IMG/VR virus record: IMGVR_UViG_3300035145_001165
Coordinates: 1 to 64,000 of that record
Reading direction: 5' to 3' (one strand)
DNA length: 64,000 nt
Source: a virus
The position numbers and the translations under genes were made by a program. The notes under the pieces are model-generated. The model saw nothing but the letters and a program-made list of their open reading frames with translations, did not search any database and was not told the origin of the DNA. Positions within the stretch are counted from its first letter, which is position 1. Each line of letters opens with the position of its first letter. This document shows positions 1 through 64,000 of this stretch, one piece after another.

Positions 1-1945
1 TGTGAGGGAACTTGAAGATAACATTGTCAATGAAATTACCAGTAGAGCCGACAAGATCATCACCAACTCTCCTGCCACTGATGATCATATTGTTGAAAGC
101 ATCGAAGTTGATGGAGTCAAGCAAGACACCACCATCATCCATAGGTTCATACTTATATTTTGGTTTTGTGGCAGAACCAGTACCAGAAATATCTTCGTTT
201 TTAATTGCTCTTACTTCTCTAATATAATCAATACTTCCATCAAAATTAACTTTTGCAATAAATCCAAAATATGAATTTTCATTATTCCAAGGAGAAGTTG
301 TGGTAGTTCCAGGTCCTCGGTTTGACAGAACTACGTTTCCAACAAAGTAGATACCATTAACAAATACCTTGGAATCAGCAACACTGATGTCAGCACCACC
401 AGCAGGAGTAACATATGAACTAGTACCACCCCAGTTCATTCCACTGTTCATATCACGGACAGCTGCATTAGGTACAGCAAAGAATGTACGTGCCCAATCA
501 ATAGCATTGCTAGCAACATTCTTTTTGTGTAGACCAACAAAGTTAGTATACCTAGAGAGCAAACTGCGACCTGTAGCATTGCTATTGTCGCGAGTGGAAG
601 TACCAGAGTTAGCAAAAGCTCTAGTAGGATCTGGTGTTAATCCAGCAGTGCTAACGTATTGATATAATGTACCCTCTGCTTCAGGTTCAGACTCAACTTT
701 ACAGATTTTAGGAGGTGCAATACCATTCTGTGAATAGTATGTCAGATCATATTCATCATTATCCCAATCAAATGTAAGATATGCACCAGTATTTTGAGTA
801 TCTACGTGAGCACCATTGTTACCTGTATCATACAGGAAATAATCGCTACCAACGCTGTTAGTATCTTTGTAAGTATGCTCCTTACAAGTACCAGTCCAGG
901 GAACAATCAGTTCTCCACCTTGCGACAATGTAATATGAGCGTTCTGATCCCAACCACCAGGATACACGATCTCTTTAGCTTCAACAGAAACACCAGAGAA
1001 AGGAATCTTCAGCACTTGCATTGTGCTGCGGGACAGACTCATATCTTGAGCAGACGCATTACCTGCAACTAAGATATAAAACTGATTGTTAGGAATATCC
1101 AGAGCAATGTTGGATGTCACCTGTGGGCGACCACCAAACAAAGGACCGTCAAGAGAACTAGCTTCACTGGTTTTCTCGCCAGTGTGGTCTACACCAAGAG
1201 TAACGTGGGTCTCGCTAACGATTTGACCATTAGTTCCTTCATTGATTGCACCATATCCACCAATGTAAGGATAACCACCACTATTGCTTACGAAACCATA
1301 ACCGTCATAGTTGAAGGCTGAAAGTAACTTCAGGTCTGGTGCACCGTGGAACATTCTCCAGCTATTGCTGGTGTTATAGTTTCTATTCTCAAAGATACCC
1401 ATCTGCAGTGGGTTAGAACTGCTGTTGATACCATTGATACCAGAAGGATATGATGCAGCGTTAGATGTCTTCCAAATGTTCTCCCACTGTCTAGTACCAG
1501 AAGAACTAAACTTACAGAAGTGGTAGACAACATCATTAGTGCTGTCATTCCAACCAGCACTAGCATAGGATGCTCTCTTTTGATTGTAATTGTTAGCACC
1601 ACTCTCGTTCGTGGTCTCTGCAACTACAACAAAAATACTGTTATCTGTTGTGTCACAAGCAAGTGCACAAGGATAACAGTTCTTTGCAGAAGAAATAGTA
1701 TACTGCCAAGAAATAGCACCAATAGCACCAATCTTAGCAATAACTGCATTGTATAACCCAGTGAGCACATTACGCTCACCATTTAGTGTATAGACTTCAC
1801 CAGAGGAGGATGTAGCAACATCGAACATTCCAGACGGTTGTCTATAACTGGAATTGTCAGCGGTATCACGCTTTGCTTCGTAGATCGTATAGAAATTGCC
1901 GCCGCCCCCCGCAGCAGCCATTCCCTTTGCTGCAAATAATGGCAT
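1..1945 (-). CDS. Tail-fibre tip / receptor-binding-like structural protein (partial, runs off the window end)
   Basis: Missing from the ORF track because no stop lies in the window. ATG at 1945 gives MPLFAAKGMAAAGGGGNFYTIYEAKRD..., 3 nt after the upstream stop. The frame was spot-checked as open at both ends. It follows a fibre gene, as its counterpart at 2899-4203 does. Confidence 0.75.
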   Translation of the reverse strand, partial: MPLFAAKGMAAAGGGGNFYTIYEAKRDTADNSSYRQPSGMFDVATSSSGEVYTLNGERNVLTGLYNAVIAKIGAIGAISWQYTISSAKNCYPCALACDTTDNSIFVVVAETTNESGANNYNQKRASYASAGWNDSTNDVVYHFCKFSSSGTRQWENIWKTSNAASYPSGINGINSSSNPLQMGIFENRNYNTSNSWRMFHGAPDLKLLSAFNYDGYGFVSNSGGYPYIGGYGAINEGTNGQIVSETHVTLGVDHTGEKTSEASSLDGPLFGGRPQVTSNIALDIPNNQFYILVAGNASAQDMSLSRSTMQVLKIPFSGVSVEAKEIVYPGGWDQNAHITLSQGGELIVPWTGTCKEHTYKDTNSVGSDYFLYDTGNNGAHVDTQNTGAYLTFDWDNDEYDLTYYSQNGIAPPKICKVESEPEAEGTLYQYVSTAGLTPDPTRAFANSGTSTRDNSNATGRSLLSRYTNFVGLHKKNVASNAIDWARTFFAVPNAAVRDMNSGMNWGGTSSYVTPAGGADISVADSKVFVNGIYFVGNVVLSNRGPGTTTTSPWNNENSYFGFIAKVNFDGSIDYIREVRAIKNEDISGTGSATKPKYKYEPMDDGGVLLDSINFDAFNNMIISGRRVGDDLVGSTGNFIDNVIFKFPH

Positions 1946-1948
1946 TTA

Positions 1949-2866
1949 TCAGAACTCCTGACCAGAAGTGAATCCGTAGTAAATTGTACCACCATTGAAT
2001 GTGGTGAAGAGGAAGATGTCTGTTGCGTTGGGGTTAGTAGACACAGTAGGTGTCACATTACCTGCCCACTTAACAGTTCTTCCAAGGAAACTACTGAGAT
2101 CAACAATTCTACCGCCTGTAGTATCTTGTGTCAACACAAGGATAAAACTAGTTGATGCACCTGCTTGCTCACCACTGATACTGAAAGAGTTGATGTTCTC
2201 TGTCAGACTAACAGTGAAGATAGATGCTTGTGTGAGATCAAGAGAAACAACACCTGCGCTAACACTCTCAGCAACCACTGCTTCGGAGTATGCAGGAACG
2301 TGGAGTCTTGCTGGTGTACTACCCGCAAGGAATTGGAAGAAGTTAGTGCTCTCGTTCCAGAGAAGTTTAGTGTTGAGAGATGTACCACGCTCAATCTCAA
2401 TGCCAGCACTAGCATCAGAGTGAGTAACACCAGCACCAGTCTCACCAGAGTTGAGAACAATAGTATTATCAGAAATGCTGGTGTTTGTAGTGTTTACTGT
2501 CGTTGTCGTCCCCGAGACCGTGAGATCGCCAGTGATAGTAGCGTTTGGAGCAGTAAAAGTGTCAGTAGCAGCGTCATAACTGAAACCTGTTTCACCAGCG
2601 AATCCAGTACCAGATTTATATTGAATCTGACCGTCAGCAGTACCACCAGAGGCAGACTCAGTACCTCTCGCCAGATACTCCCAGTGAGCATCTAAGACAT
2701 TATTTGCAGATGGTGCGTTACCAGTGGTATCTGATACACAAATGTATGCAGAAGTTGTGGCACCGTCATAATAACTAACAGCGTCATCTATTTCATAAGC
2801 GGTGGCACCAGCATATGTGCCTCTCCACTTAATTTTAATCTTGCCAACATCGATTGTGAGAGCCAT
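1949..2866 (-). CDS. Tail fibre protein (paralog of 4200-5459)
   Basis: N-terminus IDVGKIKIKWRGTY..TAYEIDDAVSY and C-terminus KWAGNVTPTVST..DIFLFTTFNGGTIYYGF both match 4200-5459. Confidence 0.7.
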   Translation of the reverse strand: MALTIDVGKIKIKWRGTYAGATAYEIDDAVSYYDGATTSAYICVSDTTGNAPSANNVLDAHWEYLARGTESASGGTADGQIQYKSGTGFAGETGFSYDAATDTFTAPNATITGDLTVSGTTTTVNTTNTSISDNTIVLNSGETGAGVTHSDASAGIEIERGTSLNTKLLWNESTNFFQFLAGSTPARLHVPAYSEAVVAESVSAGVVSLDLTQASIFTVSLTENINSFSISGEQAGASTSFILVLTQDTTGGRIVDLSSFLGRTVKWAGNVTPTVSTNPNATDIFLFTTFNGGTIYYGFTSGQEF

Positions 2867-2898
2867 CTAACTCAAGGGTACTTGTTCTCTTTGTTTAT

Positions 2899-4203
2899 TT
2901 ATGGTCTACGGAGGATCAACAACCCACCGCCACCACGTCCACCATTACTGCCACCAACAGCGACACCAGTGGAGTATGAAGACTGATTAGTCTGTGGTGC
3001 ACTAGAACCACTGCCAGGTTGTGTTTGTCCCTGTGTGACACCACCGATAAAACCTGATCCACCGCCACCAGCACCAGGACCAGTAGGCATAGGAGGTGTT
3101 TCAACCATAAACTCAGCGTTCATACCATAGTGTGCACCACACTGATAGTAGTATGTATCAGCATCACCTGGCGAAGGTGTCCAGGATACTGTGCCATTAT
3201 TTGTGCCATTATTAGTAGGACCAGTGAGAGAATTTGATGCACCAGCACCTAGTGAACCCTTCAGGTAGAAGGGGTGTGCTGCAGCATTAACATTAAACTC
3301 TACAGTATCACCCTCATAAATTGTGACACTAATGTTATCGCCACTGATAGAACCAGTTCTATCTGTACCACTCAGTGTGTATGCAGAGAAAGAACTAGCA
3401 GTTACATCGATGCTGAAAGTTTGTGCTCCACCAGTAGCGGGGACCATATAGTCATCACCACCACCGCCACCAAAGTATCCGCCACCACCTGATGCACCAA
3501 CTTGATTGCCAGCACCACCACGTAAAGCAGAACCATTGCAAGTAGCACCACCTCCACCACGGTGAATACCACCAGCAGTTTGTGTAGCACCAGTACCAGA
3601 ATAGTTTGTGTCACCAGCGTTGCCTAACAGACCACCACCAGCACCACCTAAAGCAACAGCACCTGCGCCACCACCACCGCCACCAGCGATGATTAGTGCA
3701 TTAGTTTGTGATATTGCTCCACCAAAGACACCAGTGTATCCACCACCACCTGCACCATCTTGTACGTGTGCAGTTAGAGCACCAACATTACCAGCACCAG
3801 TGTTGTATGCATTGTATGCATTATTATTGTCAGGTGTTTCGCTACCGCCTTCACCTGCACCACCAACTATAACATTGTATGTGGTACCTGCTCTGAAAAT
3901 ATAAACACCAGAGGCATAACCACCAGCACCACCTGAAGGACCCTGACTGTTTCTAGTACCACCGCCACCAGCACCCCAAGCTTCAAGCTGCAATGCAATG
4001 TCATTACTTACTGTGAATGTAGTGGCATAGTAACCAGTACCACCCTGTGCTTCAGCATTGATGGCAATCTCAGTACCACTCTCCAGTTCGTAACTATCGG
4101 TCAGTTGCCCCGCAAATTGTAATGTAGCTGTAGTAGACAGTTCACCACCACCAGCATTTCCTGCTGCAAAGATAGAACCTCGCGCCCAACCGATAGGACT
4201 CAT
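2899..4203 (-). CDS. Glycine-rich adhesin-like tail tip protein with an inserted cupredoxin-like module
   Basis: Likely start is ATG 4203 (MSPIGWARG), overlapping the upstream TGA. It has many GAGGGG motifs and an HPFYL...YYYQCGAHYGM module. Confidence 0.7.
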   Translation of the reverse strand: MSPIGWARGSIFAAGNAGGGELSTTATLQFAGQLTDSYELESGTEIAINAEAQGGTGYYATTFTVSNDIALQLEAWGAGGGGTRNSQGPSGGAGGYASGVYIFRAGTTYNVIVGGAGEGGSETPDNNNAYNAYNTGAGNVGALTAHVQDGAGGGGYTGVFGGAISQTNALIIAGGGGGGAGAVALGGAGGGLLGNAGDTNYSGTGATQTAGGIHRGGGGATCNGSALRGGAGNQVGASGGGGYFGGGGGDDYMVPATGGAQTFSIDVTASSFSAYTLSGTDRTGSISGDNISVTIYEGDTVEFNVNAAAHPFYLKGSLGAGASNSLTGPTNNGTNNGTVSWTPSPGDADTYYYQCGAHYGMNAEFMVETPPMPTGPGAGGGGSGFIGGVTQGQTQPGSGSSAPQTNQSSYSTGVAVGGSNGGRGGGGLLILRRP

Positions 4204-5459
4204 TGAAACTCTGCTCCACCAACGAAACCGTACCAAGTAGATCCACCGTTCGGGGTGGATAATGTAACAACGTCCACATAACCTGAAGTTGTGGACAGAA
4301 CTGGAACAGTACCACCAGGCCACTTAGTATTAGGAGGCCAAGTAATGTTAAAGCTACCGTTAGATGTCAACACCAGTGTGATAGACACTGCACGTGCACC
4401 TGCAGGCAGGTTAACAACCATACTGTTAATGATGTCATTTCTAGTAACTGTGAAGACAGATGCTGATGTAGCATCCAGTGTCAACACATTAGAAACAATA
4501 CCAGCACTCATCGATGCTTCATCAAAGCATCCATTAACTCTGAATGGATTGTTGCAAGTAAAGATAGTAGGAGTAACCTCTACTTTATTGACAGTATTCA
4601 AGTCCACCTTAAATGTAGGTGCTGCACTGTCAGCGTTACTGATATGCAGATCTCCACCATCATTATAGATGGTAACAGGTTCTGTTCTCAGTGAGTTTTT
4701 ATGAAGATGCACACCAGACTTTTGTGCCTGTGAGGTGTTTGGCATCACCTCAATAAATGTACCCCACGCATTTGTATGATCTGATCTAAATCGTGCAACA
4801 ATATCGTCTTCAGTTGCAGGTGCCAAAGACAAAACATCCAGTCGTGATGCAGGTACAGCTGTACCAATACCAACACGATCAGTGGTGTTGTCAAAGAAAA
4901 TACCACTGGTCTTTACAGAAAATGATTGTCCTGCTGACAGTCCAGTAACATTGACATTAGCAGGCATCCTGGCATTGTCTAAATTACCAGATGTGACCTG
5001 TGCGGCAGAGATATTATATGTAATCTGATTAGCACCTTCCCAGATACTACCAGCACGGAACGAACCAGTAACATCTAGATCGTATGCTGGTGATCCAGCA
5101 GCACTACCAGTGACAGCAATCGCTGGCACATTCAGTACATCAACTGCAGGATCATATGTGAACGAGGCATCAGCATCGAGTGCAAGACCAGACTTAACCT
5201 GTACTTGATTGCTAGCATTACCTCCAGGTTGCAATCCACCAGGAAGACCACCACCAGCAAATAAGTTCCAGTTAGCAGTATCTACAGTACCAGTAACTGA
5301 CGGCACTGTGTTAGTGTTCGCTGCTACTGCGATGTAACTACTGATCGTGGATCCGTCGTTATACCACACAAGATCATCCACCACATATGCAGTGGATGAA
5401 TCCCAGTTTCCTCTCCAGGTAAGTTTAATCTTACCTACGTCGATAAAAAATTCTGCCAT
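4200..5459 (-). CDS. Tail fibre protein
   Basis: N-terminus DVGKIKLTWRGNWDSSTAYVVDDLVWY, an RVGIGTAVPASRLDV fibre motif, and a C-terminal domain shared with 1949-2866. Confidence 0.75.
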   Translation of the reverse strand: MAEFFIDVGKIKLTWRGNWDSSTAYVVDDLVWYNDGSTISSYIAVAANTNTVPSVTGTVDTANWNLFAGGGLPGGLQPGGNASNQVQVKSGLALDADASFTYDPAVDVLNVPAIAVTGSAAGSPAYDLDVTGSFRAGSIWEGANQITYNISAAQVTSGNLDNARMPANVNVTGLSAGQSFSVKTSGIFFDNTTDRVGIGTAVPASRLDVLSLAPATEDDIVARFRSDHTNAWGTFIEVMPNTSQAQKSGVHLHKNSLRTEPVTIYNDGGDLHISNADSAAPTFKVDLNTVNKVEVTPTIFTCNNPFRVNGCFDEASMSAGIVSNVLTLDATSASVFTVTRNDIINSMVVNLPAGARAVSITLVLTSNGSFNITWPPNTKWPGGTVPVLSTTSGYVDVVTLSTPNGGSTWYGFVGGAEFQ

Positions 5460-7406
5460 TTATCTTACAGTGACGACAAGATGCCCATTACTATCTATAT
5501 TGAAATCCAAACCGCTTGGTGCGAAGAACTGGTGAGTGTTCAGATTCGAGGAATACTCTGAATATGAAATGTTCGTCTGTCTACCAGCGTAAACAACTGT
5601 TAAGTTAGTATCGCCTGGTTGTGGTTTGCGGATGATGTAGTAGTCACCAGCATCACCAGATTCTTTCCAATCAACACCGTTATATGTCTTAAATGTGCTC
5701 TGCGCAGTATTGTAGAACACTTGACCCTCAACAGGAGATACAGGATCAGTAGCACCAGTGATGTCAATCTTGGATGAAGTTGCTGCACCATCAGCTAACT
5801 TAGGTGAAGTCACAGCACCATCACGCATTGTGGGTGTGGTGACTGCTTCACTACCAGAGACTTGATATAACTTAGGTTCAGTGATTGCTCCGTTCTGAAG
5901 GTTACTATCGATGATACCACCTGGGGCGATCTTAGCTGCTGTCACAGCATTGTCTCCCAGTTTCGGTGTCGTCACACTCAAGTTAATGATCTTGTTTGTA
6001 GACACCGACAGGTCATCTAGCGTATCCGTCTGGACTCGCGTGAAATCTTGGAGCGTACCAGTAGCGGTTGCAGGCGACTGGAATACGTATCCTGGCGAGT
6101 AAGCAGAGTAGATACTACCATTGTAATAGCGTACCCTAACGTAATAGTTAGTAGAAGGACGGATAGAGTCAAGGGGAATCGGGAATGTAGTACGGTTTGT
6201 AGTGTCTTCTGTAGCAACAATCACGAGGTTTGAGAACCCAGCATCAGTAGCAACTTGCCAGTCGCTGTGTACGTGAGTTTGTCCCGCAGTTTGTGTTGCA
6301 ACGAATACTGATGTTGTCACATCCATTCTATCATAGATAGTGGATTCGACAATGCTGCTGACGAAAGGACACTGAAGTTCAGCAGGAACAGCACTGGTGT
6401 TAAACAGAACAGGTTCAGACCATTCTGAATACCAACTGGTATTTTGAAGGTCAACGTATTCATAACGAACACGAACATAATAAGTACGTGCCTCCTCTAA
6501 GATACCAGTACCAATGGTAATAGCGATCTTATTGTTAATATCATTTGCAGATCTGAAGATCAGACCACTAGTATTTTCAATTTGAGGAGATTCTGTACCA
6601 CCAGCATTAGGTGCCTGAACACTGTTGCTACCAAATGTTGTCGTGGTTGCAATTTCCCAAGTAGTTGACACGTGGGTAGCACCATTAGCACCAGTAAAAC
6701 CAGATGCTGTGATAGTAGGTGTGATAGAAACGCCTGTAGCGTTAGCAACAGGTGTCAGGATTGACGGTCTGTCAATGTTAGGATTGACATTTGTCTGAGT
6801 ATCTGTATAGAAAGATACAGGTTCGCTATACTCAGAGTTGAGTAAAAGATTATCACGATAACGTACTCTCACATAGTACAGAGTATCAAACACCAGCGAT
6901 TGTGGTGTGTACTGTGTCAGACTAGAAGGAGAATCTAACAGTTCCTCAACAATGTTATTGAAGTGGTAGTCAGTAGCAATCTGCCAATCAGATCTGACGT
7001 GAGTGTTGTTGCCATTGAACGGAGACGATACAATGATCGGCACCAATGGCGTCGGTGAACTAACACTCGCCGTTGGAGTGTTAATGTTAAGTCCAGTATT
7101 AAACTCCGCAATCTTGGACCAGTTAGAAATCGTACCGAGACTATCACGGTGACGAATTCTTGCATAATAATGTTGTCTCAAGGAAAGATTACCTTGAGGA
7201 AGTGTTAACGAGTTTAAGTTAACTGTATCATTCTGGTTGTACACCAGACTACCGCTGTTAAAATCTTTAGCTGTGGCAATCTGCCAGTCAGTAGACTGGT
7301 GAGTGCCAACACCTGTCTCTCCAGAGAAGATGGAGGAGAAGAAGACAGGTGTAAGAGAAGCGGGTGACGGAACTGCACCCAGTGCGGGTGGTGAGATTAA
7401 TGCCAT
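5460..7406 (-). CDS. Virion structural protein with four FN3/Ig-like repeats
   Basis: Four repeats of H.S(T/S)xW(Q/E)IAT...YY(V/A)R(V/I)R...S.(W/Y)S, followed by (A)VTxxK(L/I)xxG repeats. Confidence 0.7.
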   Translation of the reverse strand: MALISPPALGAVPSPASLTPVFFSSIFSGETGVGTHQSTDWQIATAKDFNSGSLVYNQNDTVNLNSLTLPQGNLSLRQHYYARIRHRDSLGTISNWSKIAEFNTGLNINTPTASVSSPTPLVPIIVSSPFNGNNTHVRSDWQIATDYHFNNIVEELLDSPSSLTQYTPQSLVFDTLYYVRVRYRDNLLLNSEYSEPVSFYTDTQTNVNPNIDRPSILTPVANATGVSITPTITASGFTGANGATHVSTTWEIATTTTFGSNSVQAPNAGGTESPQIENTSGLIFRSANDINNKIAITIGTGILEEARTYYVRVRYEYVDLQNTSWYSEWSEPVLFNTSAVPAELQCPFVSSIVESTIYDRMDVTTSVFVATQTAGQTHVHSDWQVATDAGFSNLVIVATEDTTNRTTFPIPLDSIRPSTNYYVRVRYYNGSIYSAYSPGYVFQSPATATGTLQDFTRVQTDTLDDLSVSTNKIINLSVTTPKLGDNAVTAAKIAPGGIIDSNLQNGAITEPKLYQVSGSEAVTTPTMRDGAVTSPKLADGAATSSKIDITGATDPVSPVEGQVFYNTAQSTFKTYNGVDWKESGDAGDYYIIRKPQPGDTNLTVVYAGRQTNISYSEYSSNLNTHQFFAPSGLDFNIDSNGHLVVTVR

Positions 7407-7430
7407 CTTTCTTGTTTCCTATACTTTAAT

Positions 7431-10400
7431 TTATGCGCAAGTGGGGTTACAGTCACCCAGATAACTAAAGAGGATCGGGAACGGTGCAGGGATCTGGAAG
7501 TCCAGAGTCCTGGGTGAAATTCCGTCTGTCACCTTGATTTGTGCGACACCTTCCATACCGATGATCGGTTGCTCTTCGTGACCGCGATCACGCAGAGGTT
7601 TAATGAAGTTACAGAAGTAATCATTAGAAGGTGTGATGCAAGCTCCGTTAGAAGTGTATGCGAAATCATATGTGTGATCCTGGCAAGGATCAGCAACTGC
7701 GACGAGGTTAATCAAGTCAACCAGATCAAACGGAGACTCAACCAGTTCCACCCACAATGTGTAAACCTTTTGGGTACCACGTGCAGGGAAGATAGCGGGT
7801 TGAATGTCATTCTTCACTGTGAAGTCAACAGGTAAGTTGACGTTAGTGTCACCACGGAACGGGCATTCGCGAAGCAAACCAGTTGCTGTTGCAAGTTGTC
7901 CGCTGTAAGTATTAAAGTCGCCAGTGTTAACGATGGTAGGACCGTTGGCGTGAGCAGGATTGTTTAAGGTATAAACAGTTCTGTTGCCACCGTTCACGGT
8001 CTCCATATAGGGGAATTCATTAATCAGGCGCAATCTCCAGGTAAATTGACCAGCATCGATAGTGTACGAGCAGGTCACATCCTGAGTACCATTGTTAGTG
8101 ATAGTCAGGTTTTGTGCACCCTTGTAGTAGTCTTGAATCTGCAGGGTATTGATATCAATGTAAGGCAATGCACTCAGAGGTTCAGGACCAACGTCAATCA
8201 CGAACGAGCGAATAAACACGTTACCGAAGTAATCACCACAGGTCAGTGTTGTATCCACAAATCCTTGATCGTGACGCAGGTAACCGTTAGAAACGGTACC
8301 AGACCAACCGTTGTCGTACTCATACCACCACATACCCAGTTCAGGTGGGTTTGCAATCACGCTAATCTCGTTAGACACAGACGAAACTGCTGCACCATTG
8401 GAGATCGTGAGCTGGAAGGAATAAGGATCGTTCTCACCATTAGGAATACCCTTACAAGGCAGGTCTGTAACACGGATCACAGAACCGTTGTTGTCCAGAG
8501 GCGGCAGCAGTTGAGAAGAAGAACCAATCGGAATCTCAATCTGGTTACCACCGTAGTTCACGCGAAGCGGGAATTCTTCGTCGAAGGAGATATAGTTCTC
8601 GATATAGCTGCTAACGCCGTCTTGAACACAAGAAGGAAGGTAAGCATTTTGAACATTACCAAAATCTCTTCTAGATCTGTAGTGAGGAGAATTCAACGGC
8701 ACATATGTGCTGAAAGTATTCTCGATCGTATCCCAGTTGTAAGACTTAACACCAGTCGAAGTGTTGTAGTCATACAGTTTCTTGTACCAGTTGTACTGAA
8801 TGTTTTGGTCAGTACAAGACAGGTTCACAGGATAACGTCCTGCCTTAGGAGACTTGTTAGAAGACTGATAAGGAAGTGTGTTGGGGAAATGTGTCAGACC
8901 ACCATATTCTGTGATCACCGAGTATGTGCTAGCAGTAATTGCAGTAGCACCAGAACTCATATTCAGCAGAGGCTGAGCAGGCAATGCAGGCAGGTTGCTA
9001 ACAGTCAGTTGAACCGAGTTACTAATAACTGCATTGTATACGCTATCGAAGTCGATGTGCTGAGTTGCAAACGAGCTACCACCTTCCTGACCGAAGTAGA
9101 TAATATCTCCAACGTGTGTCTCAAGAATGATAACATCAACCCAAGCGCCAGGAGTACCAGGGGTACCGTAGCGACGGACGATATTGCTTGCTAGTGCACT
9201 ACCTGTAGCGGACTCACGGATTTCAAGATTCTTACCTGTCCAGGAAGAATCACTGATGTCAAATCTGTAAGTTGCTCCCTTAGGTGCCGTGTACACTGTA
9301 GAACCAGATTGGTTCACAACAACAGCATAGTCGTTACCGCTAGCAACCAGATTAAATGTGCGACGGAAGCGAAGCTTACAACGGAAGAACGCATTTGCAT
9401 ACTTCCACCACTTGTTAACAACCAGATAACAACCAGTCAGTTCACGTTCGGCAACATCTTCATATCTCTCCATATAGGAGTAGATTTCATCACGGTTTTC
9501 AACATTATTAGAGAACCAGTCACCTTCCTCAAGCATACAGGAGTTGCCAGGTGTAGCAAGACCAGTAGAATACTCGTTCAGGTTATACCACAGGAATCCA
9601 TTGCCATCTCCCTTATCACCATAGACTTGCCAGAAGGGCAGGTAGTCAAAGTCGCTGTTTTCGTATGCAGTTTGATTGACCCACAGTTGGAAAATCTTAT
9701 AGAACATTTCACGTGCTTGCCAATCTTGACGTGCCCACACATCATCATCTTGAGGTTGACCATCTTTCTTGGTAACAGCAGCATAATCAATGTTCCTGCT
9801 AACTGGTTGAGCAATAACAGTAATGTCTTGAGTAGTGGTTGTGGTGTTGGTAAGTTGAATAGTATAAGTTTGAGTCTGACCAGAGATGTTCTCTTCGACA
9901 GTCAGTGTCAAGTCAAGAGTAGTATTGTTAATCAGAACACCACTCAGAGTACCCAGTTCAGTGTCGAATACCAGACCAGTGCCGTCGATGCTATCACCAG
10001 TCAGAGTGTAATCTCTGGCGAAGATAGATTCGTTAGCATATGTTCTCAGGAATGAAACACCAAGTTGCAGATTGACGGTATCGCCAATGTTATAAGTGCC
10101 AAGAGGACCAGCAGCAGTGTACCAAGTGGTAAGGAGGTTGATGTAAGGTGACACAACACCTCTCATCACGCCACCATCAACACCACGGTCAACAGGCAGG
10201 TTCATAATCTCAGTACCTTGACCCTGACCAGCATCTTCCTGAGCTTCAGTCTGGAAGTACAGTTTGTGACCCACAGGGTTGATATCCATCCACTTCTGGA
10301 CGCCATCATTGTCCTGGTGTGTACCGCGCAGGTTAGAAACCTTCAGGTAGTTACCACCTTCTTCAGAGAATGCAGCAGTAAACTGTGCTGCATTAGGTTC

Positions 10401-13400
10401 AATCTCAAAGCGTTGGTTGACAGTATCAACATCAGTGATGGTGTGCCAATAGCGTTGCATAATGTTGAATTCGATGCCACCAATGTCATAGACATAAGAC
10501 TCAGATTCGTTAGCAATCTCACCAGGGAGTACAGGATCTGCTCTGAAGGACGGACCCATAATGTATGGGAACGAAGGTTGCAGGTTATCATCTTCAGTGA
10601 TGAAGTATGCATATGTACCGTTCGGGTAGTCAGGAGTCACACAATAGCGACCGTTAATTCTATCAAGGTCACCAGTGATGATACGCTCACCCATATTAGA
10701 GTGGTTGTAGCAGAAGTAGAACAGCGATTGAGGTGCGTTAGATTGAGGCGTGTACTCAACACTTCTCTGTGTAGCAGTATCGAATCCAGCAATATATGCT
10801 GCATAGTCAACCTCAACACCCTCAAGTTTGTAGACAACACCAGATTGGAAGACAGCGTTAGCATCACCAACATCTTGTCCAGCAACGTGCCAACCTTGTG
10901 CAGTTGCCTCACCATATACTGAGAGCAGCATAGCGTGAGAGGTGTTAGAAGCATCACTCAGGTTGAAGATATACTTTCTACCCTTGCGGAAATTAAACGA
11001 AGGTTTCTCAACGGTACCAGATAATGTACCACCAGAGATGTAGTAACGACCACCGCTACCAGTTGCAGTAGCAGCTGCTGCCTGAACATTAAATGTGGTC
11101 TCTAATGCATCTTCGTCAGTGTTACCAGGATGCTCAAAGTCTTCAATGAATGATCCATAAGGATAGTTGAGGGTAACAGGACGGTTAGCAAACATATCAG
11201 GTGTTCTGCCAACCAACTTCATCAGATAACTAGGCTTCATTCTGATAACAGCAGAGCTGCTATTCATTTCACTGGAATATCCGTAAGGACCATAGATCGG
11301 ATAACCATCGAATGCAACACCAAGGATCTTAGAGTGACCATCAGCGTGACGCTTGTAATCACCCTGAATGTCGCTGTTCACAGTAATGCTGTGACCCATT
11401 CTCTCGTGATTAGTACAAACATAGTACATCGCATTAGGTGCATCAGTCGGAACAACAATCTGCACCGAACGTGTTGCTGCACTATCAAAAGAATTCACAT
11501 AGGTAACGGCATCAACCGCTGCACCATTAAGGCGATATGTGACATTAGTAGCATACTTAACACCACCGCCAAAAATGCCATCGTCAGTCGTACTAAGATA
11601 AATTGGGTGCCCATTATTGCTCGAATCGTCCTGATTGAAGATATAAGTGTTGCCTCTAGTAAATGTCAGTGCTGCACCTTCAGTGGCTGAAGGGAAACCA
11701 GGACCAGAAAGCAGGTAACCGTTAGCAGAACCAGTACCGAACCAAGGGTGAGCAGCAGTCTTAGCACCAACAGTAACTGTATATGTCAGTGTGCTGAATC
11801 CTAAGTCGAAGTAAGAACCAGACAGATAGTTGGAAGCAGCAATAGTTGTGGAATTATAAGCAGCAAGGAACTTACTGCTGTTGTATCCATAGATATTAGC
11901 ACTGCTCGGGAAACCACCAAAGGAATCTTCACCAACCAAGTTACCATTAGTAACAGTGTTGTATGTCCAACCAGGAGTAGGACCTTGCTCATTGCTGTAG
12001 TCATACAGGAATACGCCTGTAGTCGTCATACCGAACGGAGCAATCGAGCGGAGTGGTTTACTATCTGGAGTAGCATCAGCAAAGTTGGTACCACCTCTCC
12101 AGTTGATATTCTGGTTAAATGCCTGATCAACAATGCTGTTGGGGTTACCAGCAGTAATTGCAATCGAAGAAACAGCAGTTGCCTGAACACCACCAAACAC
12201 ATTCGGAGCACTAATGTTAACCGTAGGTGCGGCAGTGTAGTTTGTACCAGCGTCATCAATCGTCAGGGAGCTAACGTAACCATCCAGCACCGAGATGTTA
12301 GGAGATGCAGCAGCGCCAACACCACCGCCTCCAGAGAAGGTGATCGTTGCACTGGTGTATCCAACACCTTCATCGTCCATCGTGACACCAGACACAACAC
12401 CGATCTGTGTACCAATAGTAGCACCAGCAGCTGCAGGTTGCTCAAAAATCGGGTTTTGTGGTGGAGAGTTGCCTTCTACAATAGGATCACCATAGTATTC
12501 ATCACCCAAGATGTAAGGGAATGCAGGTTGATTAGAGTTATCAACCGTCATAAAGTAAGCGTAAGTACCACCAGGGAACTCAGGTGTCACACAGTAACGA
12601 CCATTTCTGCGATCAAGGTGACCAGTTCCCGCATATTCATAGTCTTCCACGAAAGAACCCAGAGGATATGCTGTCGTAGATGGTGCATAACCAACAGGTT
12701 CAGAAAGTGTAATCGTACCCGTCATTGCCTGAGCATTCTCAGACACATAGTAGTAGGTACCTGCCGCAGCAGTTGTTGTGTTCCACAGAATAGTAGCGTT
12801 GTAACTACCATTGTTCGTCACAGAAGCAACAACCTGAGTCGGGTTGTAAGGAGCAGGAACAGTCTGGATCCACATCGGGTGGGTCACAGTTGTACCACCA
12901 CCGCCACCAGCAGCTTGGATAGTGATCGTGCCGACCATACCAGAGTGGAACTGACACTGGTAGTAGTAAGTACCAGCGGATCCAATTCCAGGTGTCCAGG
13001 AAACAGTACCAGACTCAGTACCTTGGTTAGTAACACCAGAGATCTGGTTGCCAGTACCAGTACCAGCAGAAGTCTTCAGGTAGAACGGGTGACCAGATGC
13101 AGACACCGTGAAGTTGATAGTATCACCTTCGTAGAATGTCAATGCAGGATCGTTACCACTGACGTTACCAGATCTGTCGGAACCAGAAACAGAATAATCA
13201 CTGAAACTAGGTGCAGTAACAACTAAGTTGTAGGTTTGTGGTGTGCTACCACCGCCACCACCAGTGGTGTAAGAAGCATTAACGTTAAGCACAAGGTTGT
13301 CACCGACGTTAGCAGCAATTGCAACGTCAGTACCTGTTGATTGTCCCGTGAAATCATAGTCCAGCGAATCATCTGCAGTGACAGACCAGTTGTAAGTAGA

Positions 13401-16400
13401 TCCACTATACTGCTGACCATCACGCTGTGTCTTCACATTCCAGGAAGACTGCATTCTGCTCAACGTGGTCGGAGATGCAGGGTTATTGTAACCAATAGGA
13501 CCGTAGATCGGATAACCATCATATGCATAACCAATCACAGGAGAGTGAACTGTTCCGTTCGTGATGTCATCACCAGTGTGGGATGGCAGCGCAGCAGTGT
13601 TAGCAGTGGTGGTAACAGAAGCACCGTTGCCGTAACCACTGTACAGCGAACAGTAGTAGAACAGGTTAGGAGTATTAGGTTGGAGTTGCAGGTAGAGACC
13701 TGTGCCAGATTGACCGTCTCCAGGTGTGCCCTGATAGCGGGTGCCAATCTCATACTCTACACCACCCTGAATGTGTACACCATCATTAGTTTCCGAAACA
13801 CGGAAAGGATAACCTGTGTTGGTAGAGTCGGACTGATCAAAGTAATAAGTATTGCCTTCAGTCAGAACAAGGTTAGGTGTAATACCACCATTCAGATAAT
13901 ACTTGTTACCAGATCCAGGATTTGAAACTGTAACAGTATAAGTTGTGGTAGATCCCTTCCAAGTATTGAGGAGGAAGTTGTTGTTAGTGTAGTAGTATGC
14001 ACCATTGCTATCAACGATGCCACCACCATTGTCAGCACCAAACTTGGCACTATTAAAGATTTTGTTGAAAGTATAACCATCAGGGCAACCAGTGCCATCA
14101 GGTAGATCTGTATTCAGACCGTGAGAATAGTGACGCAGTTGAACACCATTCAATGCAACACCAATGCTAGTAGCAGCAGTGGTTGAAACGTGCGGATCAT
14201 CAGCAATGTTTCTACCACCTCTGTATGTAAAGGTGTGGTTGTAAGACTGACCAGTAATACTGTTGCTGTTGTTAGCGTTCGGGAAAGAACCATACAGAGC
14301 AGGTTGTGGCAGGTTGTCTGCAGTAACAACCAGTGCTCTTGTAACAACGTTCAGCGAAGATGTAGTGGTAGATCCACCACCAGACACGAAAGAAGCGTCA
14401 GGAGCGTGAACTGTGTTACCCTGGTTTGCAGGAGCAGAAGGTGCGATCGTAACAGTAGGTGCTTCAGAGTAACCACTACCAGCGTTTGTGATAGTAATGC
14501 TAGTGATCTCACCATCAACCACAACTGCTTGTGCTGCAGCACTAGAACCGCCACCACCAGAGAATGCAATCGTAGGCAGGTTAAACGGATTGTAACCAGA
14601 ACCACCGTTGGTAACTGTGATACTTTCAATACCACCACCAGTCAGTGAGATAGTAGCAGTTGCTGCAGCGCCAGAACCATCACCAGTGATAATCACGTCA
14701 GGAGCAGAGGTGTAACCAGAACCAGGCTGGTCAATATTGATGCTAGTGATGTTACCACCAGTCAGTGTGATACCTGCTGTTGCAGCAGCGCCAGCGCCAC
14801 CACCACCAGTAAATGAAACTGTAGGTACGCTAGTATAACCAGAACCTTGGTTCTGAATCGTCAGGTTGTTAACATAACCTGTAGTACCACCAGAGGGGAA
14901 CACACCATAGTCACCAGGCGCAGGGTGGTTATCGGAAACAATGTTTAGCAGACCACCTGCAATGTAGTATGCAGCAGTCGGGGATTCTGCACTAGAAACC
15001 CAAACGTCGGTAACAACATCAACAGCAGGGATTGCCTCAGGAACGCGAATCTGAATTCTGTCGCCAATTTGAGGATCAAATCTTGCATATTCTGTTCCCA
15101 AAGTGAAAGAGATAACGTTAGATGCAGCACCTGTACCAATCTTGGTATTGATACCATCAAAAGTAATCTCATCAATGTCGTCAACAGGATACACATTGAC
15201 ACTACCGCCACCATATTCTTCACCAACGGGGACGCCATCACGCTCATAATCCCAAACAATATTCCGACGGAGCCACTCTTTAGCGAGTTTAGGCACAGAC
15301 TTACCACCGTAAGTAACTCTGTTCTGATAATTCATTCTGCCCAGATACTGAGCAACAACACCAGCAGTCAGTGGACCAGAGAACGATGTACCTCTAATCA
15401 GAGCATAGTAAGTGCTACCAACAGAGTTGTAAAGAGTGTTGGTGTTCCAGTAATAATGCGGGCAGTAGATAGATTCTCCAGGTGCACTAGTAGTCACACC
15501 TGAGCCATAGTTAGAGAACTTGGAGAAGGTATTGATGAAACCCGTCGCACCGACAGAGATCTTGTCACTAATACCCTCCATATTATATCTGTAGTCCTGA
15601 GGACCAGCAGTACGAGGACCAGGGTGGAACTTTGCCTGATAACCACCATATCTGGTGTTGTAACCGAAACCGTTACCAGCGGAGCGCACATAAACAATGC
15701 CAGAATCACTGACAAGATTCTCATAGTCATCCATAGCAGTGTCTGCTTCATAAGCACCACTATCGAATCCAGGTTCGTTCTGAGGAACATAAGGGAACAC
15801 CTCAGAAGGAATAGCACTCACACCCAGTGATGCGTTCACAACAGCAGGTCTGTTGTTACCCTTCCAATCAGGATGACTCGGATCATTGTGATTAATGATC
15901 GCCAACATTGCGAACACATAGGTAGACAAAGCACCACTGCCCTGACTATTCTGCACTTTCAGTGCATAAATTCTTGCTTTACGAGCGAGACCGTGCTGCA
16001 AACCAGCAGCCATAATGGCACACTCTGTACCGTGACCATTGTCATCTTCGTTTGAGTTTGCTTCACCATTAACAGTATAACCAGAGTTATACCCAGGAAC
16101 CTCATAAACTCTATATTCGTTCTGATTAGTAAGATCGTTCAGATCACCTGCATAATCAGGGTGGAACAATTCAGGGTGAAGGTTAGCACCTGTTGCAGAT
16201 GTAGGACGTGATGCACCACGGACACCAGAGTCGATGATGTAAATATCAACACCATCACCTTCCTCGGTGTAAGAATAGAGACCGTAGTCCAAACCATTCT
16301 GCCCTTGCGTCAGACGTGAGAGGTACCACTTAGAGAACATCGTCACCTTACCAGAATCGGTAGATGCGACTGCTTCGTTATTTAGAATACCGACTTTAGA

Positions 16401-17147
16401 AGTTTCTCTAGCGTAGTAATAGAGCTGCTTCGGAGTCGTCTGACTCATCGTCAGTTCTATCCGCGCCCCAGCAGTACCAGGAGTACCAATACGAGACACA
16501 CCAACAACGTATTCAGTGCCTCCGTTGTGAGTTCCATCTGGGGTCTCCGAGAATGCCAGGGTGTAGTTGAAGAGAGACGCCGATGAACAATCAATGTTCA
16601 AGACGTGTCCTGGCATTATATAATTGATTTCAGGGTTCTGAAAAGACCCATTGATATAAAACTTAGGACCGTAAGATGTATTTGTTACAGTCAGGGTAAC
16701 ACCGTACTGTGTACCAGCACCAACGGTGTAGGGAATAACGTTACCGTAATCAAGGGGTTTAATTTGCTGTGCGAGACTTTCGGTAGTATCTCCTTCAGCG
16801 ACTAGGGATGCAGCAATATCATTTCTATTTTGCAGGGTAGATGTAGGAGGATTGTTTGCCAGATCCTCCAGAACTTCCTCGGGGCAGAACTGCACACCAC
16901 CTTGTTCCTGACCTGCAGGATCAATAGTGATCTCTCTATCCCAGATAGCACCAATAACCTCAGGGAAATCATCACTCTTCAAAATAGTGATGAAATTATC
17001 ATCTTTGCTTGCAAAATCAAGCATCACTGTCTTGAGTCTACTCAAGTCGTGAACATTCTGTAGTGAGGTAAAACGCTGTTTTGCTCTCTCGATTACAGCG
17101 TGTGCTTGATTTTCTTTAGAAATCCTTGCAATAATTCTATTGCTCAT
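7431..17147 (-). CDS. Giant (3238 aa) virion structural protein with an S8 subtilase, two YHYH-type domains and cupredoxin-like modules
   Basis: S8 motifs IIDSG, HGT, SAGN and GTSFSGP. Two DGYPIYGP...LDRxNGRYCVTP units. C-x2-H-x2-M modules and GSGY stalk repeats. Confidence 0.8.
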   Translation of the reverse strand: MSNRIIARISKENQAHAVIERAKQRFTSLQNVHDLSRLKTVMLDFASKDDNFITILKSDDFPEVIGAIWDREITIDPAGQEQGGVQFCPEEVLEDLANNPPTSTLQNRNDIAASLVAEGDTTESLAQQIKPLDYGNVIPYTVGAGTQYGVTLTVTNTSYGPKFYINGSFQNPEINYIMPGHVLNIDCSSASLFNYTLAFSETPDGTHNGGTEYVVGVSRIGTPGTAGARIELTMSQTTPKQLYYYARETSKVGILNNEAVASTDSGKVTMFSKWYLSRLTQGQNGLDYGLYSYTEEGDGVDIYIIDSGVRGASRPTSATGANLHPELFHPDYAGDLNDLTNQNEYRVYEVPGYNSGYTVNGEANSNEDDNGHGTECAIMAAGLQHGLARKARIYALKVQNSQGSGALSTYVFAMLAIINHNDPSHPDWKGNNRPAVVNASLGVSAIPSEVFPYVPQNEPGFDSGAYEADTAMDDYENLVSDSGIVYVRSAGNGFGYNTRYGGYQAKFHPGPRTAGPQDYRYNMEGISDKISVGATGFINTFSKFSNYGSGVTTSAPGESIYCPHYYWNTNTLYNSVGSTYYALIRGTSFSGPLTAGVVAQYLGRMNYQNRVTYGGKSVPKLAKEWLRRNIVWDYERDGVPVGEEYGGGSVNVYPVDDIDEITFDGINTKIGTGAASNVISFTLGTEYARFDPQIGDRIQIRVPEAIPAVDVVTDVWVSSAESPTAAYYIAGGLLNIVSDNHPAPGDYGVFPSGGTTGYVNNLTIQNQGSGYTSVPTVSFTGGGGAGAAATAGITLTGGNITSINIDQPGSGYTSAPDVIITGDGSGAAATATISLTGGGIESITVTNGGSGYNPFNLPTIAFSGGGGSSAAAQAVVVDGEITSITITNAGSGYSEAPTVTIAPSAPANQGNTVHAPDASFVSGGGSTTTSSLNVVTRALVVTADNLPQPALYGSFPNANNSNSITGQSYNHTFTYRGGRNIADDPHVSTTAATSIGVALNGVQLRHYSHGLNTDLPDGTGCPDGYTFNKIFNSAKFGADNGGGIVDSNGAYYYTNNNFLLNTWKGSTTTYTVTVSNPGSGNKYYLNGGITPNLVLTEGNTYYFDQSDSTNTGYPFRVSETNDGVHIQGGVEYEIGTRYQGTPGDGQSGTGLYLQLQPNTPNLFYYCSLYSGYGNGASVTTTANTAALPSHTGDDITNGTVHSPVIGYAYDGYPIYGPIGYNNPASPTTLSRMQSSWNVKTQRDGQQYSGSTYNWSVTADDSLDYDFTGQSTGTDVAIAANVGDNLVLNVNASYTTGGGGGSTPQTYNLVVTAPSFSDYSVSGSDRSGNVSGNDPALTFYEGDTINFTVSASGHPFYLKTSAGTGTGNQISGVTNQGTESGTVSWTPGIGSAGTYYYQCQFHSGMVGTITIQAAGGGGGTTVTHPMWIQTVPAPYNPTQVVASVTNNGSYNATILWNTTTAAAGTYYYVSENAQAMTGTITLSEPVGYAPSTTAYPLGSFVEDYEYAGTGHLDRRNGRYCVTPEFPGGTYAYFMTVDNSNQPAFPYILGDEYYGDPIVEGNSPPQNPIFEQPAAAGATIGTQIGVVSGVTMDDEGVGYTSATITFSGGGGVGAAASPNISVLDGYVSSLTIDDAGTNYTAAPTVNISAPNVFGGVQATAVSSIAITAGNPNSIVDQAFNQNINWRGGTNFADATPDSKPLRSIAPFGMTTTGVFLYDYSNEQGPTPGWTYNTVTNGNLVGEDSFGGFPSSANIYGYNSSKFLAAYNSTTIAASNYLSGSYFDLGFSTLTYTVTVGAKTAAHPWFGTGSANGYLLSGPGFPSATEGAALTFTRGNTYIFNQDDSSNNGHPIYLSTTDDGIFGGGVKYATNVTYRLNGAAVDAVTYVNSFDSAATRSVQIVVPTDAPNAMYYVCTNHERMGHSITVNSDIQGDYKRHADGHSKILGVAFDGYPIYGPYGYSSEMNSSSAVIRMKPSYLMKLVGRTPDMFANRPVTLNYPYGSFIEDFEHPGNTDEDALETTFNVQAAAATATGSGGRYYISGGTLSGTVEKPSFNFRKGRKYIFNLSDASNTSHAMLLSVYGEATAQGWHVAGQDVGDANAVFQSGVVYKLEGVEVDYAAYIAGFDTATQRSVEYTPQSNAPQSLFYFCYNHSNMGERIITGDLDRINGRYCVTPDYPNGTYAYFITEDDNLQPSFPYIMGPSFRADPVLPGEIANESESYVYDIGGIEFNIMQRYWHTITDVDTVNQRFEIEPNAAQFTAAFSEEGGNYLKVSNLRGTHQDNDGVQKWMDINPVGHKLYFQTEAQEDAGQGQGTEIMNLPVDRGVDGGVMRGVVSPYINLLTTWYTAAGPLGTYNIGDTVNLQLGVSFLRTYANESIFARDYTLTGDSIDGTGLVFDTELGTLSGVLINNTTLDLTLTVEENISGQTQTYTIQLTNTTTTTQDITVIAQPVSRNIDYAAVTKKDGQPQDDDVWARQDWQAREMFYKIFQLWVNQTAYENSDFDYLPFWQVYGDKGDGNGFLWYNLNEYSTGLATPGNSCMLEEGDWFSNNVENRDEIYSYMERYEDVAERELTGCYLVVNKWWKYANAFFRCKLRFRRTFNLVASGNDYAVVVNQSGSTVYTAPKGATYRFDISDSSWTGKNLEIRESATGSALASNIVRRYGTPGTPGAWVDVIILETHVGDIIYFGQEGGSSFATQHIDFDSVYNAVISNSVQLTVSNLPALPAQPLLNMSSGATAITASTYSVITEYGGLTHFPNTLPYQSSNKSPKAGRYPVNLSCTDQNIQYNWYKKLYDYNTSTGVKSYNWDTIENTFSTYVPLNSPHYRSRRDFGNVQNAYLPSCVQDGVSSYIENYISFDEEFPLRVNYGGNQIEIPIGSSSQLLPPLDNNGSVIRVTDLPCKGIPNGENDPYSFQLTISNGAAVSSVSNEISVIANPPELGMWWYEYDNGWSGTVSNGYLRHDQGFVDTTLTCGDYFGNVFIRSFVIDVGPEPLSALPYIDINTLQIQDYYKGAQNLTITNNGTQDVTCSYTIDAGQFTWRLRLINEFPYMETVNGGNRTVYTLNNPAHANGPTIVNTGDFNTYSGQLATATGLLRECPFRGDTNVNLPVDFTVKNDIQPAIFPARGTQKVYTLWVELVESPFDLVDLINLVAVADPCQDHTYDFAYTSNGACITPSNDYFCNFIKPLRDRGHEEQPIIGMEGVAQIKVTDGISPRTLDFQIPAPFPILFSYLGDCNPTCA

Positions 17148-17192
17148 TACCCGAAATGAATACAGTACTTTCCCTGAAGGTTATTTATCAGA

Positions 17193-17879
17193 TTACAGTT
17201 CTGCTTTGCTTCGTATCAGGTACATATGTTCCTCGTCAACGAACTTCTGCAGTTGCCACGCTGACCCTCCGTGTTGCAAATCTTCCCGAGAAAATTTTTC
17301 CGATAATTCTCTATTCATAAGGCGATTTCTGCCAAATGCTTCACGGTCACTAATGTTACGGAACATCGACTGGTGCCACATCAGTGCAACATCTCTTACA
17401 CCATCAGTAACTTCAGTAACTTTATGTCGCAACCCTGTAGGATAACTAAATGCCCATCCAGCAGGTAACTTAACAGACAAAATTTCTGTACCAAGTTCTA
17501 TCAGCAGTTCCCCACCTTCATAGTCATCAGGATTACTAAGAAAGATAGTTGTACTGACATCAGAGCGAAGTTTTTCATCGCCTCCCATTAATGTCGCATC
17601 GCAATGCCAATCGTAATGATGTCCTGGCAGATAGCGTGCAAATATAGGTAACGTCTGTCTGACTGGTGTTGTGAAATTCATCACCACGTGGTTTTCTTCC
17701 CACGAAGGTTTGATGAGATCCCACGCATTATAAGAGTTAGGATAATCCATCTGAAGATTACTCTTCAGATTTTTATCTGGGGATCCTGTGTCAGATCCAT
17801 CTATCCAATCACAAAAATCATAAAAGTTACCGACGTGCTTTAGTTGTACTTCACTCAAAAGTTCATAACGATAAAGCAT
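17193..17879 (-). CDS. PKHD-type 2OG-Fe(II) hydroxylase (PiuC/YbiX-like)
   Basis: YDWHCD, RSDVSTTIFLS, YEGGEL and HKVTEVTDGVR motifs. Confidence 0.85.
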   Translation of the reverse strand: MLYRYELLSEVQLKHVGNFYDFCDWIDGSDTGSPDKNLKSNLQMDYPNSYNAWDLIKPSWEENHVVMNFTTPVRQTLPIFARYLPGHHYDWHCDATLMGGDEKLRSDVSTTIFLSNPDDYEGGELLIELGTEILSVKLPAGWAFSYPTGLRHKVTEVTDGVRDVALMWHQSMFRNISDREAFGRNRLMNRELSEKFSREDLQHGGSAWQLQKFVDEEHMYLIRSKAEL

Positions 17880-17881
17880 AA

Positions 17882-18538
17882 TTATTCAGGTTTAGTTGGC
17901 CAACCAGTAAAGTTATCGGGGTTATAAGGATCTGCCTGTTGCCCAGGAAGATCTCTAAGTGCTTGACGATATGTTGCCCACTCTGTTTTCTTTTCAGCGG
18001 TGAGGGGCGAATCAGGAAGTTGTGTCCAATCACTATCAATCAGTTTTTGGTTCCTGAAAGATTTCAATGTTGCCAAATTAGCAGGAACATTTGTGTCACC
18101 AACAAATTGTGACTCAGCAACAATGTTTGCTGCTTGCTCTGCGGCATCATCTCTCCACTGCTGGAAAGATTCTTCCAGTTTTGATTTCAGACCATTATAA
18201 ACCTTGGTTGCTTCAATTGCAGCAGGACCACCATTGTTAGGAGTTCTATTGTAATTGTTAGGAATATCACCAGTCATATCTGTCTGCTCAGTGATGTAGT
18301 GAGCAGGGAAATCTAATCCATCTCCATCACTAAACGGTTTCCAGTAATAGAACCAGTCCAAGTTATCTACACCAGGAACGTGCCACGTACCAGTGATCAG
18401 AGGAAGAACCAGGGATTCCCACTCATCATTACTCAAGACAAACTGAAGAATTCCATTGCCTTCCAGCAAGAAACCTCCGACTTTCTTTTGTTGTACGGAA
18501 ATTACAAGATCCGCTCTACTGAAATCTCGTGCTGCCAT
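17882..18538 (-). CDS. Phage tail-fibre assembly chaperone
   Basis: C-terminal RNQKLIDSDWTQLPDSP...WATYRQALRDLP...WPTKP motif. Confidence 0.8.
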   Translation of the reverse strand: MAARDFSRADLVISVQQKKVGGFLLEGNGILQFVLSNDEWESLVLPLITGTWHVPGVDNLDWFYYWKPFSDGDGLDFPAHYITEQTDMTGDIPNNYNRTPNNGGPAAIEATKVYNGLKSKLEESFQQWRDDAAEQAANIVAESQFVGDTNVPANLATLKSFRNQKLIDSDWTQLPDSPLTAEKKTEWATYRQALRDLPGQQADPYNPDNFTGWPTKPE

Positions 18539-18539
18539 T

Positions 18540-19187
18540 TTAACTATTGAGAAGATACCACCCAGTCAAGATATATTTATCGCCTTTAAGAACTAGGTTC
18601 CCTTTATGGACGTGAGTATATCCTGCTGGCCAAATAACAAGGGTTCCTTGGTTTGCTTTAATGCGACGCTTCTGGTGCAGAAACTCAGTTTCACCACCTT
18701 CATAATCATCATTCAAATAAATCGCCCACACCAGAACCCTAGAAGAATGATCTAGACCCATCGCTTCATAATGAAACTGATGATAACCACCACCTTCAGG
18801 GGTGTGTTGCATCTTAATAGATGTACTGATCAGACCCTGACCACGAAGTTGACCATACTCAAAAATATAATGTTCTAAAGCAGACTGAATATATTGATGT
18901 GCTATCTTAGTAAGTTCGTGGTTATTATGGTTCAGAAGAATCTGATTATCATTCCTACCAAGAGAACCATTATGGAACTGAAATCTACCATCACCAACAT
19001 TATCTTGAATGTCGGGAGAGTGTAAGGAATACTGATCCTTCAGTGTTCCCATCCAATCAGTAAATTGCTTACATACAGCGGCTGGCATAAGTCCATCCCA
19101 GACGCCTATAAAATCTTTAAATTCAACATTAGTAATGTTTTCGTCCAACATCAGTTCGATGGGACGAATAGGGGGTACACCTTCCAT
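18540..19187 (-). CDS. 2OG-Fe(II) oxygenase (prolyl-4-hydroxylase-like)
   Basis: GGYHQFHYE, YLNDDYEGGETEF, THVHKG and KYILTGW motifs. Confidence 0.85.
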   Translation of the reverse strand: MEGVPPIRPIELMLDENITNVEFKDFIGVWDGLMPAAVCKQFTDWMGTLKDQYSLHSPDIQDNVGDGRFQFHNGSLGRNDNQILLNHNNHELTKIAHQYIQSALEHYIFEYGQLRGQGLISTSIKMQHTPEGGGYHQFHYEAMGLDHSSRVLVWAIYLNDDYEGGETEFLHQKRRIKANQGTLVIWPAGYTHVHKGNLVLKGDKYILTGWYLLNS

Positions 19188-19193
19188 AATTAA

Positions 19194-22082
19194 TCAGGGA
19201 TAAATCGACACTCCACATTCGTTGTAGTTTCCTTCGAGACCACCGTACTGTGCACGGAGTCCGAGTTCGTTACTAGCACCAACACCGATGCCATTAGCAT
19301 CATTATATATCGCTTGGTCCAAATCCGCAAGTGTTGTAAAAGTAGAACCACCATTTGTTGTGTGCTGGTTGATAAATGCATTCATCCAACCATCAAATGC
19401 AGCAGCTTCAGGTTTTCTAGACAGAATAGTACCAAAACTGCTCAGAATTTGTGCGCCAATCTGACCATATGTGAACGTACTCACAGCAGTCGTACTAGCA
19501 TACGAAGAGTTTGTACCAGTAACAAAGTATCTATTGCTACCACTATTGAACGGATTGTAAGTATATGGTGCAGCAGTACCATATCTCAGGTAACCAAAGA
19601 CGGTATCACCATACCCTGCAGGAGTTGTACCTGTGCCAGCAGTACAGTTGACAGTAACAGTAACTGTTCCGCTAGTACCCTGACCTGCAGGACCAGAAAC
19701 AACCAGTTCGTAATCCTTACTACCGTCAGGCGGTGGACCCACACTGAAACTATCCGTTGTGGTGCCAGACAGTTGACTTGTGGTGAAACCAGTAGAAGAC
19801 ACCACTGTAGTGGCATCAGTGGAGCTCCAGGTCAATGTAGTTGTGCTGACAGGGTTAGCAGCGCCGCTACCAATCTCCATAACAGCAGGATTAGCAGTCA
19901 ACGTTGCTGTAGGCAGTTGTGTGACTGTAACTGTAACAGTATCAGTTGTTGTACCTGCAGCGTTTGTTGCCGCAATAGTATATACTGTAGTGGCATCAGG
20001 CGAAGTTGTATAAGTGGTGCCAGTCAATGATGTCTGCGCATCCCATCCAGAATCTGCAGGACTAGAACTATATGTAATAGATGTAGCACCAGTAACAGTG
20101 ATATCTAAGGTAGCACCAGGATCATCGTCAATGTTGATACTAAGGTTAGAAGAAGCACTGGTATCAATTGTGGGAACTGCCAGAGGATTAACCGTCAGTT
20201 CAGCAGTTTCTGTAGTCGAACCATTAGCATTACTCAGTGTAACAGTATAAGTTGTAGTTGTTGTGGGACTAACATTAACAGACTGATATGCAGAACTGCT
20301 AGCACCAGGAATGTTAGATGATACAAACGTTGTAGCATCATAAGAACTGTAAGTAACGTTAGCGGTCTCACCGAAGTCAATCGTACTCGGAGTAACACTC
20401 AGGTTGATTGTAGGTGCTGACGGAACAGTCACAGCAACGTCTTGCGTCACTGTAGTTGAACCATAAGCATTGCTCAACGTAAGCGAGTATGTCGTGGTCG
20501 CCGTGGGGGTAACGACAATGCTCTCCCCAGTTGGTACAGTAGCACCAAAATTACTAGCATCAACTGCAGTAGCACCAGGAGCACTATAAGTAATGGTGCT
20601 AGAGCTACCACTACTAATGCTGTCAGGAGAAGCAGAAATTGTGATAGAAGGTGCCGCAGCATACGTAACATTCGCATAACCAGTCTGTACCAGAACACTT
20701 TCATTATAGATTTGAATAGTATAACCAACAACTTCACCACCAACAGCAGACCCTTCCAGAGTCATTGATACTGTATCGCCAACAATGTAACCGCCTTTAG
20801 AGTTAGTTCCACTACCGCCGACGTTGATAGGTGATCCACTAACATTACCACCACTGGTTTTAGTTACCAGAATATCGAAATTATAAACAGCGTCACAACC
20901 TGCAATAGTGAAACTGGTAGACTGAGTTCCAGATGCAGTGGTAGTTGAGATGTTAAGAGGACCAAATGCATCTGGAACGTTGTCTCCAGTATCAGCAGGC
21001 GGTGGGGGAGCAGTGTATGCAGAACTACTAACTCCCAAGAAAATCATATATGCAGTTTCTTGGAATTCAGGTCGAATAGTAGGATCATTATCCAGACCCA
21101 GAGTAATACCTACCTCAAAAGAACATTGCGTTGCATCCGCTCCCTGCGGTTGCATATACGCTGACATTTGTGAGTGTGAAGGTCGAATGGTACAGGAACC
21201 ATTGTTGATGCTAATGTTACCTTCATTCTGATTATTTGCCTGAACACAATAGGCATTATACCAACTATTAAATCCGTATGCTGAAGAACTTGAACTAATA
21301 TGACTGTTCTGACCTCTGTTTCCAATGGAATCTCCCCATCCTCTATGATAGGATACCGTTCCAGTAATACCCGACTTGAAAGAAAGCCAATGTGAGTGCT
21401 CCGCTCCAGCACCTGCCTGATCTGGCCAAGTATAAGAAGGACCACCTCTAGGATTGATTTTAAAACCAGTGTCGCCGTTACCAGGGTTGGTTCTATCAAT
21501 TCTTGTACTACCACCCTGACTTGTGGTACTTGTCGCGTTTCCGTGATCGTGAGTAGGTTGAGAATTAGCGGTGTGATTCGACAACGCACCACTATCGACT
21601 ACAATATGTCCACCAGAAAGAGATACAGAAGACTGTGCTGTTCTACTAGTGTTGTAAGAGATATTAGGTGATCCGACAACCTGTACTCTAGGTGCAACAT
21701 CAGGAAGTCTCAGAACATTTTGACCACCATATGATCCACACGTATCTGTGTCGCCGCTATCGTGATCTTCTAATTGAGGTGAAGATGCATCTTCAGGTCT
21801 AATTCTACCAGTTCCGATCGGTCTTCTATCACGCAGATCAGGAACATTAAAAGATCCAGTAATACTAGGGAACGAAGCTTCATCGCCAGCACTACCACCG
21901 TAAGTATTACCAATAATTTGATACAGAGCAAGAAACTCGTTAGGGTTCAGACTTCTGCCATTACATTCTTGCCATCCATCAGGAGCATAATAATTACCAT
22001 TAGAATCTTTCGGCATCATCGCAATGGTGCCGACTTGGACTCCTGTCCACGCTGGATTCGTCTCGGAATAATACTTAGACAT
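19194..22082 (-). CDS. Tail-collar domain fibre protein with Thr/Ser-rich Ig/PKD-like repeats
   Basis: Collar motif GTIAM..PDGWQECNG..LYQIIGNTYGG..FNVPDLR, plus repeated PTxTTTYTxTxSNAxG units. Confidence 0.8.
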   Translation of the reverse strand: MSKYYSETNPAWTGVQVGTIAMMPKDSNGNYYAPDGWQECNGRSLNPNEFLALYQIIGNTYGGSAGDEASFPSITGSFNVPDLRDRRPIGTGRIRPEDASSPQLEDHDSGDTDTCGSYGGQNVLRLPDVAPRVQVVGSPNISYNTSRTAQSSVSLSGGHIVVDSGALSNHTANSQPTHDHGNATSTTSQGGSTRIDRTNPGNGDTGFKINPRGGPSYTWPDQAGAGAEHSHWLSFKSGITGTVSYHRGWGDSIGNRGQNSHISSSSSAYGFNSWYNAYCVQANNQNEGNISINNGSCTIRPSHSQMSAYMQPQGADATQCSFEVGITLGLDNDPTIRPEFQETAYMIFLGVSSSAYTAPPPPADTGDNVPDAFGPLNISTTTASGTQSTSFTIAGCDAVYNFDILVTKTSGGNVSGSPINVGGSGTNSKGGYIVGDTVSMTLEGSAVGGEVVGYTIQIYNESVLVQTGYANVTYAAAPSITISASPDSISSGSSSTITYSAPGATAVDASNFGATVPTGESIVVTPTATTTYSLTLSNAYGSTTVTQDVAVTVPSAPTINLSVTPSTIDFGETANVTYSSYDATTFVSSNIPGASSSAYQSVNVSPTTTTTYTVTLSNANGSTTETAELTVNPLAVPTIDTSASSNLSINIDDDPGATLDITVTGATSITYSSSPADSGWDAQTSLTGTTYTTSPDATTVYTIAATNAAGTTTDTVTVTVTQLPTATLTANPAVMEIGSGAANPVSTTTLTWSSTDATTVVSSTGFTTSQLSGTTTDSFSVGPPPDGSKDYELVVSGPAGQGTSGTVTVTVNCTAGTGTTPAGYGDTVFGYLRYGTAAPYTYNPFNSGSNRYFVTGTNSSYASTTAVSTFTYGQIGAQILSSFGTILSRKPEAAAFDGWMNAFINQHTTNGGSTFTTLADLDQAIYNDANGIGVGASNELGLRAQYGGLEGNYNECGVSIYP

Positions 22083-22969
22083 TAGAATTTGATGATATAT
22101 TCTACGATCATATAGGGAGTTGTCACGTGATTTAAACTTTCTCTAGGATCTGCGTTGACATTTCCTTGACAGGAACTACCAGCAAAACTAATCGTAACCT
22201 GCTGTCTAGTGAACTGCAGGTGCTGAGCGACACTTTGACCAGATACACTATGATTGTGATTAATAGTACCGCCATTGTGGGAGATACTAAAAGTTTGAAC
22301 ATTACAACCAGTCAAATTGATATCAGTGTTATCCTGCATATCAGTATCAACACTTTCAGGTCTAACATCACTTTCTTGCCAAGCAAAACCACCGTGATTA
22401 TGACGAGCAACGTTCGCCGCTGATAAAGATGCAGAACTGAGACTAGTTCCAGTAGCAGTTAACTGCGGATTGCCAGAAATGTCAGCAGTCTTTGCTGCTC
22501 CAGTAACAGAACCATTAAATGTAGAATTCACAGTAGGTTGAATAGTTGCTCTATATCCAATACCTGCTCTCTCATATGTTCCGCCACCACTCATTGACAT
22601 ATTGCCAGTAAACTCTTGACCAGCAGTACCAGATGGAATAAGTACCTTTGCGCCTAAGTTAGGAACACAAAATGTACCTGAAACAAAATCTCCAGCAGCA
22701 TCAAATGTTGGATTTAATAGATTAGAACCCAGTAAACCAGGATTAAATCTACACCCAGCAACAGAACCACCACCAGTAGGACCGACGCCAATAATTCTAG
22801 CAAGAGAAGGGTAATCTCTTGCTTGATATATTTTACCGTCGCACCTTAAGTATCCACCAGGAACTCTCTCGTCTTTTTCCGCAGTTGATTGACATTCTCT
22901 AGAAAAAGGGACAATAACTCCTGGCGCAACTCCCTGCGCTCCTTTTACTCTAGAATATACTTTTGCCAT
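22082..22969 (-). CDS. Tail-collar domain (short tail fibre-like) protein
   Basis: PGGYLRCDG..YPSLARIIG..FCVPNL, HxH motifs, and C-terminal PYMIVEYIIKF. Confidence 0.8.
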   Translation of the reverse strand: MAKVYSRVKGAQGVAPGVIVPFSRECQSTAEKDERVPGGYLRCDGKIYQARDYPSLARIIGVGPTGGGSVAGCRFNPGLLGSNLLNPTFDAAGDFVSGTFCVPNLGAKVLIPSGTAGQEFTGNMSMSGGGTYERAGIGYRATIQPTVNSTFNGSVTGAAKTADISGNPQLTATGTSLSSASLSAANVARHNHGGFAWQESDVRPESVDTDMQDNTDINLTGCNVQTFSISHNGGTINHNHSVSGQSVAQHLQFTRQQVTISFAGSSCQGNVNADPRESLNHVTTPYMIVEYIIKF

Positions 22970-23751
22970 TAGTATGCTTTGATAATGTATATTGCAGTCT
23001 GGTACGGCGGAGTAAAATCCAAGGCAGCGTTACCTAAGCCTGGATTATTATTTAGGGAGATATTGTCACTTGTGTAAGACTCTTGATAGTTAGGAACTTG
23101 CATTCCTGCAGGATTTACATCATAACTAACTGAACTGTGCGAGTGTGCTCCACTAGGAACACTAAATCTATTGTTCTGATCATCATTAGGACAACCAACA
23201 TAGTTAGTACTCTTCTGATGCATACCACGAGAAGTTTGGAATGTTTGGTCACCACCAGATTCAGCACTAGGAGTACCACCATACTGGTTAAGAATAGTAT
23301 TAACGGTTTGGTTGTGACCGTGTGCTGGTATGTTCTCCAATGACATCACCCTAGGTTGAACATATGCAGTCTGAGACCACATATTACCAGAGTTCTGAAC
23401 TTGAGAACTATTATAAGAAATAGTTTTATTTGGTTTGCCGTCTACATTCCACTGTGCATACAAACCAACGTTATCAGTGTTGTTACCACCCTGACCAGTA
23501 TATGTACTTCCTTTGTGGAAAGGTACTCTACCGTTGTTTAAATTAGGAACTTGAAAGTCACCAGATTGATCAGAACCACCATAGGTATAACCAATAACAT
23601 CCTTTAGCAAAGGATAGTTTGCATTCTGATATGTACCACCATCACATTCCAACCATCCGTGGGGGATGTCGCCATTACCCCCAGTCCACGCCATAATTGT
23701 ACCGATCGCGGCATTTTTAAAGCCGCGAACTTCTGCTAGATTCTTAGACAT
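22969..23751 (-). CDS. Tail-collar domain (short tail fibre-like) protein
   Basis: IGTIMAW..PHGWLECDG..YPLLKDVIGYTYGG..FQVPNL and C-terminal PPYQTAIYIIKAY. Confidence 0.85.
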   Translation of the reverse strand: MSKNLAEVRGFKNAAIGTIMAWTGGNGDIPHGWLECDGGTYQNANYPLLKDVIGYTYGGSDQSGDFQVPNLNNGRVPFHKGSTYTGQGGNNTDNVGLYAQWNVDGKPNKTISYNSSQVQNSGNMWSQTAYVQPRVMSLENIPAHGHNQTVNTILNQYGGTPSAESGGDQTFQTSRGMHQKSTNYVGCPNDDQNNRFSVPSGAHSHSSVSYDVNPAGMQVPNYQESYTSDNISLNNNPGLGNAALDFTPPYQTAIYIIKAY

Positions 23752-26700
23752 TAGAGTTCAATGAGACGCCAACCAATAACTGCGTTGATATAAAGGAGAC
23801 CAATACCTGCTCCAGGTGTCTGGATAACCAGTGTGCCGTCGGTAGCACCCTGAACAGGAATAGCGGTACCTGTCTTAACGATAATCGACTTATTATATGT
23901 AAGTGCATCTGTCACGTCAAGGATACGAATCTGATCACCCTTCTGTGCAGAAGGCAGTGTCAGTTCAACACTTGCACCAGAGAATGTAGTGACATAGTAG
24001 TTGACGTTGACTGCCAGGTTAGTATTGGTGCTAACCTCATCCCAGCGGCGACCAGCAGTAGGTGTGAAGTAACCAGTGACCTGATTAAGATCAACGGTAC
24101 CATCAGCATATACCTTAATGTTGTTATCACCACCATTGTTGATGTCAAGACCACCACCGTTAGCAGTGATGTTTCCATCAACGTCAAGGTTGCCACCGAT
24201 GTTAGTATTGCTGGCAACACCAAGACCACCGTCAATAACAACAGCACCCTCATCATTGTCATTAGACTGCGCAGTGCTGTGTACTCTGAGTGTACCAGAG
24301 TTATCGGCATCGTTACCAATAACTGTGTTACCTGTAGCAGAATCAACGGTGAACGTTGTGTCAGCATTGATGTCAGTCTTCTTAATAGTAAGGTCATCAC
24401 CCAGTGTCAGTGCACCAGTGGAGTGCATTCTGGAGTTAGGATCAGTCTCTGTACCATCGCCAACGAAATCAATCTGACCAGTAGGCACCATCTTAAGGCG
24501 CATATCGCTGTCATCGAAGACAGTGAATGCTTCTGTAGAACTGATCTCGATCTTGGTAGAACCGTTGACCCACAGTTTCTGCAGAGAATCAGGTGTTGCT
24601 TCACCAATGGACACATTGCTGTTGAGATCCATCTGGATACCGCCGTCGGCATCACCGATACGAGCGGAACCATCTGCCTTAATAACCAGTGTTGCGGTAG
24701 AAGCATCATCAAAGTGATCGTTGCTCCAGACTGCATCACCAACCACAAGATTCTGACCTTGCAGAGTGGCGTAGTTGTTAGCACGATTTACATCATCTTG
24801 CTTGATATCGATACGAAGGTTGTCCGCACTAGTATCACTGTCAAGGCGATACATCTTAGCGTTGCCGCCACGGATGAACAGGTCCTTAGTAACAGTCAGG
24901 TCACCAACCAGTTCGTGAGAACCGTTGCTAAGAGCAGTCAGAGTACCGTCGATAGTCAGGTTACCGTTAGACTGACCACCGCCAACAGATTCAACCTCAC
25001 CAGATCCAGCAGCGCCTGCACGAACAGTAACATCGCCACCGACCCAGAGACCCACAGAAGCGACAACTTCTGTAGAATCACCAGTGTTGATCGAGACGCG
25101 ACCAACACCGTTGCCATCGTCATCATAGACGCGGAAAGCGTGGATGCCAGTGGGGTTCAGGTTGTCGCCACCAACCCACAGGGAGTTGCGGAAGATACCA
25201 GAACCTTCAACGTCCAGAGTCTGCTGAGGAATCACGCTACCGTTAGTAACGCGAGTGTTCTTCAGGTTGACACCCAAGCGCATATCGCTGCCTGTAGCAA
25301 TCGAAGTAGAACCAGCGCCAGTGGTGTAGGTGGTCAACGCATCAGCGCCGATAACACCCCATTCTCTCCATCCGTAGGAAGGAGTCTCGCCTTGCTGGAA
25401 ACCATCGATCTGACACCAGATCCAACCCATCGTGGTGTTGTAGTTGATGTTAGCGATACGGTGTGCTTCGCCAACAGTCTCAGTACCACGCAGTTCAATC
25501 GTACCCTCTTGCTTAAAGGATTCCGATGCAGGAACAGTCTTGTCCTTGGATGCCTTGATAGAATAGGTAAGACCAGAGGAGACGTTTCTGGGGTTGAGTT
25601 CCCAAACAGCAAACTGAATTGTGTTGGGTTTGAAGGGAGGGTTGAAGACCATATCAGTCTCAACCAGTGCGGGGTCAACACTAGAAATACCAGTGTTAGC
25701 AACCGACTTGATTGTCAGTGAACCAGGGTCATCGCTACTGTTAGCAAACTGATCACCAACCTCAATGGTGACAGGTGTGGAGAAGAATGTACCGCCAGGT
25801 GCAGAGATCTGGAAGTCATTTTGCAGGTCAAACTTGACTTTGTTGTTAACAGTCAGAGTATCAACCGTGAGATCGTTGGTGTTCTCGTCTTCGTCAGCGT
25901 TCTCACCAGCAACTCTCAACACAGAGTCATCAATCTTCGTCTCTTCACCAGAGATAGCGTTGATACGCTGGTTACCCACGAACAGGTCACCGTTAGCGTT
26001 CAGACCAGAGTAGAAGACCACACCGCCGTCTTGACGCTTCGCCTGAGAGAACAGGACTTCATCGTCAGAGAGCACATACTCCTGTCTAGAGGGGAATGCG
26101 GTGGAGTAGTTACCAGGACCGAAACCAGTGTATTCAAAGGTGTGGTTACCAGAACGTGCCTGCGACGGACGACGCAGTTCCATATAGACACGACGGTCAG
26201 CAACAGCACTGCTGGTGCCTTCGATACCAATCCGACGATCCTCACGAGAGGCAACTGCCTTGCCATCTTGTGCTTCCAGAGTAACTGTTGAGGATCTATC
26301 AAGGTTCGCGATCAGGTTTGTAACCGATTCCTTAGTGATGCTGTTCTTGTTATCGTCAGCGGTAACAAGACCGTGGACATAGTTGTCAGCAACAGAGATA
26401 GTTGCAGGAGCATCCTTGACGGTTGAACCATCACCGTCGGGGTCAAACCACAGCGGATCATCAGCAAACAGTTCAGGATACAGTCTCTCGGTCGGGTGAC
26501 CAAACTTAAAGCTGTTAAATTCAGTAACAGAAGGAGAGAAGTCACCACGCAGACAAGTCAGGTAATAGATACCATCCTGCTGGTTGTAGATTCTGCGGCG
26601 CAGAGTCTTGACACGATACACATAGTAGGTGTTTTCGACTTCCTCAACATCAGTGACGCTAACAACCTTGTAGTCTTTCTGGTTACCATCTGCCTCGTCA

Positions 26701-29700
26701 CGAACAAAATCGCCAGGGGTCAGAGTGTAAACAGGAGCGTTACGAATGACATACTGTCTACCAAGGTCATCATCATACTTCTTAAAGTCGTCGCGGCCAC
26801 CGTTAGGTTTCTCAGCAAGAATACCCGTAGCAGAACCGCTAGCGAGAATAGTAGCAGCGCCACTGTCATACTTCAGGTAAGGAAGTAGAGCGAAGTCACT
26901 ACGTAGGATAAGGCGAGTAACGCCACCTTCAATATAAACCTTGTGGACTGTAGGCAGGTTACCACTGATCTCAGTGCTTTCACTGAAACCAGACCAAGCA
27001 ACTGCCAGACCTTCAGTGAACACACCACCAGAAGTGCTGCTCAGTGTAACCTCAGTCAAGATTGTACCAGAGGTCAGTGCAGTACCAGCAGCGATGTTGG
27101 TATTAATAGTATGATCAAAAACCGTCAGTTCAATGCGGTTAGTACCACTGACACTCTTCTCTCTTGCAGATTCAATAGTAAACTTAACACCACAATCAGA
27201 AACCAGTTGCTTACTGTTGCCAGTCAGATATGGATCATAGTTAAAGTCATTCTGGATTTCCAGGTTATTGCCATTAGGATCAATAGTAGGAGAACTACCA
27301 AAGAATACAGGCATATCTGTAGTGCCATCCACTGCTTCCAGAACAACTTTCTGGGGTCTTAGTCTTCTATTCTCGTCAGTTCTGACTTTAAGGACATAAC
27401 CGAGCAGGGGTTCTCTAACGTTGTCGATCTCCTTCGGCACAACGTATCTGAGTCTGTAGATACGGTCATCTTCCCTACGGCGATCGTTGATACGCTTGAT
27501 GTAGGTGTTGGAGGTGGAGATGATTTCTTCATTGACATATTCATCCAGGGTGGATACACGGTTGAAGATCGTGTTAGGTTGCTGAGCTGTATTCAGCACA
27601 TCCAAGTACCACAGACCACTGCGGTTTGGAGATGCAGTCATCTCAGGGTCATACTTCAGCGGATGTCTGGTATTACAGGAGAACACAAAGATCTCATCCT
27701 GTCCAGAAACACCAACGGTGCCACTAGAGGTGAAGGAATACGGAATACCACCACCTTGAATTGCAAGTGCCGCAGTCTCTGCAACCTTGAACTTATTGAT
27801 GTTGCCACTTGTATTGTCATAAATGGCATAGTACATCTTATTCGCATCGATGCCACCAGGCAATTGCGAACCAGGCTTAGCACGGAAGAACACAGCAGTT
27901 GCTGCTTTCGTGGCGAAACCTTTGTCAAAGACGTGGGGTGACTCCAGGGTGAATTCATTAGTTGCAGGGTCAGCAACAGTAACCTTATACTTAAAGGGAG
28001 TCGGGTTCACATCGAAGATGTACTGATACATCTCAATCTGGACACCAGCGTTCAGTGCCTCAGGAATGTGAATAGCGTTACCAGCAGCAGCGTCATCCTC
28101 AGATGCTGCGAGCAGGAAGGTGTTCAGATCTTCTGTGGGGAAAGTCTGATCGGGAGGAACTGGTGCTGTATGGCGACCAGGAGCGATCACATAGTAGACC
28201 GTGTTGGGTTCCAGACCCTTAGGCAGTCTTACCAGAGCATCGTCAATGTTGGAATTAGTTCTTCTAGGAACCAGTCTGACAGGTGTACCAGTGTACAAAC
28301 CGTGAGACTCAGGACAGGTGAAGATCGTAGCACGATATGTAATCGTCTCACCTTGAGCATTCTGTACCGACTGTGTTGCAGTGGACAGAGTATTAACAGT
28401 GAAGGTGTCGAAACCAGAAGGAGTCAGTTGTGCAGACTTCTCCTGAGGACCAGATTCACCAGCAGCAATGTCTGGATCCAGTTTCGCATAGATTCGATCA
28501 TCACGCTTACCACCGATCTTGTAGTCCTGCAGGATATAAGTTGGGGTGTTATCAGGATCAGAAACTTCCTCAGCTTCACCATACAGATAGACACGAGTAG
28601 AACCAGAAGGTTCCTTCGATGCCAGGATGTCAACACCGTAGTACGGAGGTTGTGTGGTGTCGTCAAGGTCAATCGTCTCAGGAGGAACGATATCAGTAAC
28701 GAAACCGTGCTTATCTTGGAAGAAGGCGAATCCCTTATATCCGATAGCATCCAGAGCGGTGTTACCGAAGTTAGAGTTAGAGTTGGTGATCGAGATGTCA
28801 GCACCAGACTCAATCAGGAAGTGATCTGCGAAACCCACCGCAAAGATCGACACCGCCTGAATGAATGCATCATTCGACAGTCTGACGTGAGCGTTTCTCC
28901 ACTCGTTCTTAAAGTATGCTCTACCATCAGTGTGGTAGGGAGTGGTAGCAAACGAACCTGTTGCCAGTTCTTCAGGGTCAGTGACAGCAACGCCGTTCCA
29001 AGCAGATTCAAACTGCGCAGTCTCTTCGTTGAACTTGGTGAATGCGCGGTCGTCTTTCTGCAGTGACACACCAGTGTACTGTGCGCACACCATCGACTTG
29101 AATCCAGTAACCTTAGATCCGTCAGCGTGCATACCTGCCAGACCCCAGGTAGAACGAATCGACAGGTTAAAGATATAAGGTGATGCGGAGTCAACCGTAT
29201 CGATCTCTGCCTGAACAATAGCGTTCTCGTTCAGTCTGTTTGGTGGCAGTGATGCTGTAGTATATGTTGTACCAGAAATCAGCGATGTGATGCTGGTATT
29301 AACACGGTAATAGAAAAGAGTATTATCTGCAGGGTCAAGACGGGTGATTAGGAACGAACCGTGCAGATCGTTAGTCAGTCCAGTATCGTCAATAGTAACA
29401 AACTGACCCACGAAGTAACCGTGAGGTGCTTTTGTCTTGATCCTGATTTCAGTTGCGTTGCCACCCAACGCCTGAGGAGTGATCGACTCGATGACCTTTT
29501 TGTCAGAGAGAGGACCCACAATACGGTTTTCCAGGTCCGTCTCAGCAATAGCGCCGTCGGTATTGATGTCGGTGACCATATTTTCATAGGCATCACCGAT
29601 CTTGTCGTAATAGAGTTCCAGATCTTCAGCGTCTGCAAACTCAAAGTTTGTAATCTTGTGGTGGGAGAAAGTCGGATCTGCCTTATTACCAGAGGCATCA

Positions 29701-30236
29701 AAGTAAACCTTCTGCTTACCATCAAAAATCGAGAATTGCCAGAAATAGCAACCACCAGTTACATTAAAGATGGATGTAGTAGGAATACTAGTATCCGTCG
29801 GGTTTGGCACATACAGAGGACGAATCTTAGTCTTCCTGAGGTCCATACCCACCAAGGAGGTACCTCTAGGAACAATAACACCACCAGTAGTCGAGTTAAA
29901 CTTATAAAGATCGTTCTGGGAGTTACCCAGATCGAAGTTCACATTACTTGTGAAATCAGGAATTTGAGTGGCACTCGCAACACCAGGACGGTTGTCAATA
30001 TAGTGGTCTCCAGGAGACAGCACAACTGTAAATTCGTCAAATCGGTCGTTATCAGGACCTGATTTATACGAAAATCTAGCAACTTCCAGGAAAGCTCTCT
30101 GAACGCTCCTGAAAGGTCTAGTCGGGGAGTTACCCCTATTGTTTACGTCATCTGACGCATTAAAGTCGTCAGGCGACACATAAACAAAGCGTCCAGTCTT
30201 ACTGGAAATTAGATTCTCTAGTCTGGTAAGTGCCAT
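23751..30236 (-). CDS. Large cyanophage tail-fibre / virion structural protein (2161 aa)
   Basis: The MALTRLENL..YVSPDDFNASD..NRGNSPTRPF N-terminus is typical of T4-like cyanophage fibre proteins. The C-terminus ends in a LTLP..GDQIRILD..GWRL domain. Confidence 0.75.
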   Translation of the reverse strand: MALTRLENLISSKTGRFVYVSPDDFNASDDVNNRGNSPTRPFRSVQRAFLEVARFSYKSGPDNDRFDEFTVVLSPGDHYIDNRPGVASATQIPDFTSNVNFDLGNSQNDLYKFNSTTGGVIVPRGTSLVGMDLRKTKIRPLYVPNPTDTSIPTTSIFNVTGGCYFWQFSIFDGKQKVYFDASGNKADPTFSHHKITNFEFADAEDLELYYDKIGDAYENMVTDINTDGAIAETDLENRIVGPLSDKKVIESITPQALGGNATEIRIKTKAPHGYFVGQFVTIDDTGLTNDLHGSFLITRLDPADNTLFYYRVNTSITSLISGTTYTTASLPPNRLNENAIVQAEIDTVDSASPYIFNLSIRSTWGLAGMHADGSKVTGFKSMVCAQYTGVSLQKDDRAFTKFNEETAQFESAWNGVAVTDPEELATGSFATTPYHTDGRAYFKNEWRNAHVRLSNDAFIQAVSIFAVGFADHFLIESGADISITNSNSNFGNTALDAIGYKGFAFFQDKHGFVTDIVPPETIDLDDTTQPPYYGVDILASKEPSGSTRVYLYGEAEEVSDPDNTPTYILQDYKIGGKRDDRIYAKLDPDIAAGESGPQEKSAQLTPSGFDTFTVNTLSTATQSVQNAQGETITYRATIFTCPESHGLYTGTPVRLVPRRTNSNIDDALVRLPKGLEPNTVYYVIAPGRHTAPVPPDQTFPTEDLNTFLLAASEDDAAAGNAIHIPEALNAGVQIEMYQYIFDVNPTPFKYKVTVADPATNEFTLESPHVFDKGFATKAATAVFFRAKPGSQLPGGIDANKMYYAIYDNTSGNINKFKVAETAALAIQGGGIPYSFTSSGTVGVSGQDEIFVFSCNTRHPLKYDPEMTASPNRSGLWYLDVLNTAQQPNTIFNRVSTLDEYVNEEIISTSNTYIKRINDRRREDDRIYRLRYVVPKEIDNVREPLLGYVLKVRTDENRRLRPQKVVLEAVDGTTDMPVFFGSSPTIDPNGNNLEIQNDFNYDPYLTGNSKQLVSDCGVKFTIESAREKSVSGTNRIELTVFDHTINTNIAAGTALTSGTILTEVTLSSTSGGVFTEGLAVAWSGFSESTEISGNLPTVHKVYIEGGVTRLILRSDFALLPYLKYDSGAATILASGSATGILAEKPNGGRDDFKKYDDDLGRQYVIRNAPVYTLTPGDFVRDEADGNQKDYKVVSVTDVEEVENTYYVYRVKTLRRRIYNQQDGIYYLTCLRGDFSPSVTEFNSFKFGHPTERLYPELFADDPLWFDPDGDGSTVKDAPATISVADNYVHGLVTADDNKNSITKESVTNLIANLDRSSTVTLEAQDGKAVASREDRRIGIEGTSSAVADRRVYMELRRPSQARSGNHTFEYTGFGPGNYSTAFPSRQEYVLSDDEVLFSQAKRQDGGVVFYSGLNANGDLFVGNQRINAISGEETKIDDSVLRVAGENADEDENTNDLTVDTLTVNNKVKFDLQNDFQISAPGGTFFSTPVTIEVGDQFANSSDDPGSLTIKSVANTGISSVDPALVETDMVFNPPFKPNTIQFAVWELNPRNVSSGLTYSIKASKDKTVPASESFKQEGTIELRGTETVGEAHRIANINYNTTMGWIWCQIDGFQQGETPSYGWREWGVIGADALTTYTTGAGSTSIATGSDMRLGVNLKNTRVTNGSVIPQQTLDVEGSGIFRNSLWVGGDNLNPTGIHAFRVYDDDGNGVGRVSINTGDSTEVVASVGLWVGGDVTVRAGAAGSGEVESVGGGQSNGNLTIDGTLTALSNGSHELVGDLTVTKDLFIRGGNAKMYRLDSDTSADNLRIDIKQDDVNRANNYATLQGQNLVVGDAVWSNDHFDDASTATLVIKADGSARIGDADGGIQMDLNSNVSIGEATPDSLQKLWVNGSTKIEISSTEAFTVFDDSDMRLKMVPTGQIDFVGDGTETDPNSRMHSTGALTLGDDLTIKKTDINADTTFTVDSATGNTVIGNDADNSGTLRVHSTAQSNDNDEGAVVIDGGLGVASNTNIGGNLDVDGNITANGGGLDINNGGDNNIKVYADGTVDLNQVTGYFTPTAGRRWDEVSTNTNLAVNVNYYVTTFSGASVELTLPSAQKGDQIRILDVTDALTYNKSIIVKTGTAIPVQGATDGTLVIQTPGAGIGLLYINAVIGWRLIEL

Positions 30237-30269
30237 TACCTAAAATATTATGATGGTGGTTGTCCTGTT

Positions 30270-30281
30270 TGATATTTATCA
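30270..30281 (-). promoter_or_regulatory. T4-type late promoter (GATAAATA)
   Basis: An ATAAATA core lies about 35 nt upstream of the 2161-aa structural gene. Similar cores occur near 2895, 17185, 43568 and 57283. Confidence 0.55.
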
Positions 30282-30524
30282 GAGGAACATTCCCTTGTCT
30301 GACAAATATCTTAGTGTGGTCTTCATATCGCCAATGTGCTTCAAACCGACAGCACACTGTGGATATGTTGCGTCTTCACCAAATTCATTGCGAAATTGAT
30401 GATCCTCGAAATGTTTACCTAATTCGTATTTTTGGAAGTCATCGACTTCGCTGAGATTTTCCAAAAGTGCTGCTAGACGCTCACACTCTTGGCTGCCGTT
30501 GCTATACAGTACTGCTGTGGTCAT
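30279..30524 (-). CDS. Glutaredoxin-like protein (SxxC instead of CxxC)
   Basis: AVLYSNGSQECERL...F..EFGEDATYPQ...HIG Grx-fold pattern. Confidence 0.65.
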   Translation of the reverse strand: MTTAVLYSNGSQECERLAALLENLSEVDDFQKYELGKHFEDHQFRNEFGEDATYPQCAVGLKHIGDMKTTLRYLSDKGMFL

Positions 30525-30693
30525 ACTCAATTACAATTTTTTTATAGGAAGATTTCCTATCAACCACTATGTAGTGTTTTACTTCACCGTCAAGAAGTTC
30601 ACCGATACTTTGTACAAGATTATCAGCAATATTCTTGTTAGAGGCTTTACGCCAATCTTCAGCATTGGAACTAGTCACGTTGTCTCCAGTCAT
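30502..30693 (-). CDS. Hypothetical protein
   Basis: ORF in a tightly packed minus-strand operon. Confidence 0.6.
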   Translation of the reverse strand: MTGDNVTSSNAEDWRKASNKNIADNLVQSIGELLDGEVKHYIVVDRKSSYKKIVIEYDHSSTV

Positions 30694-30985
30694 CAGGTTT
30701 ATCTTGCTTGAACCAATCTACGATTTCATCAGCACCATCGAACCCCGTTTTGTAATTAGATGGGTCGGGGTCGCCTAATCCCATCTTATTCATAAAATCA
30801 TCCATACTGCCCTCCTCAATATCCTGAGCAGCTTGACGGCGTGCTTTGTTTAACCAGTCGCGAGCAGTAGTATGGCGCTTTGCCAACTTTTCTGCCCAAA
30901 TCATATCATCTAGTTTAACCTCTTCTTTGTTAGCAATTTTTTTACAAATGAACTCTAAACGTAGTCGATACTGGGTAGAAAGCAT
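30671..30985 (-). CDS. Conserved cyanophage hypothetical protein
   Basis: MLSTQYRLRLEFICKKI...DDWRQRD, packed against its neighbours. Confidence 0.7.
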   Translation of the reverse strand: MLSTQYRLRLEFICKKIANKEEVKLDDMIWAEKLAKRHTTARDWLNKARRQAAQDIEEGSMDDFMNKMGLGDPDPSNYKTGFDGADEIVDWFKQDKPDDWRQRD

Positions 30986-31183
30986 TTAGTCTTTTCGCAG
31001 TTTTCCTTCTAATTCCGAAATTCTGTTGAATTCAGCGTATGCTTGTTCTGAACGCTCCGCAAGAATATCTAAGATATCTTCGCGGATGGTGTCGTTGTCA
31101 ACATAGTCGTCAAGGTATTTATCGAGAGCTTCCTTGAGATACCTGTATCTATGCCATTCTGGTGAATAAGGTTTGTAATGCAT
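30986..31183 (-). CDS. Hypothetical protein
   Basis: MHYKPYSPEWHRYRYLK..., abutting the next gene. Confidence 0.7.
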   Translation of the reverse strand: MHYKPYSPEWHRYRYLKEALDKYLDDYVDNDTIREDILDILAERSEQAYAEFNRISELEGKLRKD

Positions 31184-31198
31184 AACAGAAAAAATAAA

Positions 31199-31270
31199 CT
31201 CCCCCTCCTGGGATCGAACCAGGGACCAAACGATTAACAGTCGTTCGCTCTACCGCTGAGCTAAGGAGGA
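31199..31270 (-). tRNA. trnN: tRNA-Asn (GTT)
   Basis: Cloverleaf: acceptor TCCTCCT/AGGGGGA, anticodon arm AACGA-CTGTTAA-TCGTT, T-loop TTCGATC. No CCA is encoded. Confidence 0.95.
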
Positions 31271-31290
31271 ATGAAACCAGCGGTGCTGGG

Positions 31291-31440
31291 TTAAGAGGAA
31301 TACTCCCCTAAAATATCGAGAACCTGAGAAAGGGCGTGGTGAGCGCCATCGTGCCACTCACCACTTTTATCTCGATGCTCTCCATTATACAGCGCAGTCT
31401 TCATTTTGTAAACCCGCGCTTCAATGTCAATTTTAGACAT
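31291..31440 (-). CDS. Small hypothetical protein (49 aa, MSKIDIEARV...)
   Basis: ATG at 31440 lies just downstream of the oxygenase stop. Confidence 0.55.
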   Translation of the reverse strand: MSKIDIEARVYKMKTALYNGEHRDKSGEWHDGAHHALSQVLDILGEYSS

Positions 31441-31456
31441 ACGAGATCTAGGCATT

Positions 31457-32311
31457 TTAGAACCAATCGGAGGACCATTCCTCAGATGCCTGAGGACCAC
31501 CTTCACCGTCTTGTGCAGGAGCAGAAGGAGCGATGTTGGGGTTGCCAGGAGCTGCGTTTTGTCCAGCACCCTCAAGTTGATCAGCAAGACGCTCACGTGC
31601 TTCGTTTTCGCTAACGAGTTCAACGTTGAACGAGAACGTCATACGGAGTTTACCGTCAGGATTCTTCTCAATGGTAGGTTGACGCTGCACCATATGATCC
31701 ATCTGAGAGGGGAAGATGACAACATCACCCTCTGCAACAGTCAGAGACATTTCTTCCTTATAACAACCATACCCGAACATATCAGGATCGTAGTAATGCT
31801 TGTTATAACGAGGTCCTTCCGTATACATCTTGTTAGGATTCAGGAAGGTAGTGCCACTGTGCAGATTCGGGTCAAAAGTGATGTAGTAGATGCCCGAAAG
31901 GTGTGACGGAACGTGATTGTGAGGTTCCTGATTTTGACCAGGACCATATGCGTTAAACCACTGTTGCGCAACCAAGAATGCGTGAGGATAGAACTCTGCA
32001 GACTTAATCGCCTCTTGGAGGTTCACAGAAATGTCTGCGAGAAGTGCTTGCACCTCGATTTCTTCTTCTTTAGTATGATCTTGCATACTTTCATCGAAGA
32101 AACTGGTATAGCAGTCACAGTTCCAGCAAGCTTGACCGTCTGTGCTACGGGTATTGCTGTTAGAACCGTTTACGTCCCGATAACGCTTTTCAAGAATCGG
32201 AACGAGGATTTCTTTCCATTTTTCGTGTGTCGCTAATTTGCCACGATACACGAAAGTCGGAAAGACAGAAAACAGACCATATTGGTCTTGTTTGTTGGAA
32301 GGTTGCGACAT
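31457..32311 (-). CDS. Putative 2OG-Fe(II) oxygenase (HxH, TIGR02466-like)
   Basis: WFN....QEPHNH..SHLSGIYY, EGDVVIFPS..DHMV and RMTFSFN motifs. Confidence 0.8.
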   Translation of the reverse strand: MSQPSNKQDQYGLFSVFPTFVYRGKLATHEKWKEILVPILEKRYRDVNGSNSNTRSTDGQACWNCDCYTSFFDESMQDHTKEEEIEVQALLADISVNLQEAIKSAEFYPHAFLVAQQWFNAYGPGQNQEPHNHVPSHLSGIYYITFDPNLHSGTTFLNPNKMYTEGPRYNKHYYDPDMFGYGCYKEEMSLTVAEGDVVIFPSQMDHMVQRQPTIEKNPDGKLRMTFSFNVELVSENEARERLADQLEGAGQNAAPGNPNIAPSAPAQDGEGGPQASEEWSSDWF

Positions 32312-32374
32312 AACGACGTTATAACGAATCGTGAGTATTTATTATAGAAGAGAAGGGCGGTTTTGACCACCCTA

Positions 32375-32459
32375 TGCGAGTGGCGGGACTTGAACCCGCA
32401 AGAACGCTACGTTCGGCAGATTTTAAGTCTGATGTGTTTACCAATTTCACCACACTCGC
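32375..32459 (-). tRNA. trnL: tRNA-Leu (TAA)
   Basis: Acceptor GCGAGTG/CACTCGC, anticodon loop CTTAAAA, long variable arm, GGTTCAAGTCC. Confidence 0.95.
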
Positions 32460-32461
32460 AA

Positions 32462-32501
32462 AAAACCTAAAAAGTCGAAAAATTGGCGGACTTTTTTTTC
32501 C
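32462..32501 (-). repeat. 40-bp leader element, copy 1 (second copy at 37104-37143)
   Basis: 31/40 ungapped identity to 37104-37143 by manual alignment. Confidence 0.7.
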
Positions 32502-32531
32502 GACTTTTTGGTAATCAAAAGGCGAATTTGG

Positions 32532-32720
32532 TCAGGTAGTAGGTTCGACGTAAACCATATAGTCTTCACCCTGATCGCGGCAGCGTTCAAGCATCACCAT
32601 AAATGCTTCATAGTTGTCAGAGCAGTCAAGGGTGCGGTGCTCACCTTCATCAGAAATGAGGTGGATCGCTCGGGACTGGATGTCCACGATGATCTTTTCA
32701 ACAACAGCGTCAGGAGACAT
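32532..32720 (-). CDS. Hypothetical protein
   Basis: 62-aa ORF preceded by TGCTATAAT, an extended -10-like element. Confidence 0.65.
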   Translation of the reverse strand: MSPDAVVEKIIVDIQSRAIHLISDEGEHRTLDCSDNYEAFMVMLERCRDQGEDYMVYVEPTT

Positions 32721-32764
32721 AGGTCTTTGTCAGTACCCCGTAATTATAGCACACGGGTTGTGCT

Positions 32765-33676
32765 TTAGTTGATGAAGACGGTCGCTCCAGCAATTGTCAC
32801 ATTGGCAGTGGCAGTCACCGTTGCGTTCACGCCTGCTGCTATTGTAACAGATCCAGCGCCTGCTGTCATCACATTGTTACCAGCTACAACATTGGTGATC
32901 TTGTTACCGACCACGACGGTGTTGACATCGTTACCAGTCATAATCTTTTCGACCCTACCGAGACCGCCTGAGGCACCGATGATCGTGGTCTTGGTAGGAC
33001 CACCAGGAGGGATTGTAGGCAGAGGAGGGACAGGAGGGAGTCCTAGAATCTTCTCAGACTCTCTACCACCAATAGTTTTCTCGTGATCACCCTTAACCAC
33101 AGTGACCATATGACCCATACTCATCAGAGTAAAAGTACCTCTGGGATCAGTCATTGCAATGGTTCTTTCACCAAAGATAATATCATTTTGAGGTCCAGTA
33201 ATAGTCTCCGCTTTGATATCAGTCATAGCTTCCACTTTAGGAGCATTCTGAACAACTTTAGACTTACCGTTCAAAATAATAGATTGATCGGCATTAACAG
33301 TAAAGTTCTTGGCAGCATTAAAGTTAATGTTACCCTCCGACCGCATATTAATGTCTTTATATGCGTGGACATCTAACTGCCCATCAACCTCTAGTGTGCA
33401 AGCACCACCAACCTCGATATTAGCATCCTGCTCAACTTTGATGAGAGCATCACCATATGCGTGAACCAGAAGCTTACCAGAGTTAGGGTTGTCGGCAGGA
33501 ACCTTAACTGCTTTGATCTGGACACTACCATCTTGCCTTAAGTAGACGTGGTGTCCATCTTTATGTTGAATTAATTGATATGGTTTGTCTGGATTATCAC
33601 AAACCTGCCATATATGACCAGATCTGCTAACCTCGCTTTTAGTATTCTTCTTTTTTGGATCTGACTTACTAGACAT
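32765..33676 (-). CDS. gp5 C-terminal-like baseplate spike (beta-helix) protein
   Basis: SRSGH..CDNP...HKDG, VxG repeats, and an ending in TIAGATVFIN. The start is coupled to the upstream gene by TAATG. Confidence 0.65.
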   Translation of the reverse strand: MSSKSDPKKKNTKSEVSRSGHIWQVCDNPDKPYQLIQHKDGHHVYLRQDGSVQIKAVKVPADNPNSGKLLVHAYGDALIKVEQDANIEVGGACTLEVDGQLDVHAYKDINMRSEGNINFNAAKNFTVNADQSIILNGKSKVVQNAPKVEAMTDIKAETITGPQNDIIFGERTIAMTDPRGTFTLMSMGHMVTVVKGDHEKTIGGRESEKILGLPPVPPLPTIPPGGPTKTTIIGASGGLGRVEKIMTGNDVNTVVVGNKITNVVAGNNVMTAGAGSVTIAAGVNATVTATANVTIAGATVFIN

Positions 33677-36600
33677 TACGGGCAATCAACGTAGTTAGCA
33701 GGATCTCTAGCGAGACCTTGGAGAATAAGTTCGGACTGTTCTTCAGGAACACACTGCAGATCTGGTTTAGCATATGCACCAAATCCGCCACCACCAGTGA
33801 TGATGACTTCAGGAAGTTCAAGGTAATTCTGACCACCTTTGACCAGAACAATACCATCCACAAAACCTTCATCAGAAATAGTTGCTTTAGCAATAGAACT
33901 ATCTCCATTTACATATACTGTAGGTGCAGAAGTATAGAGACCACCAACATTAGTAATAGCAAATCCTACCAGTTGACAAACAACATTAGTAGGTTTTGGT
34001 TTACCAGCATAACCTTGTCCAGGTCTAACAACTTTAACTCGTGTCAGATAACCTTCACTATTGAGAATTGGTTCAATATAAGCACCAAATCCTCTTGCAT
34101 TATCTTCAATTGAGATGAAAGGTCTCGCACGGTATCTTCTGCCAGACTTCAGAACTGCGATGTCAATAATACCACCGTCATCATCGATAACAGGAGTATC
34201 CAAGACAGGGAGACCATCATCATCGTCATCATCACCATCGAATATAATATCAGGTTGCTGATCAACATCGGCACGGATAACAATGGTAGCAGTTGCTGCA
34301 TAGTCATTGATCGTGAACGACAGATTTTCTGCCAACTCACGCTCACTATCTTCTAACACATTGACAACCAGTTCACCCTTATTGCCTTCAATATAAACAG
34401 AACCTTCTAATGGTTCTAAAATATCACTCTGTGTAATTTGAGAACCGAACAAGGTGTAATTCAAACGCTCACCATCTTGGAAGTTTGTAGTAGTGACAGT
34501 AAATGTCACCGACTCTCCCTCTTCTACAGCAACTTTATCTGCAGCAACAGAAACAGACTTAGCATTAGGATCAAGAACACCAGTTGCTACAGGATCCAAC
34601 ACAGCACAACCTGCTGCAACACCTAAACCGTTCAACTCAACGAAAATTTGCTCAGCAACTTCGTTAGTGTCTTCTACAACACCATCATCTAGAAGTGCGA
34701 TAGTGACTGAAGCTTGGTTATCAATGACAGTAAACTGGCGACCCATATCAGCAGGACCAGTAACGTAACTCCGCTTACCATCTTCAACCACATATGAAAT
34801 GTCTGCGAAGGTGATACCTGTGGACTCTCTTCCGATGGTGTAGTTGATTGTTGTTCCATCCTCTACATTGTTGGTTTGTAAATTAAATGTAACCTCTTGT
34901 CCTTCATACACAACAGTTTTATCTGCTGTGAGTAGGTAAACAGGTGTGTCAAAGTCAAGAATAGATGCGGATCCAATTCCACCACCTGTATCCAAATTAG
35001 GAACAGTAGGATCACCTAACAATATATTGTTATCTAAGATCCAGATCTTACCTACATCTTTAGGAACATCACCACAACCATCAGTCTTGATCTTAAGGAA
35101 GAAATACTTGTTACCCTCCTGAACATTGTCAGAGATAGTACGAACTTGAATAGTTTTTTCTACCTCGCCAACACCAAATCCTAAGAAACCACTTACAGGA
35201 CAATAATCTTCGTTTGCTTTCGCAGTACCATCAATAGTATAGTAATTAAAAGAGTTTGAAGTAGAGGTGTCGCCGTTGCGTCTGACTTTAATTTCAGCAA
35301 TAGATCCTTCGGGAACACCACCAGTCTCAGGAATATCTTCTACCCTAATAGTCCTTGCGGAACAAATAGCATTAGTAATGTCCTCGAAACCAATACCAGT
35401 ACCAGTGCCAGCGCCAGTACCGTCACCAGTACCAACTCCATCACCGTCAAGACCATCACTATCAGTGTCGCCTCCACCTGAACTGTTGGGAACTTGCGGA
35501 CCCCACACGTTTACTTCAGTGGTGTGTTCTGGTTCAGTTAAGGCATCGGCACAGTAACTATCGATAGGAAGATGGTTGCCAGACTCTAGTGCAGCGAGCA
35601 GTTCATCGAGATCGTTGTATCCCGCCTTGAGTCCTTCAAAACCACCTTCCTTGCTGTCTTTTTTCTTAGGACCACTCTTGCAGGCAGCGTTACCAGAGCA
35701 AGAGATGCCCAGCAGATTCATAATAGATGAAAGACCACCGCCAACAACATCAACTGCACTACCAATAGCACCGAGGACAGAACTAAGTCCACCGAATACA
35801 GTATTAATAATACCAGACATCTCGGACAGAACGCGACCCAAGATAGCGTCAACAAAACGCTTCGCCTGACACGCTGCAAAGGAAACAATGTCTCCGATGT
35901 ATCCCAAGAGAATACCTTCGACAAAATCTGACATTCTGTCGATGAGGTTCTCCATAGTACACCCCATTTTCTCTAGCATCTGGGTGAACCAATCCACCAC
36001 AGGTTTAAGAACACCAGGAAGAGGTGCCAACAGAGCTTTAATTAATGCTTGGATGCCTTTTTTGATCTGATTCATCAGTTCGCCAAACGCTCTGCTGATA
36101 GCAGCAGAAACGACTGCCTGAACTCTAGTAATATATCCCTGAGCAATTGATTGCAACTCAAAGATACCACCAGTGTACTTACTAATGTAGTAACTACCAA
36201 TGTTACCGTTAGTATGCTGCAGTGTGGCGAAGAATTCTCCTAGGATGTTTTCGATCTTGCTGCCAGGATCTGTAGCACACTTACCATCTGCTACAGTAAC
36301 AGAGAATGTTCCTGCTTGGTTTGCATTGCTAGCAGGAGTTGAAATTGCTGAAACCTGTCTGCTTTCATCTTCATCACCAGTAGCACCAATTTGTTTTGAA
36401 CCTAAGTTAGGATTCTTGTCTGGTTGGTCTCCAGTGACGTGTGATGCAGGGTTAGGTTGATCACCAGCTTCAGCATCCTGGGTGAGGTAACGCTGCAATG
36501 CTTGATATTCTGTAGCAGGATTGTCTTTACTAGATCCAGCAACAGCATTTTGCACACCGATAACAAGACGCTGCTTGCTATCACCATTAATCAAGGATGC

Positions 36601-36873
36601 CCATACAATGTCACCTCGCTTCAGGTTATGTCCCGAACCAGAGGTACCTGTGCCACCTGCATTATCAGCAGGCATCAAAACAGTTGCCCAAGGAAGGTAC
36701 TGTGTCTCGGGCACAGGAATAAACTGACCTCCGTCGCCAGAACGGAATTCTTTATTGATTAAACGTACACGTACACGACCAGATTCTTTCGGGTCCGCAA
36801 TGTCTTCAATAAATCCCTTCTGTAATGCGAAGAGGTCACTTACATTAGCTACATTGTATGAGGTATCTGACAT
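33676..36873 (-). CDS. gp5 N-terminal-like baseplate hub protein with Calx-beta/Ig-like domains
   Basis: OB-fold motif DPKESGRVRVR...LPWATV..P, Calx-beta motif YYTIDGTAKANEDY..F..GEVEKTI, and C-terminal stalk repeats. Confidence 0.75.
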   Translation of the reverse strand: MSDTSYNVANVSDLFALQKGFIEDIADPKESGRVRVRLINKEFRSGDGGQFIPVPETQYLPWATVLMPADNAGGTGTSGSGHNLKRGDIVWASLINGDSKQRLVIGVQNAVAGSSKDNPATEYQALQRYLTQDAEAGDQPNPASHVTGDQPDKNPNLGSKQIGATGDEDESRQVSAISTPASNANQAGTFSVTVADGKCATDPGSKIENILGEFFATLQHTNGNIGSYYISKYTGGIFELQSIAQGYITRVQAVVSAAISRAFGELMNQIKKGIQALIKALLAPLPGVLKPVVDWFTQMLEKMGCTMENLIDRMSDFVEGILLGYIGDIVSFAACQAKRFVDAILGRVLSEMSGIINTVFGGLSSVLGAIGSAVDVVGGGLSSIMNLLGISCSGNAACKSGPKKKDSKEGGFEGLKAGYNDLDELLAALESGNHLPIDSYCADALTEPEHTTEVNVWGPQVPNSSGGGDTDSDGLDGDGVGTGDGTGAGTGTGIGFEDITNAICSARTIRVEDIPETGGVPEGSIAEIKVRRNGDTSTSNSFNYYTIDGTAKANEDYCPVSGFLGFGVGEVEKTIQVRTISDNVQEGNKYFFLKIKTDGCGDVPKDVGKIWILDNNILLGDPTVPNLDTGGGIGSASILDFDTPVYLLTADKTVVYEGQEVTFNLQTNNVEDGTTINYTIGRESTGITFADISYVVEDGKRSYVTGPADMGRQFTVIDNQASVTIALLDDGVVEDTNEVAEQIFVELNGLGVAAGCAVLDPVATGVLDPNAKSVSVAADKVAVEEGESVTFTVTTTNFQDGERLNYTLFGSQITQSDILEPLEGSVYIEGNKGELVVNVLEDSERELAENLSFTINDYAATATIVIRADVDQQPDIIFDGDDDDDDGLPVLDTPVIDDDGGIIDIAVLKSGRRYRARPFISIEDNARGFGAYIEPILNSEGYLTRVKVVRPGQGYAGKPKPTNVVCQLVGFAITNVGGLYTSAPTVYVNGDSSIAKATISDEGFVDGIVLVKGGQNYLELPEVIITGGGGFGAYAKPDLQCVPEEQSELILQGLARDPANYVDCP

Positions 36874-37100
36874 TAGTTATCGTGAATCTTACACTCTGGT
36901 GCGCCAGGTTCTTGATCGCAGTAGAGTTCGAGTGGTGAGGGATCGTGATGATCTCCTGCATCGATCTCTTCTTTATGATGCTCAACATACTCTTCTAGAT
37001 CGTGCAGTTCACCTTCAATGTGGCGACGCTGCTGAGGAGAAGTCATAGGATTCTGAAGAATCTCTTTGTCCTTCTCGATATGCTGTTCGATAGAGTCCAT
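36873..37100 (-). CDS. cp12: CP12 Calvin-cycle inhibitor (phage type)
   Basis: RRHIEGELHDLEEY...DPSPLELYCDQEPGAPECKIHDN, with the CP12 C-terminal Cys pair. Confidence 0.92.
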   Translation of the reverse strand: MDSIEQHIEKDKEILQNPMTSPQQRRHIEGELHDLEEYVEHHKEEIDAGDHHDPSPLELYCDQEPGAPECKIHDN

Positions 37101-37103
37101 TTG

Positions 37104-37143
37104 AAAACCTAAGGGGACGATTTTTTGGCGGAGTTTTTTTTCC
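37104..37143 (-). repeat. 40-bp leader element, copy 2
   Basis: GGAAAAAAAACTCCGCCAA...TTAGGTTTT lies immediately before the cp12 ATG. Confidence 0.7.
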
Positions 37144-37163
37144 AGATATCTGGTATATTTAGG

Positions 37164-37373
37164 TCAAATTTCGGTACGATTGACCACTTCCGTGACAGGT
37201 AATGCCTCGGGAGATTTCTCCAGTTCCATTTTAAGCCGTTCTAATTGAAGTGCAAGCTGTGCATACAATTTACTACGAATTGTAGTGTCTTCTTCGACTT
37301 CAATCTTTTCAAGAATCTGATACAGACTTTGTGTCAGATGCGTAGGGTATTGTTTTAAAAATTCCTTGTCCAT
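37164..37373 (-). CDS. Hypothetical protein
   Basis: 69-aa ORF abutting the upstream gene. Confidence 0.6.
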   Translation of the reverse strand: MDKEFLKQYPTHLTQSLYQILEKIEVEEDTTIRSKLYAQLALQLERLKMELEKSPEALPVTEVVNRTEI

Positions 37374-37374
37374 T

Positions 37375-38718
37375 TTAACAATTTTTGTTCATAGAATCTT
37401 TTACTAAAGTTGTTGCAGTAAAACATTCGCGTGGTGACATAGTATATCTATGCGCTAAGCGGAAGATTAAATAATCACCACCACGCCTGAGATCTTCATC
37501 GTCTGCTTCCTTTTCTGCATCAGGTTTTGAGGATTGAATGTGGAGTTTAATCTTGTCACCAGCACGGAGTTCAGAGTTGCCTGGTACAACAACGTTGCTC
37601 ACATTCATTGCCATTGTAGCACGGCGAGCGTTGTATTGACAAACAGTGTAGGGTTGCCAGTCAGGATACTCTGTATTAACTTCGCTACCGTCTCTACCTG
37701 TAGCATCAGATGCTGCTTCTTCTTCATTGAAGAATGCTTCGTTAGTGGTACTAAGTTTAAAAGTCCTGGTAGGTCTACCTTGAGACTGATCATAATCATC
37801 TAACCATTTCGTCAACCACTCAGGGAATGCACTTTTAGAACCGATGTGTGCCCAGTCATCCCAGTGATCACTGAGTTTCCATTCTTCTTCTTTAAACTCC
37901 TGAGAATCTGTATTAGTAACAGCAATCACAGCACGGAAGACACCGTTGTCTGCTAATGATTTGAGATCACCATCACGTTCGACAGTATAATTTTGAATGA
38001 TCAAGTGCTCAGGAATTTTACCTGTGTTAGCAGGAGACTGATAGTATTCCCAGTCTGCTTCCTTACCACCATAATCATCTTCTTTGCCAGTAGATAGCAG
38101 ATGATCAATAGATGCGAAAGTGTAACCATCTTTCGTACCCCACAAGAAATACCCACAGGTGTTTGCTTTCTGACCACTAGTAGGAATAGATTGAGTGCAC
38201 ACTCTGCGTGCCATCTTAGCAACAGAGATACCTTCGCCTCCGAATAGAAGTTTGTTGAATGGTTTATCACCACGCACCATAGGAGCTGTTGAGATACCAG
38301 AATCTTGGAAGACCGTAGCAAGAATCTGATCACCAGTTCCTACATATGTTTTCTCGCACCTGAAGTTAGAGAATGCTTTGCTATCTGCACTGATCAGATT
38401 GATAGTAGCAATCTTACCCTTGAATGAAAGGAAAGGAGACTTAACGTCACCGACTACAAACTTATACTCTTTTTCTTCGTCACTAGTCTGATCTGTCAGC
38501 AAAACAATTCTAAACTCTTCACCACCAGTGAGAGGGAGATCTTGTGCTGCTAAGTCTGTGACTGTAGCGACAGCAGTAGGACAAATTCTCTCCAGATCTT
38601 CGTAGTATGTAAAACTAGCGAGGTTATTGTTAAGAGTCAGGGTTTCACCTGTGTTCAAAGAAATCTCACACAGAATAAGTTTCCATCCAAGTTGTGCTTC
38701 GGAAGAGGGTTCTGCCAT
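37375..38718 (-). CDS. Baseplate hub protein (gp27/late-control-D-like)
   Basis: YFLWGTKDGYTFASIDHL and VPGNSELRAGDKI..GGDYLI..H motifs; adjacent to the tape-measure-like gene. Confidence 0.7.
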   Translation of the reverse strand: MAEPSSEAQLGWKLILCEISLNTGETLTLNNNLASFTYYEDLERICPTAVATVTDLAAQDLPLTGGEEFRIVLLTDQTSDEEKEYKFVVGDVKSPFLSFKGKIATINLISADSKAFSNFRCEKTYVGTGDQILATVFQDSGISTAPMVRGDKPFNKLLFGGEGISVAKMARRVCTQSIPTSGQKANTCGYFLWGTKDGYTFASIDHLLSTGKEDDYGGKEADWEYYQSPANTGKIPEHLIIQNYTVERDGDLKSLADNGVFRAVIAVTNTDSQEFKEEEWKLSDHWDDWAHIGSKSAFPEWLTKWLDDYDQSQGRPTRTFKLSTTNEAFFNEEEAASDATGRDGSEVNTEYPDWQPYTVCQYNARRATMAMNVSNVVVPGNSELRAGDKIKLHIQSSKPDAEKEADDEDLRRGGDYLIFRLAHRYTMSPRECFTATTLVKDSMNKNC

Positions 38719-41700
38719 TAGAAATCAAGGTTGAAAATGTGACCGCCATCCTTGACGGGAGACATTGTGGGGAACAGTGCTACGTTGCCAGAGGCAGCAG
38801 TAGTACCACCATCAGCAGTAGCGGCACCCACAGGAGCGTTAGCAGCAGAAGTTAGTTTCTCCATCAGAGATGCCATCGGAGCGAAGGCAGCAGTTGCTGC
38901 TTCAGACATACGTTCTGGAACACCCTTCTCCTGCATAGAAGTTTGAGCTGATCTGAGTCTTCCCTCAAGACCTCTTAGTCTTCCAGTAACTCTCGAAGTC
39001 ACAGAAGATGGTTGTGATGTGAACGCCGAGGAAGTAGAACTTAACATATCTGCTGAGTTGCTACTAAAGTTTGACTTACCAGAGAAGGGTGCCTTCCAAT
39101 CGTATCCCATCTTGAGGGCGTCACCTCTAGTGCCAGGCATACTCTTAGGAGCTCCAACATCAGTGGGACTAGTGGAAACTTCCCAGTGTAGGTGAGGACC
39201 ACTAGATCTACCAGTGTTGCCAACATATCCAAGCAGATCTCCCTTCTTAATCTTCTGACCTTCACGAACCTTAGCACGGTTCTGCATATGTGCCCAGAGG
39301 TGTGACCTTCCGTTGTCATCATTCCAGATCACGGTGTTACCGTAACCACCAAAGTAACCAACACCACGGTTAGATTGAACAACACCATCAGAGAATGCTA
39401 CCAGGGGTGTTCCTTCTGGTGCAGCAATATCAACACCCATATGGTTGTCTTCTTTCCTGCCATCACCATCCATATCACGCCAACCAAAGCGAGAAGTGAC
39501 GACGATGTTATTCATTGCACCAGCGCCACCTTGACCACCCATACCACCTTGACCACCCATACCACCCATCATAGGAGTGCGACCAACGATACCTCTATCA
39601 TCACCACTACCCGTTCCAGGTGGTGCTTGTGGAACTTCAGCGTTAGGAAGACTCAGATCCATACCATCGACAAAAGAACTGAGGTTACCAATAACATCGC
39701 CACTGAAGACTTCCTCAGTACCCTTAACCATATTGCGGAGAGCATCACCACCCAACCAACTAGGAACATTGTCAATCAGTTTTTTAATGAATGACATTCC
39801 GTTTGCAACGAGACTGGCAACACCTTTGACAACAAAGGCGAACATATCAACCAAAGCTTTGTAGTACTTGGCAATGATCTGGATTATCGGTACCAACACT
39901 TTCATCAAAAGTTTAGCAAGAACACCAATAATTCTACCGATATTCTTCAGAGCACCAATAAATCCGCCACCCTCACCAGACTCTCCACCGACACCGAAGA
40001 CAGCAGCAAGTCCATCCATCGCGCTCACGATAGAACCACCAAGTTCTTTAAAGGATGTGATCACTGGACCGAAAGTCTTACCCCAGTCGAATGATTTAAA
40101 TGTGTTCGCGAATCCTTCACCCAGGAACTTACCAACGTTCTCACCCAACCAGGAACCAACAGCAGCACCCAGTGCGATACCAACAGGACCACCAACAGCA
40201 CCAAGGAAACCACCGATGACTGCACCTGAACCTGCACCGAGACCTGCGCCTGCTGATCTACCAACGATCTTCGCTTTATCTTTCTGCAGACTACCATCAG
40301 CAAGACCAGCGTTGACTTGCTCTCGTGTCATATTATTCTCTTCCATCAAACGCTTTATCTCTTCCTCGTTCGCTTCCATAGCACCGAAGCCAGCGGAGAG
40401 AAGAGAACCAATGACAGGAACTCTACCGACACCTTTACTCACTATACCACCAGTGCTCTTGAGTAAATCAGCGCCGCGCTGAGCAATACCAGCACCAGCA
40501 CCGAGCACACCCTTACCACCTTTAAGAATTGCACTAGCACCACCAGCGAGTCCCTTGCCAGCACCTGCAAGAGCTTTGCCAAGGTTAAAGTTTAAGATAC
40601 CACTCTTAGCAGCAGTTGCTAAGGTACCGACAAGACCCTTAGCACCCTTAGCAAGATTTAAAATTTGTCCAGGCAATGCTTTGAAAATATTTGCCAGAGA
40701 CTGTATTGATTTTACTTTTAATTTACCCAGGTTGGCTAACAGATCATTGAGGGCTTTACCAGTTCTAATGTTTCTACCAGCACGGAAGAAACCACCCGCT
40801 TCATCTGCAAGACTACCAGCACCACGTGCCATATTTGGGAAGGGACGACCTGCGGTGCGGAGAACACTTGCATCCTGAGCACCAGTGATGCCCTGCATAA
40901 ACAACGTACCCTGCTGCTTGATAGCACTAGCAGTGTTTACAAGTTTGCCTTTAGCATTAGCACCACCACCGACAAGTCTTTGGAACCTAGAAGCAACACT
41001 CTTGGTAGGATCACCAGTACGTGCTGCTAATCTAGCATCAAATAAAATTTCATCAAGACTATTCTTAAGACCTCCAACAGTAAAACCTTTGGTTTTTACT
41101 GGACTCTTTGCAACAGTATCCAACCCATCAGTGGCAGCATCGAATGCTCTACCAGCACCTGCGCCAGCAGCGTTCCTAACAGTCTGTCTTATACCACCTT
41201 CTGCAGGATTTCGGAATCGCTTCGCAATGGCACCACGAACTGCTGCACCATCTTTAAGCTTGGACATCTTCTTAGATGTCGCAAGACCCATACCAATGTT
41301 ACCAATGCCAAAGGCACTGAACCCCGCAATGGGGGTCATTAAATTCCTTAACTTATTATACTCAATGGCAGCTCGCCTGCCAAAGTTTTGTAACTTAACG
41401 TCTGCTGTTTCTAAAGCATTAGCAAGACCTGCAACACCATCAGCAAGGACACCAAGGATAGCATCCGACTGTGTTACAGCAAGAGTAAGAGCACCTGCGG
41501 CACCAGCAGCAAGCAGTGCCTTCTTTAACTTCTCAAAGTCCAGACCCTTCTTACTACCACCTTTCTTTGCAAAGGGGTTAGAAATTCTGGGACCTGCCTT
41601 ACGCTGCTTCTCAATTGCAGTTTCTTGGGCAGCGAACTTGCCCTTAGAAATCATCTTGTTTTCTAAGGCAAGACGAGAACGCTGAAGTTTAAGCGTCTGC

Positions 41701-41840
41701 GTCTGCAGATTTACCAGATCGTTAAGAAGAGCGTTAGTAACCATCTGCTGCTTCACAGAAGCAGCTTGGATTTTAACAAGATCAGTGTTAGCAGATCCCG
41801 TCAGCGGATTATTCTTATACTTACTGGTGTCTAATGCCAT
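38718..41840 (-). CDS. Tape-measure-like (gp29-like) protein with an M23 peptidase domain
   Basis: Long A/G/K-rich helical region followed by M23 motifs HMGVD, GYGN and SGPHLHWE. Confidence 0.75.
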   Translation of the reverse strand: MALDTSKYKNNPLTGSANTDLVKIQAASVKQQMVTNALLNDLVNLQTQTLKLQRSRLALENKMISKGKFAAQETAIEKQRKAGPRISNPFAKKGGSKKGLDFEKLKKALLAAGAAGALTLAVTQSDAILGVLADGVAGLANALETADVKLQNFGRRAAIEYNKLRNLMTPIAGFSAFGIGNIGMGLATSKKMSKLKDGAAVRGAIAKRFRNPAEGGIRQTVRNAAGAGAGRAFDAATDGLDTVAKSPVKTKGFTVGGLKNSLDEILFDARLAARTGDPTKSVASRFQRLVGGGANAKGKLVNTASAIKQQGTLFMQGITGAQDASVLRTAGRPFPNMARGAGSLADEAGGFFRAGRNIRTGKALNDLLANLGKLKVKSIQSLANIFKALPGQILNLAKGAKGLVGTLATAAKSGILNFNLGKALAGAGKGLAGGASAILKGGKGVLGAGAGIAQRGADLLKSTGGIVSKGVGRVPVIGSLLSAGFGAMEANEEEIKRLMEENNMTREQVNAGLADGSLQKDKAKIVGRSAGAGLGAGSGAVIGGFLGAVGGPVGIALGAAVGSWLGENVGKFLGEGFANTFKSFDWGKTFGPVITSFKELGGSIVSAMDGLAAVFGVGGESGEGGGFIGALKNIGRIIGVLAKLLMKVLVPIIQIIAKYYKALVDMFAFVVKGVASLVANGMSFIKKLIDNVPSWLGGDALRNMVKGTEEVFSGDVIGNLSSFVDGMDLSLPNAEVPQAPPGTGSGDDRGIVGRTPMMGGMGGQGGMGGQGGAGAMNNIVVTSRFGWRDMDGDGRKEDNHMGVDIAAPEGTPLVAFSDGVVQSNRGVGYFGGYGNTVIWNDDNGRSHLWAHMQNRAKVREGQKIKKGDLLGYVGNTGRSSGPHLHWEVSTSPTDVGAPKSMPGTRGDALKMGYDWKAPFSGKSNFSSNSADMLSSTSSAFTSQPSSVTSRVTGRLRGLEGRLRSAQTSMQEKGVPERMSEAATAAFAPMASLMEKLTSAANAPVGAATADGGTTAASGNVALFPTMSPVKDGGHIFNLDF
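39526..39566. repeat. 18-bp tandem repeat encoding MGGQGG
   Basis: ccaccttgaccacccata x2 plus a partial copy, in the linker before the M23 domain. Confidence 0.8.
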
Positions 41841-42022
41841 TACCTGTTAGCTTTTAGCTGTTGCTGCTGTAGCTTTTCTTCTTCCAGGTGCGCCAGCAGG
41901 AGAGCGATGTAAACATCTCTTTCCCAAGGCATCATCCCTTCGATCTCTGCTAGGTTATATTTATGGTGCTGCATCAAAGAGAAGTTTGTCCTAAAATAGT
42001 TTTCAAGACTATTGTAAGACAT
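41840..42022 (-). CDS. g51: Baseplate hub assembly catalyst gp51
   Basis: YFRTNFSLMQHHKYNLAEIEGMMPWERDVY motif. Confidence 0.9.
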   Translation of the reverse strand: MSYNSLENYFRTNFSLMQHHKYNLAEIEGMMPWERDVYIALLLAHLEEEKLQQQQLKANR

Positions 42023-42024
42023 AC

Positions 42025-42738
42025 TCACCCGAAAAAAGATGCAAGACCCTCCAGTGTATACTCACACTCTGCTTTAGTATTAGGATTAATAACCGAGAAG
42101 GTGTGGGTAAGTTTAGGCATATTGCTGAAGAATTCCTGAACAGATTCAAACTGTTTAGAAGTCAGACTCTCCAAGAAACCAACCAATTCTTTTCTAGAAG
42201 AATTTGCTGCTTCATATACATCTTCACCATCAATAATCTGATCGATGCAGTCAGCGATGAGTTCAAATACTTGGTCAGGACTCTGCTCCTGTTGAGCAAA
42301 GTTATTCTTGATGAATTGATCCAGAGAAGGATACTTCATCTTCACAGTGATGTCATCATTGATATACACAGAGTCGCTGTGGTCATCAGGTTTGACAACT
42401 TTAATTTCATTCAGATCGATTGCAACATCAACCTGCGTTTCGTTGTCATCAGTGCAAGTAACTTTAAGTTCCAGTTCTTCGCCAACTGACTTAGAACGAA
42501 TCATAAGAAACAGATATTCGAGATCGAACATCGCAAGTTTCTCAACTTTTAGTCTACTAACAATACAACCCTTAAGAAGATCAACAATAGCTTGTTGAAT
42601 TTGTTGTTCATCTTCTGATTCCATTGCTACGAGAAGAACTTTTTCTTCCTTAACTAGGAAGGGTCGGTACTTAATCGTTTGTCCAGTAGAAGGAAGCTCA
42701 CACTGGTAAGTGGGCACCTCAAGCTTTGGTAAAGGCAT
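42025..42738 (-). CDS. g26: Baseplate hub subunit gp26
   Basis: LPSTGQTIKYRPFLVKEEKVLL, FDLEYLFL.IRSKSVGE and LEGLASFF motifs. Confidence 0.92.
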   Translation of the reverse strand: MPLPKLEVPTYQCELPSTGQTIKYRPFLVKEEKVLLVAMESEDEQQIQQAIVDLLKGCIVSRLKVEKLAMFDLEYLFLMIRSKSVGEELELKVTCTDDNETQVDVAIDLNEIKVVKPDDHSDSVYINDDITVKMKYPSLDQFIKNNFAQQEQSPDQVFELIADCIDQIIDGEDVYEAANSSRKELVGFLESLTSKQFESVQEFFSNMPKLTHTFSVINPNTKAECEYTLEGLASFFG

Positions 42739-42772
42739 AGTGAGTTCAGTTCAATACTATTATTTAGAGCGG

Positions 42773-43540
42773 TTAGTTAAAGAGGTTCCCCATATCATTT
42801 GTGAACGAACTGAATGCTCGCCCAACGTTTCCTATCGCACTGCTAAGTGATGCTGGATTAGATGTGCGGATGTTATTTGATTTACTTTTTAAATTCTTAC
42901 GGGCGTCTTCAAACTGTACTTCAAATCTTTCGTAGTACAAATTGACAGTACACTTCATTAGTGTAGCAGCACCTGCGTCTAGTGGAACAGCATCAATAGC
43001 ATAAGGATAGCATTCTGTAAAGAAGTATCTTAAACTTCTACCTTGCTCAGAGTATCTCTTGCCAGGTTCAAACTTATCAACTGCAATAGTTGTCTGATAA
43101 CTATCAGGATAAGATAGTCTAGTAAATCTATTGCGATTCCTCTGAGGAATAGAAGACATCTCATCAGGGATGACTTGTGTCTGTCCGAACTGAGATTTCT
43201 CTTGGAAGATTTTATCGAACCAAGCGTGGAAAACTTTCAACGCTGTCATATTACCATCACAAATAAATGACAGTGACAGATCGTTGTACATCTTCATCGT
43301 CGGATACTTCATACTGTGACCAGTATAATATCCATTGACCTGAGAGGTCGCTGCTTGCACACTAGGAAGTGCTACGTTATCACAGAAGATCTCTAGCGTC
43401 CTCTGATCAGGAACGTTGCTACCAAAACCTTCCAGTCCCAAACGATCTAGGGACGGGATAACAACACGAAAAGAATTGGACTTTGCAATCCCTCCACCGC
43501 GTGCTATCTGTTCCTGTACTTTTTGGTATAGATTCGCCAT
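42773..43540 (-). CDS. Tail-tube-like baseplate initiator (gp54/gp19 family)
   Basis: GGIAKSNSFRV, FCDNVALP, LSLSFICD and YPDSY..CYP motifs; divergent from g4. Confidence 0.7.
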   Translation of the reverse strand: MANLYQKVQEQIARGGGIAKSNSFRVVIPSLDRLGLEGFGSNVPDQRTLEIFCDNVALPSVQAATSQVNGYYTGHSMKYPTMKMYNDLSLSFICDGNMTALKVFHAWFDKIFQEKSQFGQTQVIPDEMSSIPQRNRNRFTRLSYPDSYQTTIAVDKFEPGKRYSEQGRSLRYFFTECYPYAIDAVPLDAGAATLMKCTVNLYYERFEVQFEDARKNLKSKSNNIRTSNPASLSSAIGNVGRAFSSFTNDMGNLFN

Positions 43541-43570
43541 CTAAATAGGCTGGAAGGATACGTTTTATTT

Positions 43571-44011
43571 ATGGCGTACTCGGGGCAGTACAAACCAGTG
43601 AACTACCAAAAGTATAAAGGCAATCCCAGTAGGATCTTTTACAGATCATCCTGGGAACTTATGTTTATGAAGTACTGTGATCGTGAAGCTAATGTAATCG
43701 AGTGGGGTAGCGAAGAGATCATTATACCATATCGTTGTCCCACTGACGGTAGAGTACATAGATATTATCCCGATTTCTATTTGAAAGTGAGGGACAAAGA
43801 TGGTTCTCTCAAAAAATATATTGTCGAAGTAAAACCTAAGAAGCAGACCAAACCTCCTGCTCAACCCAAGCGTAAAACTAAAAAGTTTATGCAAGAGACG
43901 TTTACCTTTATGAAGAACACTGCCAAGTGGAAGGCAGCGAAAAACTACTGTGATGATAGAAGAATGGAGTTTCTAATTCTCACGGAGGATCATCTTGGAA
44001 TCAGTCTTTGA
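43571..44011 (+). CDS. g4: Head completion nuclease gp4
   Basis: KYKGNP..IFYRSSWE, WGSEE, HRYYPDF, EVKP and KWKAA motifs. Confidence 0.95.
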   Translation: MAYSGQYKPVNYQKYKGNPSRIFYRSSWELMFMKYCDREANVIEWGSEEIIIPYRCPTDGRVHRYYPDFYLKVRDKDGSLKKYIVEVKPKKQTKPPAQPKRKTKKFMQETFTFMKNTAKWKAAKNYCDDRRMEFLILTEDHLGISL

Positions 44012-44591
44012 AAAATTAGAGAAAGCGCAGGACGGTAAAGATAGATCTGCATCCTGGTGGCGTTCAGCATCCAAGAATGCAATGCGCAGTGCGTTAGCAG
44101 ATGGCACCAAGGAAGCTGTTCTTCTCAATGAGGTCGGCAACGATGATGATCTCAATCAAGTTAGAAGAACACCTAGGGAGGGTACCATAGTCTTATTTGA
44201 ATACGATGCCAAGACTACGAAGCAGAAACTAGCTTACTACGATCAGTTACCACTGGTAGTAGTTCTGGAAGTAAAGACAGATCATTTCTGGGGAGCGAAC
44301 CTACATTATATCAGTCCGAAGAAGAGAATAAAAACTCTTAGCGCACTCCTCAGCAATAAGATAGATGTACCTCGGAACATCATCCATAAATATAAAAAAA
44401 GTGATGTGAAAAACGCCAATCTTTTTATTGAGATTGACGAAAATGATTGGGACTCAGCGATCCATCTACCACTAGAGCAATTTGTTTCTGCTGTTGGTAA
44501 GATAGAAGTACCTGTTCTCTCCAAAAAAGTCTGGTTAAAGTATGATGCCCTTGCAAAATATAGGTTCAGAGCGAAACGCAAAGTGTCCTAA
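43995..44591 (+). CDS. g2: DNA end protector gp2-like
   Basis: FEYDAK..LAYYDQLPLV..FWGANLHY motif, directly after g4. Confidence 0.8.
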   Translation: MESVFEKLEKAQDGKDRSASWWRSASKNAMRSALADGTKEAVLLNEVGNDDDLNQVRRTPREGTIVLFEYDAKTTKQKLAYYDQLPLVVVLEVKTDHFWGANLHYISPKKRIKTLSALLSNKIDVPRNIIHKYKKSDVKNANLFIEIDENDWDSAIHLPLEQFVSAVGKIEVPVLSKKVWLKYDALAKYRFRAKRKVS

Positions 44592-45523
44592 TGGCAATTC
44601 TCGACGCACTTACAAGTAAATCATCGTTAAGGTTTCCTGCTGATAAGGTAGAGGACTTTGATGACTATATGATGTTCACTGTGTATGAATATCAACCTCC
44701 TTTCCGTAAAGCAAAGTGCATCGGTGAAGCAGGTGGTAGTCTTTATGGTGGTAGATACGCTGACTATGATGTAACTGGTTTTGGTGGTGGCGAACTATCG
44801 CAGTCATCATACAAGAATATGATTCTCTATATGCCTGAGGACATCAGGGATAGTCACTCTAGAGCGTGGGGTGATGTTCGTATGGGTAACCTTGAGCGTG
44901 CTGGTCTACGTATGGCTGGTTCCGCAATCGATGCTGCACCAGATATATTAACTCAAGGTGCTGGAGGTATATCAAATACCTTAAAGGGTATGATGCCTGG
45001 CAATCCTAGAGAGCAAGGCAAAGCATTAGCAAAGTCACTAGCAATTAATGCTGGTGCATCGATGACTGGTCTGCAAGCTAACGCAGTTGCTGGTGGTCTT
45101 ACAGGTACGATTCTCAATCCAAACATAGAAGTTATGTTTGATGGTGTTGGTATGAGAACGTTCCAATTCAATTGGAGTTTAGTACCACGCAACGCTAGAG
45201 AATCTAAGATCATTCAAGAAATGATCTGGCAATTTAAAAAGTCATCTGCACCTTCGATGGAAGCAGATGGTTGGTTTATGAAAGTCCCCTATGTATATAA
45301 AATCCAGTACAAGCAGGGTTCTAAGGACAATCACTGGTTAAATAAGATGAAGGCGTGCGCCTTACAAAACATCTCTGTTAGTTATACAGGAGCAGGTTCT
45401 TATTCCACAATGGAAGATGGTGCTCCCACCTCTGTGCAAATGTCACTATCGTTCAAAGAACTCAAGATGGTGATCTCCAATGACTTCGGTGACAAATTCA
45501 AGTACGGAACACAATACTACTGA
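44591..45523 (+). CDS. g48: Baseplate tail-tube cap gp48
   Basis: LYMP, NPNIEVMFDG...RTFQFNW.L.PRN..ES and LSFKE motifs. Confidence 0.9.
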   Translation: MAILDALTSKSSLRFPADKVEDFDDYMMFTVYEYQPPFRKAKCIGEAGGSLYGGRYADYDVTGFGGGELSQSSYKNMILYMPEDIRDSHSRAWGDVRMGNLERAGLRMAGSAIDAAPDILTQGAGGISNTLKGMMPGNPREQGKALAKSLAINAGASMTGLQANAVAGGLTGTILNPNIEVMFDGVGMRTFQFNWSLVPRNARESKIIQEMIWQFKKSSAPSMEADGWFMKVPYVYKIQYKQGSKDNHWLNKMKACALQNISVSYTGAGSYSTMEDGAPTSVQMSLSFKELKMVISNDFGDKFKYGTQYY

Positions 45524-47595
45524 TGGCATCTTATTTTTCCTATCTACCTAATATTGATCTCGCTATTCGTCCGATCAGATTTCCCTGGTCGGAGCAGCAA
45601 TATAAGGTAGCAAAAAATATTTTTAGGAGATTTAAACTCTCCGATAGTGTTCTAGACACAGCAACATATTTCAAGAAGTATGTCATCGATGACTCAGATC
45701 GTCCTGATCTAGTATCAGAACTTCTTTATGGTCGTAGTGATTACGACTGGGTTATTATGATGTGCAATAACATTATGAATCCATACTACGACTGGCCTAT
45801 GTCTACACCAGTCTTGAATGATTATATCAACAACAAATATGATAATCCATATGATATCAAACACTATGTAACAAATGAAGTAAAAGATAGTGCTGGCAAT
45901 GTTGTGTTGCCTGCTGGTCAGATTGTAGATGAAGGATTCTACAAGGCACCTTACTGGGTAGAGTATGATAAAACTGATGTTGAATTCCCAGAACCAGAAA
46001 ACGAAGTTCGATTAAACATAACGAAGAAGTTAGTTGTCGAAAGTATCAACATCGATAACGCTGGTTTTGGTTACGAAACCACACCTAGCATCACCATCTC
46101 TGCTCCCAGTGGTAACAATGGTGAGATGCCTGCTGTAAGAGCAACTGCTGAAGCAGTAATGACTCCAGGTGGTCCTCTAGATTTACTAGAAGTTTTATCT
46201 GGTGGAGAAAACTATACTTATCCCCCTACTGTTTCTTTTGATGGAGGTCTAGCAAACGAGAGTGCTAGCACTGTGATCGAAGACGGAAAAGTCGTGGAGA
46301 TCAGACTCAATGGTACCTCTTTCGATACTACTGTTGCAGATAACATCTACGAATTTGGAAATGGTACAGTCATTGCCCAAAACGGTACAGGAACTGGATC
46401 GGGAGGAGGTTTTGACGTTGGTGGTACGCACCTCAGATTCGGTGACACGTGGGGAACCCGTTACGCTACCCTTAACTCAGTAGATATGACGGACTTCGAT
46501 ACCGTCATAGTCTATGCTGTGCGTGGTAACGGAAGTAACGGTGGCGAAACACCTGACATCAATGGTGTGGAAGATCTCTACCTGAGATACCAGATTGTTG
46601 ATGGTGCACCTGTTGCAGAGAATTGGGTCAACCTCGGTATCGTGATCGATGCTGTGCCTAATGGTACTGGCAGTGGTGTCTTAACAGGTTATGAATTCCA
46701 GGTACCTGAAGAAGTAAGAACTCAAAACGTTTACTTCCAGTTGTACCAACCTGGCAACAGTGGTCCTCCGTATGATCACTACGGCATCACTACAGTCAAC
46801 TTCGTCAACACTACGAAGGTGTATGCTTCTGATGCAAATATGTACTTCACCAACAACCCGTTAGATACTACTGGTTCTGGTGCTGTTGGACGTGTGACTT
46901 TGAAGAAGAGCATTCAAAGTATTAACATCACTAACCCTGGTTCTTATGACGAGGAAGGTGAAGAACTTTTAATTACTTTAGGTACGGGTACTTTCAACCG
47001 TGGTTTTATGTACGGGTCTGAAAATATTCCTTACTATGCTGACGTTCCTGCACAGTTAAGTGCAACTGTGGTACAAGAAAGTGCTGCTATTAATGTAGGT
47101 GACGAAGTGACATTCAGTAATGGTATCGTTGCAGATGTCACTCAAGTTGAAGGCGACTTCTTAGCAGTTAGTCTACAAGAAATTGATGTAGAGAATCCAA
47201 TCTCAGAGGGTATGCAGTTCAGCATCAACCCTACTGGTGTTGTGACTAGTGTTGTCTCCACCACACTGACAGAACCTACGTTTGTAGATGATAAAAACAA
47301 CTACTTTAGATACAAACTGCAGCGTCCTTCTGGTACTAGTGGGTGGGAAAAATTAGTTCGTGATAGTTTCCGTTACCGTGATCCTGATGGTTCTATTGTG
47401 ACCCTACAAGGTGAAGCGATTGCTAGAGCAATCAGTCATCACGAGTATGAAACTGAAGCAAATGATAAAAAGCGTGAGATTTATATCCTTAAGAAAAGAT
47501 ATCTCCCACGCTTTATTCAAGAAATGAAGGAGCAACTTCCTTATAAGAAGAGCTCCGATTATGTTAGCAAGACACTAAAGAGATCAAGTATTTGA
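45523..47595 (+). CDS. g53: Baseplate wedge gp53 with a large internal insertion
   Basis: N-terminal YFSYLPN..KNIFRR..DRPDLVS..YG...DWV...N..NPYYDWP and C-terminal EYE..NDKKREIYILK. 690 aa in total. Confidence 0.85.
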   Translation: MASYFSYLPNIDLAIRPIRFPWSEQQYKVAKNIFRRFKLSDSVLDTATYFKKYVIDDSDRPDLVSELLYGRSDYDWVIMMCNNIMNPYYDWPMSTPVLNDYINNKYDNPYDIKHYVTNEVKDSAGNVVLPAGQIVDEGFYKAPYWVEYDKTDVEFPEPENEVRLNITKKLVVESINIDNAGFGYETTPSITISAPSGNNGEMPAVRATAEAVMTPGGPLDLLEVLSGGENYTYPPTVSFDGGLANESASTVIEDGKVVEIRLNGTSFDTTVADNIYEFGNGTVIAQNGTGTGSGGGFDVGGTHLRFGDTWGTRYATLNSVDMTDFDTVIVYAVRGNGSNGGETPDINGVEDLYLRYQIVDGAPVAENWVNLGIVIDAVPNGTGSGVLTGYEFQVPEEVRTQNVYFQLYQPGNSGPPYDHYGITTVNFVNTTKVYASDANMYFTNNPLDTTGSGAVGRVTLKKSIQSINITNPGSYDEEGEELLITLGTGTFNRGFMYGSENIPYYADVPAQLSATVVQESAAINVGDEVTFSNGIVADVTQVEGDFLAVSLQEIDVENPISEGMQFSINPTGVVTSVVSTTLTEPTFVDDKNNYFRYKLQRPSGTSGWEKLVRDSFRYRDPDGSIVTLQGEAIARAISHHEYETEANDKKREIYILKKRYLPRFIQEMKEQLPYKKSSDYVSKTLKRSSI

Positions 47596-47811
47596 TCCAG
47601 GCATAGAATCCTTTTCGGATTTCTTATTGAATCCGAAGGGATCAAGCTTGTCTTCCATCTTCAGTCGCAATGCTACTGTACCAATGGACTCAAGGATCTT
47701 GAGGATATCCTCTGCCCTAGCATCTTCACCAAGTTCCTTGGCAACATACCAGTACTTTGGCCAGAAGGTTTCACCTGCCTTCTGGTAATCTTCGAGAGTC
47801 AATAATTTCAT
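47584..47811 (-). CDS. Conserved cyanophage hypothetical protein
   Basis: MKLLTLEDYQKAGETFWPKYWYVAKELG... Confidence 0.7.
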   Translation of the reverse strand: MKLLTLEDYQKAGETFWPKYWYVAKELGEDARAEDILKILESIGTVALRLKMEDKLDPFGFNKKSEKDSMPGSNT

Positions 47812-47924
47812 CGTGTAAAGTAGCGGTCCATACGGAGTTTAATGTAATACATCCCGATGACCCAGAGGGAGAAGAGAAACCCTTCTCCGTAGGACATAGA
47901 ATTCCAAGCGTGCACAACGTCCAT
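47808..47924 (-). CDS. Small membrane peptide (38 aa, MDVVHAWNSMSYGEGFLFSLWVIGMYY...)
   Basis: Read manually. It is coupled to g32 by TGATG and to the next gene by ATGA. Confidence 0.65.
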   Translation of the reverse strand: MDVVHAWNSMSYGEGFLFSLWVIGMYYIKLRMDRYFTR

Positions 47925-48841
47925 CAGTCTTCCTCAGCAAGGCGAGCGAAGTAGGACAGTTGGTCATCATCATCAGATGTTTTACCAGCGATGTCAGGTG
48001 CATTGAAGTCACCTTCATCAGTCTTCTTCTCGAACTTAGGAGTGAAAGAAGGAGCAGAGACTACGGGTTCAAACTCTTCGTCATCAACAGTCGGAGTGGC
48101 AGGTCGCTTGTTAATGCCGAGGACTTCGTTCAAACGTGACGTAAGTTCTTCGTAGGTCTTGAACTGATCAGCAGCAGTGAAAGCAGTGAGAGAATACTCT
48201 TGCTTCCAGATACCTTCCAGTTCATCATCGTCCTTAGACAATGCAGACTGACGATCGAACTCAGACTTGTCGTAGTTCCAGTAACCAGCGACCTTACAGA
48301 TCTTCAGTTTGAAGTTAGCACCTTCCCACAGATCGAAGGGGTTCACAGGAGTCTCGTCCTCAAACTCGGGTTGCATTGCTGCAGTGATCTTATCGTAGAT
48401 CTTCTTACCGAACTTGTAGAGGAACACCTTGCCCTCGTTCTCGGGGTGTGCAGGATCGCGCACGACATAGATGTTGGTGTAGTAAGAGAGTTTACGCTTC
48501 TGCTTACGTGCAACTTCCTTGTCGGCATCGATGCCAGAATTCCAGAGTTTACGGTTGACTTCACCGACAGGATCCTTGCCACCGATAGTGGTCAGGGAGT
48601 TCTCGATGTACCAACCGCCAGGACCTTGGAATGCGTGGGAGTATACTTTTGCCCACGGAAGTTCCTCTCCATCAGGAGCAGGGAGGAAACGGATGACGGC
48701 GTAACCGTTACCAGACTTATCAAGCTCTGGTTTCCAGAAACGTTCGTCGGCACCACCACCAGACTTGTTAATCTTCTCTGCTTCCTGCACTAGTGCTTGG
48801 AGCTGAGAGGTGGAACGGCGCTTGAGGTCGCTAAAAGACAT
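47924..48841 (-). CDS. g32: Single-stranded DNA-binding protein gp32
   Basis: DERFWK..DKSGNGYAVIRFLP, WYIENSLTT, NYDKSEF and an acidic tail. Confidence 0.97.
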   Translation of the reverse strand: MSFSDLKRRSTSQLQALVQEAEKINKSGGGADERFWKPELDKSGNGYAVIRFLPAPDGEELPWAKVYSHAFQGPGGWYIENSLTTIGGKDPVGEVNRKLWNSGIDADKEVARKQKRKLSYYTNIYVVRDPAHPENEGKVFLYKFGKKIYDKITAAMQPEFEDETPVNPFDLWEGANFKLKICKVAGYWNYDKSEFDRQSALSKDDDELEGIWKQEYSLTAFTAADQFKTYEELTSRLNEVLGINKRPATPTVDDEEFEPVVSAPSFTPKFEKKTDEGDFNAPDIAGKTSDDDDQLSYFARLAEED

Positions 48842-48889
48842 TGGATTACCTTGGATTAGTTAGGATTTGGTTTGTAGGGGTTGCCCCCA
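48842..48889 (-). promoter_or_regulatory. Putative g32 translational operator (hairpin followed by AATCC repeats)
   Basis: GGGG-CAA-CCCC, then a G-poor leader with three (T/A)AATCC(A/T)A repeats ending at the ATG. Confidence 0.45.
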
Positions 48890-48963
48890 AGCCACACGTC
48901 GGACTTGAACCGACGACCTACGGTTTACAAAACCGTTGCTCTATCCAGCTGAGCTAGAGTGGC
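48890..48963 (-). tRNA. trnT: tRNA-Thr (TGT)
   Basis: GCCACTC..TAGCTCAGCTGGATAGAGC, anticodon arm ACGGT-TTTGTAA-ACCGT, GGTTCAAGTCC. Confidence 0.93.
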
Positions 48964-49140
48964 GAGTGGGTGGCGGGGAGCAGTTTGTCGCTCCCTCTTA
49001 CTGTCTGCCACCATTATAATACCGCTGCTGCGTCCAGCAGCGGGGCACCAAGAGGGGTCCCACCTCTCTCTCACGTGGGTTGGGATTCCGATTCTTTTTT
49101 CTCTCGGAGACGTGAGCACGGATGTATTCCAGTCCGTTGT
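48964..49140 (-). ncRNA. Structured ncRNA, manA-motif-like
   Basis: Helices ACGGA/TCCGT, CTCACGT/ACGTGAG, TCCGA/TCGGA, GAGAGG/CCTCTT, CCGCTGCTG/CAGCAGCGG, GGTGGC/GCCACC and GGGAGCG/TGCTCCC. Possible TCCCA/TGGGA pseudoknot. It has its own promoter and abuts a tRNA. Confidence 0.7.
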
Positions 49141-49146
49141 GTACTA

Positions 49147-49175
49147 ATTATAAGGGATAACGGACCAGGCGTCAA
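49147..49175 (-). promoter_or_regulatory. sigma70-like early promoter
   Basis: TTGACG-17 bp-TATAAT directly upstream of the structured RNA. Confidence 0.8.
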
Positions 49176-49468
49176 GAGTCTTTGCCACGGAAACGGTCGT
49201 CCATCTCCCTGTATTTCTCGTGGAAACCAGTGGTGATCTCGTCCAAGCGTTTGTCCCAGGAGTCACCATATTTTACACTAGCATCAGTACCCTTGGCAGG
49301 ATTGATGCACTTTTCGTTACCGTGTTTGTTGCAGACGAGACCTGCTAGATCGAATTCACTACCTTTTACTCCTGTTCTCCAGTAGTGTTCACCATTTAAC
49401 CATACCGCGCCACATTTTTCGCATTCAACGCGGTCCATTTTAAATAGACTATCGGGATCGTCAGTCAT
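49172..49468 (-). CDS. Hypothetical Cys-rich (Zn-ribbon-like) protein
   Basis: CEKCGAVWLNGEHYW..DLAGLVCN..CINP. Confidence 0.7.
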   Translation of the reverse strand: MTDDPDSLFKMDRVECEKCGAVWLNGEHYWRTGVKGSEFDLAGLVCNKHGNEKCINPAKGTDASVKYGDSWDKRLDEITTGFHEKYREMDDRFRGKDS

Positions 49469-49691
49469 CCTTGGTGTGCTCCTTGATTAGTTTGTTATAC
49501 TCGGGGAGATCTTTAAGAAGTTGCTGCTTAAGTTTTCTACGCATTAACATCATTCTAAATCTAACCCAGGCGTAGCGCAACTGCAGATCTGCATAAGCAA
49601 ATAATCGCATTGTCTCTTCTACACCAGCGTAAGCAATCAGAAGAGCTATGATGGTGACTGTTATCCACAGTCCCATAGTAGATGGATCCAT
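49461..49691 (-). CDS. Hypothetical membrane protein
   Basis: N-terminal hydrophobic helix. Confidence 0.65.
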   Translation of the reverse strand: MDPSTMGLWITVTIIALLIAYAGVEETMRLFAYADLQLRYAWVRFRMMLMRRKLKQQLLKDLPEYNKLIKEHTKDD

Positions 49692-49767
49692 TAAGGCACA
49701 GTGCTACTTAAGTACTTATTTATTGTATCACTTTGACACAATATTGTCTAGGTATAAAACCTTAAGA

Positions 49768-50109
49768 TTAATCTAGGTCCTCGATGGTTCTTTTTAAGGT
49801 TGTTATCATCTCATCGATGTTACCGAAAACATCAGTGACCGTAACGTCTTTGGGGATTCCGATAGCGTCCATTACTTTACGAACATCGTTCGCCATAAGA
49901 GCAGCAGTTTCGTCGTGATTCTTTGACAATTCAACACGTGTCCACAGTATACGCTGCTTCTCCAGTAGTGTCTCGACGATCTCTACGTACTCCTCACGCT
50001 CCTCTGCAGTCATAGCAGGGAAGGCGAGAGTCATCTCCGCAAGTTGATCTTGCAGAGAGTTAATAATTTGAACTTCTTTCTGGACAATATCTGATTCTCT
50101 AAAAGACAT
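49768..50109 (-). CDS. Conserved cyanophage protein (DUF1825-like)
   Basis: F.ESDIVQKE..LLEKQRILWTRVELS..D..A pattern, directly after g33. Confidence 0.65.
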   Translation of the reverse strand: MSFRESDIVQKEVQIINSLQDQLAEMTLAFPAMTAEEREEYVEIVETLLEKQRILWTRVELSKNHDETAALMANDVRKVMDAIGIPKDVTVTDVFGNIDEMITTLKRTIEDLD

Positions 50110-50366
50110 TAGAACATTAACTTAGCACGACTAGTTTTCTTTATGAAATTAAGGCGTTGAGCATCATACTTCAGTTTCTCTTTAAGAGGTTTGGAAATAA
50201 GTTTACTAACACCGTCAAGTTCAATACTATTTAACTCACAGAAGTGAACTACAGCATCGATGTAGTTCATATCGTGGTTCTCAACGACTAGTTTTTCAAT
50301 TTCACCAGCAAATTTTGTAGCAGTCATAAATTTATTTTCTATATCATCAGGTTGTTGTGAGGGCAT
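50109..50366 (-). CDS. g33: Late-promoter transcription co-activator gp33
   Basis: F..EIEKLV....NYIDAVVHFCE.N.IE...V.KLISKPLKEKL..A..LNF. Confidence 0.9.
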   Translation of the reverse strand: MPSQQPDDIENKFMTATKFAGEIEKLVVENHDMNYIDAVVHFCELNSIELDGVSKLISKPLKEKLKYDAQRLNFIKKTSRAKLMF

Positions 50367-51033
50367 TTGTCATTTCGTATTCTTTGATTGCCTCAAGTAG
50401 TTTAACGAAGTGGGGTTCTTTAACTGAAGTTTCAACAACCTGACACTCACCATCTTCGCACGCAACGATGGCAATAAGTTTTTCTACTTCAATCTTGTAA
50501 TGTTCGTAGAACATATAACCGTAGGCACACAGTTGCGGGAAATAATCCTGAGCAATGTATGGTTTCTTTGGTGACTTGGATGTCTTGAAATCAATCACAG
50601 ACAATACGCCATCAAACTCTGCGATAAGGTCTACCTGTCCAGCAATCTTTAACTTATCAGACCATAGCATCGACTCGATTAAACGTGGTCGATCTATTCT
50701 ATCTATAACACTTTTAGAAGTGTGAAACATCTGCACAGGCAGAGGTGAATTCTTATGATCCTCTAAGTTAAGTTGGTTCCTGACATACTGCTCAACAATA
50801 CCGTGATAATTTGTACCACGTGTAGCGGCACGAGTAGAGGTTCGGTTAGCAACTTCGGCACCAACACGATTCCGCCACTTGGCAATCGCCTCTTTCTTTT
50901 TCTTACGATTAGATAGGACTGTAGTGACAGAGGGGTAGCGATTCTCCCCAACGGAGTAGAGTCGCCGCCCCTCAAACAATCCTCGCTTCAGTGTTTTAGA
51001 TTCTAGAAGTTCAGAGTGGTCAAATTTTTTCAT
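50347..51033 (-). CDS. Exonuclease A (PD-(D/E)XK, Cas4-like)
   Basis: YPSVTTVL, RGTNYH, AGQVD..IDFKTS and QLCAY motifs. Confidence 0.85.
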   Translation of the reverse strand: MKKFDHSELLESKTLKRGLFEGRRLYSVGENRYPSVTTVLSNRKKKKEAIAKWRNRVGAEVANRTSTRAATRGTNYHGIVEQYVRNQLNLEDHKNSPLPVQMFHTSKSVIDRIDRPRLIESMLWSDKLKIAGQVDLIAEFDGVLSVIDFKTSKSPKKPYIAQDYFPQLCAYGYMFYEHYKIEVEKLIAIVACEDGECQVVETSVKEPHFVKLLEAIKEYEMTNALTTT

Positions 51034-51769
51034 TGTAACCTTGGTTGATCTTGGAGACCAGATACGATCTAACCAGACCAGACCTTACAATATCCTCAAT
51101 GCCGAATTCAACCTTCGACACTTCGGGCATACCCTCAAGGATTTGCATAAAATCTAGAATGCCAGTGCGCTCTGTGACCTTTTGGAGGTCGGTTTGGGTG
51201 GCGTCTCCAGCAAACATAATCTTGCTGTTCTCACCAACCCTAGTGATTATACTATCAAGTTCGTGAAAATTCAAGTTCTGAAATTCATCAACTATAACAA
51301 TAGCATTATCAAGAGTCGTACCCCTAAGGAAAGAAGTAGACCAGAAGCTAATAGTTTCTTGACGTTGTAGGTCGTCATAGAGTGTGTCAAATTCCTTATC
51401 AGTATACATCGAGAACATATGCTTCACCATATTCTTATAAGGAATCTGGTAAAGAAAGCTCTTGTCGTCGTGTGTTCCAGGAAGGAAACCAATCTCTCTG
51501 GTTGCTACTAAAGAGCGAACTAGATAAACCTTTTCGTAAGGAGAATCTTCAGAGAGACATTCTTTTAGTGCGTTATAAAGAAGACAGAAAGTTTTTCCTG
51601 TGCCTGCTGCTCCATATGCTACTAGGTTTTGACCTTTGGCGTACTCCTCCCAAACTTTCTCTTGGTTATCTGTAAGAGGTTCGATGTTACGCAGCAGTGA
51701 AGTATTAATCGGTTTTGATCTTTTCATCTGCTTAGTTGAAAGAACTGTTGGCGACTTCTTTCTCGGCAT
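51020..51769 (-). CDS. phoH: PhoH-like ATPase
   Basis: GAAGTGKT, IGFLPG, FLRGTT, DEFQN, GDATQTDL and DIVRSGLV motifs. Confidence 0.95.
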   Translation of the reverse strand: MPRKKSPTVLSTKQMKRSKPINTSLLRNIEPLTDNQEKVWEEYAKGQNLVAYGAAGTGKTFCLLYNALKECLSEDSPYEKVYLVRSLVATREIGFLPGTHDDKSFLYQIPYKNMVKHMFSMYTDKEFDTLYDDLQRQETISFWSTSFLRGTTLDNAIVIVDEFQNLNFHELDSIITRVGENSKIMFAGDATQTDLQKVTERTGILDFMQILEGMPEVSKVEFGIEDIVRSGLVRSYLVSKINQGYNEKI

Positions 51770-51777
51770 AGAATTGA

Positions 51778-52014
51778 TTACTTGTAGGGTTTAACGTTAG
51801 ATCCAGGAACTTGGGAAACTTTTTGGAGAACTTCATTCCAGCCTCCATCAGTTTTGTTTCTCCAATCACCCACTTCACCTAAACCAGCGACGCCTTTAGA
51901 CCAATCTTTATCCCAGTCGGGATTGTCTTTTCGCCACTGTTCATAGGCAGATAGCGAAAGATTTAATTCTTTTCTTTCACCTGTAGTATTGTTTTTTACT
52001 GGATAAATCGGCAT
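51778..52014 (-). CDS. Conserved cyanophage protein (FmdB-like N-terminus)
   Basis: MPIYPVKNNTTGE...GWNEVLQKV..PGSNV. Confidence 0.7.
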   Translation of the reverse strand: MPIYPVKNNTTGERKELNLSLSAYEQWRKDNPDWDKDWSKGVAGLGEVGDWRNKTDGGWNEVLQKVSQVPGSNVKPYK

Positions 52015-52027
52015 AACTATTTAGACC

Positions 52028-52741
52028 TCATTGAGCTTCGTGGGGATCGTAATCAGGATTCATTGCTTCGTACTCACGTTTTTTATCTTTGTGGATACGA
52101 ACAGTATCTTCATCAGCAGAATCTTTATATGCTTCAGCGTGTTCTTCAGTGAAACCGACTTCCCACGGCATTAGTTGCTGAGAACCAAGAGTAGGTTTGA
52201 TAGGATCACGACTATCAAGACCCTTCATATTCATACGATTTTCAACAGCGCGGCGACTGTTACCTTCTTCCGCCTCCTGCATCTCTTCGTACTGACGTTG
52301 CTCCTCGATAGTGATAGGTTCATTAGAAGTAACACTATCAACGTGGAAATCTTTTTCAGAACCACCACCAAGAAACTTAGGTGCACCAGTAATATAACCG
52401 TGCTCCTCGATATCTTTTTGGAAGTGACTGATTTTATTCTTACGTTTGTCAGTTACTTTATACCGAGTATAGTTCTCGGTAGGATCTGTAGTATCTGACC
52501 AAGATGCAGGTTGTGCTGGTACAAATTTAGGATCCTTCTCCTCCACAGTTCTAGTCTGGTTATCCATATCAGGATAACTAGGGAAGGACTCATCACTTTT
52601 AAATTGCAAGTACCTGAGTTTGCCAGGTGCTACACAGAGGTTAGGATTCTGACGGAGAAAATCTTCTAATCCCTCTAGAGATAAGAACAGTTCACCTACA
52701 GACTCACCAGTCTCTTTGTTGTTGAATTCGTATTGAGGCAT
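52028..52741 (-). CDS. Hypothetical acidic protein (N-terminus related to 51778-52014)
   Basis: MPQYEFNNKETGE...LSL...E.FLRQNP. Confidence 0.65.
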   Translation of the reverse strand: MPQYEFNNKETGESVGELFLSLEGLEDFLRQNPNLCVAPGKLRYLQFKSDESFPSYPDMDNQTRTVEEKDPKFVPAQPASWSDTTDPTENYTRYKVTDKRKNKISHFQKDIEEHGYITGAPKFLGGGSEKDFHVDSVTSNEPITIEEQRQYEEMQEAEEGNSRRAVENRMNMKGLDSRDPIKPTLGSQQLMPWEVGFTEEHAEAYKDSADEDTVRIHKDKKREYEAMNPDYDPHEAQ

Positions 52742-53388
52742 CAGAATTTCATCACCGTAATATATCTAGGTTCGTAAGCAGCAGTCACAGGAGGTCTAGC
52801 AGAGTGGGGAATCCGACCATCAAATGATACCACTCTTCCTGCTTTAGGAAGAACCGATTTGATAATGTTGTCATCAAAATCATAGAAGACAGTCTCGCCA
52901 CCCCAGTCGCGATGCCACTTGGAATTAGTGTAGAACATCACGGTACGATTCTTCTCGTCTAGATTATCGATGTGCGCCTTAGGGCGGTCCATAGAGCGCA
53001 GCATATTGGTATAGACGTTTCCGAGCATCTCATACGGAGGGAGAGGACAGACGCCTTCTAGCGCCTGGTAGAGTGCTCTGCAGAGGTCTTCGTCTTCCTT
53101 GCTGCACTCAGGTGCACCCTTGTGGATGCGTGTCCAATACTTATCAGCAGCGGGGATGGTGTTGCCATCAGTAAGTTGCTGCTGTTGAGCAATGAGAGAA
53201 CGCTTAAATTCCTCGACCTCTTCGGGAGACCGAGGAATACGGAGGAAGCTCTTCGCCTCCTCTAGTTTTCCTGCATCGTTAGAACGTTGCAGGACATAGA
53301 ACTGACGTGACAAGAACTGAAAGATATCAATACAAGCACGTTCGTCTATGACATTATCATATACTTTGATGTCGTTCAGGAAGTCCAT
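52741..53388 (-). CDS. 2OG-Fe(II) oxygenase (prolyl-hydroxylase-like)
   Basis: AHID, W.RDWGGETVF and PKAGRVVSFDG.IPHSARP motifs. Confidence 0.85.
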   Translation of the reverse strand: MDFLNDIKVYDNVIDERACIDIFQFLSRQFYVLQRSNDAGKLEEAKSFLRIPRSPEEVEEFKRSLIAQQQQLTDGNTIPAADKYWTRIHKGAPECSKEDEDLCRALYQALEGVCPLPPYEMLGNVYTNMLRSMDRPKAHIDNLDEKNRTVMFYTNSKWHRDWGGETVFYDFDDNIIKSVLPKAGRVVSFDGRIPHSARPPVTAAYEPRYITVMKF

Positions 53389-54017
53389 TCTAATGCTTCA
53401 GATACTGTAGGAAATTGTTCAACAAAGATCTGCTTGCAGGAATTAGCAAGATCCATATGTTCTTTCTGAGTTCCGTTAGCGGATCTCAAAGTTATGTAGT
53501 GGATCCACGATCGCACTGATCCTGACATATAGATTTTTGTGGGCACGGCGAGGGGAAGCACAAAACGCGAACACTCCTTTGCGATTCCTTTGGCAAGCAT
53601 TTGTTGATACAGATCCATTGCTTCTGCAAAGTGCTTTTGAATTAAAATCTCAAAGTGCTGCTTGGTAAAAGGATCAACATCATCAATAGAATTCTGTCTG
53701 TTCTTAGTATCCTGAGAACGAAGATCAAACATAGGAATTCTTTCTGCCAACATAGAGCTGTCAGCATACCGCTGGGAAAACTCTTGATATGTGAACGAAC
53801 GGTGGCGCAGCACTTGAGCTGCGATACCCCTGGTAGTTTCCAGTTCCAGAGTCATAAATGCCTGCTCGAATACAGACCAGTGGTTGTGCTTAATGCAGTA
53901 ACCTAGAAGCTTAGCGTAGTTAGGATTCTCCTGGTTATTTGGATTCGACACACGTGCCACGTATGCCATTGTAGATTCAGCGTCGGGCGTAACAGAGATC
54001 AGTCGTGCAGTATTCAT
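53376..54017 (-). CDS. thyX: Flavin-dependent thymidylate synthase
   Basis: HWSVFE, QVLRHRSFTYQEFSQRY and R...TQKEH motifs. Confidence 0.97.
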   Translation of the reverse strand: MNTARLISVTPDAESTMAYVARVSNPNNQENPNYAKLLGYCIKHNHWSVFEQAFMTLELETTRGIAAQVLRHRSFTYQEFSQRYADSSMLAERIPMFDLRSQDTKNRQNSIDDVDPFTKQHFEILIQKHFAEAMDLYQQMLAKGIAKECSRFVLPLAVPTKIYMSGSVRSWIHYITLRSANGTQKEHMDLANSCKQIFVEQFPTVSEALEWTS

Positions 54018-54664
54018 CGAGAGAGGCGAAGGCGATAGATTCCAGTGTCTAGTTCAGAGGGAACGAAGTTCATCGAGATAGAAACCCTACGGACATCTTC
54101 CTGTAGGATTTTTGTTTCGTGTGTAATGTTACTAGGCCAGAGGAACAGTATACTCTCTTCTGGCATCATAGTCAAGGACTCAGCGTTGTACTTAGAAGGA
54201 CCCTTCGGCATAGCAGAAAGGTATGGTGATGTCTTCTCTATTGATGGTGAGTGGAAACTCAGTCCTGTAGATCCTTGAGGAAAGTTCAGGTAGTATGTAC
54301 CCGAGACGAAGCAGTTAGCGTGACTATGTTTATACTGCCAACCACCCTTGGTAGTAACGTTGACCCAACAGTCAGTAATGAAATGTTCCTTAGTAACATC
54401 CCACTTGTATACGTTTTGGGTGTAATCAACGTAAGATTTCGATAGAAACTTCTTGAACTCATCTAGGATAGGTTCTTCTTCATCTAAGAAGTTTTCTCCT
54501 GTGGTGTTCCAGAAATGAAAGATGTCAGGTGATATGGGAGAACCATCAATCTGTCTACCCTTAATTAATCTACGAACAGTATCTTTTAATTCATCGTGTT
54601 TGTCATCATCCCACTTGTAGATACCTAGAGGGACGGGAAATAAATCTACAACCTCAACTCTCAT
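54014..54664 (-). CDS. Putative 2OG-Fe(II) oxygenase (TIGR02466-like)
   Basis: DCWVN...HSHANCFVSGTYY, WPS.ITH and RVSISMNF motifs. Confidence 0.8.
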   Translation of the reverse strand: MRVEVVDLFPVPLGIYKWDDDKHDELKDTVRRLIKGRQIDGSPISPDIFHFWNTTGENFLDEEEPILDEFKKFLSKSYVDYTQNVYKWDVTKEHFITDCWVNVTTKGGWQYKHSHANCFVSGTYYLNFPQGSTGLSFHSPSIEKTSPYLSAMPKGPSKYNAESLTMMPEESILFLWPSNITHETKILQEDVRRVSISMNFVPSELDTGIYRLRLSR

Positions 54665-55337
54665 CACGTACGACTCGATAATTATATGCACCTGCTGAAA
54701 GTTGTGCAGGCATAAAGTTCATAGAAATACTAGTCCTGGTGGCACCCTTTTGTGTAGGTGCTGTCAGGTGTGCGATATTACCTGGCCACAGCAACAGGTA
54801 ACTCTCTTGACAGTCACCATACCACTGAGTAGAACTGTAAGGTGTGGTCTTGACAGTATCAAAACCAATGTAGGGTCTTCCTGGTTGTGAAGTAGGATTC
54901 ATAAACAAGATAGGACCAGCACCGTCTTCCATATGAAGATAGTAAGTACCAGATACAAAAGCATTAGCGTGAGTGTGGATCACTTGCTGCCCACCTTCCT
55001 TGGTGATGTTAACCCAGCAGTCAGTGATCGACGCTTCTTTCACAACATTCCATCCACAAAGATCAATAACATAATCTTCATAGCACTTTTCTATCCAACG
55101 TCCAAATTCTACAAGGACTTTATCTTCTTTGTTATCATTAAGAAGATGTTCGTTAGAGTGCTGATAGAAGTGGAACATATTTTGTGACCACTCACTCGGA
55201 CCCTCACGAACTTTGGCAATGGCGCGACGAACAGAATTCTTTAGTGCGTCGTGGAGTTCGGAATCGAGTTTGTAATAACCAATAGCAGTAGAAAATATCT
55301 GCTCTACTTTTTCACGTTCAACTCCTTCACGAATCAT
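54654..55337 (-). CDS. Putative 2OG-Fe(II) oxygenase (tandem paralog of 54014-54664)
   Basis: DCWVN...HTHANAFVSGTYY, WPG.IAH and RTSISMNF motifs. Confidence 0.8.
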   Translation of the reverse strand: MIREGVEREKVEQIFSTAIGYYKLDSELHDALKNSVRRAIAKVREGPSEWSQNMFHFYQHSNEHLLNDNKEDKVLVEFGRWIEKCYEDYVIDLCGWNVVKEASITDCWVNITKEGGQQVIHTHANAFVSGTYYLHMEDGAGPILFMNPTSQPGRPYIGFDTVKTTPYSSTQWYGDCQESYLLLWPGNIAHLTAPTQKGATRTSISMNFMPAQLSAGAYNYRVVRDES

Positions 55338-55512
55338 AACCAAAACCTTTTTCTACTTTGCGGCGTCGTTGTTTTTCTTTTAGTTGTTGTTTAGCAACCT
55401 TAAGTTGCATTTTCATATACTGAAGTTCTTCATCAGTATAAAGTTCAGGGCGAGTGTCGGCAACTTTAAGTGCTGCTTTCGCCAGTCTGATCTGGTCTTT
55501 GAGTCGGGTCAT
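55327..55512 (-). CDS. Conserved small basic protein (MTRLKDQIRLAK...KGFG)
   Basis: Internal ATG at 55512 of the listed ORF. Confidence 0.6.
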   Translation of the reverse strand: MTRLKDQIRLAKAALKVADTRPELYTDEELQYMKMQLKVAKQQLKEKQRRRKVEKGFGYDS

Positions 55513-55714
55513 AGTAGGCTTTGTAATATGCAACGATTCCGCTGGAGATCTTATGACCCTGTGAGATCCAGTCGTGACAACACTCGTAGATTGCCTGTCC
55601 ATTATTAGGAATGGTATCACCACCAAACTTCTTCAACAAAATTGCTAGGCACTCTTGCCGCAACTTCATCTTGTGATCGGAGTAACGCCAGTCAGTCAGG
55701 GATTCCATCGTCAT
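55466..55714 (-). CDS. Hypothetical protein
   Basis: DWRYSDHKMKLRQ..IYECCHDWISQG. Confidence 0.6.
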   Translation of the reverse strand: MTMESLTDWRYSDHKMKLRQECLAILLKKFGGDTIPNNGQAIYECCHDWISQGHKISSGIVAYYKAYYDPTQRPDQTGESST

Positions 55715-55913
55715 CGTTGATTTCATTATAAGTGAGGGAATTTTTAAACAAATCCTCGTACTTTACGTTGAGGTAACTGGGACTTCCTTTAGTCTCTCCA
55801 CCCATAGGAGGAGTATATGCGTCTGGATCAGAGTAAATTTCAGACTCCAGGGCATTCACTAAGGACTTGAGATTCTTCAGGATTAGCTTGAGGCGTTCCC
55901 GATCGGGTTCCAT
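55692..55913 (-). CDS. Conserved cyanophage hypothetical protein
   Basis: DRERLKLILKNLKSLVNALESEIYSD...DDDGIPD. Confidence 0.65.
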   Translation of the reverse strand: MEPDRERLKLILKNLKSLVNALESEIYSDPDAYTPPMGGETKGSPSYLNVKYEDLFKNSLTYNEINDDDGIPD

Positions 55914-55934
55914 AAGACCTGTTCGTTTAAGTAT

Positions 55935-55971
55935 ATAGTAGCACAAAAAAAGAGGGGTGACAACCCCTCTC
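55935..55971 (-). terminator. Rho-independent terminator with an overlapping promoter
   Basis: AGAGGGGT-TGTC-ACCCCTCT plus a U-tract. TTGTCA-17-TACTAT overlaps it. Confidence 0.75.
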
Positions 55972-56128
55972 AAGAACTGATCTTCCAGTTTTTATTGCCA
56001 CGTGACTTGAGATCAACCCACTTGGCATAGTGTACACCACGGTACGTTAAGAACGCGAATGTTCTATCTGGATCGTGTTTAGCAGGATCATAGTCTGGAA
56101 GGTCATATTGAAATCTGACCTTCAGCAT
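55970..56128 (-). CDS. DUF4278-like small protein (52 aa)
   Basis: Read manually: MLKVRFQYDLPDYDPAKHDPDRTFAFLTYRGVHYAKW..., with an LTYRGVxY motif. Confidence 0.7.
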   Translation of the reverse strand: MLKVRFQYDLPDYDPAKHDPDRTFAFLTYRGVHYAKWVDLKSRGNKNWKISS

Positions 56129-56137
56129 TACCTATCC

Positions 56138-56305
56138 TCACTTGGTATAGGTATGACCTCTATAGCAGAAAGTACCGTGTACCTCGTCAGCATCACCTTG
56201 CTTGCACTCAAACTTGACACCGCGATAGGTAGTCATAGCAATCTGTGCATCGTGGAGAGCTGCTGCTTTCTTGATCTGCTTTTTGATTAGAGTAAGTGTG
56301 TTCAT
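56138..56305 (-). CDS. DUF4278-like 'downstream peptide' (55 aa)
   Basis: Read manually: MNTLTLIKKQIKKAAALHDAQIAMTTYRGVKF...FCYRGHTYTK. Two YRG motifs, directly after the aptamer. Confidence 0.75.
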   Translation of the reverse strand: MNTLTLIKKQIKKAAALHDAQIAMTTYRGVKFECKQGDADEVHGTFCYRGHTYTK

Positions 56306-56335
56306 TGTACTGAAATAATAGGGTTGGTTAAAACC

Positions 56336-56524
56336 CGTTCCTTCAGTCGTTTGCGTCCCAATAGTGACTACACTCAGGCACGGATTCCTTTACGGTCTCC
56401 ACTAACTCCACAACAATGTGAGGAGGAACCTCTGCTCTGTTCTTTTGGATCCTGAGCACTAATGCATCAGCATCAGAACAGATCATATTTGCATAGAGTA
56501 AAAACTCAACCATTGGGATGAACG
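56336..56524 (-). ncRNA. Glutamine riboswitch-like aptamer 2 (glnA/Downstream-peptide family) with an ORF in the P2 loop
   Basis: CGTTCA-TCCCAATGGT...[ORF]...ACTATTGGGA-CGCAAACGACTGAAGGAACG. Confidence 0.75.
56343..56513 (-). CDS. Riboswitch-embedded small protein 2 (56 aa, C-X35-C)
   Basis: MVEFLLYANMICSDAD...VPECSHYWDAND. The ATG lies in the P2 5' strand and the last codons in the aptamer 3' half. Confidence 0.7.
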   Translation of the reverse strand: MVEFLLYANMICSDADALVLRIQKNRAEVPPHIVVELVETVKESVPECSHYWDAND

Positions 56525-56527
56525 CTC

Positions 56528-56761
56528 CGTTCCGCGACTTACTTGCGTCCTCAGGTAAAGGTACCGCTACATTGACCTTCCACTTTTGTCTTGAGATATC
56601 CAATCAGATTCCACTTAGATCGTTGATCTAGGTTGGGATCCATTTGAATCTCCACTCGACGTTGGAGGAACCTTTCACAGGACATATGCCAACCATAAGG
56701 ATTGGCGTCATCGTGATGGGCAAGGGTCAATGCCAACAGCAGACTTACCATTGGATGAACG
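56528..56761 (-). ncRNA. Glutamine riboswitch-like aptamer 1 with an ORF in the P2 loop
   Basis: CGTTCA-TCC-AAT-GGTAA...[ORF]...TTACC-TGA-GGA-CGCAAGTAAGTCGCGGAACG, starting at the predicted +1. Confidence 0.65.
56551..56751 (-). CDS. Riboswitch-embedded small protein 1 (66 aa, hydrophobic N-terminus, C-X35-C)
   Basis: MVSLLLALTLAHHDDANPYGWHMSCERF...EGQCSGTFT. Confidence 0.7.
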   Translation of the reverse strand: MVSLLLALTLAHHDDANPYGWHMSCERFLQRRVEIQMDPNLDQRSKWNLIGYLKTKVEGQCSGTFT

Positions 56762-56768
56762 TACAGAC

Positions 56769-56798
56769 ATTATACGATGTCTTGTACTATGTAGTCAA
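56769..56798 (-). promoter_or_regulatory. sigma70-like promoter of the riboswitch operon
   Basis: TTGACT-18 bp-TATAAT, 7 nt upstream of aptamer 1. Confidence 0.75.
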
Positions 56799-56802
56799 GG
56801 TG

Positions 56803-56824
56803 TTTGGTATACTACTATACCAAA
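56803..56824. promoter_or_regulatory. NtcA-type binding site
   Basis: TTTGGTATA-CTAC-TATACCAAA is a perfect palindrome containing GTA-N8-TAC (56807-56820). Confidence 0.6.
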
Positions 56825-56825
56825 T

Positions 56826-57263
56826 TTATTTTCTGTTTCCCCACTGAACCTTGGGAAACGCTGCCTTGACTACGTTCTCGGTGATCCTGTACTTTTTCTT
56901 AAGACTTTTATCTTTGGCGAGAAGGAGAACCTCTGCTTCAGACTCGTGTAACCCCTCCAGGAGACCCACGAACATCGTCTCTCGCTTCAGAGATGTAAGA
57001 CTATCAGCGCCACCCTTCACGAAGTAGTGGAGCAGTCTGTGCTCTGTGCTGAGGCGTGCGTGCTCTGTTCCAGCAGGTGCCTCGTTTGGTTTATAAGGAA
57101 CAGAACCCTCAGGGAGATTAGATTCAATACTTTCATCAAAATTGATGATCAGAATCTTCCTGAGAGCATCACTGTTATGTTGCTGCAGAAGTTTAATCTT
57201 CTGCTCTTTTGTCTTAGCGTTGCTAACTTTTTGAAGGACTTCGGAAACTAATAATTCAGCCAT
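56826..57263 (-). CDS. Conserved T4-like cyanophage protein
   Basis: LLVSEVLQKVSNAKTK..NFDESI...LPEG.VPY..RETMFVGLLEGLH. Confidence 0.8.
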   Translation of the reverse strand: MAELLVSEVLQKVSNAKTKEQKIKLLQQHNSDALRKILIINFDESIESNLPEGSVPYKPNEAPAGTEHARLSTEHRLLHYFVKGGADSLTSLKRETMFVGLLEGLHESEAEVLLLAKDKSLKKKYRITENVVKAAFPKVQWGNRK

Positions 57264-57283
57264 AGTAAAAGATTTTCTAGTAT

Positions 57284-57511
57284 TTATGCCTCGTCTTCTT
57301 CCTCGTAATCCTCGAAGGTGAGAGAAAGAAGTTCGCCAGTATATGCTCTACCTTTAGAGTCATACATCTCGGGATGATCAAACGGTTCCTCCGCTTCACC
57401 CCCATTAAGTGAGAAAACTACATCGTTTCCTACCCAACCAATGATGCCTCCTAGAACAAAAAAGATCACACAAGAGACAGCAGAGAAAAATAGTGTAATG
57501 GATACTGGCAT
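57284..57511 (-). CDS. Hypothetical membrane protein
   Basis: Hydrophobic helix followed by HPEMYD..G...ELL. Confidence 0.7.
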   Translation of the reverse strand: MPVSITLFFSAVSCVIFFVLGGIIGWVGNDVVFSLNGGEAEEPFDHPEMYDSKGRAYTGELLSLTFEDYEEEDEA

Positions 57512-57515
57512 CGAA

Positions 57516-57683
57516 TTACTCCTTGTTAATATCCTCCCACTCAATACTAAACTGGAGATAGTACTTTTTATGGAAGAGTTTGATGTTGGGGTTAAAAGCG
57601 AACCCCTTACGCTCTACCCTGGGTTCGGGTTTCTTAGACCTCCTAAGCATCAACTCTATGCCCTTATTTATCTTGGAACTCAT
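57516..57683 (-). CDS. Small hypothetical protein (55 aa, MSSKINKGIELMLRR...)
   Basis: Read manually; ATGA-coupled to the glutaredoxin stop. Confidence 0.6.
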   Translation of the reverse strand: MSSKINKGIELMLRRSKKPEPRVERKGFAFNPNIKLFHKKYYLQFSIEWEDINKE

Positions 57684-57925
57684 ACAAATCCTTGCGCTTG
57701 GAAATACTTTGCAGTCTCGACAAGACCACCAAGTTGTTGTCCTTTAAAGACAACTTGAGGGAAGGTAATAGATTCTTTATCAAAGACTTCTAGGATCTGT
57801 TGCTTAGTAGCATCCTTACCAAGTTTGATCTCAACGTATTCAAACCCAGCACGTTCCATAAGTTCTTTAACCATCTTGCAATACTTACAAGCGGACATAG
57901 TATAGATGACAATAGTGTCTTCCAT
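57680..57925 (-). CDS. nrdC: Glutaredoxin
   Basis: CKYC, TFPQV and LGG motifs. Confidence 0.9.
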   Translation of the reverse strand: MEDTIVIYTMSACKYCKMVKELMERAGFEYVEIKLGKDATKQQILEVFDKESITFPQVVFKGQQLGGLVETAKYFQAQGFV

Positions 57926-58008
57926 TAAAAAGGAGGGCATTTGCCCTCCAAGTATAGCACAGGTTTACTGGATTTTGCCAGCACCTATTAGCGGCGACGA
58001 CACTTTAT

Positions 58009-59064
58009 TTAGAGAGCGTTGCCTCTAGGAAGAACTTCCTCGGGGAACACAAAGTTCTCGTGAGGTTGATCGACTTGCGCCATCCAGTTACGAAGACCTT
58101 CGTTCAAGAGAATGTTCTTGGTGTAGAAGGTTTCAAACTCTGGATCTTCTGCTGCTCTGATCTCTTGGGAAACAAAGTCATAAGCGCGAAGGTTGAGAGC
58201 AAGACCAATAATACCGATGGAAGCTGTCCAAAGACCCATAACAGGAACAAACAACATAAAGAAGTGCAACCACCTCTTATTACTAAACGCAATACCAAAG
58301 ATCTGAGACCAGAAGCGGTTTGCTGTAACCATCGAATAGGTTTCTTCTTCCTGAGTGCTATCAAATGCCTTGAAAGTGTTTGCATCGTCACCATCTTGAT
58401 ACAAAGTATTCTCTACTGTAACACCGTGGATCGCAGAGAGCAATGCTCCTCCTAAGATTCCTGCTACCCCCATCATATGAAACGGGTTGAGTGTCCAGTT
58501 GTGGAAGCCCTGTAGGAAGAGAAGGAAGCGGAAAATCGCCGCGACACCGAAACTCGGCGCAAAGAACCAACTGGACTGTCCGAGAGGATAGATGAGAAAA
58601 ACAGAAGTAAAGACAGCAATCGGACCAGAAAAAGCAATCGCATTGTACGGACGGATACCTACTAGACGTGCAATCTCAAACTGCCTGAGCATAAACCCGA
58701 TCAGGGCGAAAGCTCCGTGGAGCGCCACAAAAGCCCAGAGTCCCCCAAGTTGGCACCAGCGGATGAAATCTCCCTGAGACTCAGGACCCCAAAGTAAAAG
58801 AAGAGAATGACCCATAGCATCAGCAGGCGTTGACACAGCCGCTGTAAGGAAGTTAGCACCCTCCAGGTAACTACTTGCAAGTCCGTGGGTGTACCAACTC
58901 GTGACAAACGTTGTGCCAGTAAGCCAGCCACCAATTGCAAGATAAGCAGTGGGAAAAAGAAGTAGTCCAGACCAACCCACAAAGACAAAGCGATCTCGTT
59001 TAAGCCAGTCATCAAGGATGTCAAACCATTCCCTCCTCGGTTGTTGTAGTGTTGACGCTACCAT
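58009..59064 (-). CDS. psbD: Photosystem II D2 protein
   Basis: [21 protein letters not shown]...[10 protein letters not shown]. Confidence 0.99.
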
Positions 59065-59161
59065 TGTTGTTTACCTTTTTGAATTCCTTTAAGTAGTAAA
59101 GTTGTGGCCAAGTATCACGTATGATCTCAGCGAGTTTGTAAGGCGTGTCCTTATCGATCAT
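59021..59161 (-). CDS. Small hypothetical protein between psbA and psbD (46 aa, [24 protein letters not shown]...)
   Basis: Read manually; overlaps the psbD 5' end by 44 nt. Confidence 0.5.
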
Positions 59162-59207
59162 AATAGTAACACACAAAGTAGGGGTAGTGCGACCGTAGAA
59201 ATGCCTA

Positions 59208-59240
59208 GAAAAAACCCCGCCAGATATTCTCTGACGGGGC
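59208..59240 (-). terminator. psbA terminator
   Basis: GCCCCGTCAGA-GAATA-TCTGGCGGGGT followed by a U-tract. Confidence 0.8.
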
Positions 59241-59260
59241 GTAGACTACCATCGTCCATA

Positions 59261-60343
59261 TCAGCCGATAGCAGGTGCTTTAAGAGCAACAGGGGTGTTC
59301 TCGACAGCGGCGAGATCCAGGGGGAAGTTGTGAGCATTACGCTCGTGCATAACTTCCATACCGAGACCAGCGCGGTTCAGAACATCTGCCCAGGTGTTGA
59401 TCACCTTTCCTTGCGATTCAACAATGGACTGGTTGAAGTTGAAACCGTTCAGGTTGAACGCCATCGTGCTCACACCAAGGGCGGTGAACCAGATGCCAAC
59501 CACAGGCCACGCTGCCAGGAAGAAGTGCAGCGAACGGGAGTTGTTGAATGAAGCGTATTGGAAGATCAGGCGACCGAAGTAACCGTGAGCGGCGACAATG
59601 TTGTAGGTCTCTTCTTCTTGACCGAACTTGTAACCGTAGTTTTGTGACTCAGTTTCAGTCGTTTCGCGAACCAGCGAGGAAGTAACGAGACTTCCGTGCA
59701 TAGCAGAGAAAAGAGATCCACCGAATACCCCAGCAACACCGAGCATATGGAACGGATGCATAAGGATGTTGTGCTCTGCTTGGAAAACAAGCATATAGTT
59801 AAACGTGCCGCTGATACCCAGAGGCATACCATCAGAAAAACTACCTTGACCAAAGGGGTAGACGAGGAAGACGGCGCTTGCGGCAGCGACGGGAGCGGAG
59901 TAAGCAACACAGATCCAAGGGCGCATACCCAGGCGATAGGACAGTTCCCATTCGCGTCCCATATAGCAGAAGACGCCGATCAGGAAGTGGAAGACGACAA
60001 GCTGGTAAGGACCACCGTTGTAAAGCCATTCATCCAGACTTGCTGCTTCCCAAATGGGGTAGAAGTGAAGACCAATTGCGTTGGAGCTAGGCACCACTGC
60101 GCCAGAGATGATGTTGTTACCATACATCAGAGAACCTGCAACAGGTTCGCGGATACCGTCGATGTCAACAGGAGGTGCTGCCACGAAGGCGGTGATAAAG
60201 CAGATGGTTGCTGCCAACAGAGTTGGGATCATCAGCACACCAAACCAACCCACATACAGTCGGTTGTTAGTTGAGGTCACCCAGGAACAAAAGTTTTCCC
60301 AGGTAGATGCGCCTTGCTGGCGCGAGAGAGTTGAAGCGGACAT
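59261..60343 (-). CDS. psbA: Photosystem II D1 protein
   Basis: [14 protein letters not shown]...[13 protein letters not shown]; uninterrupted. Confidence 0.99.
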
Positions 60344-60349
60344 TAAATT

Positions 60350-60466
60350 AACAGAAAAGTAAGACCATCAGGGAAATGGTGGAGTTACTATTTCCTCACC
60401 ACCCTCGGGTGAGGATATGAGAGACGTGATTTATACACCCTAGAGGTCTCGGTTTGTGGGGTGTTT
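60350..60466 (-). ncRNA. PhotoRC-II-like structured psbA 5' leader
   Basis: ACACCC/GGGTGT, GAGAC/GTCTC pseudoknot, TCCTCACC/GGTGAGGA and ACCAT/ATGGT helices upstream of psbA. Confidence 0.7.
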
Positions 60467-60511
60467 ACAACAGTCTAAAAAACGTTACGTTTCTTAACCG
60501 ATGATTTATTT

Positions 60512-60540
60512 AGTATACAGGAGTTCGGTTTTCCTGTCAA
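60512..60540 (-). promoter_or_regulatory. psbA sigma70-like promoter followed by a late-type TAAATA
   Basis: TTGACA-17 bp-TATACT-AAATAAAT. Confidence 0.8.
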
Positions 60541-62276
60541 GACTCAGAAGATAAGTACTTGTACTCATTAGCAAGCGTGTCCTCGTCCACAAAGTAAACG
60601 TAGTCAAGCATTGAATCTTGGAGTGTGTCCAATGCGTCTTGCTTAGTGTGCACCAAGGGTTTACCTGCGAGATTGAAACTGGTGTTCATCAGAACTGGAA
60701 CGCCAGTGATCTTATTATACTCTCTCAAGACTTCCGACATAAAACCTGTTGTGACAGTTTGCATTCTGCACGTACCGTCCACGTGGATGACGCCAGGGAT
60801 CTCTTGTAATGCTTTCTCTTTAGCATCAAAAGATATGGTCATATTAGGTGACGAGGTGACACCAAGCGTCTCAAAGTAATCTTGGAAGTATTCTTCCAGG
60901 ATGATACCTGCAAAGGGGCGATACCATTCTCTCTTCTTAATCAGATTCAGACGGTCCTTAGCGTCCTTCTGACGGGCATCAAACAGGATCGAACGGTGTC
61001 CAAGGGCACGGGGTCCTGCCTCAGGGTTACCATCGTACAGCGCCACAGAGCGACCATCAGCAATCAACTGAGCGATCTCCTGTGCAGTAGCACCCTTGCC
61101 ACCGACCTCAGGTTGTGGGTCTAAGTGATGGTAGAAGGTGTCCAGCATCGGGTGTGGGGTAGCATCGTTGGTTGCTTTCCTATAGATGTACCACGCTGCA
61201 CCCAAGCTGTTACCAGTGTCATCAGCATTAGGTTCAAAATAGAAGTTGACATCAGGATTATTTGCAATCAAATAATTGTTGGCAACAACATTCAGACCAT
61301 ATCCACCAGTAATAATGACATCTTTTAGTCCTGTTTTCTTCACCCAACGCTGCACCATATGATTCAATGCCTGTTGCGTCTGGCGCTGAAGGTGGTATGC
61401 CCAGTCAGCATAAGGTTTGTGGTTCTCAGGTGTAACCTTACCTGTCATCTTTGCCTTAGGATTAGCGACAGTAACACACCAGGATTCGTGAGTCAGGTAC
61501 TGATCGATAGGAGTTGATCCGATGAACAGTGGAGGGAAGTCCTTAGGTTCACCATAAGCAGCAAGACCCATCGTCTTGCCATTCTCCATAGGACCCTCAC
61601 CAATAAGAGTGGTACCACTCTCATATGTTTTGGTGATACCGAAACTACTCTTGAGACTAAGTTCGCAACCAGGATACTTTGCCTGAAGTTTCTTACAGAA
61701 ATCGTAGTAACCCTTGGGTCTGTTGGCGTGCGTCCTAGGGTTGGTAGGATTACGCATCCAGAATGCTTTATAAAGTTCCTTATAAAGACAAGGTTGCTGG
61801 ATTGCATACACGCTTTCTGTTTCTCTACCGATCCACTCTGCTGTAGGGAGACCAGTAGCAGGATCAACAGCAACTGGTTCATCATCAGGATCATAGATCT
61901 GAGAACCATCGCGATCAATCACAAACACCAATGCCCTTTCAAATCCACTGTTATTATAAGCATTAAACAAGTGCGAGATATGGTGCGCCGCAGTTAGATC
62001 AATGAAATCTGTATCAGGATCTAGATTTAATTTCTTACAGATGTAACAACGATATACATCTAAGTATGCAGGGTGATGTGTCGGTGACTGCATCACCACA
62101 GTATTAATAGGACCCTTTGCAGCAGCAATTGCTCTGTCGATAGCACTGAAGGGTTGCTTATCTCTCTTCTCTCCAGTGTACCTCTCTTCCTTAGCAAAGA
62201 ATTCAAGTTCACCGTCACAGATAACACAGACACTGGAATCGTGCGCTGTACTAAAACCAAGAACTCTATAACTCAT
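60537..62276 (-). CDS. Carbamoyltransferase (NodU/CmcH family)
   Basis: HDSS, EER, HHISH, GGYGLN, EAGPRALGHRS, KKREWYRPFA, HVDG and NTSFN motifs. Confidence 0.9.
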   Translation of the reverse strand: MSYRVLGFSTAHDSSVCVICDGELEFFAKEERYTGEKRDKQPFSAIDRAIAAAKGPINTVVMQSPTHHPAYLDVYRCYICKKLNLDPDTDFIDLTAAHHISHLFNAYNNSGFERALVFVIDRDGSQIYDPDDEPVAVDPATGLPTAEWIGRETESVYAIQQPCLYKELYKAFWMRNPTNPRTHANRPKGYYDFCKKLQAKYPGCELSLKSSFGITKTYESGTTLIGEGPMENGKTMGLAAYGEPKDFPPLFIGSTPIDQYLTHESWCVTVANPKAKMTGKVTPENHKPYADWAYHLQRQTQQALNHMVQRWVKKTGLKDVIITGGYGLNVVANNYLIANNPDVNFYFEPNADDTGNSLGAAWYIYRKATNDATPHPMLDTFYHHLDPQPEVGGKGATAQEIAQLIADGRSVALYDGNPEAGPRALGHRSILFDARQKDAKDRLNLIKKREWYRPFAGIILEEYFQDYFETLGVTSSPNMTISFDAKEKALQEIPGVIHVDGTCRMQTVTTGFMSEVLREYNKITGVPVLMNTSFNLAGKPLVHTKQDALDTLQDSMLDYVYFVDEDTLANEYKYLSSES

Positions 62277-62321
62277 AAAAAAAGGGAGCGCGATGCTCCC
62301 AGTATAACAGGATATTGATAT

Positions 62322-62597
62322 TTAGGGTGCCTTTGAAGGTTCAAAAGGTGACCGATTTTTATTTTTAATTACAATGAAGGCGTCCTTGTTATATTTGCGG
62401 GTACCCTTGACAGGTGCCCACTTAGTACCAGCGCCATCAATTTCATAAACAGAGGTGCCTGCGATCTCTACAGCAACATCATCACCGTAGTCCCAACCTA
62501 ATGCTTCCAGAGCAATGGCGAGTTGTCCAAGCATACCTCCAGGATACATTACGTGGTCTTCCATAACGTGTTCTTCGGGTTCAAGATTTCCGTGCAT
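62322..62597 (-). CDS. Conserved cyanophage hypothetical protein
   Basis: MHGNLEPEE...WAPVKGTRKYNKDAFIVIKN. Confidence 0.7.
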   Translation of the reverse strand: MHGNLEPEEHVMEDHVMYPGGMLGQLAIALEALGWDYGDDVAVEIAGTSVYEIDGAGTKWAPVKGTRKYNKDAFIVIKNKNRSPFEPSKAP

Positions 62598-62634
62598 TCA
62601 AGTAGGGGCGACCAGTAAAGTATAGCAGGTTTTC

Positions 62635-62742
62635 TCACCAAACGCCAGGGATGACCTGACCTGTTGTGAAGTAAGCACCAACTGCGGCAATGAAACCAAT
62701 CATAGCGGCGCGACCATTCCAACGTTCTGCTTTTTCAGTCAT
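62635..62742 (-). CDS. hli: High-light-inducible protein (35 aa)
   Basis: Read manually: MTEKAERWNGRAAMIGF...TGQVIPGVW, with ExxNGRxAM and TGQ.IPG motifs. Confidence 0.92.
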   Translation of the reverse strand: MTEKAERWNGRAAMIGFIAAVGAYFTTGQVIPGVW

Positions 62743-62884
62743 TGTTTTCTAGTGTGAGGTTTTTAATGATAATTTTTTCACCATCGTGGGTGAACTGTAG
62801 CTCGTCATCAGGATGCCACAGAAGCTCTTCGTACATATCGTCAAGCTTTTGCATATCCTTCCACAAAGCATCAGGGTCTGGCAT
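62735..62884 (-). CDS. Small hypothetical protein (49 aa, MPDPDALWKDMQKLDDMYEELLWHPDDEL...)
   Basis: Read manually; lies between the two hli genes. Confidence 0.6.
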   Translation of the reverse strand: MPDPDALWKDMQKLDDMYEELLWHPDDELQFTHDGEKIIIKNLTLENND

Positions 62885-62911
62885 AATTCTAAGATATTTC
62901 TTCTAATTATA

Positions 62912-63115
62912 TCAGAAAATACCGAAGAAGAATTTACCAGTGATAGCATATGAAATGAAACCAGAGATGATACCCATCATCGCCCAGCGTCCATTGTACT
63001 TTTCAATGTACTCCTGAGGGGAATCAAGTCCCTTACGGTTGTACTCTTCGACAACCATCTGGGGTTCTTTGGCAAACAGATTATTCTGTCCGTACTCATT
63101 GGTCGTAACAGTCAT
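62912..63115 (-). CDS. hli: High-light-inducible protein (67 aa)
   Basis: NLFAKEP...EKYNGRWAMMG...ITGKFFFGIF. Confidence 0.9.
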   Translation of the reverse strand: MTVTTNEYGQNNLFAKEPQMVVEEYNRKGLDSPQEYIEKYNGRWAMMGIISGFISYAITGKFFFGIF

Positions 63116-63139
63116 TGAAGTATTGTGAAGAACTGTAAC

Positions 63140-63177
63140 ATTATATAGCATAGAAAAGGGGGGCGTCAAGCCCCCCA
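63140..63177 (-). terminator. pstS terminator with an overlapping hli promoter
   Basis: GGGGGGC-TTGAC-GCCCCCC-TTTT, overlapped by TTGACG-18-TATAAT. Confidence 0.75.
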
Positions 63178-63203
63178 TCGTTAGGATTCCTTAACAATCC
63201 ACA

Positions 63204-64000
63204 TCACTTCAGCTTATCAGTGGCAGCGAGTGCCTTCTGACGCAACTCCTCAGGAAGAGGAACATAACCAAGAGCGTCTGCTTTACCCTGTTGTGTAGGG
63301 GTCAGCATCCAGTTGAGCATCTCCTTCACCTCAGCATTCTTCTCATACTCAGGATACGCTAGGATCCAAGTAAGGGAGACAATAGGGTATGCATTGGAAC
63401 CAGCAGGGTTAGCGTCAGCACCACGAAGCTGATCGTCCAGGACGATCTTTGATAGACCTGCTGCAGATGTTTCAGCATTTGCTGTGACATAATTACCTGC
63501 CTTGTTTTGTAGAGCAACCTGTTGGAACTTACCACCACTTACATAACCATAATTCAGATAACCGATAGCACCTTCAGTGTTCTTGATGTTACCAGCAACA
63601 CCAGAGTTGCCCTTACCACCAATACCAACTGGCCACATAACAGACTTACCAGTTCCTACAGTCTTCTTCCACTCAGGAGAGAATGCTGACAGAGAGTTAG
63701 TGAAACCTTTGGTGGTGCCACTACCATCAGAGCGATGAACGGTAACAATCTGCTTGTCAGCACAACCAAATGTGCTCCAGTTAGTAATCTTACCAAGGAA
63801 AACATCAGCAAGTTCAGTCTGTGTCATCTTGGCATCACAACCAGGATAGTTGTATGCAGGAACGATAGCACCACCAGTCATAGGAATGTGAACCATACCT
63901 TCAGCAGGTTGCTTGCTGTCCTTTACGGCACCATCAGAGGCACCGAAGTCAACAGTCTTTGCCTTGAACTGACGGACACCAGCACCACTACCAACTGCTT
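63204..64000 (-). CDS. pstS: Phosphate ABC transporter substrate-binding protein (5' end outside the window)
   Basis: GSGAGVRQF..DFGASD (read upstream of the listed Met), HRSDGSGTT, GKGNSGVA and YPIVSLTW motifs. Confidence 0.96.
   Translation of the reverse strand, partial: AVGSGAGVRQFKAKTVDFGASDGAVKDSKQPAEGMVHIPMTGGAIVPAYNYPGCDAKMTQTELADVFLGKITNWSTFGCADKQIVTVHRSDGSGTTKGFTNSLSAFSPEWKKTVGTGKSVMWPVGIGGKGNSGVAGNIKNTEGAIGYLNYGYVSGGKFQQVALQNKAGNYVTANAETSAAGLSKIVLDDQLRGADANPAGSNAYPIVSLTWILAYPEYEKNAEVKEMLNWMLTPTQQGKADALGYVPLPEELRQKALAATDKLK

Follow-up and report, generated by a model that had tools for sequence, protein, structure and literature searches.

Genes nested in the P2 loops of a probable twin glnA-type aptamer homologue upstream of a cyanophage operon

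Layout of the locus and its recurrence in cyanophages

The window, i.e. the whole stretch of DNA that was analysed (positions 1 to 64,000 of IMG/VR virus record IMGVR_UViG_3300035145_001165), contains two glnA-type glutamine-aptamer units on its minus strand, at 56761..56336. In place of the usual short P2 hairpin, with its loop of 3-8 nt, each unit carries a whole ORF (66 aa in the first, 56 aa in the second). The letters and coordinates of both units in the original prediction, made from the sequence alone, are exact in the window. In the order of transcription, the features of the locus are as follows:

56807..56820, minus strand: putative NtcA-type box GTA-N8-TAC, read from the sequence, directly upstream of the -35 hexamer
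56769..56798, minus strand: sigma-70-type promoter TTGACT-18-TATAAT (11/12 consensus matches)
56528..56761, minus strand: aptamer unit 1, composed of CGUUCA, P2 with ORF1, and ACGCAAGUA-AGUCG-C-GGAACG; short-P2 homologues align to Rfam Glutamine. The DNA order (56761..56528) is CGTTCA, TCC, A, ATG, 66-aa ORF, TGA, GGA, CGCAAGTAAGTCGCGGAACG
56725..56755, minus strand: 5' arm of the extended P2 helix (P2 base, start codon and first ~10 ORF1 codons), partner of 56548..56577
56551..56751, minus strand: ORF1, 66 aa, phrog_6471, with its stop codon within the P2 3' strand
56548..56577, minus strand: 3' arm of the extended P2 helix (last ~9 ORF1 codons and stop, then GGA), partner of 56725..56755
56535..56539, minus strand: P3 5' strand AGUCG, in unit 1, partner of CGACU at 56345..56349; aligned as P3 by the Rfam model
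56525..56527, minus strand: linker GAG, 3 nt, the triloop of an inner hairpin GGAACG-GAG-CGUUC
56336..56524, minus strand: aptamer unit 2, composed of CGUUCA, P2' with ORF2, and ACGCAAA-CGACU-GAA-GGAACG. The DNA order (56524..56336) is CGTTCA, TCCCA, ATG, 56-aa ORF ending TGG GAC GCA AAC GAC TGA, AGGAACG
56509..56518, minus strand: P2' 5' strand UCCCAAUGGU, including the ORF2 start codon, partner of 56356..56365
56343..56513, minus strand: ORF2, 56 aa, phrog_504; the aptamer 3' core is read as its final five codons and stop (WDAND*)
56356..56365, minus strand: P2' 3' strand ACUAUUGGGA, ORF2 codons for H-Y-W-D, partner of 56509..56518
56306..56335, minus strand: leader and putative expression platform, containing a small hairpin as well as UUUCAGU (56315..56309), a segment complementary to ACUGAAG of the aptamer
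56138..56305, minus strand: downstream gene 1, a 55-aa YRG protein, DUF4278-like and IF17-like, phrog_545
55970..56128, minus strand: downstream gene 2, a 52-aa YRG protein, phrog_6192
55950..55971, minus strand: intrinsic-terminator-like hairpin at the operon end (9-bp stem, then a T run)

The position and sequence of the promoter are kept at nearly all related loci. There are 7 nt between the end of its -10 hexamer and the first CGTTCA, and transcription therefore probably starts at the aptamer. A GTA-N8-TAC box lies no more than 60 nt upstream in 99/129 unique related elements, often as the full TGTA-N8-TACA. Both downstream ORFs carry a YRG motif, and the protein of the first matches Pfam DUF4278 (PF14105) at 19.5 bits (E = 1.3e-3), below the cut-off of 25.3 bits; all 22 of its 22 homologues match the same family at E < 0.01, the best at 8.3e-5. 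A PDB sequence search with a profile of the YRG proteins returned nothing meaningful. DUF4278/IF17-like genes are the family controlled by host glutamine ON-switches (PMC6212724).

The architecture recurs in 178 elements (129 unique) at cyanophage loci and in 81 unique elements of a second clade. Each P2 can be either a short hairpin or a long, ORF-bearing loop, and all four combinations occur, in more than 250 cyanophage contigs. In the 178-element set there are 79 short/short, 43 long/long, 29 long/short and 27 short/long elements; in the second clade the corresponding numbers are 21, 15, 15 and 30. The long/long form is also that of the isolates Syn9 (gp196-gp198) and S-IOM18. Additionally, 117 IMG/VR contigs have an identical unit 2 3' core with a P2' hairpin of 11-27 nt. 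A scan of genome contigs with a 15-base junction pattern gave only chance matches in unrelated bacteria and is uninformative on hosts.

Embedded genes and the helices that close them

The proposal that the ORFs occupy P2 loops is borne out by the pairing among homologues, in which the closing pairs covary. In ORF-bearing forms, 93-100% pairing is retained at the base of the P2 stem, with exchanges of the C-G/U-A/A-U type, and compensatory changes occur in the short forms too. In unit 1, the predicted P2 with the start codon opposite the stop codon is present, as TCC/GGA, a 3x3 loop of AAU opposite UGA, and then GGUAAG/CUUUACC. The first and last ~10 codons of ORF1 form a covarying helix of about 20-30 bp, with 81% of cells paired as compared with 36-43% for slid partners (alignment A1). 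Double-change cells number 88, compared with 47 +/- 5 in shuffles, and none of 500 shuffles reaches 88. Similarly, duplex energies are -10 to -21 kcal/mol, compared with about -3 for internal control windows, and the variable C-terminal tail of ORF1 covaries with the N-terminal codons.

For unit 2, the P2 put forward was a 10-bp helix burying the ATG. This helix exists in the window, as TCCCAATGGT/ACTATTGGGA with one G-U (duplex -15.2 kcal/mol), but at this length it is confined to the lineage of the window, and among relatives only the basal 5 bp are kept: a search of these for a long ORF2 helix found no pairing conserved beyond 5 bp, and those 5 bp covary. A long helix that buries the ATG is thus a conserved feature of ORF1 only, and ORF2 keeps a 5-bp stem. 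When the 426-nt RNA is folded without constraints, the minimum free energy (MFE) structure (-136.1 kcal/mol; z = -2.63; 1/100 shuffles as good) contains P1, P3, the inner hairpin and both P2 helices.

The relatives of ORF1 are 65-66 aa long, with conserved residues and variable third positions. ORF1 has a hydrophobic N-terminus and two conserved Cys, and its AF2 model is helical. In ORF2, the aptamer 3' core had been recognised as coding (WDAND*), and it is constrained at the nucleotide level: among 48 unique CDS, third-position diversity is 0.00-0.08 in the last five codons and stop, compared with about 0.5 in the body. Among the top 120 ORF2 homologue clusters, 117 end WDAND, WDAHD or WDANG. 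With regard to a possible common protein family of ORF1 and ORF2, their alignment by hhalign gave only E = 0.012 at a probability of 3.7%, and alignment of two ORF2 subfamilies with each other gave E = 2e-4, a value aided by the RNA-constrained tail. In total, the P2 loops hold at least three unrelated-looking ORF families. The mini-proteins encoded are so far known only from inside this RNA.

The GAG linker together with the preceding G forms GGAG, a possible Shine-Dalgarno sequence for ORF2. GAG tracks ORF2 in the AGUCG clade (57/59 vs 5/70) but not in the AGCC clade (2/61), which speaks against a general role as the ORF2 Shine-Dalgarno sequence; the association may therefore be a lineage effect.

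Because the start codons and whole ribosome-landing sites of ORF1 and ORF2 are made of P1 and P2 nucleotides, initiation and aptamer folding should be mutually exclusive. This coupling could be an unselected side effect, if the riboswitch serves the YRG gene alone and the P2 loops are simply the sole sites that tolerate insertions. Small early genes would then be gained and lost by recombination between conserved aptamer cores, and the closing helices would be retained just for folding. Such a passenger origin is possible but rather unlikely. The occurrence of all four combinations fits it, even with a near-identical downstream gene (L006, short/long, compared with L004, L011 and the window, long/long), as do the variety of ORF families and the restriction of conserved ORF2 pairing to 5 bp. 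The 38-nt P2 of S-RIM2 also resembles an internal deletion of ORF1, since it shares its first 9 nt with the ORF-bearing form, as well as about 18 of its last 20 nt; short P2 hairpins are over-fitted when they are aligned to ORF1-bearing forms with free gaps, and this resemblance is suggestive for S-RIM2 only. In contrast, ORFs of every family and clade start 3-7 nt into P2, without a leader of their own, and terminate either in the 3' strand of P2 or in the aptamer core, which is unexpected for random insertion. The aptamer-encoded tail of the ORF2 homologues and the length of the ORF1 helix, which is far greater than loop closure needs, also argue against passengers. The sole difference from the explanation favoured below is whether the mutual exclusion, which is unavoidable, has a regulatory use.

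Relationship to glutamine riboswitches and a shared P3

The window has no Rfam glutamine match at the gathering threshold or at E <= 10, and the same is true of the whole 80-kb contig. The cut-offs are 35 bits for RF01739 (Glutamine, glnA) and 33 bits for RF01704 (Glutamine-II, Downstream-peptide). The original prediction had expected covariance models to overlook the architecture, and had proposed searching Rfam with the loops removed; natural short-loop relatives were used in place of a loop-deleted sequence. The short-hairpin relative L093 differs from the window in P2 only; RF01739 aligns it as one aptamer across both units at 46.4 bits, and four others (L105, L096, L084 and L088) score 42.9-46.3 bits. 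Therefore, the absence of a match in the window is attributable to its two insertions of 160-210 nt. Other ORF-bearing forms also have no Rfam match or fall below the cut-off, and long-loop riboswitches are thus missed systematically.

The hallmarks of both glnA and Downstream-peptide RNAs had been claimed for the locus. The former assignment agrees with the RF01739 scores, and the latter fits less well: the best short-loop units reach 25.5-32.1 bits on RF01704, and the 3' hairpin that encloses the GGAACGG loop in the Glutamine-II pseudoknot is absent from the sequence. In solved Glutamine-I and Glutamine-II structures, the glutamine pocket is formed by C1-C5 (CGUUC), the linking-strand CGC and GGAACGG (PMC6698751). 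As judged by sequence identity, these pocket nucleotides are kept in both units. The P1 pairing CGUUC/GAACG is present twice and is invariant in the 178 elements, so that no covariation is possible; the outer pairing is recovered by the MFE fold. Sequence comparison thus supports the units as homologues of glutamine-riboswitch aptamers.

The two units had been described as tandem aptamers. Two aptamer units are indeed present, but several features point to one integrated twin aptamer and not to independent tandem copies. The loop-E strands ACGNAAGUA and GAAGGAACG that flank P3 are satisfied only across both units, as AGUA (AAGUA) occurs in unit 1 only and GAA in unit 2 only. The P3 pairing AGUCG:CGACU also joins the two units, and it is kept through substitutions (AGUCA:UGACU, GGUCG:CGACU, AGUCG:CGAUU and AGCCAACU:AGUUUGCU); the independent changes are few, and the commonest P3 of the AGCC clade has two C.A mismatches. 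Additionally, nearly all elements have a linker of 3 nt, and both the best Rfam alignment (of short-loop relatives) and the MFE fold span both units.

Independent tandem aptamers, in which each unit binds glutamine alone and no architecture is shared, are quite improbable on this evidence. Each unit does have a full set of pocket nucleotides, and unit 2 of short-loop relatives alone scores 33-34 bits (26-34 bits for single units in general). Weinberg et al. also aligned units separately and reported tandem glnA RNAs. Nevertheless, independent units would account for neither the division of the E-loop nor the fixed linker, nor for the segments between the CGC strand and GGAACG, which are complementary across units and change together. 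In short forms the outer P1 is favoured by 1.5-5 kcal/mol; as P1 is invariant, covariation is equally compatible with a nested fold (outer P1 and inner hairpin) and with two cis aptamers joined by a P3 pseudoknot.

An ORF-bearing aptamer might also have ceased to sense glutamine, its half-motifs being kept for roles that could include 5'-end protection, start and stop contexts, translational coupling of ORF1, ORF2 and the YRG gene, or a protein-binding site; the missing Rfam matches are in keeping with this, and a ribosome terminating at the ORF2 stop would probably cover the 3' P1 strand and the anti-Shine-Dalgarno strand, so that the downstream gene could be coupled to ORF2 and not to glutamine. 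Such a loss of sensing is very unlikely, since the cores do not differ at a single base between ORF-bearing and short-loop forms, synonymous sites and all pocket nucleotides included, P2 stems still covary within ORF-bearing forms, and such complete retention is hard to account for unless the original fold is in use.

Proposed regulation and comparison with known systems

Taking together the architecture, homology, covariation and overlapping constraint observed at these loci, the explanation that is favoured, with moderate confidence, is that the locus serves a cyanomyovirus operon as its 5' leader, built on a twin glnA-type (Glutamine-I-like) aptamer with ORFs in its expanded P2 hairpins and acting as a glutamine ON switch for the downstream genes. 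There would be two pocket modules, each combining a CGUUC:GAACG helix with an A, a P2 hairpin and a CGC linking strand, joined back-to-back via the one shared P3, with the loop-E halves contributed by different modules. The long-range closing helices (about 20-30 bp for ORF1; 5 conserved bp, 10 in the window phage, for ORF2) would keep the aptamer foldable. Homology suggests that glutamine is bound and that binding turns the switch on: glutamine would stabilise the P1/pocket fold, as in host glutamine riboswitches, and the stabilised fold would pull CUGAAGG away from its pairing with sequence immediately 5' to the downstream start codon, allowing translation of the IF17-like YRG gene or genes. 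Local folding of eight leaders gave, in 8/8, a helix between CUGAAGG and YUUYAG directly 5' to the Shine-Dalgarno sequence.

Some observations stand against this explanation. Each unit alone falls below the Rfam cut-offs, and the canonical P3 hairpin is replaced. The GAG/ORF2 association occurs in one clade only, and the downstream gene of the window is without the AGGAG present in most relatives. Furthermore, a 5-bp stem closing a translated loop of ~150 nt is weak, and ribosome traffic on ORF2 could therefore keep the sensor unfolded most of the time.

If mutual exclusion is used for regulation, then the glutamine-bound, folded RNA should shut the embedded genes, and ribosomes on these genes should unfold the sensor. 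Reciprocal control of embedded and downstream genes is plausible from the geometry. The full form of the idea is put forward tentatively and is on the doubtful side: a two-way, translation-coupled glutamine switch in which the nested genes are off while the IF17-like gene is on, translating ribosomes dismantle the sensor, and ORF1 is translatable only before its own 3' end is transcribed. ORF1 translation might then take place mainly on nascent RNA, before the 3' arm exists. In such a switch, a single binding of the ligand would produce two opposite outputs through an aptamer that is itself partly coding.

Glutamine riboswitches are already known, as are their tandem arrangement and their occurrence in cyanophages. 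The phage RNA shares with the type 1 riboswitch (RF01739; Ames and Breaker 2011; Klahn et al. 2018) the same P1, the position of P2, both loop-E junction strands, a location upstream of DUF4278/IF17-like genes and, in its short-loop relatives, a score above the Rfam cut-off. By analogy, it probably also shares the translational ON logic, with strand pairing near the ribosome-binding site. It differs in having a second, inner pocket module that shares P3 instead of a P3 hairpin, and in P2 loops that hold protein genes of 150-210 nt, a core that is partly translated and a window that the covariance model does not see. Compared with Glutamine-II (RF01704), the order CGUUCA, hairpin, CGCA, GGAACGG, the pocket nucleotides and the downstream YRG peptides are the same, but the phage RNA is without the 3' hairpin enclosing GGAACG, and so has no H-type pseudoknot. 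In the Glutamine-II crystal, the pocket helix can assemble from two separate strands by domain swapping (PMC6698751), which makes strand exchange between the phage units plausible. The tandem glnA RNAs of the 2010 alignment likewise have two ligand-pocket modules per leader, and that alignment includes phage-type pairs; the phage modules differ in sharing a helix and splitting one loop-E motif.

There are also parallels outside the glutamine riboswitches. Group I and II introns carry homing endonuclease or maturase ORFs in peripheral loops, and are alike in having a whole gene in a terminal loop of a structured RNA with a closing helix that joins the core. However, intron ORFs encode mobility or splicing factors, whereas the RNA that hosts the phage genes is a metabolite sensor, with ORF starts and stops built into its helices and core. 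In the MS2 maturation gene, long-distance pairing hides the start site and the nascent RNA alone is translated. Similarly, long-distance pairing hides the start site in the T4 gene e, soc and 49 leaders (PMC3014915). The partner of the ORF1 start codon is made ~190 nt later, which may leave a comparable kinetic window for initiation; in the phage leader, unlike these cases, the start pairs with the 3' end of its own ORF, through a helix that also serves as aptamer P2.

Genes nested in a glutamine aptamer appear to be undescribed: no description of ORFs inside this aptamer was found in the literature, in which Ames and Breaker 2011 and Ren et al. 2015 were represented through the papers that cite them. 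Riboswitch aptamers are usually seen as compact and non-coding, and both covariance-model annotation and gene callers presume that the two kinds of feature do not overlap. At these loci, a ligand-sensing fold is kept across hundreds of marine cyanophage contigs while its loops carry whole genes; the assumption is also broken by the covarying helix that joins the two ends of one gene, and by a pocket strand that is partly read as codons. The IF17-like genes, the NtcA-type box and glutamine sensing may link phage control of host nitrogen status to the mini-proteins. The four natural short/long combinations are a ready series for the interplay of translation and aptamer folding. Finally, the 2010 glnA main text and the parts of its supplements that were consulted do not mention ORF-bearing units or a shared P3, and one ORF2-bearing unit stands unannotated in the flank of the 2010 alignment.

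Organization of the aptamer locus

The window, in which psbD, a PhotoRC-II RNA and three tRNAs are present, is a portion of an 80-kb IMG/VR contig from a T4-like cyanomyovirus. On the minus strand, a DUF6433 gene and two small genes with YRG motifs flank the aptamer locus, which has the following features:

56798..56769, minus strand: near-consensus promoter TTGACT-18-TATAAT, ending 7 nt before the first CGTTCA
56761..56528, minus strand: unit 1, a glnA-type glutamine-aptamer module, CGUUCA-UCC-A-[AUG, 66 aa, UGA]-GGA-CGCAAGUAAGUCGCGGAACG
between unit 1 and unit 2, minus strand: linker GAG, from sequence reading
56524..56336, minus strand: unit 2, a second such module, CGUUCA-UCCCA-[AUG, 56 aa, ending UGG GAC GCA AAC GAC UGA]-AGGAACG

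On re-reading the window, both units match the description in the original prediction exactly, and the P2 pairings proposed there are present. The P2 of unit 1, which encloses the 66-aa ORF1, consists of UCC/GGA, a 3x3 internal loop (AAU opposite UGA) and GGUAAG/CUUUACC, and that of unit 2 (P2'), which encloses the 56-aa ORF2, has 10 bp, one G-U among them. Separately, the PhotoRC-II RNA (60380-60476, minus strand, 79.5 bits) lies upstream of photosystem genes, and a related contig (L084) holds a second copy of this family.

Glutamine riboswitches are already known, also from T4-like cyanophage genomes, as are tandem and even triple aptamer arrangements. Their link to DUF4278 genes is likewise established (PMC6212724). 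No description of a long covarying helix between the start and end of ORF1, of a translated glutamine-aptamer core, or of a shared-P3 twin reading of this aptamer was found in the literature searched. The same was true of protein genes nested in glutamine-aptamer loops, in line with the earlier statement that this architecture was undescribed as far as known.

Conserved protein genes nested in the P2 loops

Related cyanophages, too, carry whole genes inside their aptamer loops. A distant blastn search matched the region in 411 phage records, cyanophages without exception. Syn9 carries ORFs in both units (gp196 and gp197), followed by a YRG gene (gp198); S-SM1 has a 12-nt P2 in unit 1 (UCCC-UUCG-GGGA) and an ORF-bearing unit 2; and the unit 1 P2 of S-RIM2 is 38 nt long. 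IMG/VR loci were gathered by a YRG protein query and a pattern for unit 2 with a short P2 (117 contigs), and the collection comprises 178 composite elements (129 unique) that are near-invariant outside the P2 regions. When P2 is classed as a short hairpin or as long and ORF-bearing, in the order unit 1/unit 2, 79 elements are short/short, 43 long/long (the class of the window), 29 long/short and 27 short/long, counts that carry a sampling bias from the choice of queries. All four classes are found again in a second clade with a different P3 segment (AGCC...; 81 further unique elements). Compared with relatives whose P2 carries ORF1, such as L005, the non-coding 38-nt P2 of S-RIM2 (L001:859-922) has the same first 9 nt and retains about 18 of the last 20 nt, with ATT in place of ATG; it appears to be what an internal deletion left of ORF1.

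Natural sequences bear out both parts of the earlier prediction, namely that the element escapes covariance models and that removal of the loops makes it recognisable. The window has no glutamine family match in Rfam, E <= 10 included, and the long/long form L005 has none either. A short/short relative, L093, is the same as the window at all bases outside both P2 regions, GAG linker included, and scores 46.4 bits on RF01739 (Glutamine; cut-off 35); L105, L096, L084 and L088 score 46.3, 45.9, 43.6 and 42.9 bits, respectively. With an ORF in either unit, only a sub-threshold single-unit match is left (unit 1, 26-29 bits; unit 2, 33-34 bits).

ORF1 (phrog_6471) and ORF2 (phrog_504) have conserved protein sequences with free third positions, and AF2 models of both are helical (pLDDT 79 and 82, respectively); the ORF1 model combines a hydrophobic helix at the N-terminus with a confidently predicted helical hairpin. 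In all families and clades, the ORFs start 3-7 nt, rarely 17 nt, into P2. ORF1 stops 2 nt short of the P2 end (UAGGA or UGAGA); in some AGCC-clade members the stop lies within AAGUAA, and these ORF1-like proteins run into the aptamer core, ending GRK-stop. The stop of ORF2 is the UGA of CGACUGAAGG without exception. In 48 unique coding sequences of ORF2, third positions of the body have a diversity of about 0.2-0.7, invariant residues included, compared with 0.00, 0.00, 0.00, 0.08, 0.00 and 0.00 across W-D-A-N-D-stop; this upholds the claim that the aptamer 3' core is itself coding and shows it to be doubly constrained. The C-terminus is WDAND, WDAHD or WDANG in 117 of the 120 best ORF2 homologue clusters, the others being two with stop-codon readthrough by mutation and one adaptor chimera; across these 120 clusters, the family is so far known only within the aptamer.

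Among proteins P0043, P0050 and P0096, two continue past the aptamer UGA (WDANDWRNG...) through a change to UGG in the conserved core, and one is a database chimera with a sequencing-adaptor-like tail. The P2 and P2' loops of the AGCC clade (L321-L440) encode very diverse mini-proteins of 49-73 aa. Each of these begins with a hydrophobic stretch and has two Cys separated by about 35 residues, and the N-terminus of one family in unit 1 resembles a signal peptide (MTKALLLLAWVPLLS...).

The P2 closing pairs show compensatory changes in both units across homologous cyanophage loci. At the base of the ORF1-bearing P2 (59 unique sequences), positions 1-3 are 100% paired, and position 3 is either C-G (34) or U-A (25). 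Further in, the 5' end of ORF1 (the start codon and the ~9 codons after it) pairs with its 3' end (the last ~9 codons plus stop). This 30-pair structure is 81% paired in alignment A1, compared to 36-43% with slid partners, and 88 cells are changed on both sides, compared to 47 +/- 5 after shuffling (0 of 500 shuffles reach 88); pairing rises to 96% in an inner helix of 8 pairs, with exchange among G-C, C-G and U-A. The end-to-end duplex has an energy of -10 to -21 kcal/mol, versus approximately -3 for control windows within the ORF, and this contrast persists after the first five pairs are dropped. The C-terminal tail is variable (GVYT, DMLV, TVLS, GTFT, and others) and tracks the N-terminal codons. 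Conservation of P2' is limited to the basal 5 bp: in the window's clade, positions 1-4 are 100% paired and position 4 is C-G (41), U-A (11) or U-G (7), and in the AGCC clade pairing across these 5 bp is 93-100%, and positions 3, 4 and 5 each show three types of pair. A long helix over the AUG is conserved for ORF1, where it covaries; the 10-bp helix of ORF2, proposed earlier to bury the AUG, is a lineage feature of which 5 bp are conserved. Within ORF1, the stretch GGCAYAUG..UGUGAAAGGU (56640-56690, minus strand) is invariant in the 59 sequences at synonymous sites too, which hints at a further RNA-level constraint within the loop.

Probable integration of the two units through P3

Passing Rfam alignments extend across both units, never a single unit. 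In these, the first CGUUC and the final GAACG form P1, the hairpin of unit 1 serves as P2, ACGCAAGUA provides the 5' strand of loop E, AGU(CG) of unit 1 and (CG)ACU of unit 2 form P3, and GAAGGAACG of unit 2 contributes the 3' strands of loop E and P1. Because AGUA is confined to unit 1 and GAA to unit 2, loop E is complete only in the fold that spans both. The inner part (GGAACG-GAG-CGUUCA-P2'-ACGCAAA) then forms a second junction, composed of a hairpin-closed CGUUC:GAACG helix, A, P2' and a CGC strand, with P3 common to both junctions. In solved structures, the glutamine pocket is made of C1-C5:GAACG, the linking strand CGC immediately 3' of the hairpin and the G next after GGAACG, and is virtually identical in Glutamine-I and Glutamine-II (PMC6698751). 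By sequence comparison, all of these pocket nucleotides are present in both phage units.

The P3 segments co-vary (AGUCG:CGACU, AGUCA:UGACU, GGUCG:CGACU, AGUCG:CGAUU, AGCCAACU:AGUUUGCU and AGCCGACU:AGUUGACU), nearly all elements have a 3-nt linker, and the outer P1 is favoured by 1.5-5 kcal/mol in short forms. The unconstrained MFE fold of the 426-nt window RNA (-136.1 kcal/mol, z = -2.63) contains the outer P1, P2 with the long ORF1 helix, P3, the inner hairpin and the 10-bp P2'. Together, these four observations support an integrated twin aptamer. Alternatively, each unit could be closed on itself, with P3 as a pseudoknot; since P1 is invariant, comparison is compatible with this fold and with the outer-P1 fold. 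Whichever P1 fold applies, the units would not be independent, and the split loop E, P3 co-change and spanning Rfam alignment argue against the tandem of separate aptamers originally envisaged. In the alignment of Weinberg et al., phage-type metagenome sequences are included with their units aligned one by one, and one entry has an ORF2-bearing unit unannotated in its flank.

Downstream genes and possible regulation

The downstream proteins (55 and 52 aa) both contain YRG motifs, and 22/22 of their homologues match DUF4278 (PF14105) below the Pfam cut-off. DUF4278 is the mark of IF17, the glutamine-synthetase inactivating factor, and in hosts, glutamine riboswitches turn on the translation of DUF4278/IF17 genes (PMC6212724), probably through release of a strand pairing near the ribosome-binding site (PMC6212724; PMC6698751). 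Folding of eight phage leaders placed CUGAAGG of the aptamer in a helix with YUUYAG, immediately 5' of AGGAG, in every case; the window leader, which has no clear Shine-Dalgarno, forms an ACUGAAG:UUUCAGU helix, the second strand of which lies 4 nt upstream of the AUG. By homology, this pairing region would be the expression platform. About a third of leaders (L003:1318-1375, L002:1113-1170 and many others), the window not among them, have an extra element of ~30 nt between aptamer and Shine-Dalgarno, GGAAAACGGAUCC-[covarying hairpin, e.g. AGC-GAAA-GCU, CUG-CGAAAG-CAG or CACCC-GUAA-GGGU]-GAGAAGGUUAA-UUUUCC. Its ACGGA...GAAGG resembles a degenerate 3' half of a third aptamer; triple glutamine aptamers are on record.

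By homology, the twin aptamer is likely to bind glutamine and glutamine would turn the YRG gene on. From the geometry, 30S initiation at ORF1, whose AUG follows the likely 5' end by ~10 nt, would require the strands that build P1 and P2, and initiation at ORF2, with GGAACG-GAG-CGUUCAUCCCA upstream, those of P2' and the inner helix; on termination at ORF2, the ribosome would lie over the P1 3' strand. A folded sensor and ribosomes translating the nested genes would then be mutually exclusive, and at high glutamine this could silence the nested genes and activate the YRG gene. It could also leave ORF1 a kinetic window that closes once its 3' arm has been made. The chief alternative to a regulatory use of this exclusion is that the ORFs are passengers or cassettes, which fits their mosaic presence and absence among close relatives and the likely deletion remnant in S-RIM2.

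Just upstream of the -35 hexamer is a GTA-N8-TAC box (56807-56820, minus strand; centre about -51), found in 99/129 unique related elements, far above chance, and often as the full NtcA consensus TGTA-N8-TACA. This putative site suggests that the operon is also under the host nitrogen regulator NtcA; its position differs from the classical -41.5 activator site. An inverted repeat, GACAT-cg-TATAAT-GTC (56765-56782, minus strand), is centred on the -10 hexamer and occurs also in related loci, where its arms covary (GGTC..GACC, GCAC..GTGC, GAGT..ACTC, GGGT..ACCC). It could be a DNA-level operator, or else an element akin to the promoter-early stem-loops of T4-type phages.

Follow-up and report, generated by a model that had tools for sequence, protein, structure and literature searches.

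Two small genes on the minus strand of a T4-like cyanomyovirus appear to lie within the hairpin loops of two consecutive aptamers. On balance, the locus as a whole is best explained by two genuine, probably paralogous genes, each encoding a mini-protein with a cysteine-bracketed helical hairpin and each nested in one of two tandem glutamine-type aptamers. The phage is the source of the window, that is, of the whole 64-kb stretch of DNA that was analysed, and the two ORFs together occupy positions 56343-56751, from the ORF2 stop to the ORF1 start. The region was matched by 413 phage records, nearly all of them from Synechococcus or Prochlorococcus phages, and the ORF1 and ORF2 genes are present in hundreds of marine cyanophage genomes and contigs. 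Through the predicted nesting, one and the same RNA would be contested by gene translation and riboswitch-aptamer folding, a situation rarely met in nature.

Gene Layout of the Locus

The features of the locus are compiled in Table 1. The strong promoter-like site would place the transcript start a few bases 5' of aptamer 1, and the hairpin at 55950-55971 is the probable operon end. Between these, the hairpin at 56321-56336 is possibly an expression platform, and the gene for the 55-aa YRG-motif protein is presumed to be the riboswitch-regulated gene. The match of this protein to DUF4278 (E 0.0013) fails the cut-off.

Table 1. Observed and predicted features around the two mini-protein ORFs (window coordinates).
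Feature	Position	Strand	Remarks
Promoter-like site, sigma-70-type, TTGACT-18-TATAAT	56769..56798	−	11/12 consensus matches
Predicted aptamer 1, 5' half, CGUUCAUCC	56753..56761	−	followed by one base, then the ORF1 start codon
ORF1, 66 aa	56551..56751	−	PHROG 6471, T4-GC 429, Syn9 gp196
Predicted aptamer 1, 3' half, GGACGCAAGUAAGUCGCGGAACGG	56527..56550	−	directly 3' of the ORF1 stop codon
Predicted aptamer 2, 5' half, CGUUCAUCCC	56515..56524	−	followed by one base, then the ORF2 start codon
ORF2, 56 aa from the ATG at 56513	56343..56513	−	PHROG 504, T4-GC 430, Syn9 gp197
Predicted aptamer 2, 3' half, GGGACGCAAACGACUGAAGGAACGG	56335..56359	−	overlaps the last codons and stop of ORF2
Weak terminator-like hairpin, GGGUU-UUAACC-AACCC, then U-rich run	56321..56336	−	consensus match only
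YRG-motif protein, 55 aa, PHROG 545, Syn9 gp198	56138..56305	−	weak DUF4278 (IF17-like) match
Second small YRG-motif protein, 52 aa, PHROG 6192	55970..56128	−	weak DUF4278 match
Intrinsic-terminator-like hairpin and T run	55950..55971	−	sequence pattern

A palindrome of the form GTA-N8-TAC (GTATAGTAGTATAC) was seen on the minus strand at 56807-56820, with 8 bp between it and the TTGACT −35 hexamer downstream. The terminator-like hairpin at 56321-56336 begins in the last bases of the 3' half of aptamer 2. Elsewhere in the window, a PhotoRC-II RNA is located at 60380-60476.

Predicted Glutamine-Type Aptamers Enclosing the ORFs

Each ORF was found to be flanked by CGUUCAUCC(C) on its 5' side and by GGACGCAA...GGAACGG on its 3' side, and the pattern CGUUCA...GGACGCAA...GGAACG was recovered from 83 of 83 related loci. 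An Rfam scan of the window for RF01739 and RF01704 gave no match even at E 10, because the aptamers carry inserts. S-SM1 and 20 further loci have a compact aptamer 1, in which a short hairpin replaces ORF1. The compact aptamer 1 of S-SM1 scored 28.9 bits (RF01739) and 25.5 bits against the glutamine riboswitch models, and the compact aptamer 2 of the L180 type scored 30.1 bits (RF01739) and 29.2 bits (RF01704); at 28.9-30.1 bits, the compact alleles fall below the Rfam gathering cut-off of 35 bits. The 3' half of aptamer 1 in the window, GGACGCAAGUAAGUCGCGGAACGG, is identical to that of the compact aptamers recognised by Rfam. Since the compact alleles match the riboswitch models, each ORF is assigned to the first hairpin loop of its aptamer.

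In a comparison of related loci, covering 29 distinct contexts, positions one to three of the aptamer 1 closing helix were paired without exception. Two-sided changes were evident at the third position (C-G 18, U-A 9, A-U 1, U-G 1), with covariation of the type UCC/GGA, UCU/AGA and UCA../..UGA. In aptamer 2, the first five pairs of the closing helix were fully paired in 37 contexts and almost invariant. In the most frequent variants, the AUG of ORF1 is base-paired to a segment overlapping the stop codon of the same ORF. The C-terminal WDAND* of ORF2 (56343-56359, minus strand) is encoded by what is also the core of aptamer 2, GGGACGCAAACGACUGA, and across 83 loci this tail varied at one residue only (N/H). 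Prochlorococcus-phage ORF2 proteins end in KDAKAD or WDANE, derived from their own core variants.

The ORF-bearing aptamers are thus predicted to be of the tandem glutamine-riboswitch type and would bind L-glutamine. In cyanobacteria, the glutamine riboswitch pairs with IF17-like DUF4278 genes (Klähn et al. 2018, PMC6212724). The phage locus shares with the glutamine riboswitch (RF01739/RF01704) of that report the core motifs, the tandem arrangement and downstream YRG/DUF4278-like proteins. It differs from the known riboswitch in that a whole conserved gene of ~170-200 nt occupies the first hairpin loop of each aptamer, and in that the mini-proteins themselves, unlike the genes under the known riboswitch, are not of the DUF4278 type. 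When ORF1 and ORF2 were tested against DUF4278/IF17-like (PF14105), neither a match nor a YRG motif was found; only the downstream pair matched, weakly.

Evidence for Coding

For the measurement of selection, IMG/VR and phage records supplied distinct homologous DNA sequences, 37 for ORF1 and 64 for ORF2. The pooled dN/dS was 0.17 for ORF1 and 0.21 for ORF2, and in both ORFs the entropy of the third codon position was 2-5 times that of position 2, which supports the assumption of an earlier note on this DNA that both frames encode proteins. Protein searches yielded 103 homologue clusters for ORF1 and 1044 for the ORF2-family profile. Judged from these substitution patterns, ORF1 and ORF2 are genuine protein-coding genes under purifying selection.

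Alternatively, the frames might be untranslated and the inserts structured RNA extensions of the aptamer hairpins, open by chance. Such a non-coding extension of ~30 nt does occur in the aptamer 1 hairpin of S-SSM7 (L213:525-591), and the start codons of ORF1 and ORF2, which lie in or beside a helix, have no obvious Shine-Dalgarno sequence. The strong codon-position bias and low dN/dS speak against this, as do the confident predicted folds of both proteins and synonymous codon change at conserved residues, with TGT as well as TGC used for the conserved cysteines. Homologues also exist outside aptamers, among them Bellamy gp59, an ORF2-family gene with GGAGG before its ATG. We therefore consider untranslated RNA to be a very improbable explanation and treat both ORFs as genes in the following.

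The internal methionine of the M-x-C motif was examined as the true start and rejected, as some members have Ile or Leu there and purifying selection acts on the N-terminal segment; the dN/dS of the N-terminal hydrophobic segments was 0.35 for ORF1 and 0.15 for ORF2.

Sequence Features and Catalogue Identity

ORF1 and ORF2 each possess only two cysteines, Cys25 and Cys61 in ORF1 and Cys12 and Cys48 in ORF2, with 35 residues between them in either case. Both have a methionine at position −2 of the first cysteine (M-x-C), the residues I-Q at inter-cysteine positions 10-11 and a hydrophobic N-terminus (MVSLLL in ORF1, MVEFLL in ORF2). The layout described in the earlier note, with its cysteine pair, M-x-C motif and hydrophobic N-terminus, was thereby confirmed in the translations of both ORFs. 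The motif around the first cysteine reads PYGW-H-M-S-C in ORF1 and M-I-C, with an acidic core, in ORF2.

Both proteins are full-length members of catalogued families. ORF1 matched PHROG 6471 with E 2.2e-39 (residues 1-66 on profile 1-66), ORF2 matched PHROG 504 with E 9.3e-21 (residues 1-56 on profile 1-53), and Syn9 gp196 was 71% identical to ORF1. The labels T4-GC 429 and 430 stem from GenBank notes on homologues in other phages, T4-GC 430 being attached to the ORF2 homologues of S-SM1, P-SSM4 and P-RSM4. ORF1 and ORF2 are adjacent and in the same order in Syn9, S-IOM18, P-SSM4 and P-RSM4. No family for either protein was found in Pfam (no match at E 1) or NCBIfam, and the literature search returned nothing on these two genes, their expression included, or on ORFs within glutamine aptamers. 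The catalogues list T4-GC 429/430 and PHROG 6471/504 as two separate hypothetical families, and a kinship between them, the conserved cysteine pair and the aptamer position are mentioned neither in these records nor in the literature found.

Conservation and Spacing of the Cysteines

Among Synechococcus-phage homologues, both cysteines were at least 90% conserved in both families. Small diverse alignments, with Prochlorococcus phages among their members, left W21, C25, D38 and C61 as invariants of the ORF1 family, and M1, L5, C12, E36 and C48, together with the aptamer-encoded D53 and A54, as those of the ORF2 family. On these alignments, no core residues are better conserved than the cysteines in either family, and the expectation that they are conserved held for ORF1 and ORF2 alike.

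The spacing of exactly 35 residues applies to ORF1 and ORF2 themselves but not to the families at large. In the ORF1 family it was 35 in 37 of 47 representative cores and 36-39 in the rest, and it ranged from 33 to 39 in the ORF2 family overall. The aligned Synechococcus-phage proteins of the ORF2 family have 34 or 35 residues (Syn9, 34), with other values elsewhere (P-HM2, 33; Bellamy, 37; P-SSM4, 38; P-RSM4, 39). The usual spacing in Synechococcus phages is 35 for both families.

Predicted Fold, Export and Role of the Cysteine Pair

AlphaFold models (AF2, family alignment) were obtained with a pLDDT of 82.8 for ORF1, with helices at 25-37 and 43-54 and a weaker N-terminal helix, and of 77.6 for ORF2, with helices at 2-24, 31-44 and 46-51. 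In both models, the cysteines enclose a helix of ~12 residues, a turn of 5-6 residues, a helix of 12-14 residues and a short linker, so that the helical hairpin postulated earlier between the cysteines is predicted for both proteins. A BFVD search with the ORF1 model had ORF2-family entries in the top 15, as weak matches with E ~1-2. A sequence search of the PDB returned only SPIN (E 0.1), and Foldseek against the PDB gave a best E of 2. The wide VIA-align search reached a best Z of 4.0 with generic helical hairpins, and the ESM Atlas yielded no matches beyond viral clusters of the protein itself.

Known small helix-turn-helix proteins whose hairpin can be tied by cysteines, one on each arm, include the disulfide-stapled CHCH twin-CX9C proteins and plant alpha-hairpinins as well as CP12, of which CP12 is likewise carried by cyanophages (PMC7760959). 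In contrast to CHCH proteins and alpha-hairpinins, the ORF1 and ORF2 families have one cysteine pair only, 33-39 residues apart and located where the hairpin is open, and no twin CX9C or CX3C. Alpha-hairpinin-type chains scored Z 3.2-3.3, and no significant sequence or fold match was obtained.

ORF1 opens with a hydrophobic stretch of 11 residues, the last four being LTLA, and HH comes next. Wider ORF1 relatives have longer leaders with basic, hydrophobic and small-residue (n/h/c) regions; the basic n-region is absent from most ORF1-family leaders. On the strength of these leaders, the ORF1 family is probably exported, to the periplasm or the thylakoid lumen. The suggestion that the mini-proteins are exported is thus plausible for the ORF1 family but is not supported for ORF2, which, like free-standing Bellamy gp59, has just 11 residues before the first cysteine and an acidic core. 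A lipobox at the first cysteine was discarded, as the residues preceding it do not fit.

If ORF1 is exported, its two cysteines could be joined in a disulfide, by which the hairpin would be closed at its open end. The pair might instead bind a metal or cluster, for example with four cysteines contributed by two monomers, in proteins that stay in the cytoplasm and have no intramolecular disulfide. Phage proteins from the reducing cytoplasm rarely have disulfides, ORF2 is without an evident signal peptide, and conserved histidines lie near Cys25 in Synechococcus-phage ORF1. These histidines are, however, not conserved in the wider ORF1 family, where W, C, D and C are the sole invariants; moreover, two cysteines per chain make a poor metal site on their own, and the signal-like leaders of ORF1 relatives do not agree with a cytoplasmic location. 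Metal binding is accordingly regarded as quite improbable, and a disulfide is a plausible role for the pair in ORF1.

Probable Relationship of the Two Families

The earlier note had taken the two ORFs as one divergent family. Pairwise comparison gave no indication of this: BLASTP of ORF1 against ORF2 found no similarity (E 0.57), hhalign with deep but narrow alignments of close homologues gave 0.3-0.9%, and the PHROGs place the two families in separate clusters. A cysteine-anchored, ungapped in-register profile score of close homologues was not above that of column permutations (z = −0.39). Because the in-register score was no better than that of permuted columns, the aligned IQ, previously cited as a shared feature, carries no weight as evidence of kinship.

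A different result was obtained with diverse profiles. Small diverse alignments raised hhalign to 31% (P 5e-4) over a match that spans M-x-C...C, a score reached by 0 of 200 between-cysteine shuffles. With core alignments drawn from an exhaustive HMM search, which supplied 75 ORF1-family representatives at 50% identity, hhalign gave 87% (P 3.8e-6) over 37 columns, with M-x-C placed on M-x-C. Untrimmed full-length diverse alignments gave 75% (P 2.4e-5). With the cysteines masked, the value was 55% (P 1.2e-4) and the register unchanged. None of the column shuffles, performed as two sets of 150, reached the score (maxima of 16.4 and 17.3 versus 27.1), while reversal of one profile gave 2-6% and swapping of the helix halves 0.7-5%. 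A circular-shift control gave no discrimination, small shifts being re-aligned by hhalign. With the ORF1 HMM, ORF2-family members outranked 558 six-frame decoys from the window; in the reciprocal search with the ORF2 HMM, the ORF1 family was not cleanly separated from decoys.

Values of 75-87% on profiles of ~40 columns are suggestive, and small amphipathic hairpins could converge. Unrelated genes may have been inserted independently into the aptamer loops, or become enclosed by them, and have come to share the hairpin layout by convergence. Besides the failure of pairwise and shallow-profile comparison and the separate PHROGs, this would fit the different N-terminal architecture and mean core net charge of the families (~ −0.3 versus −3.6), their occurrence each alone outside aptamers, and the finding that each loop is filled or empty independently of the other. 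Against it stand the co-linear alignment of the diverse profiles in a single register (P 4e-6 to 2e-5), a signal that outlasts cysteine masking and is gone upon shuffling, reversal or helix swapping, and the placement of the two ORFs in paralogous aptamers at equivalent positions and in the same phase. We consider independent origin unlikely, if worth keeping in mind, and conclude from the profile comparisons that the ORF1 and ORF2 families probably share common ancestry. The notion of a single divergent family is thereby supported as probable by the diverse profiles, which align in the register originally proposed, but not by BLASTP or shallow profiles.

Proposed Coupling of Translation and Aptamer Folding

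In the model that we favour, the two families would be distant paralogues within one superfamily. Each core would consist of a cysteine, a helix of ~12 residues, a polar turn, a second helix of ~12 residues, a short linker and the closing cysteine. The start codons are located in, or at, the helix that closes each aptamer hairpin; ribosome loading and aptamer folding should therefore exclude each other. Mutual exclusion would tie the synthesis of both mini-proteins to the glutamine status of the cell; this coupling is suggested by the anatomy of the locus. Homology, export, the disulfide and a role in nitrogen metabolism we infer, the last of these, as a role in nitrogen uptake or signalling, from the neighbourhood of the glutamine riboswitch and the IF17-like genes. 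Myoviruses show linkage to this module, podoviruses linkage to hli and psbA. A single superfamily bracketed by cysteines would offer one testable target, namely a small, possibly exported factor tuned to host nitrogen status.

A more far-reaching and speculative proposal, which in its entirety we think doubtful, is that of a phage-specific two-cysteine hairpin superfamily with at least the ORF1 branch exported, in which aptamer nesting gates translation to give opposite outputs. The folded, glutamine-bound aptamer would hide the start codon, and a translating ribosome would unfold the aptamer. If such gating were true, one transcript would give mini-proteins at low glutamine and IF17-like proteins at high glutamine.

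Free-Standing Relatives and Origin of the Nested Genes

Relatives of both genes occur outside aptamers. In L172 (1501-2174), a canonical glutamine riboswitch (RF01739, 52 bits) with a 63-aa DUF4278-type gene behind it has, as its nearest upstream gene, a free-standing ORF1-like gene of 67 aa, overlapped by a 59-aa ORF that has no cysteines. This arrangement implies that linkage to the riboswitch module persists without nesting. In podovirus contigs of the P-GSP1 type (L169:584-853, L214-L235), an ORF1-family gene without any aptamer lies between hli and psbA. In 15 of 15 loci examined, this gene begins within hli, read in the +1 frame, so that the DNA coding for the Hli transmembrane helix also codes for the leucine-rich, signal-like leader of the ORF1-family protein. 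A search for one ORF1 subgroup in representative prokaryote genomes gave no relative.

One protein, P0339, has the ORF1-like domain joined in frame to Hli. A true fusion was rejected, as the domain was in the +1 frame and unfused in 15 of 15 loci examined, and the P0339 sequence is probably a frameshift or assembly artefact. A search of IMG/VR for a further protein, P0335, found none.

Either loop may be filled while the other is compact. ORF1 is present together with a compact aptamer 2 in L180:1495-1775 and in L182-L186, and a compact aptamer 1 precedes ORF2 in the S-SM1 type (L003:1484-1527). Compact forms of aptamer 1 are scattered among insert-bearing relatives, which suggests that the loop inserts have been repeatedly gained or lost. 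Duplication of a cassette of aptamer and ORF, as originally proposed, is plausible and fits the probable homology and identical placement of the two genes; independent capture or repeated loss may be the alternative. In three metagenomic proteins (P0349, P0341 and P0353), the reading frame continues through the ORF1 stop and the 3' half of aptamer 1 (DASKSRNG...) into ORF2; these may be natural stop-codon variants or sequencing errors.
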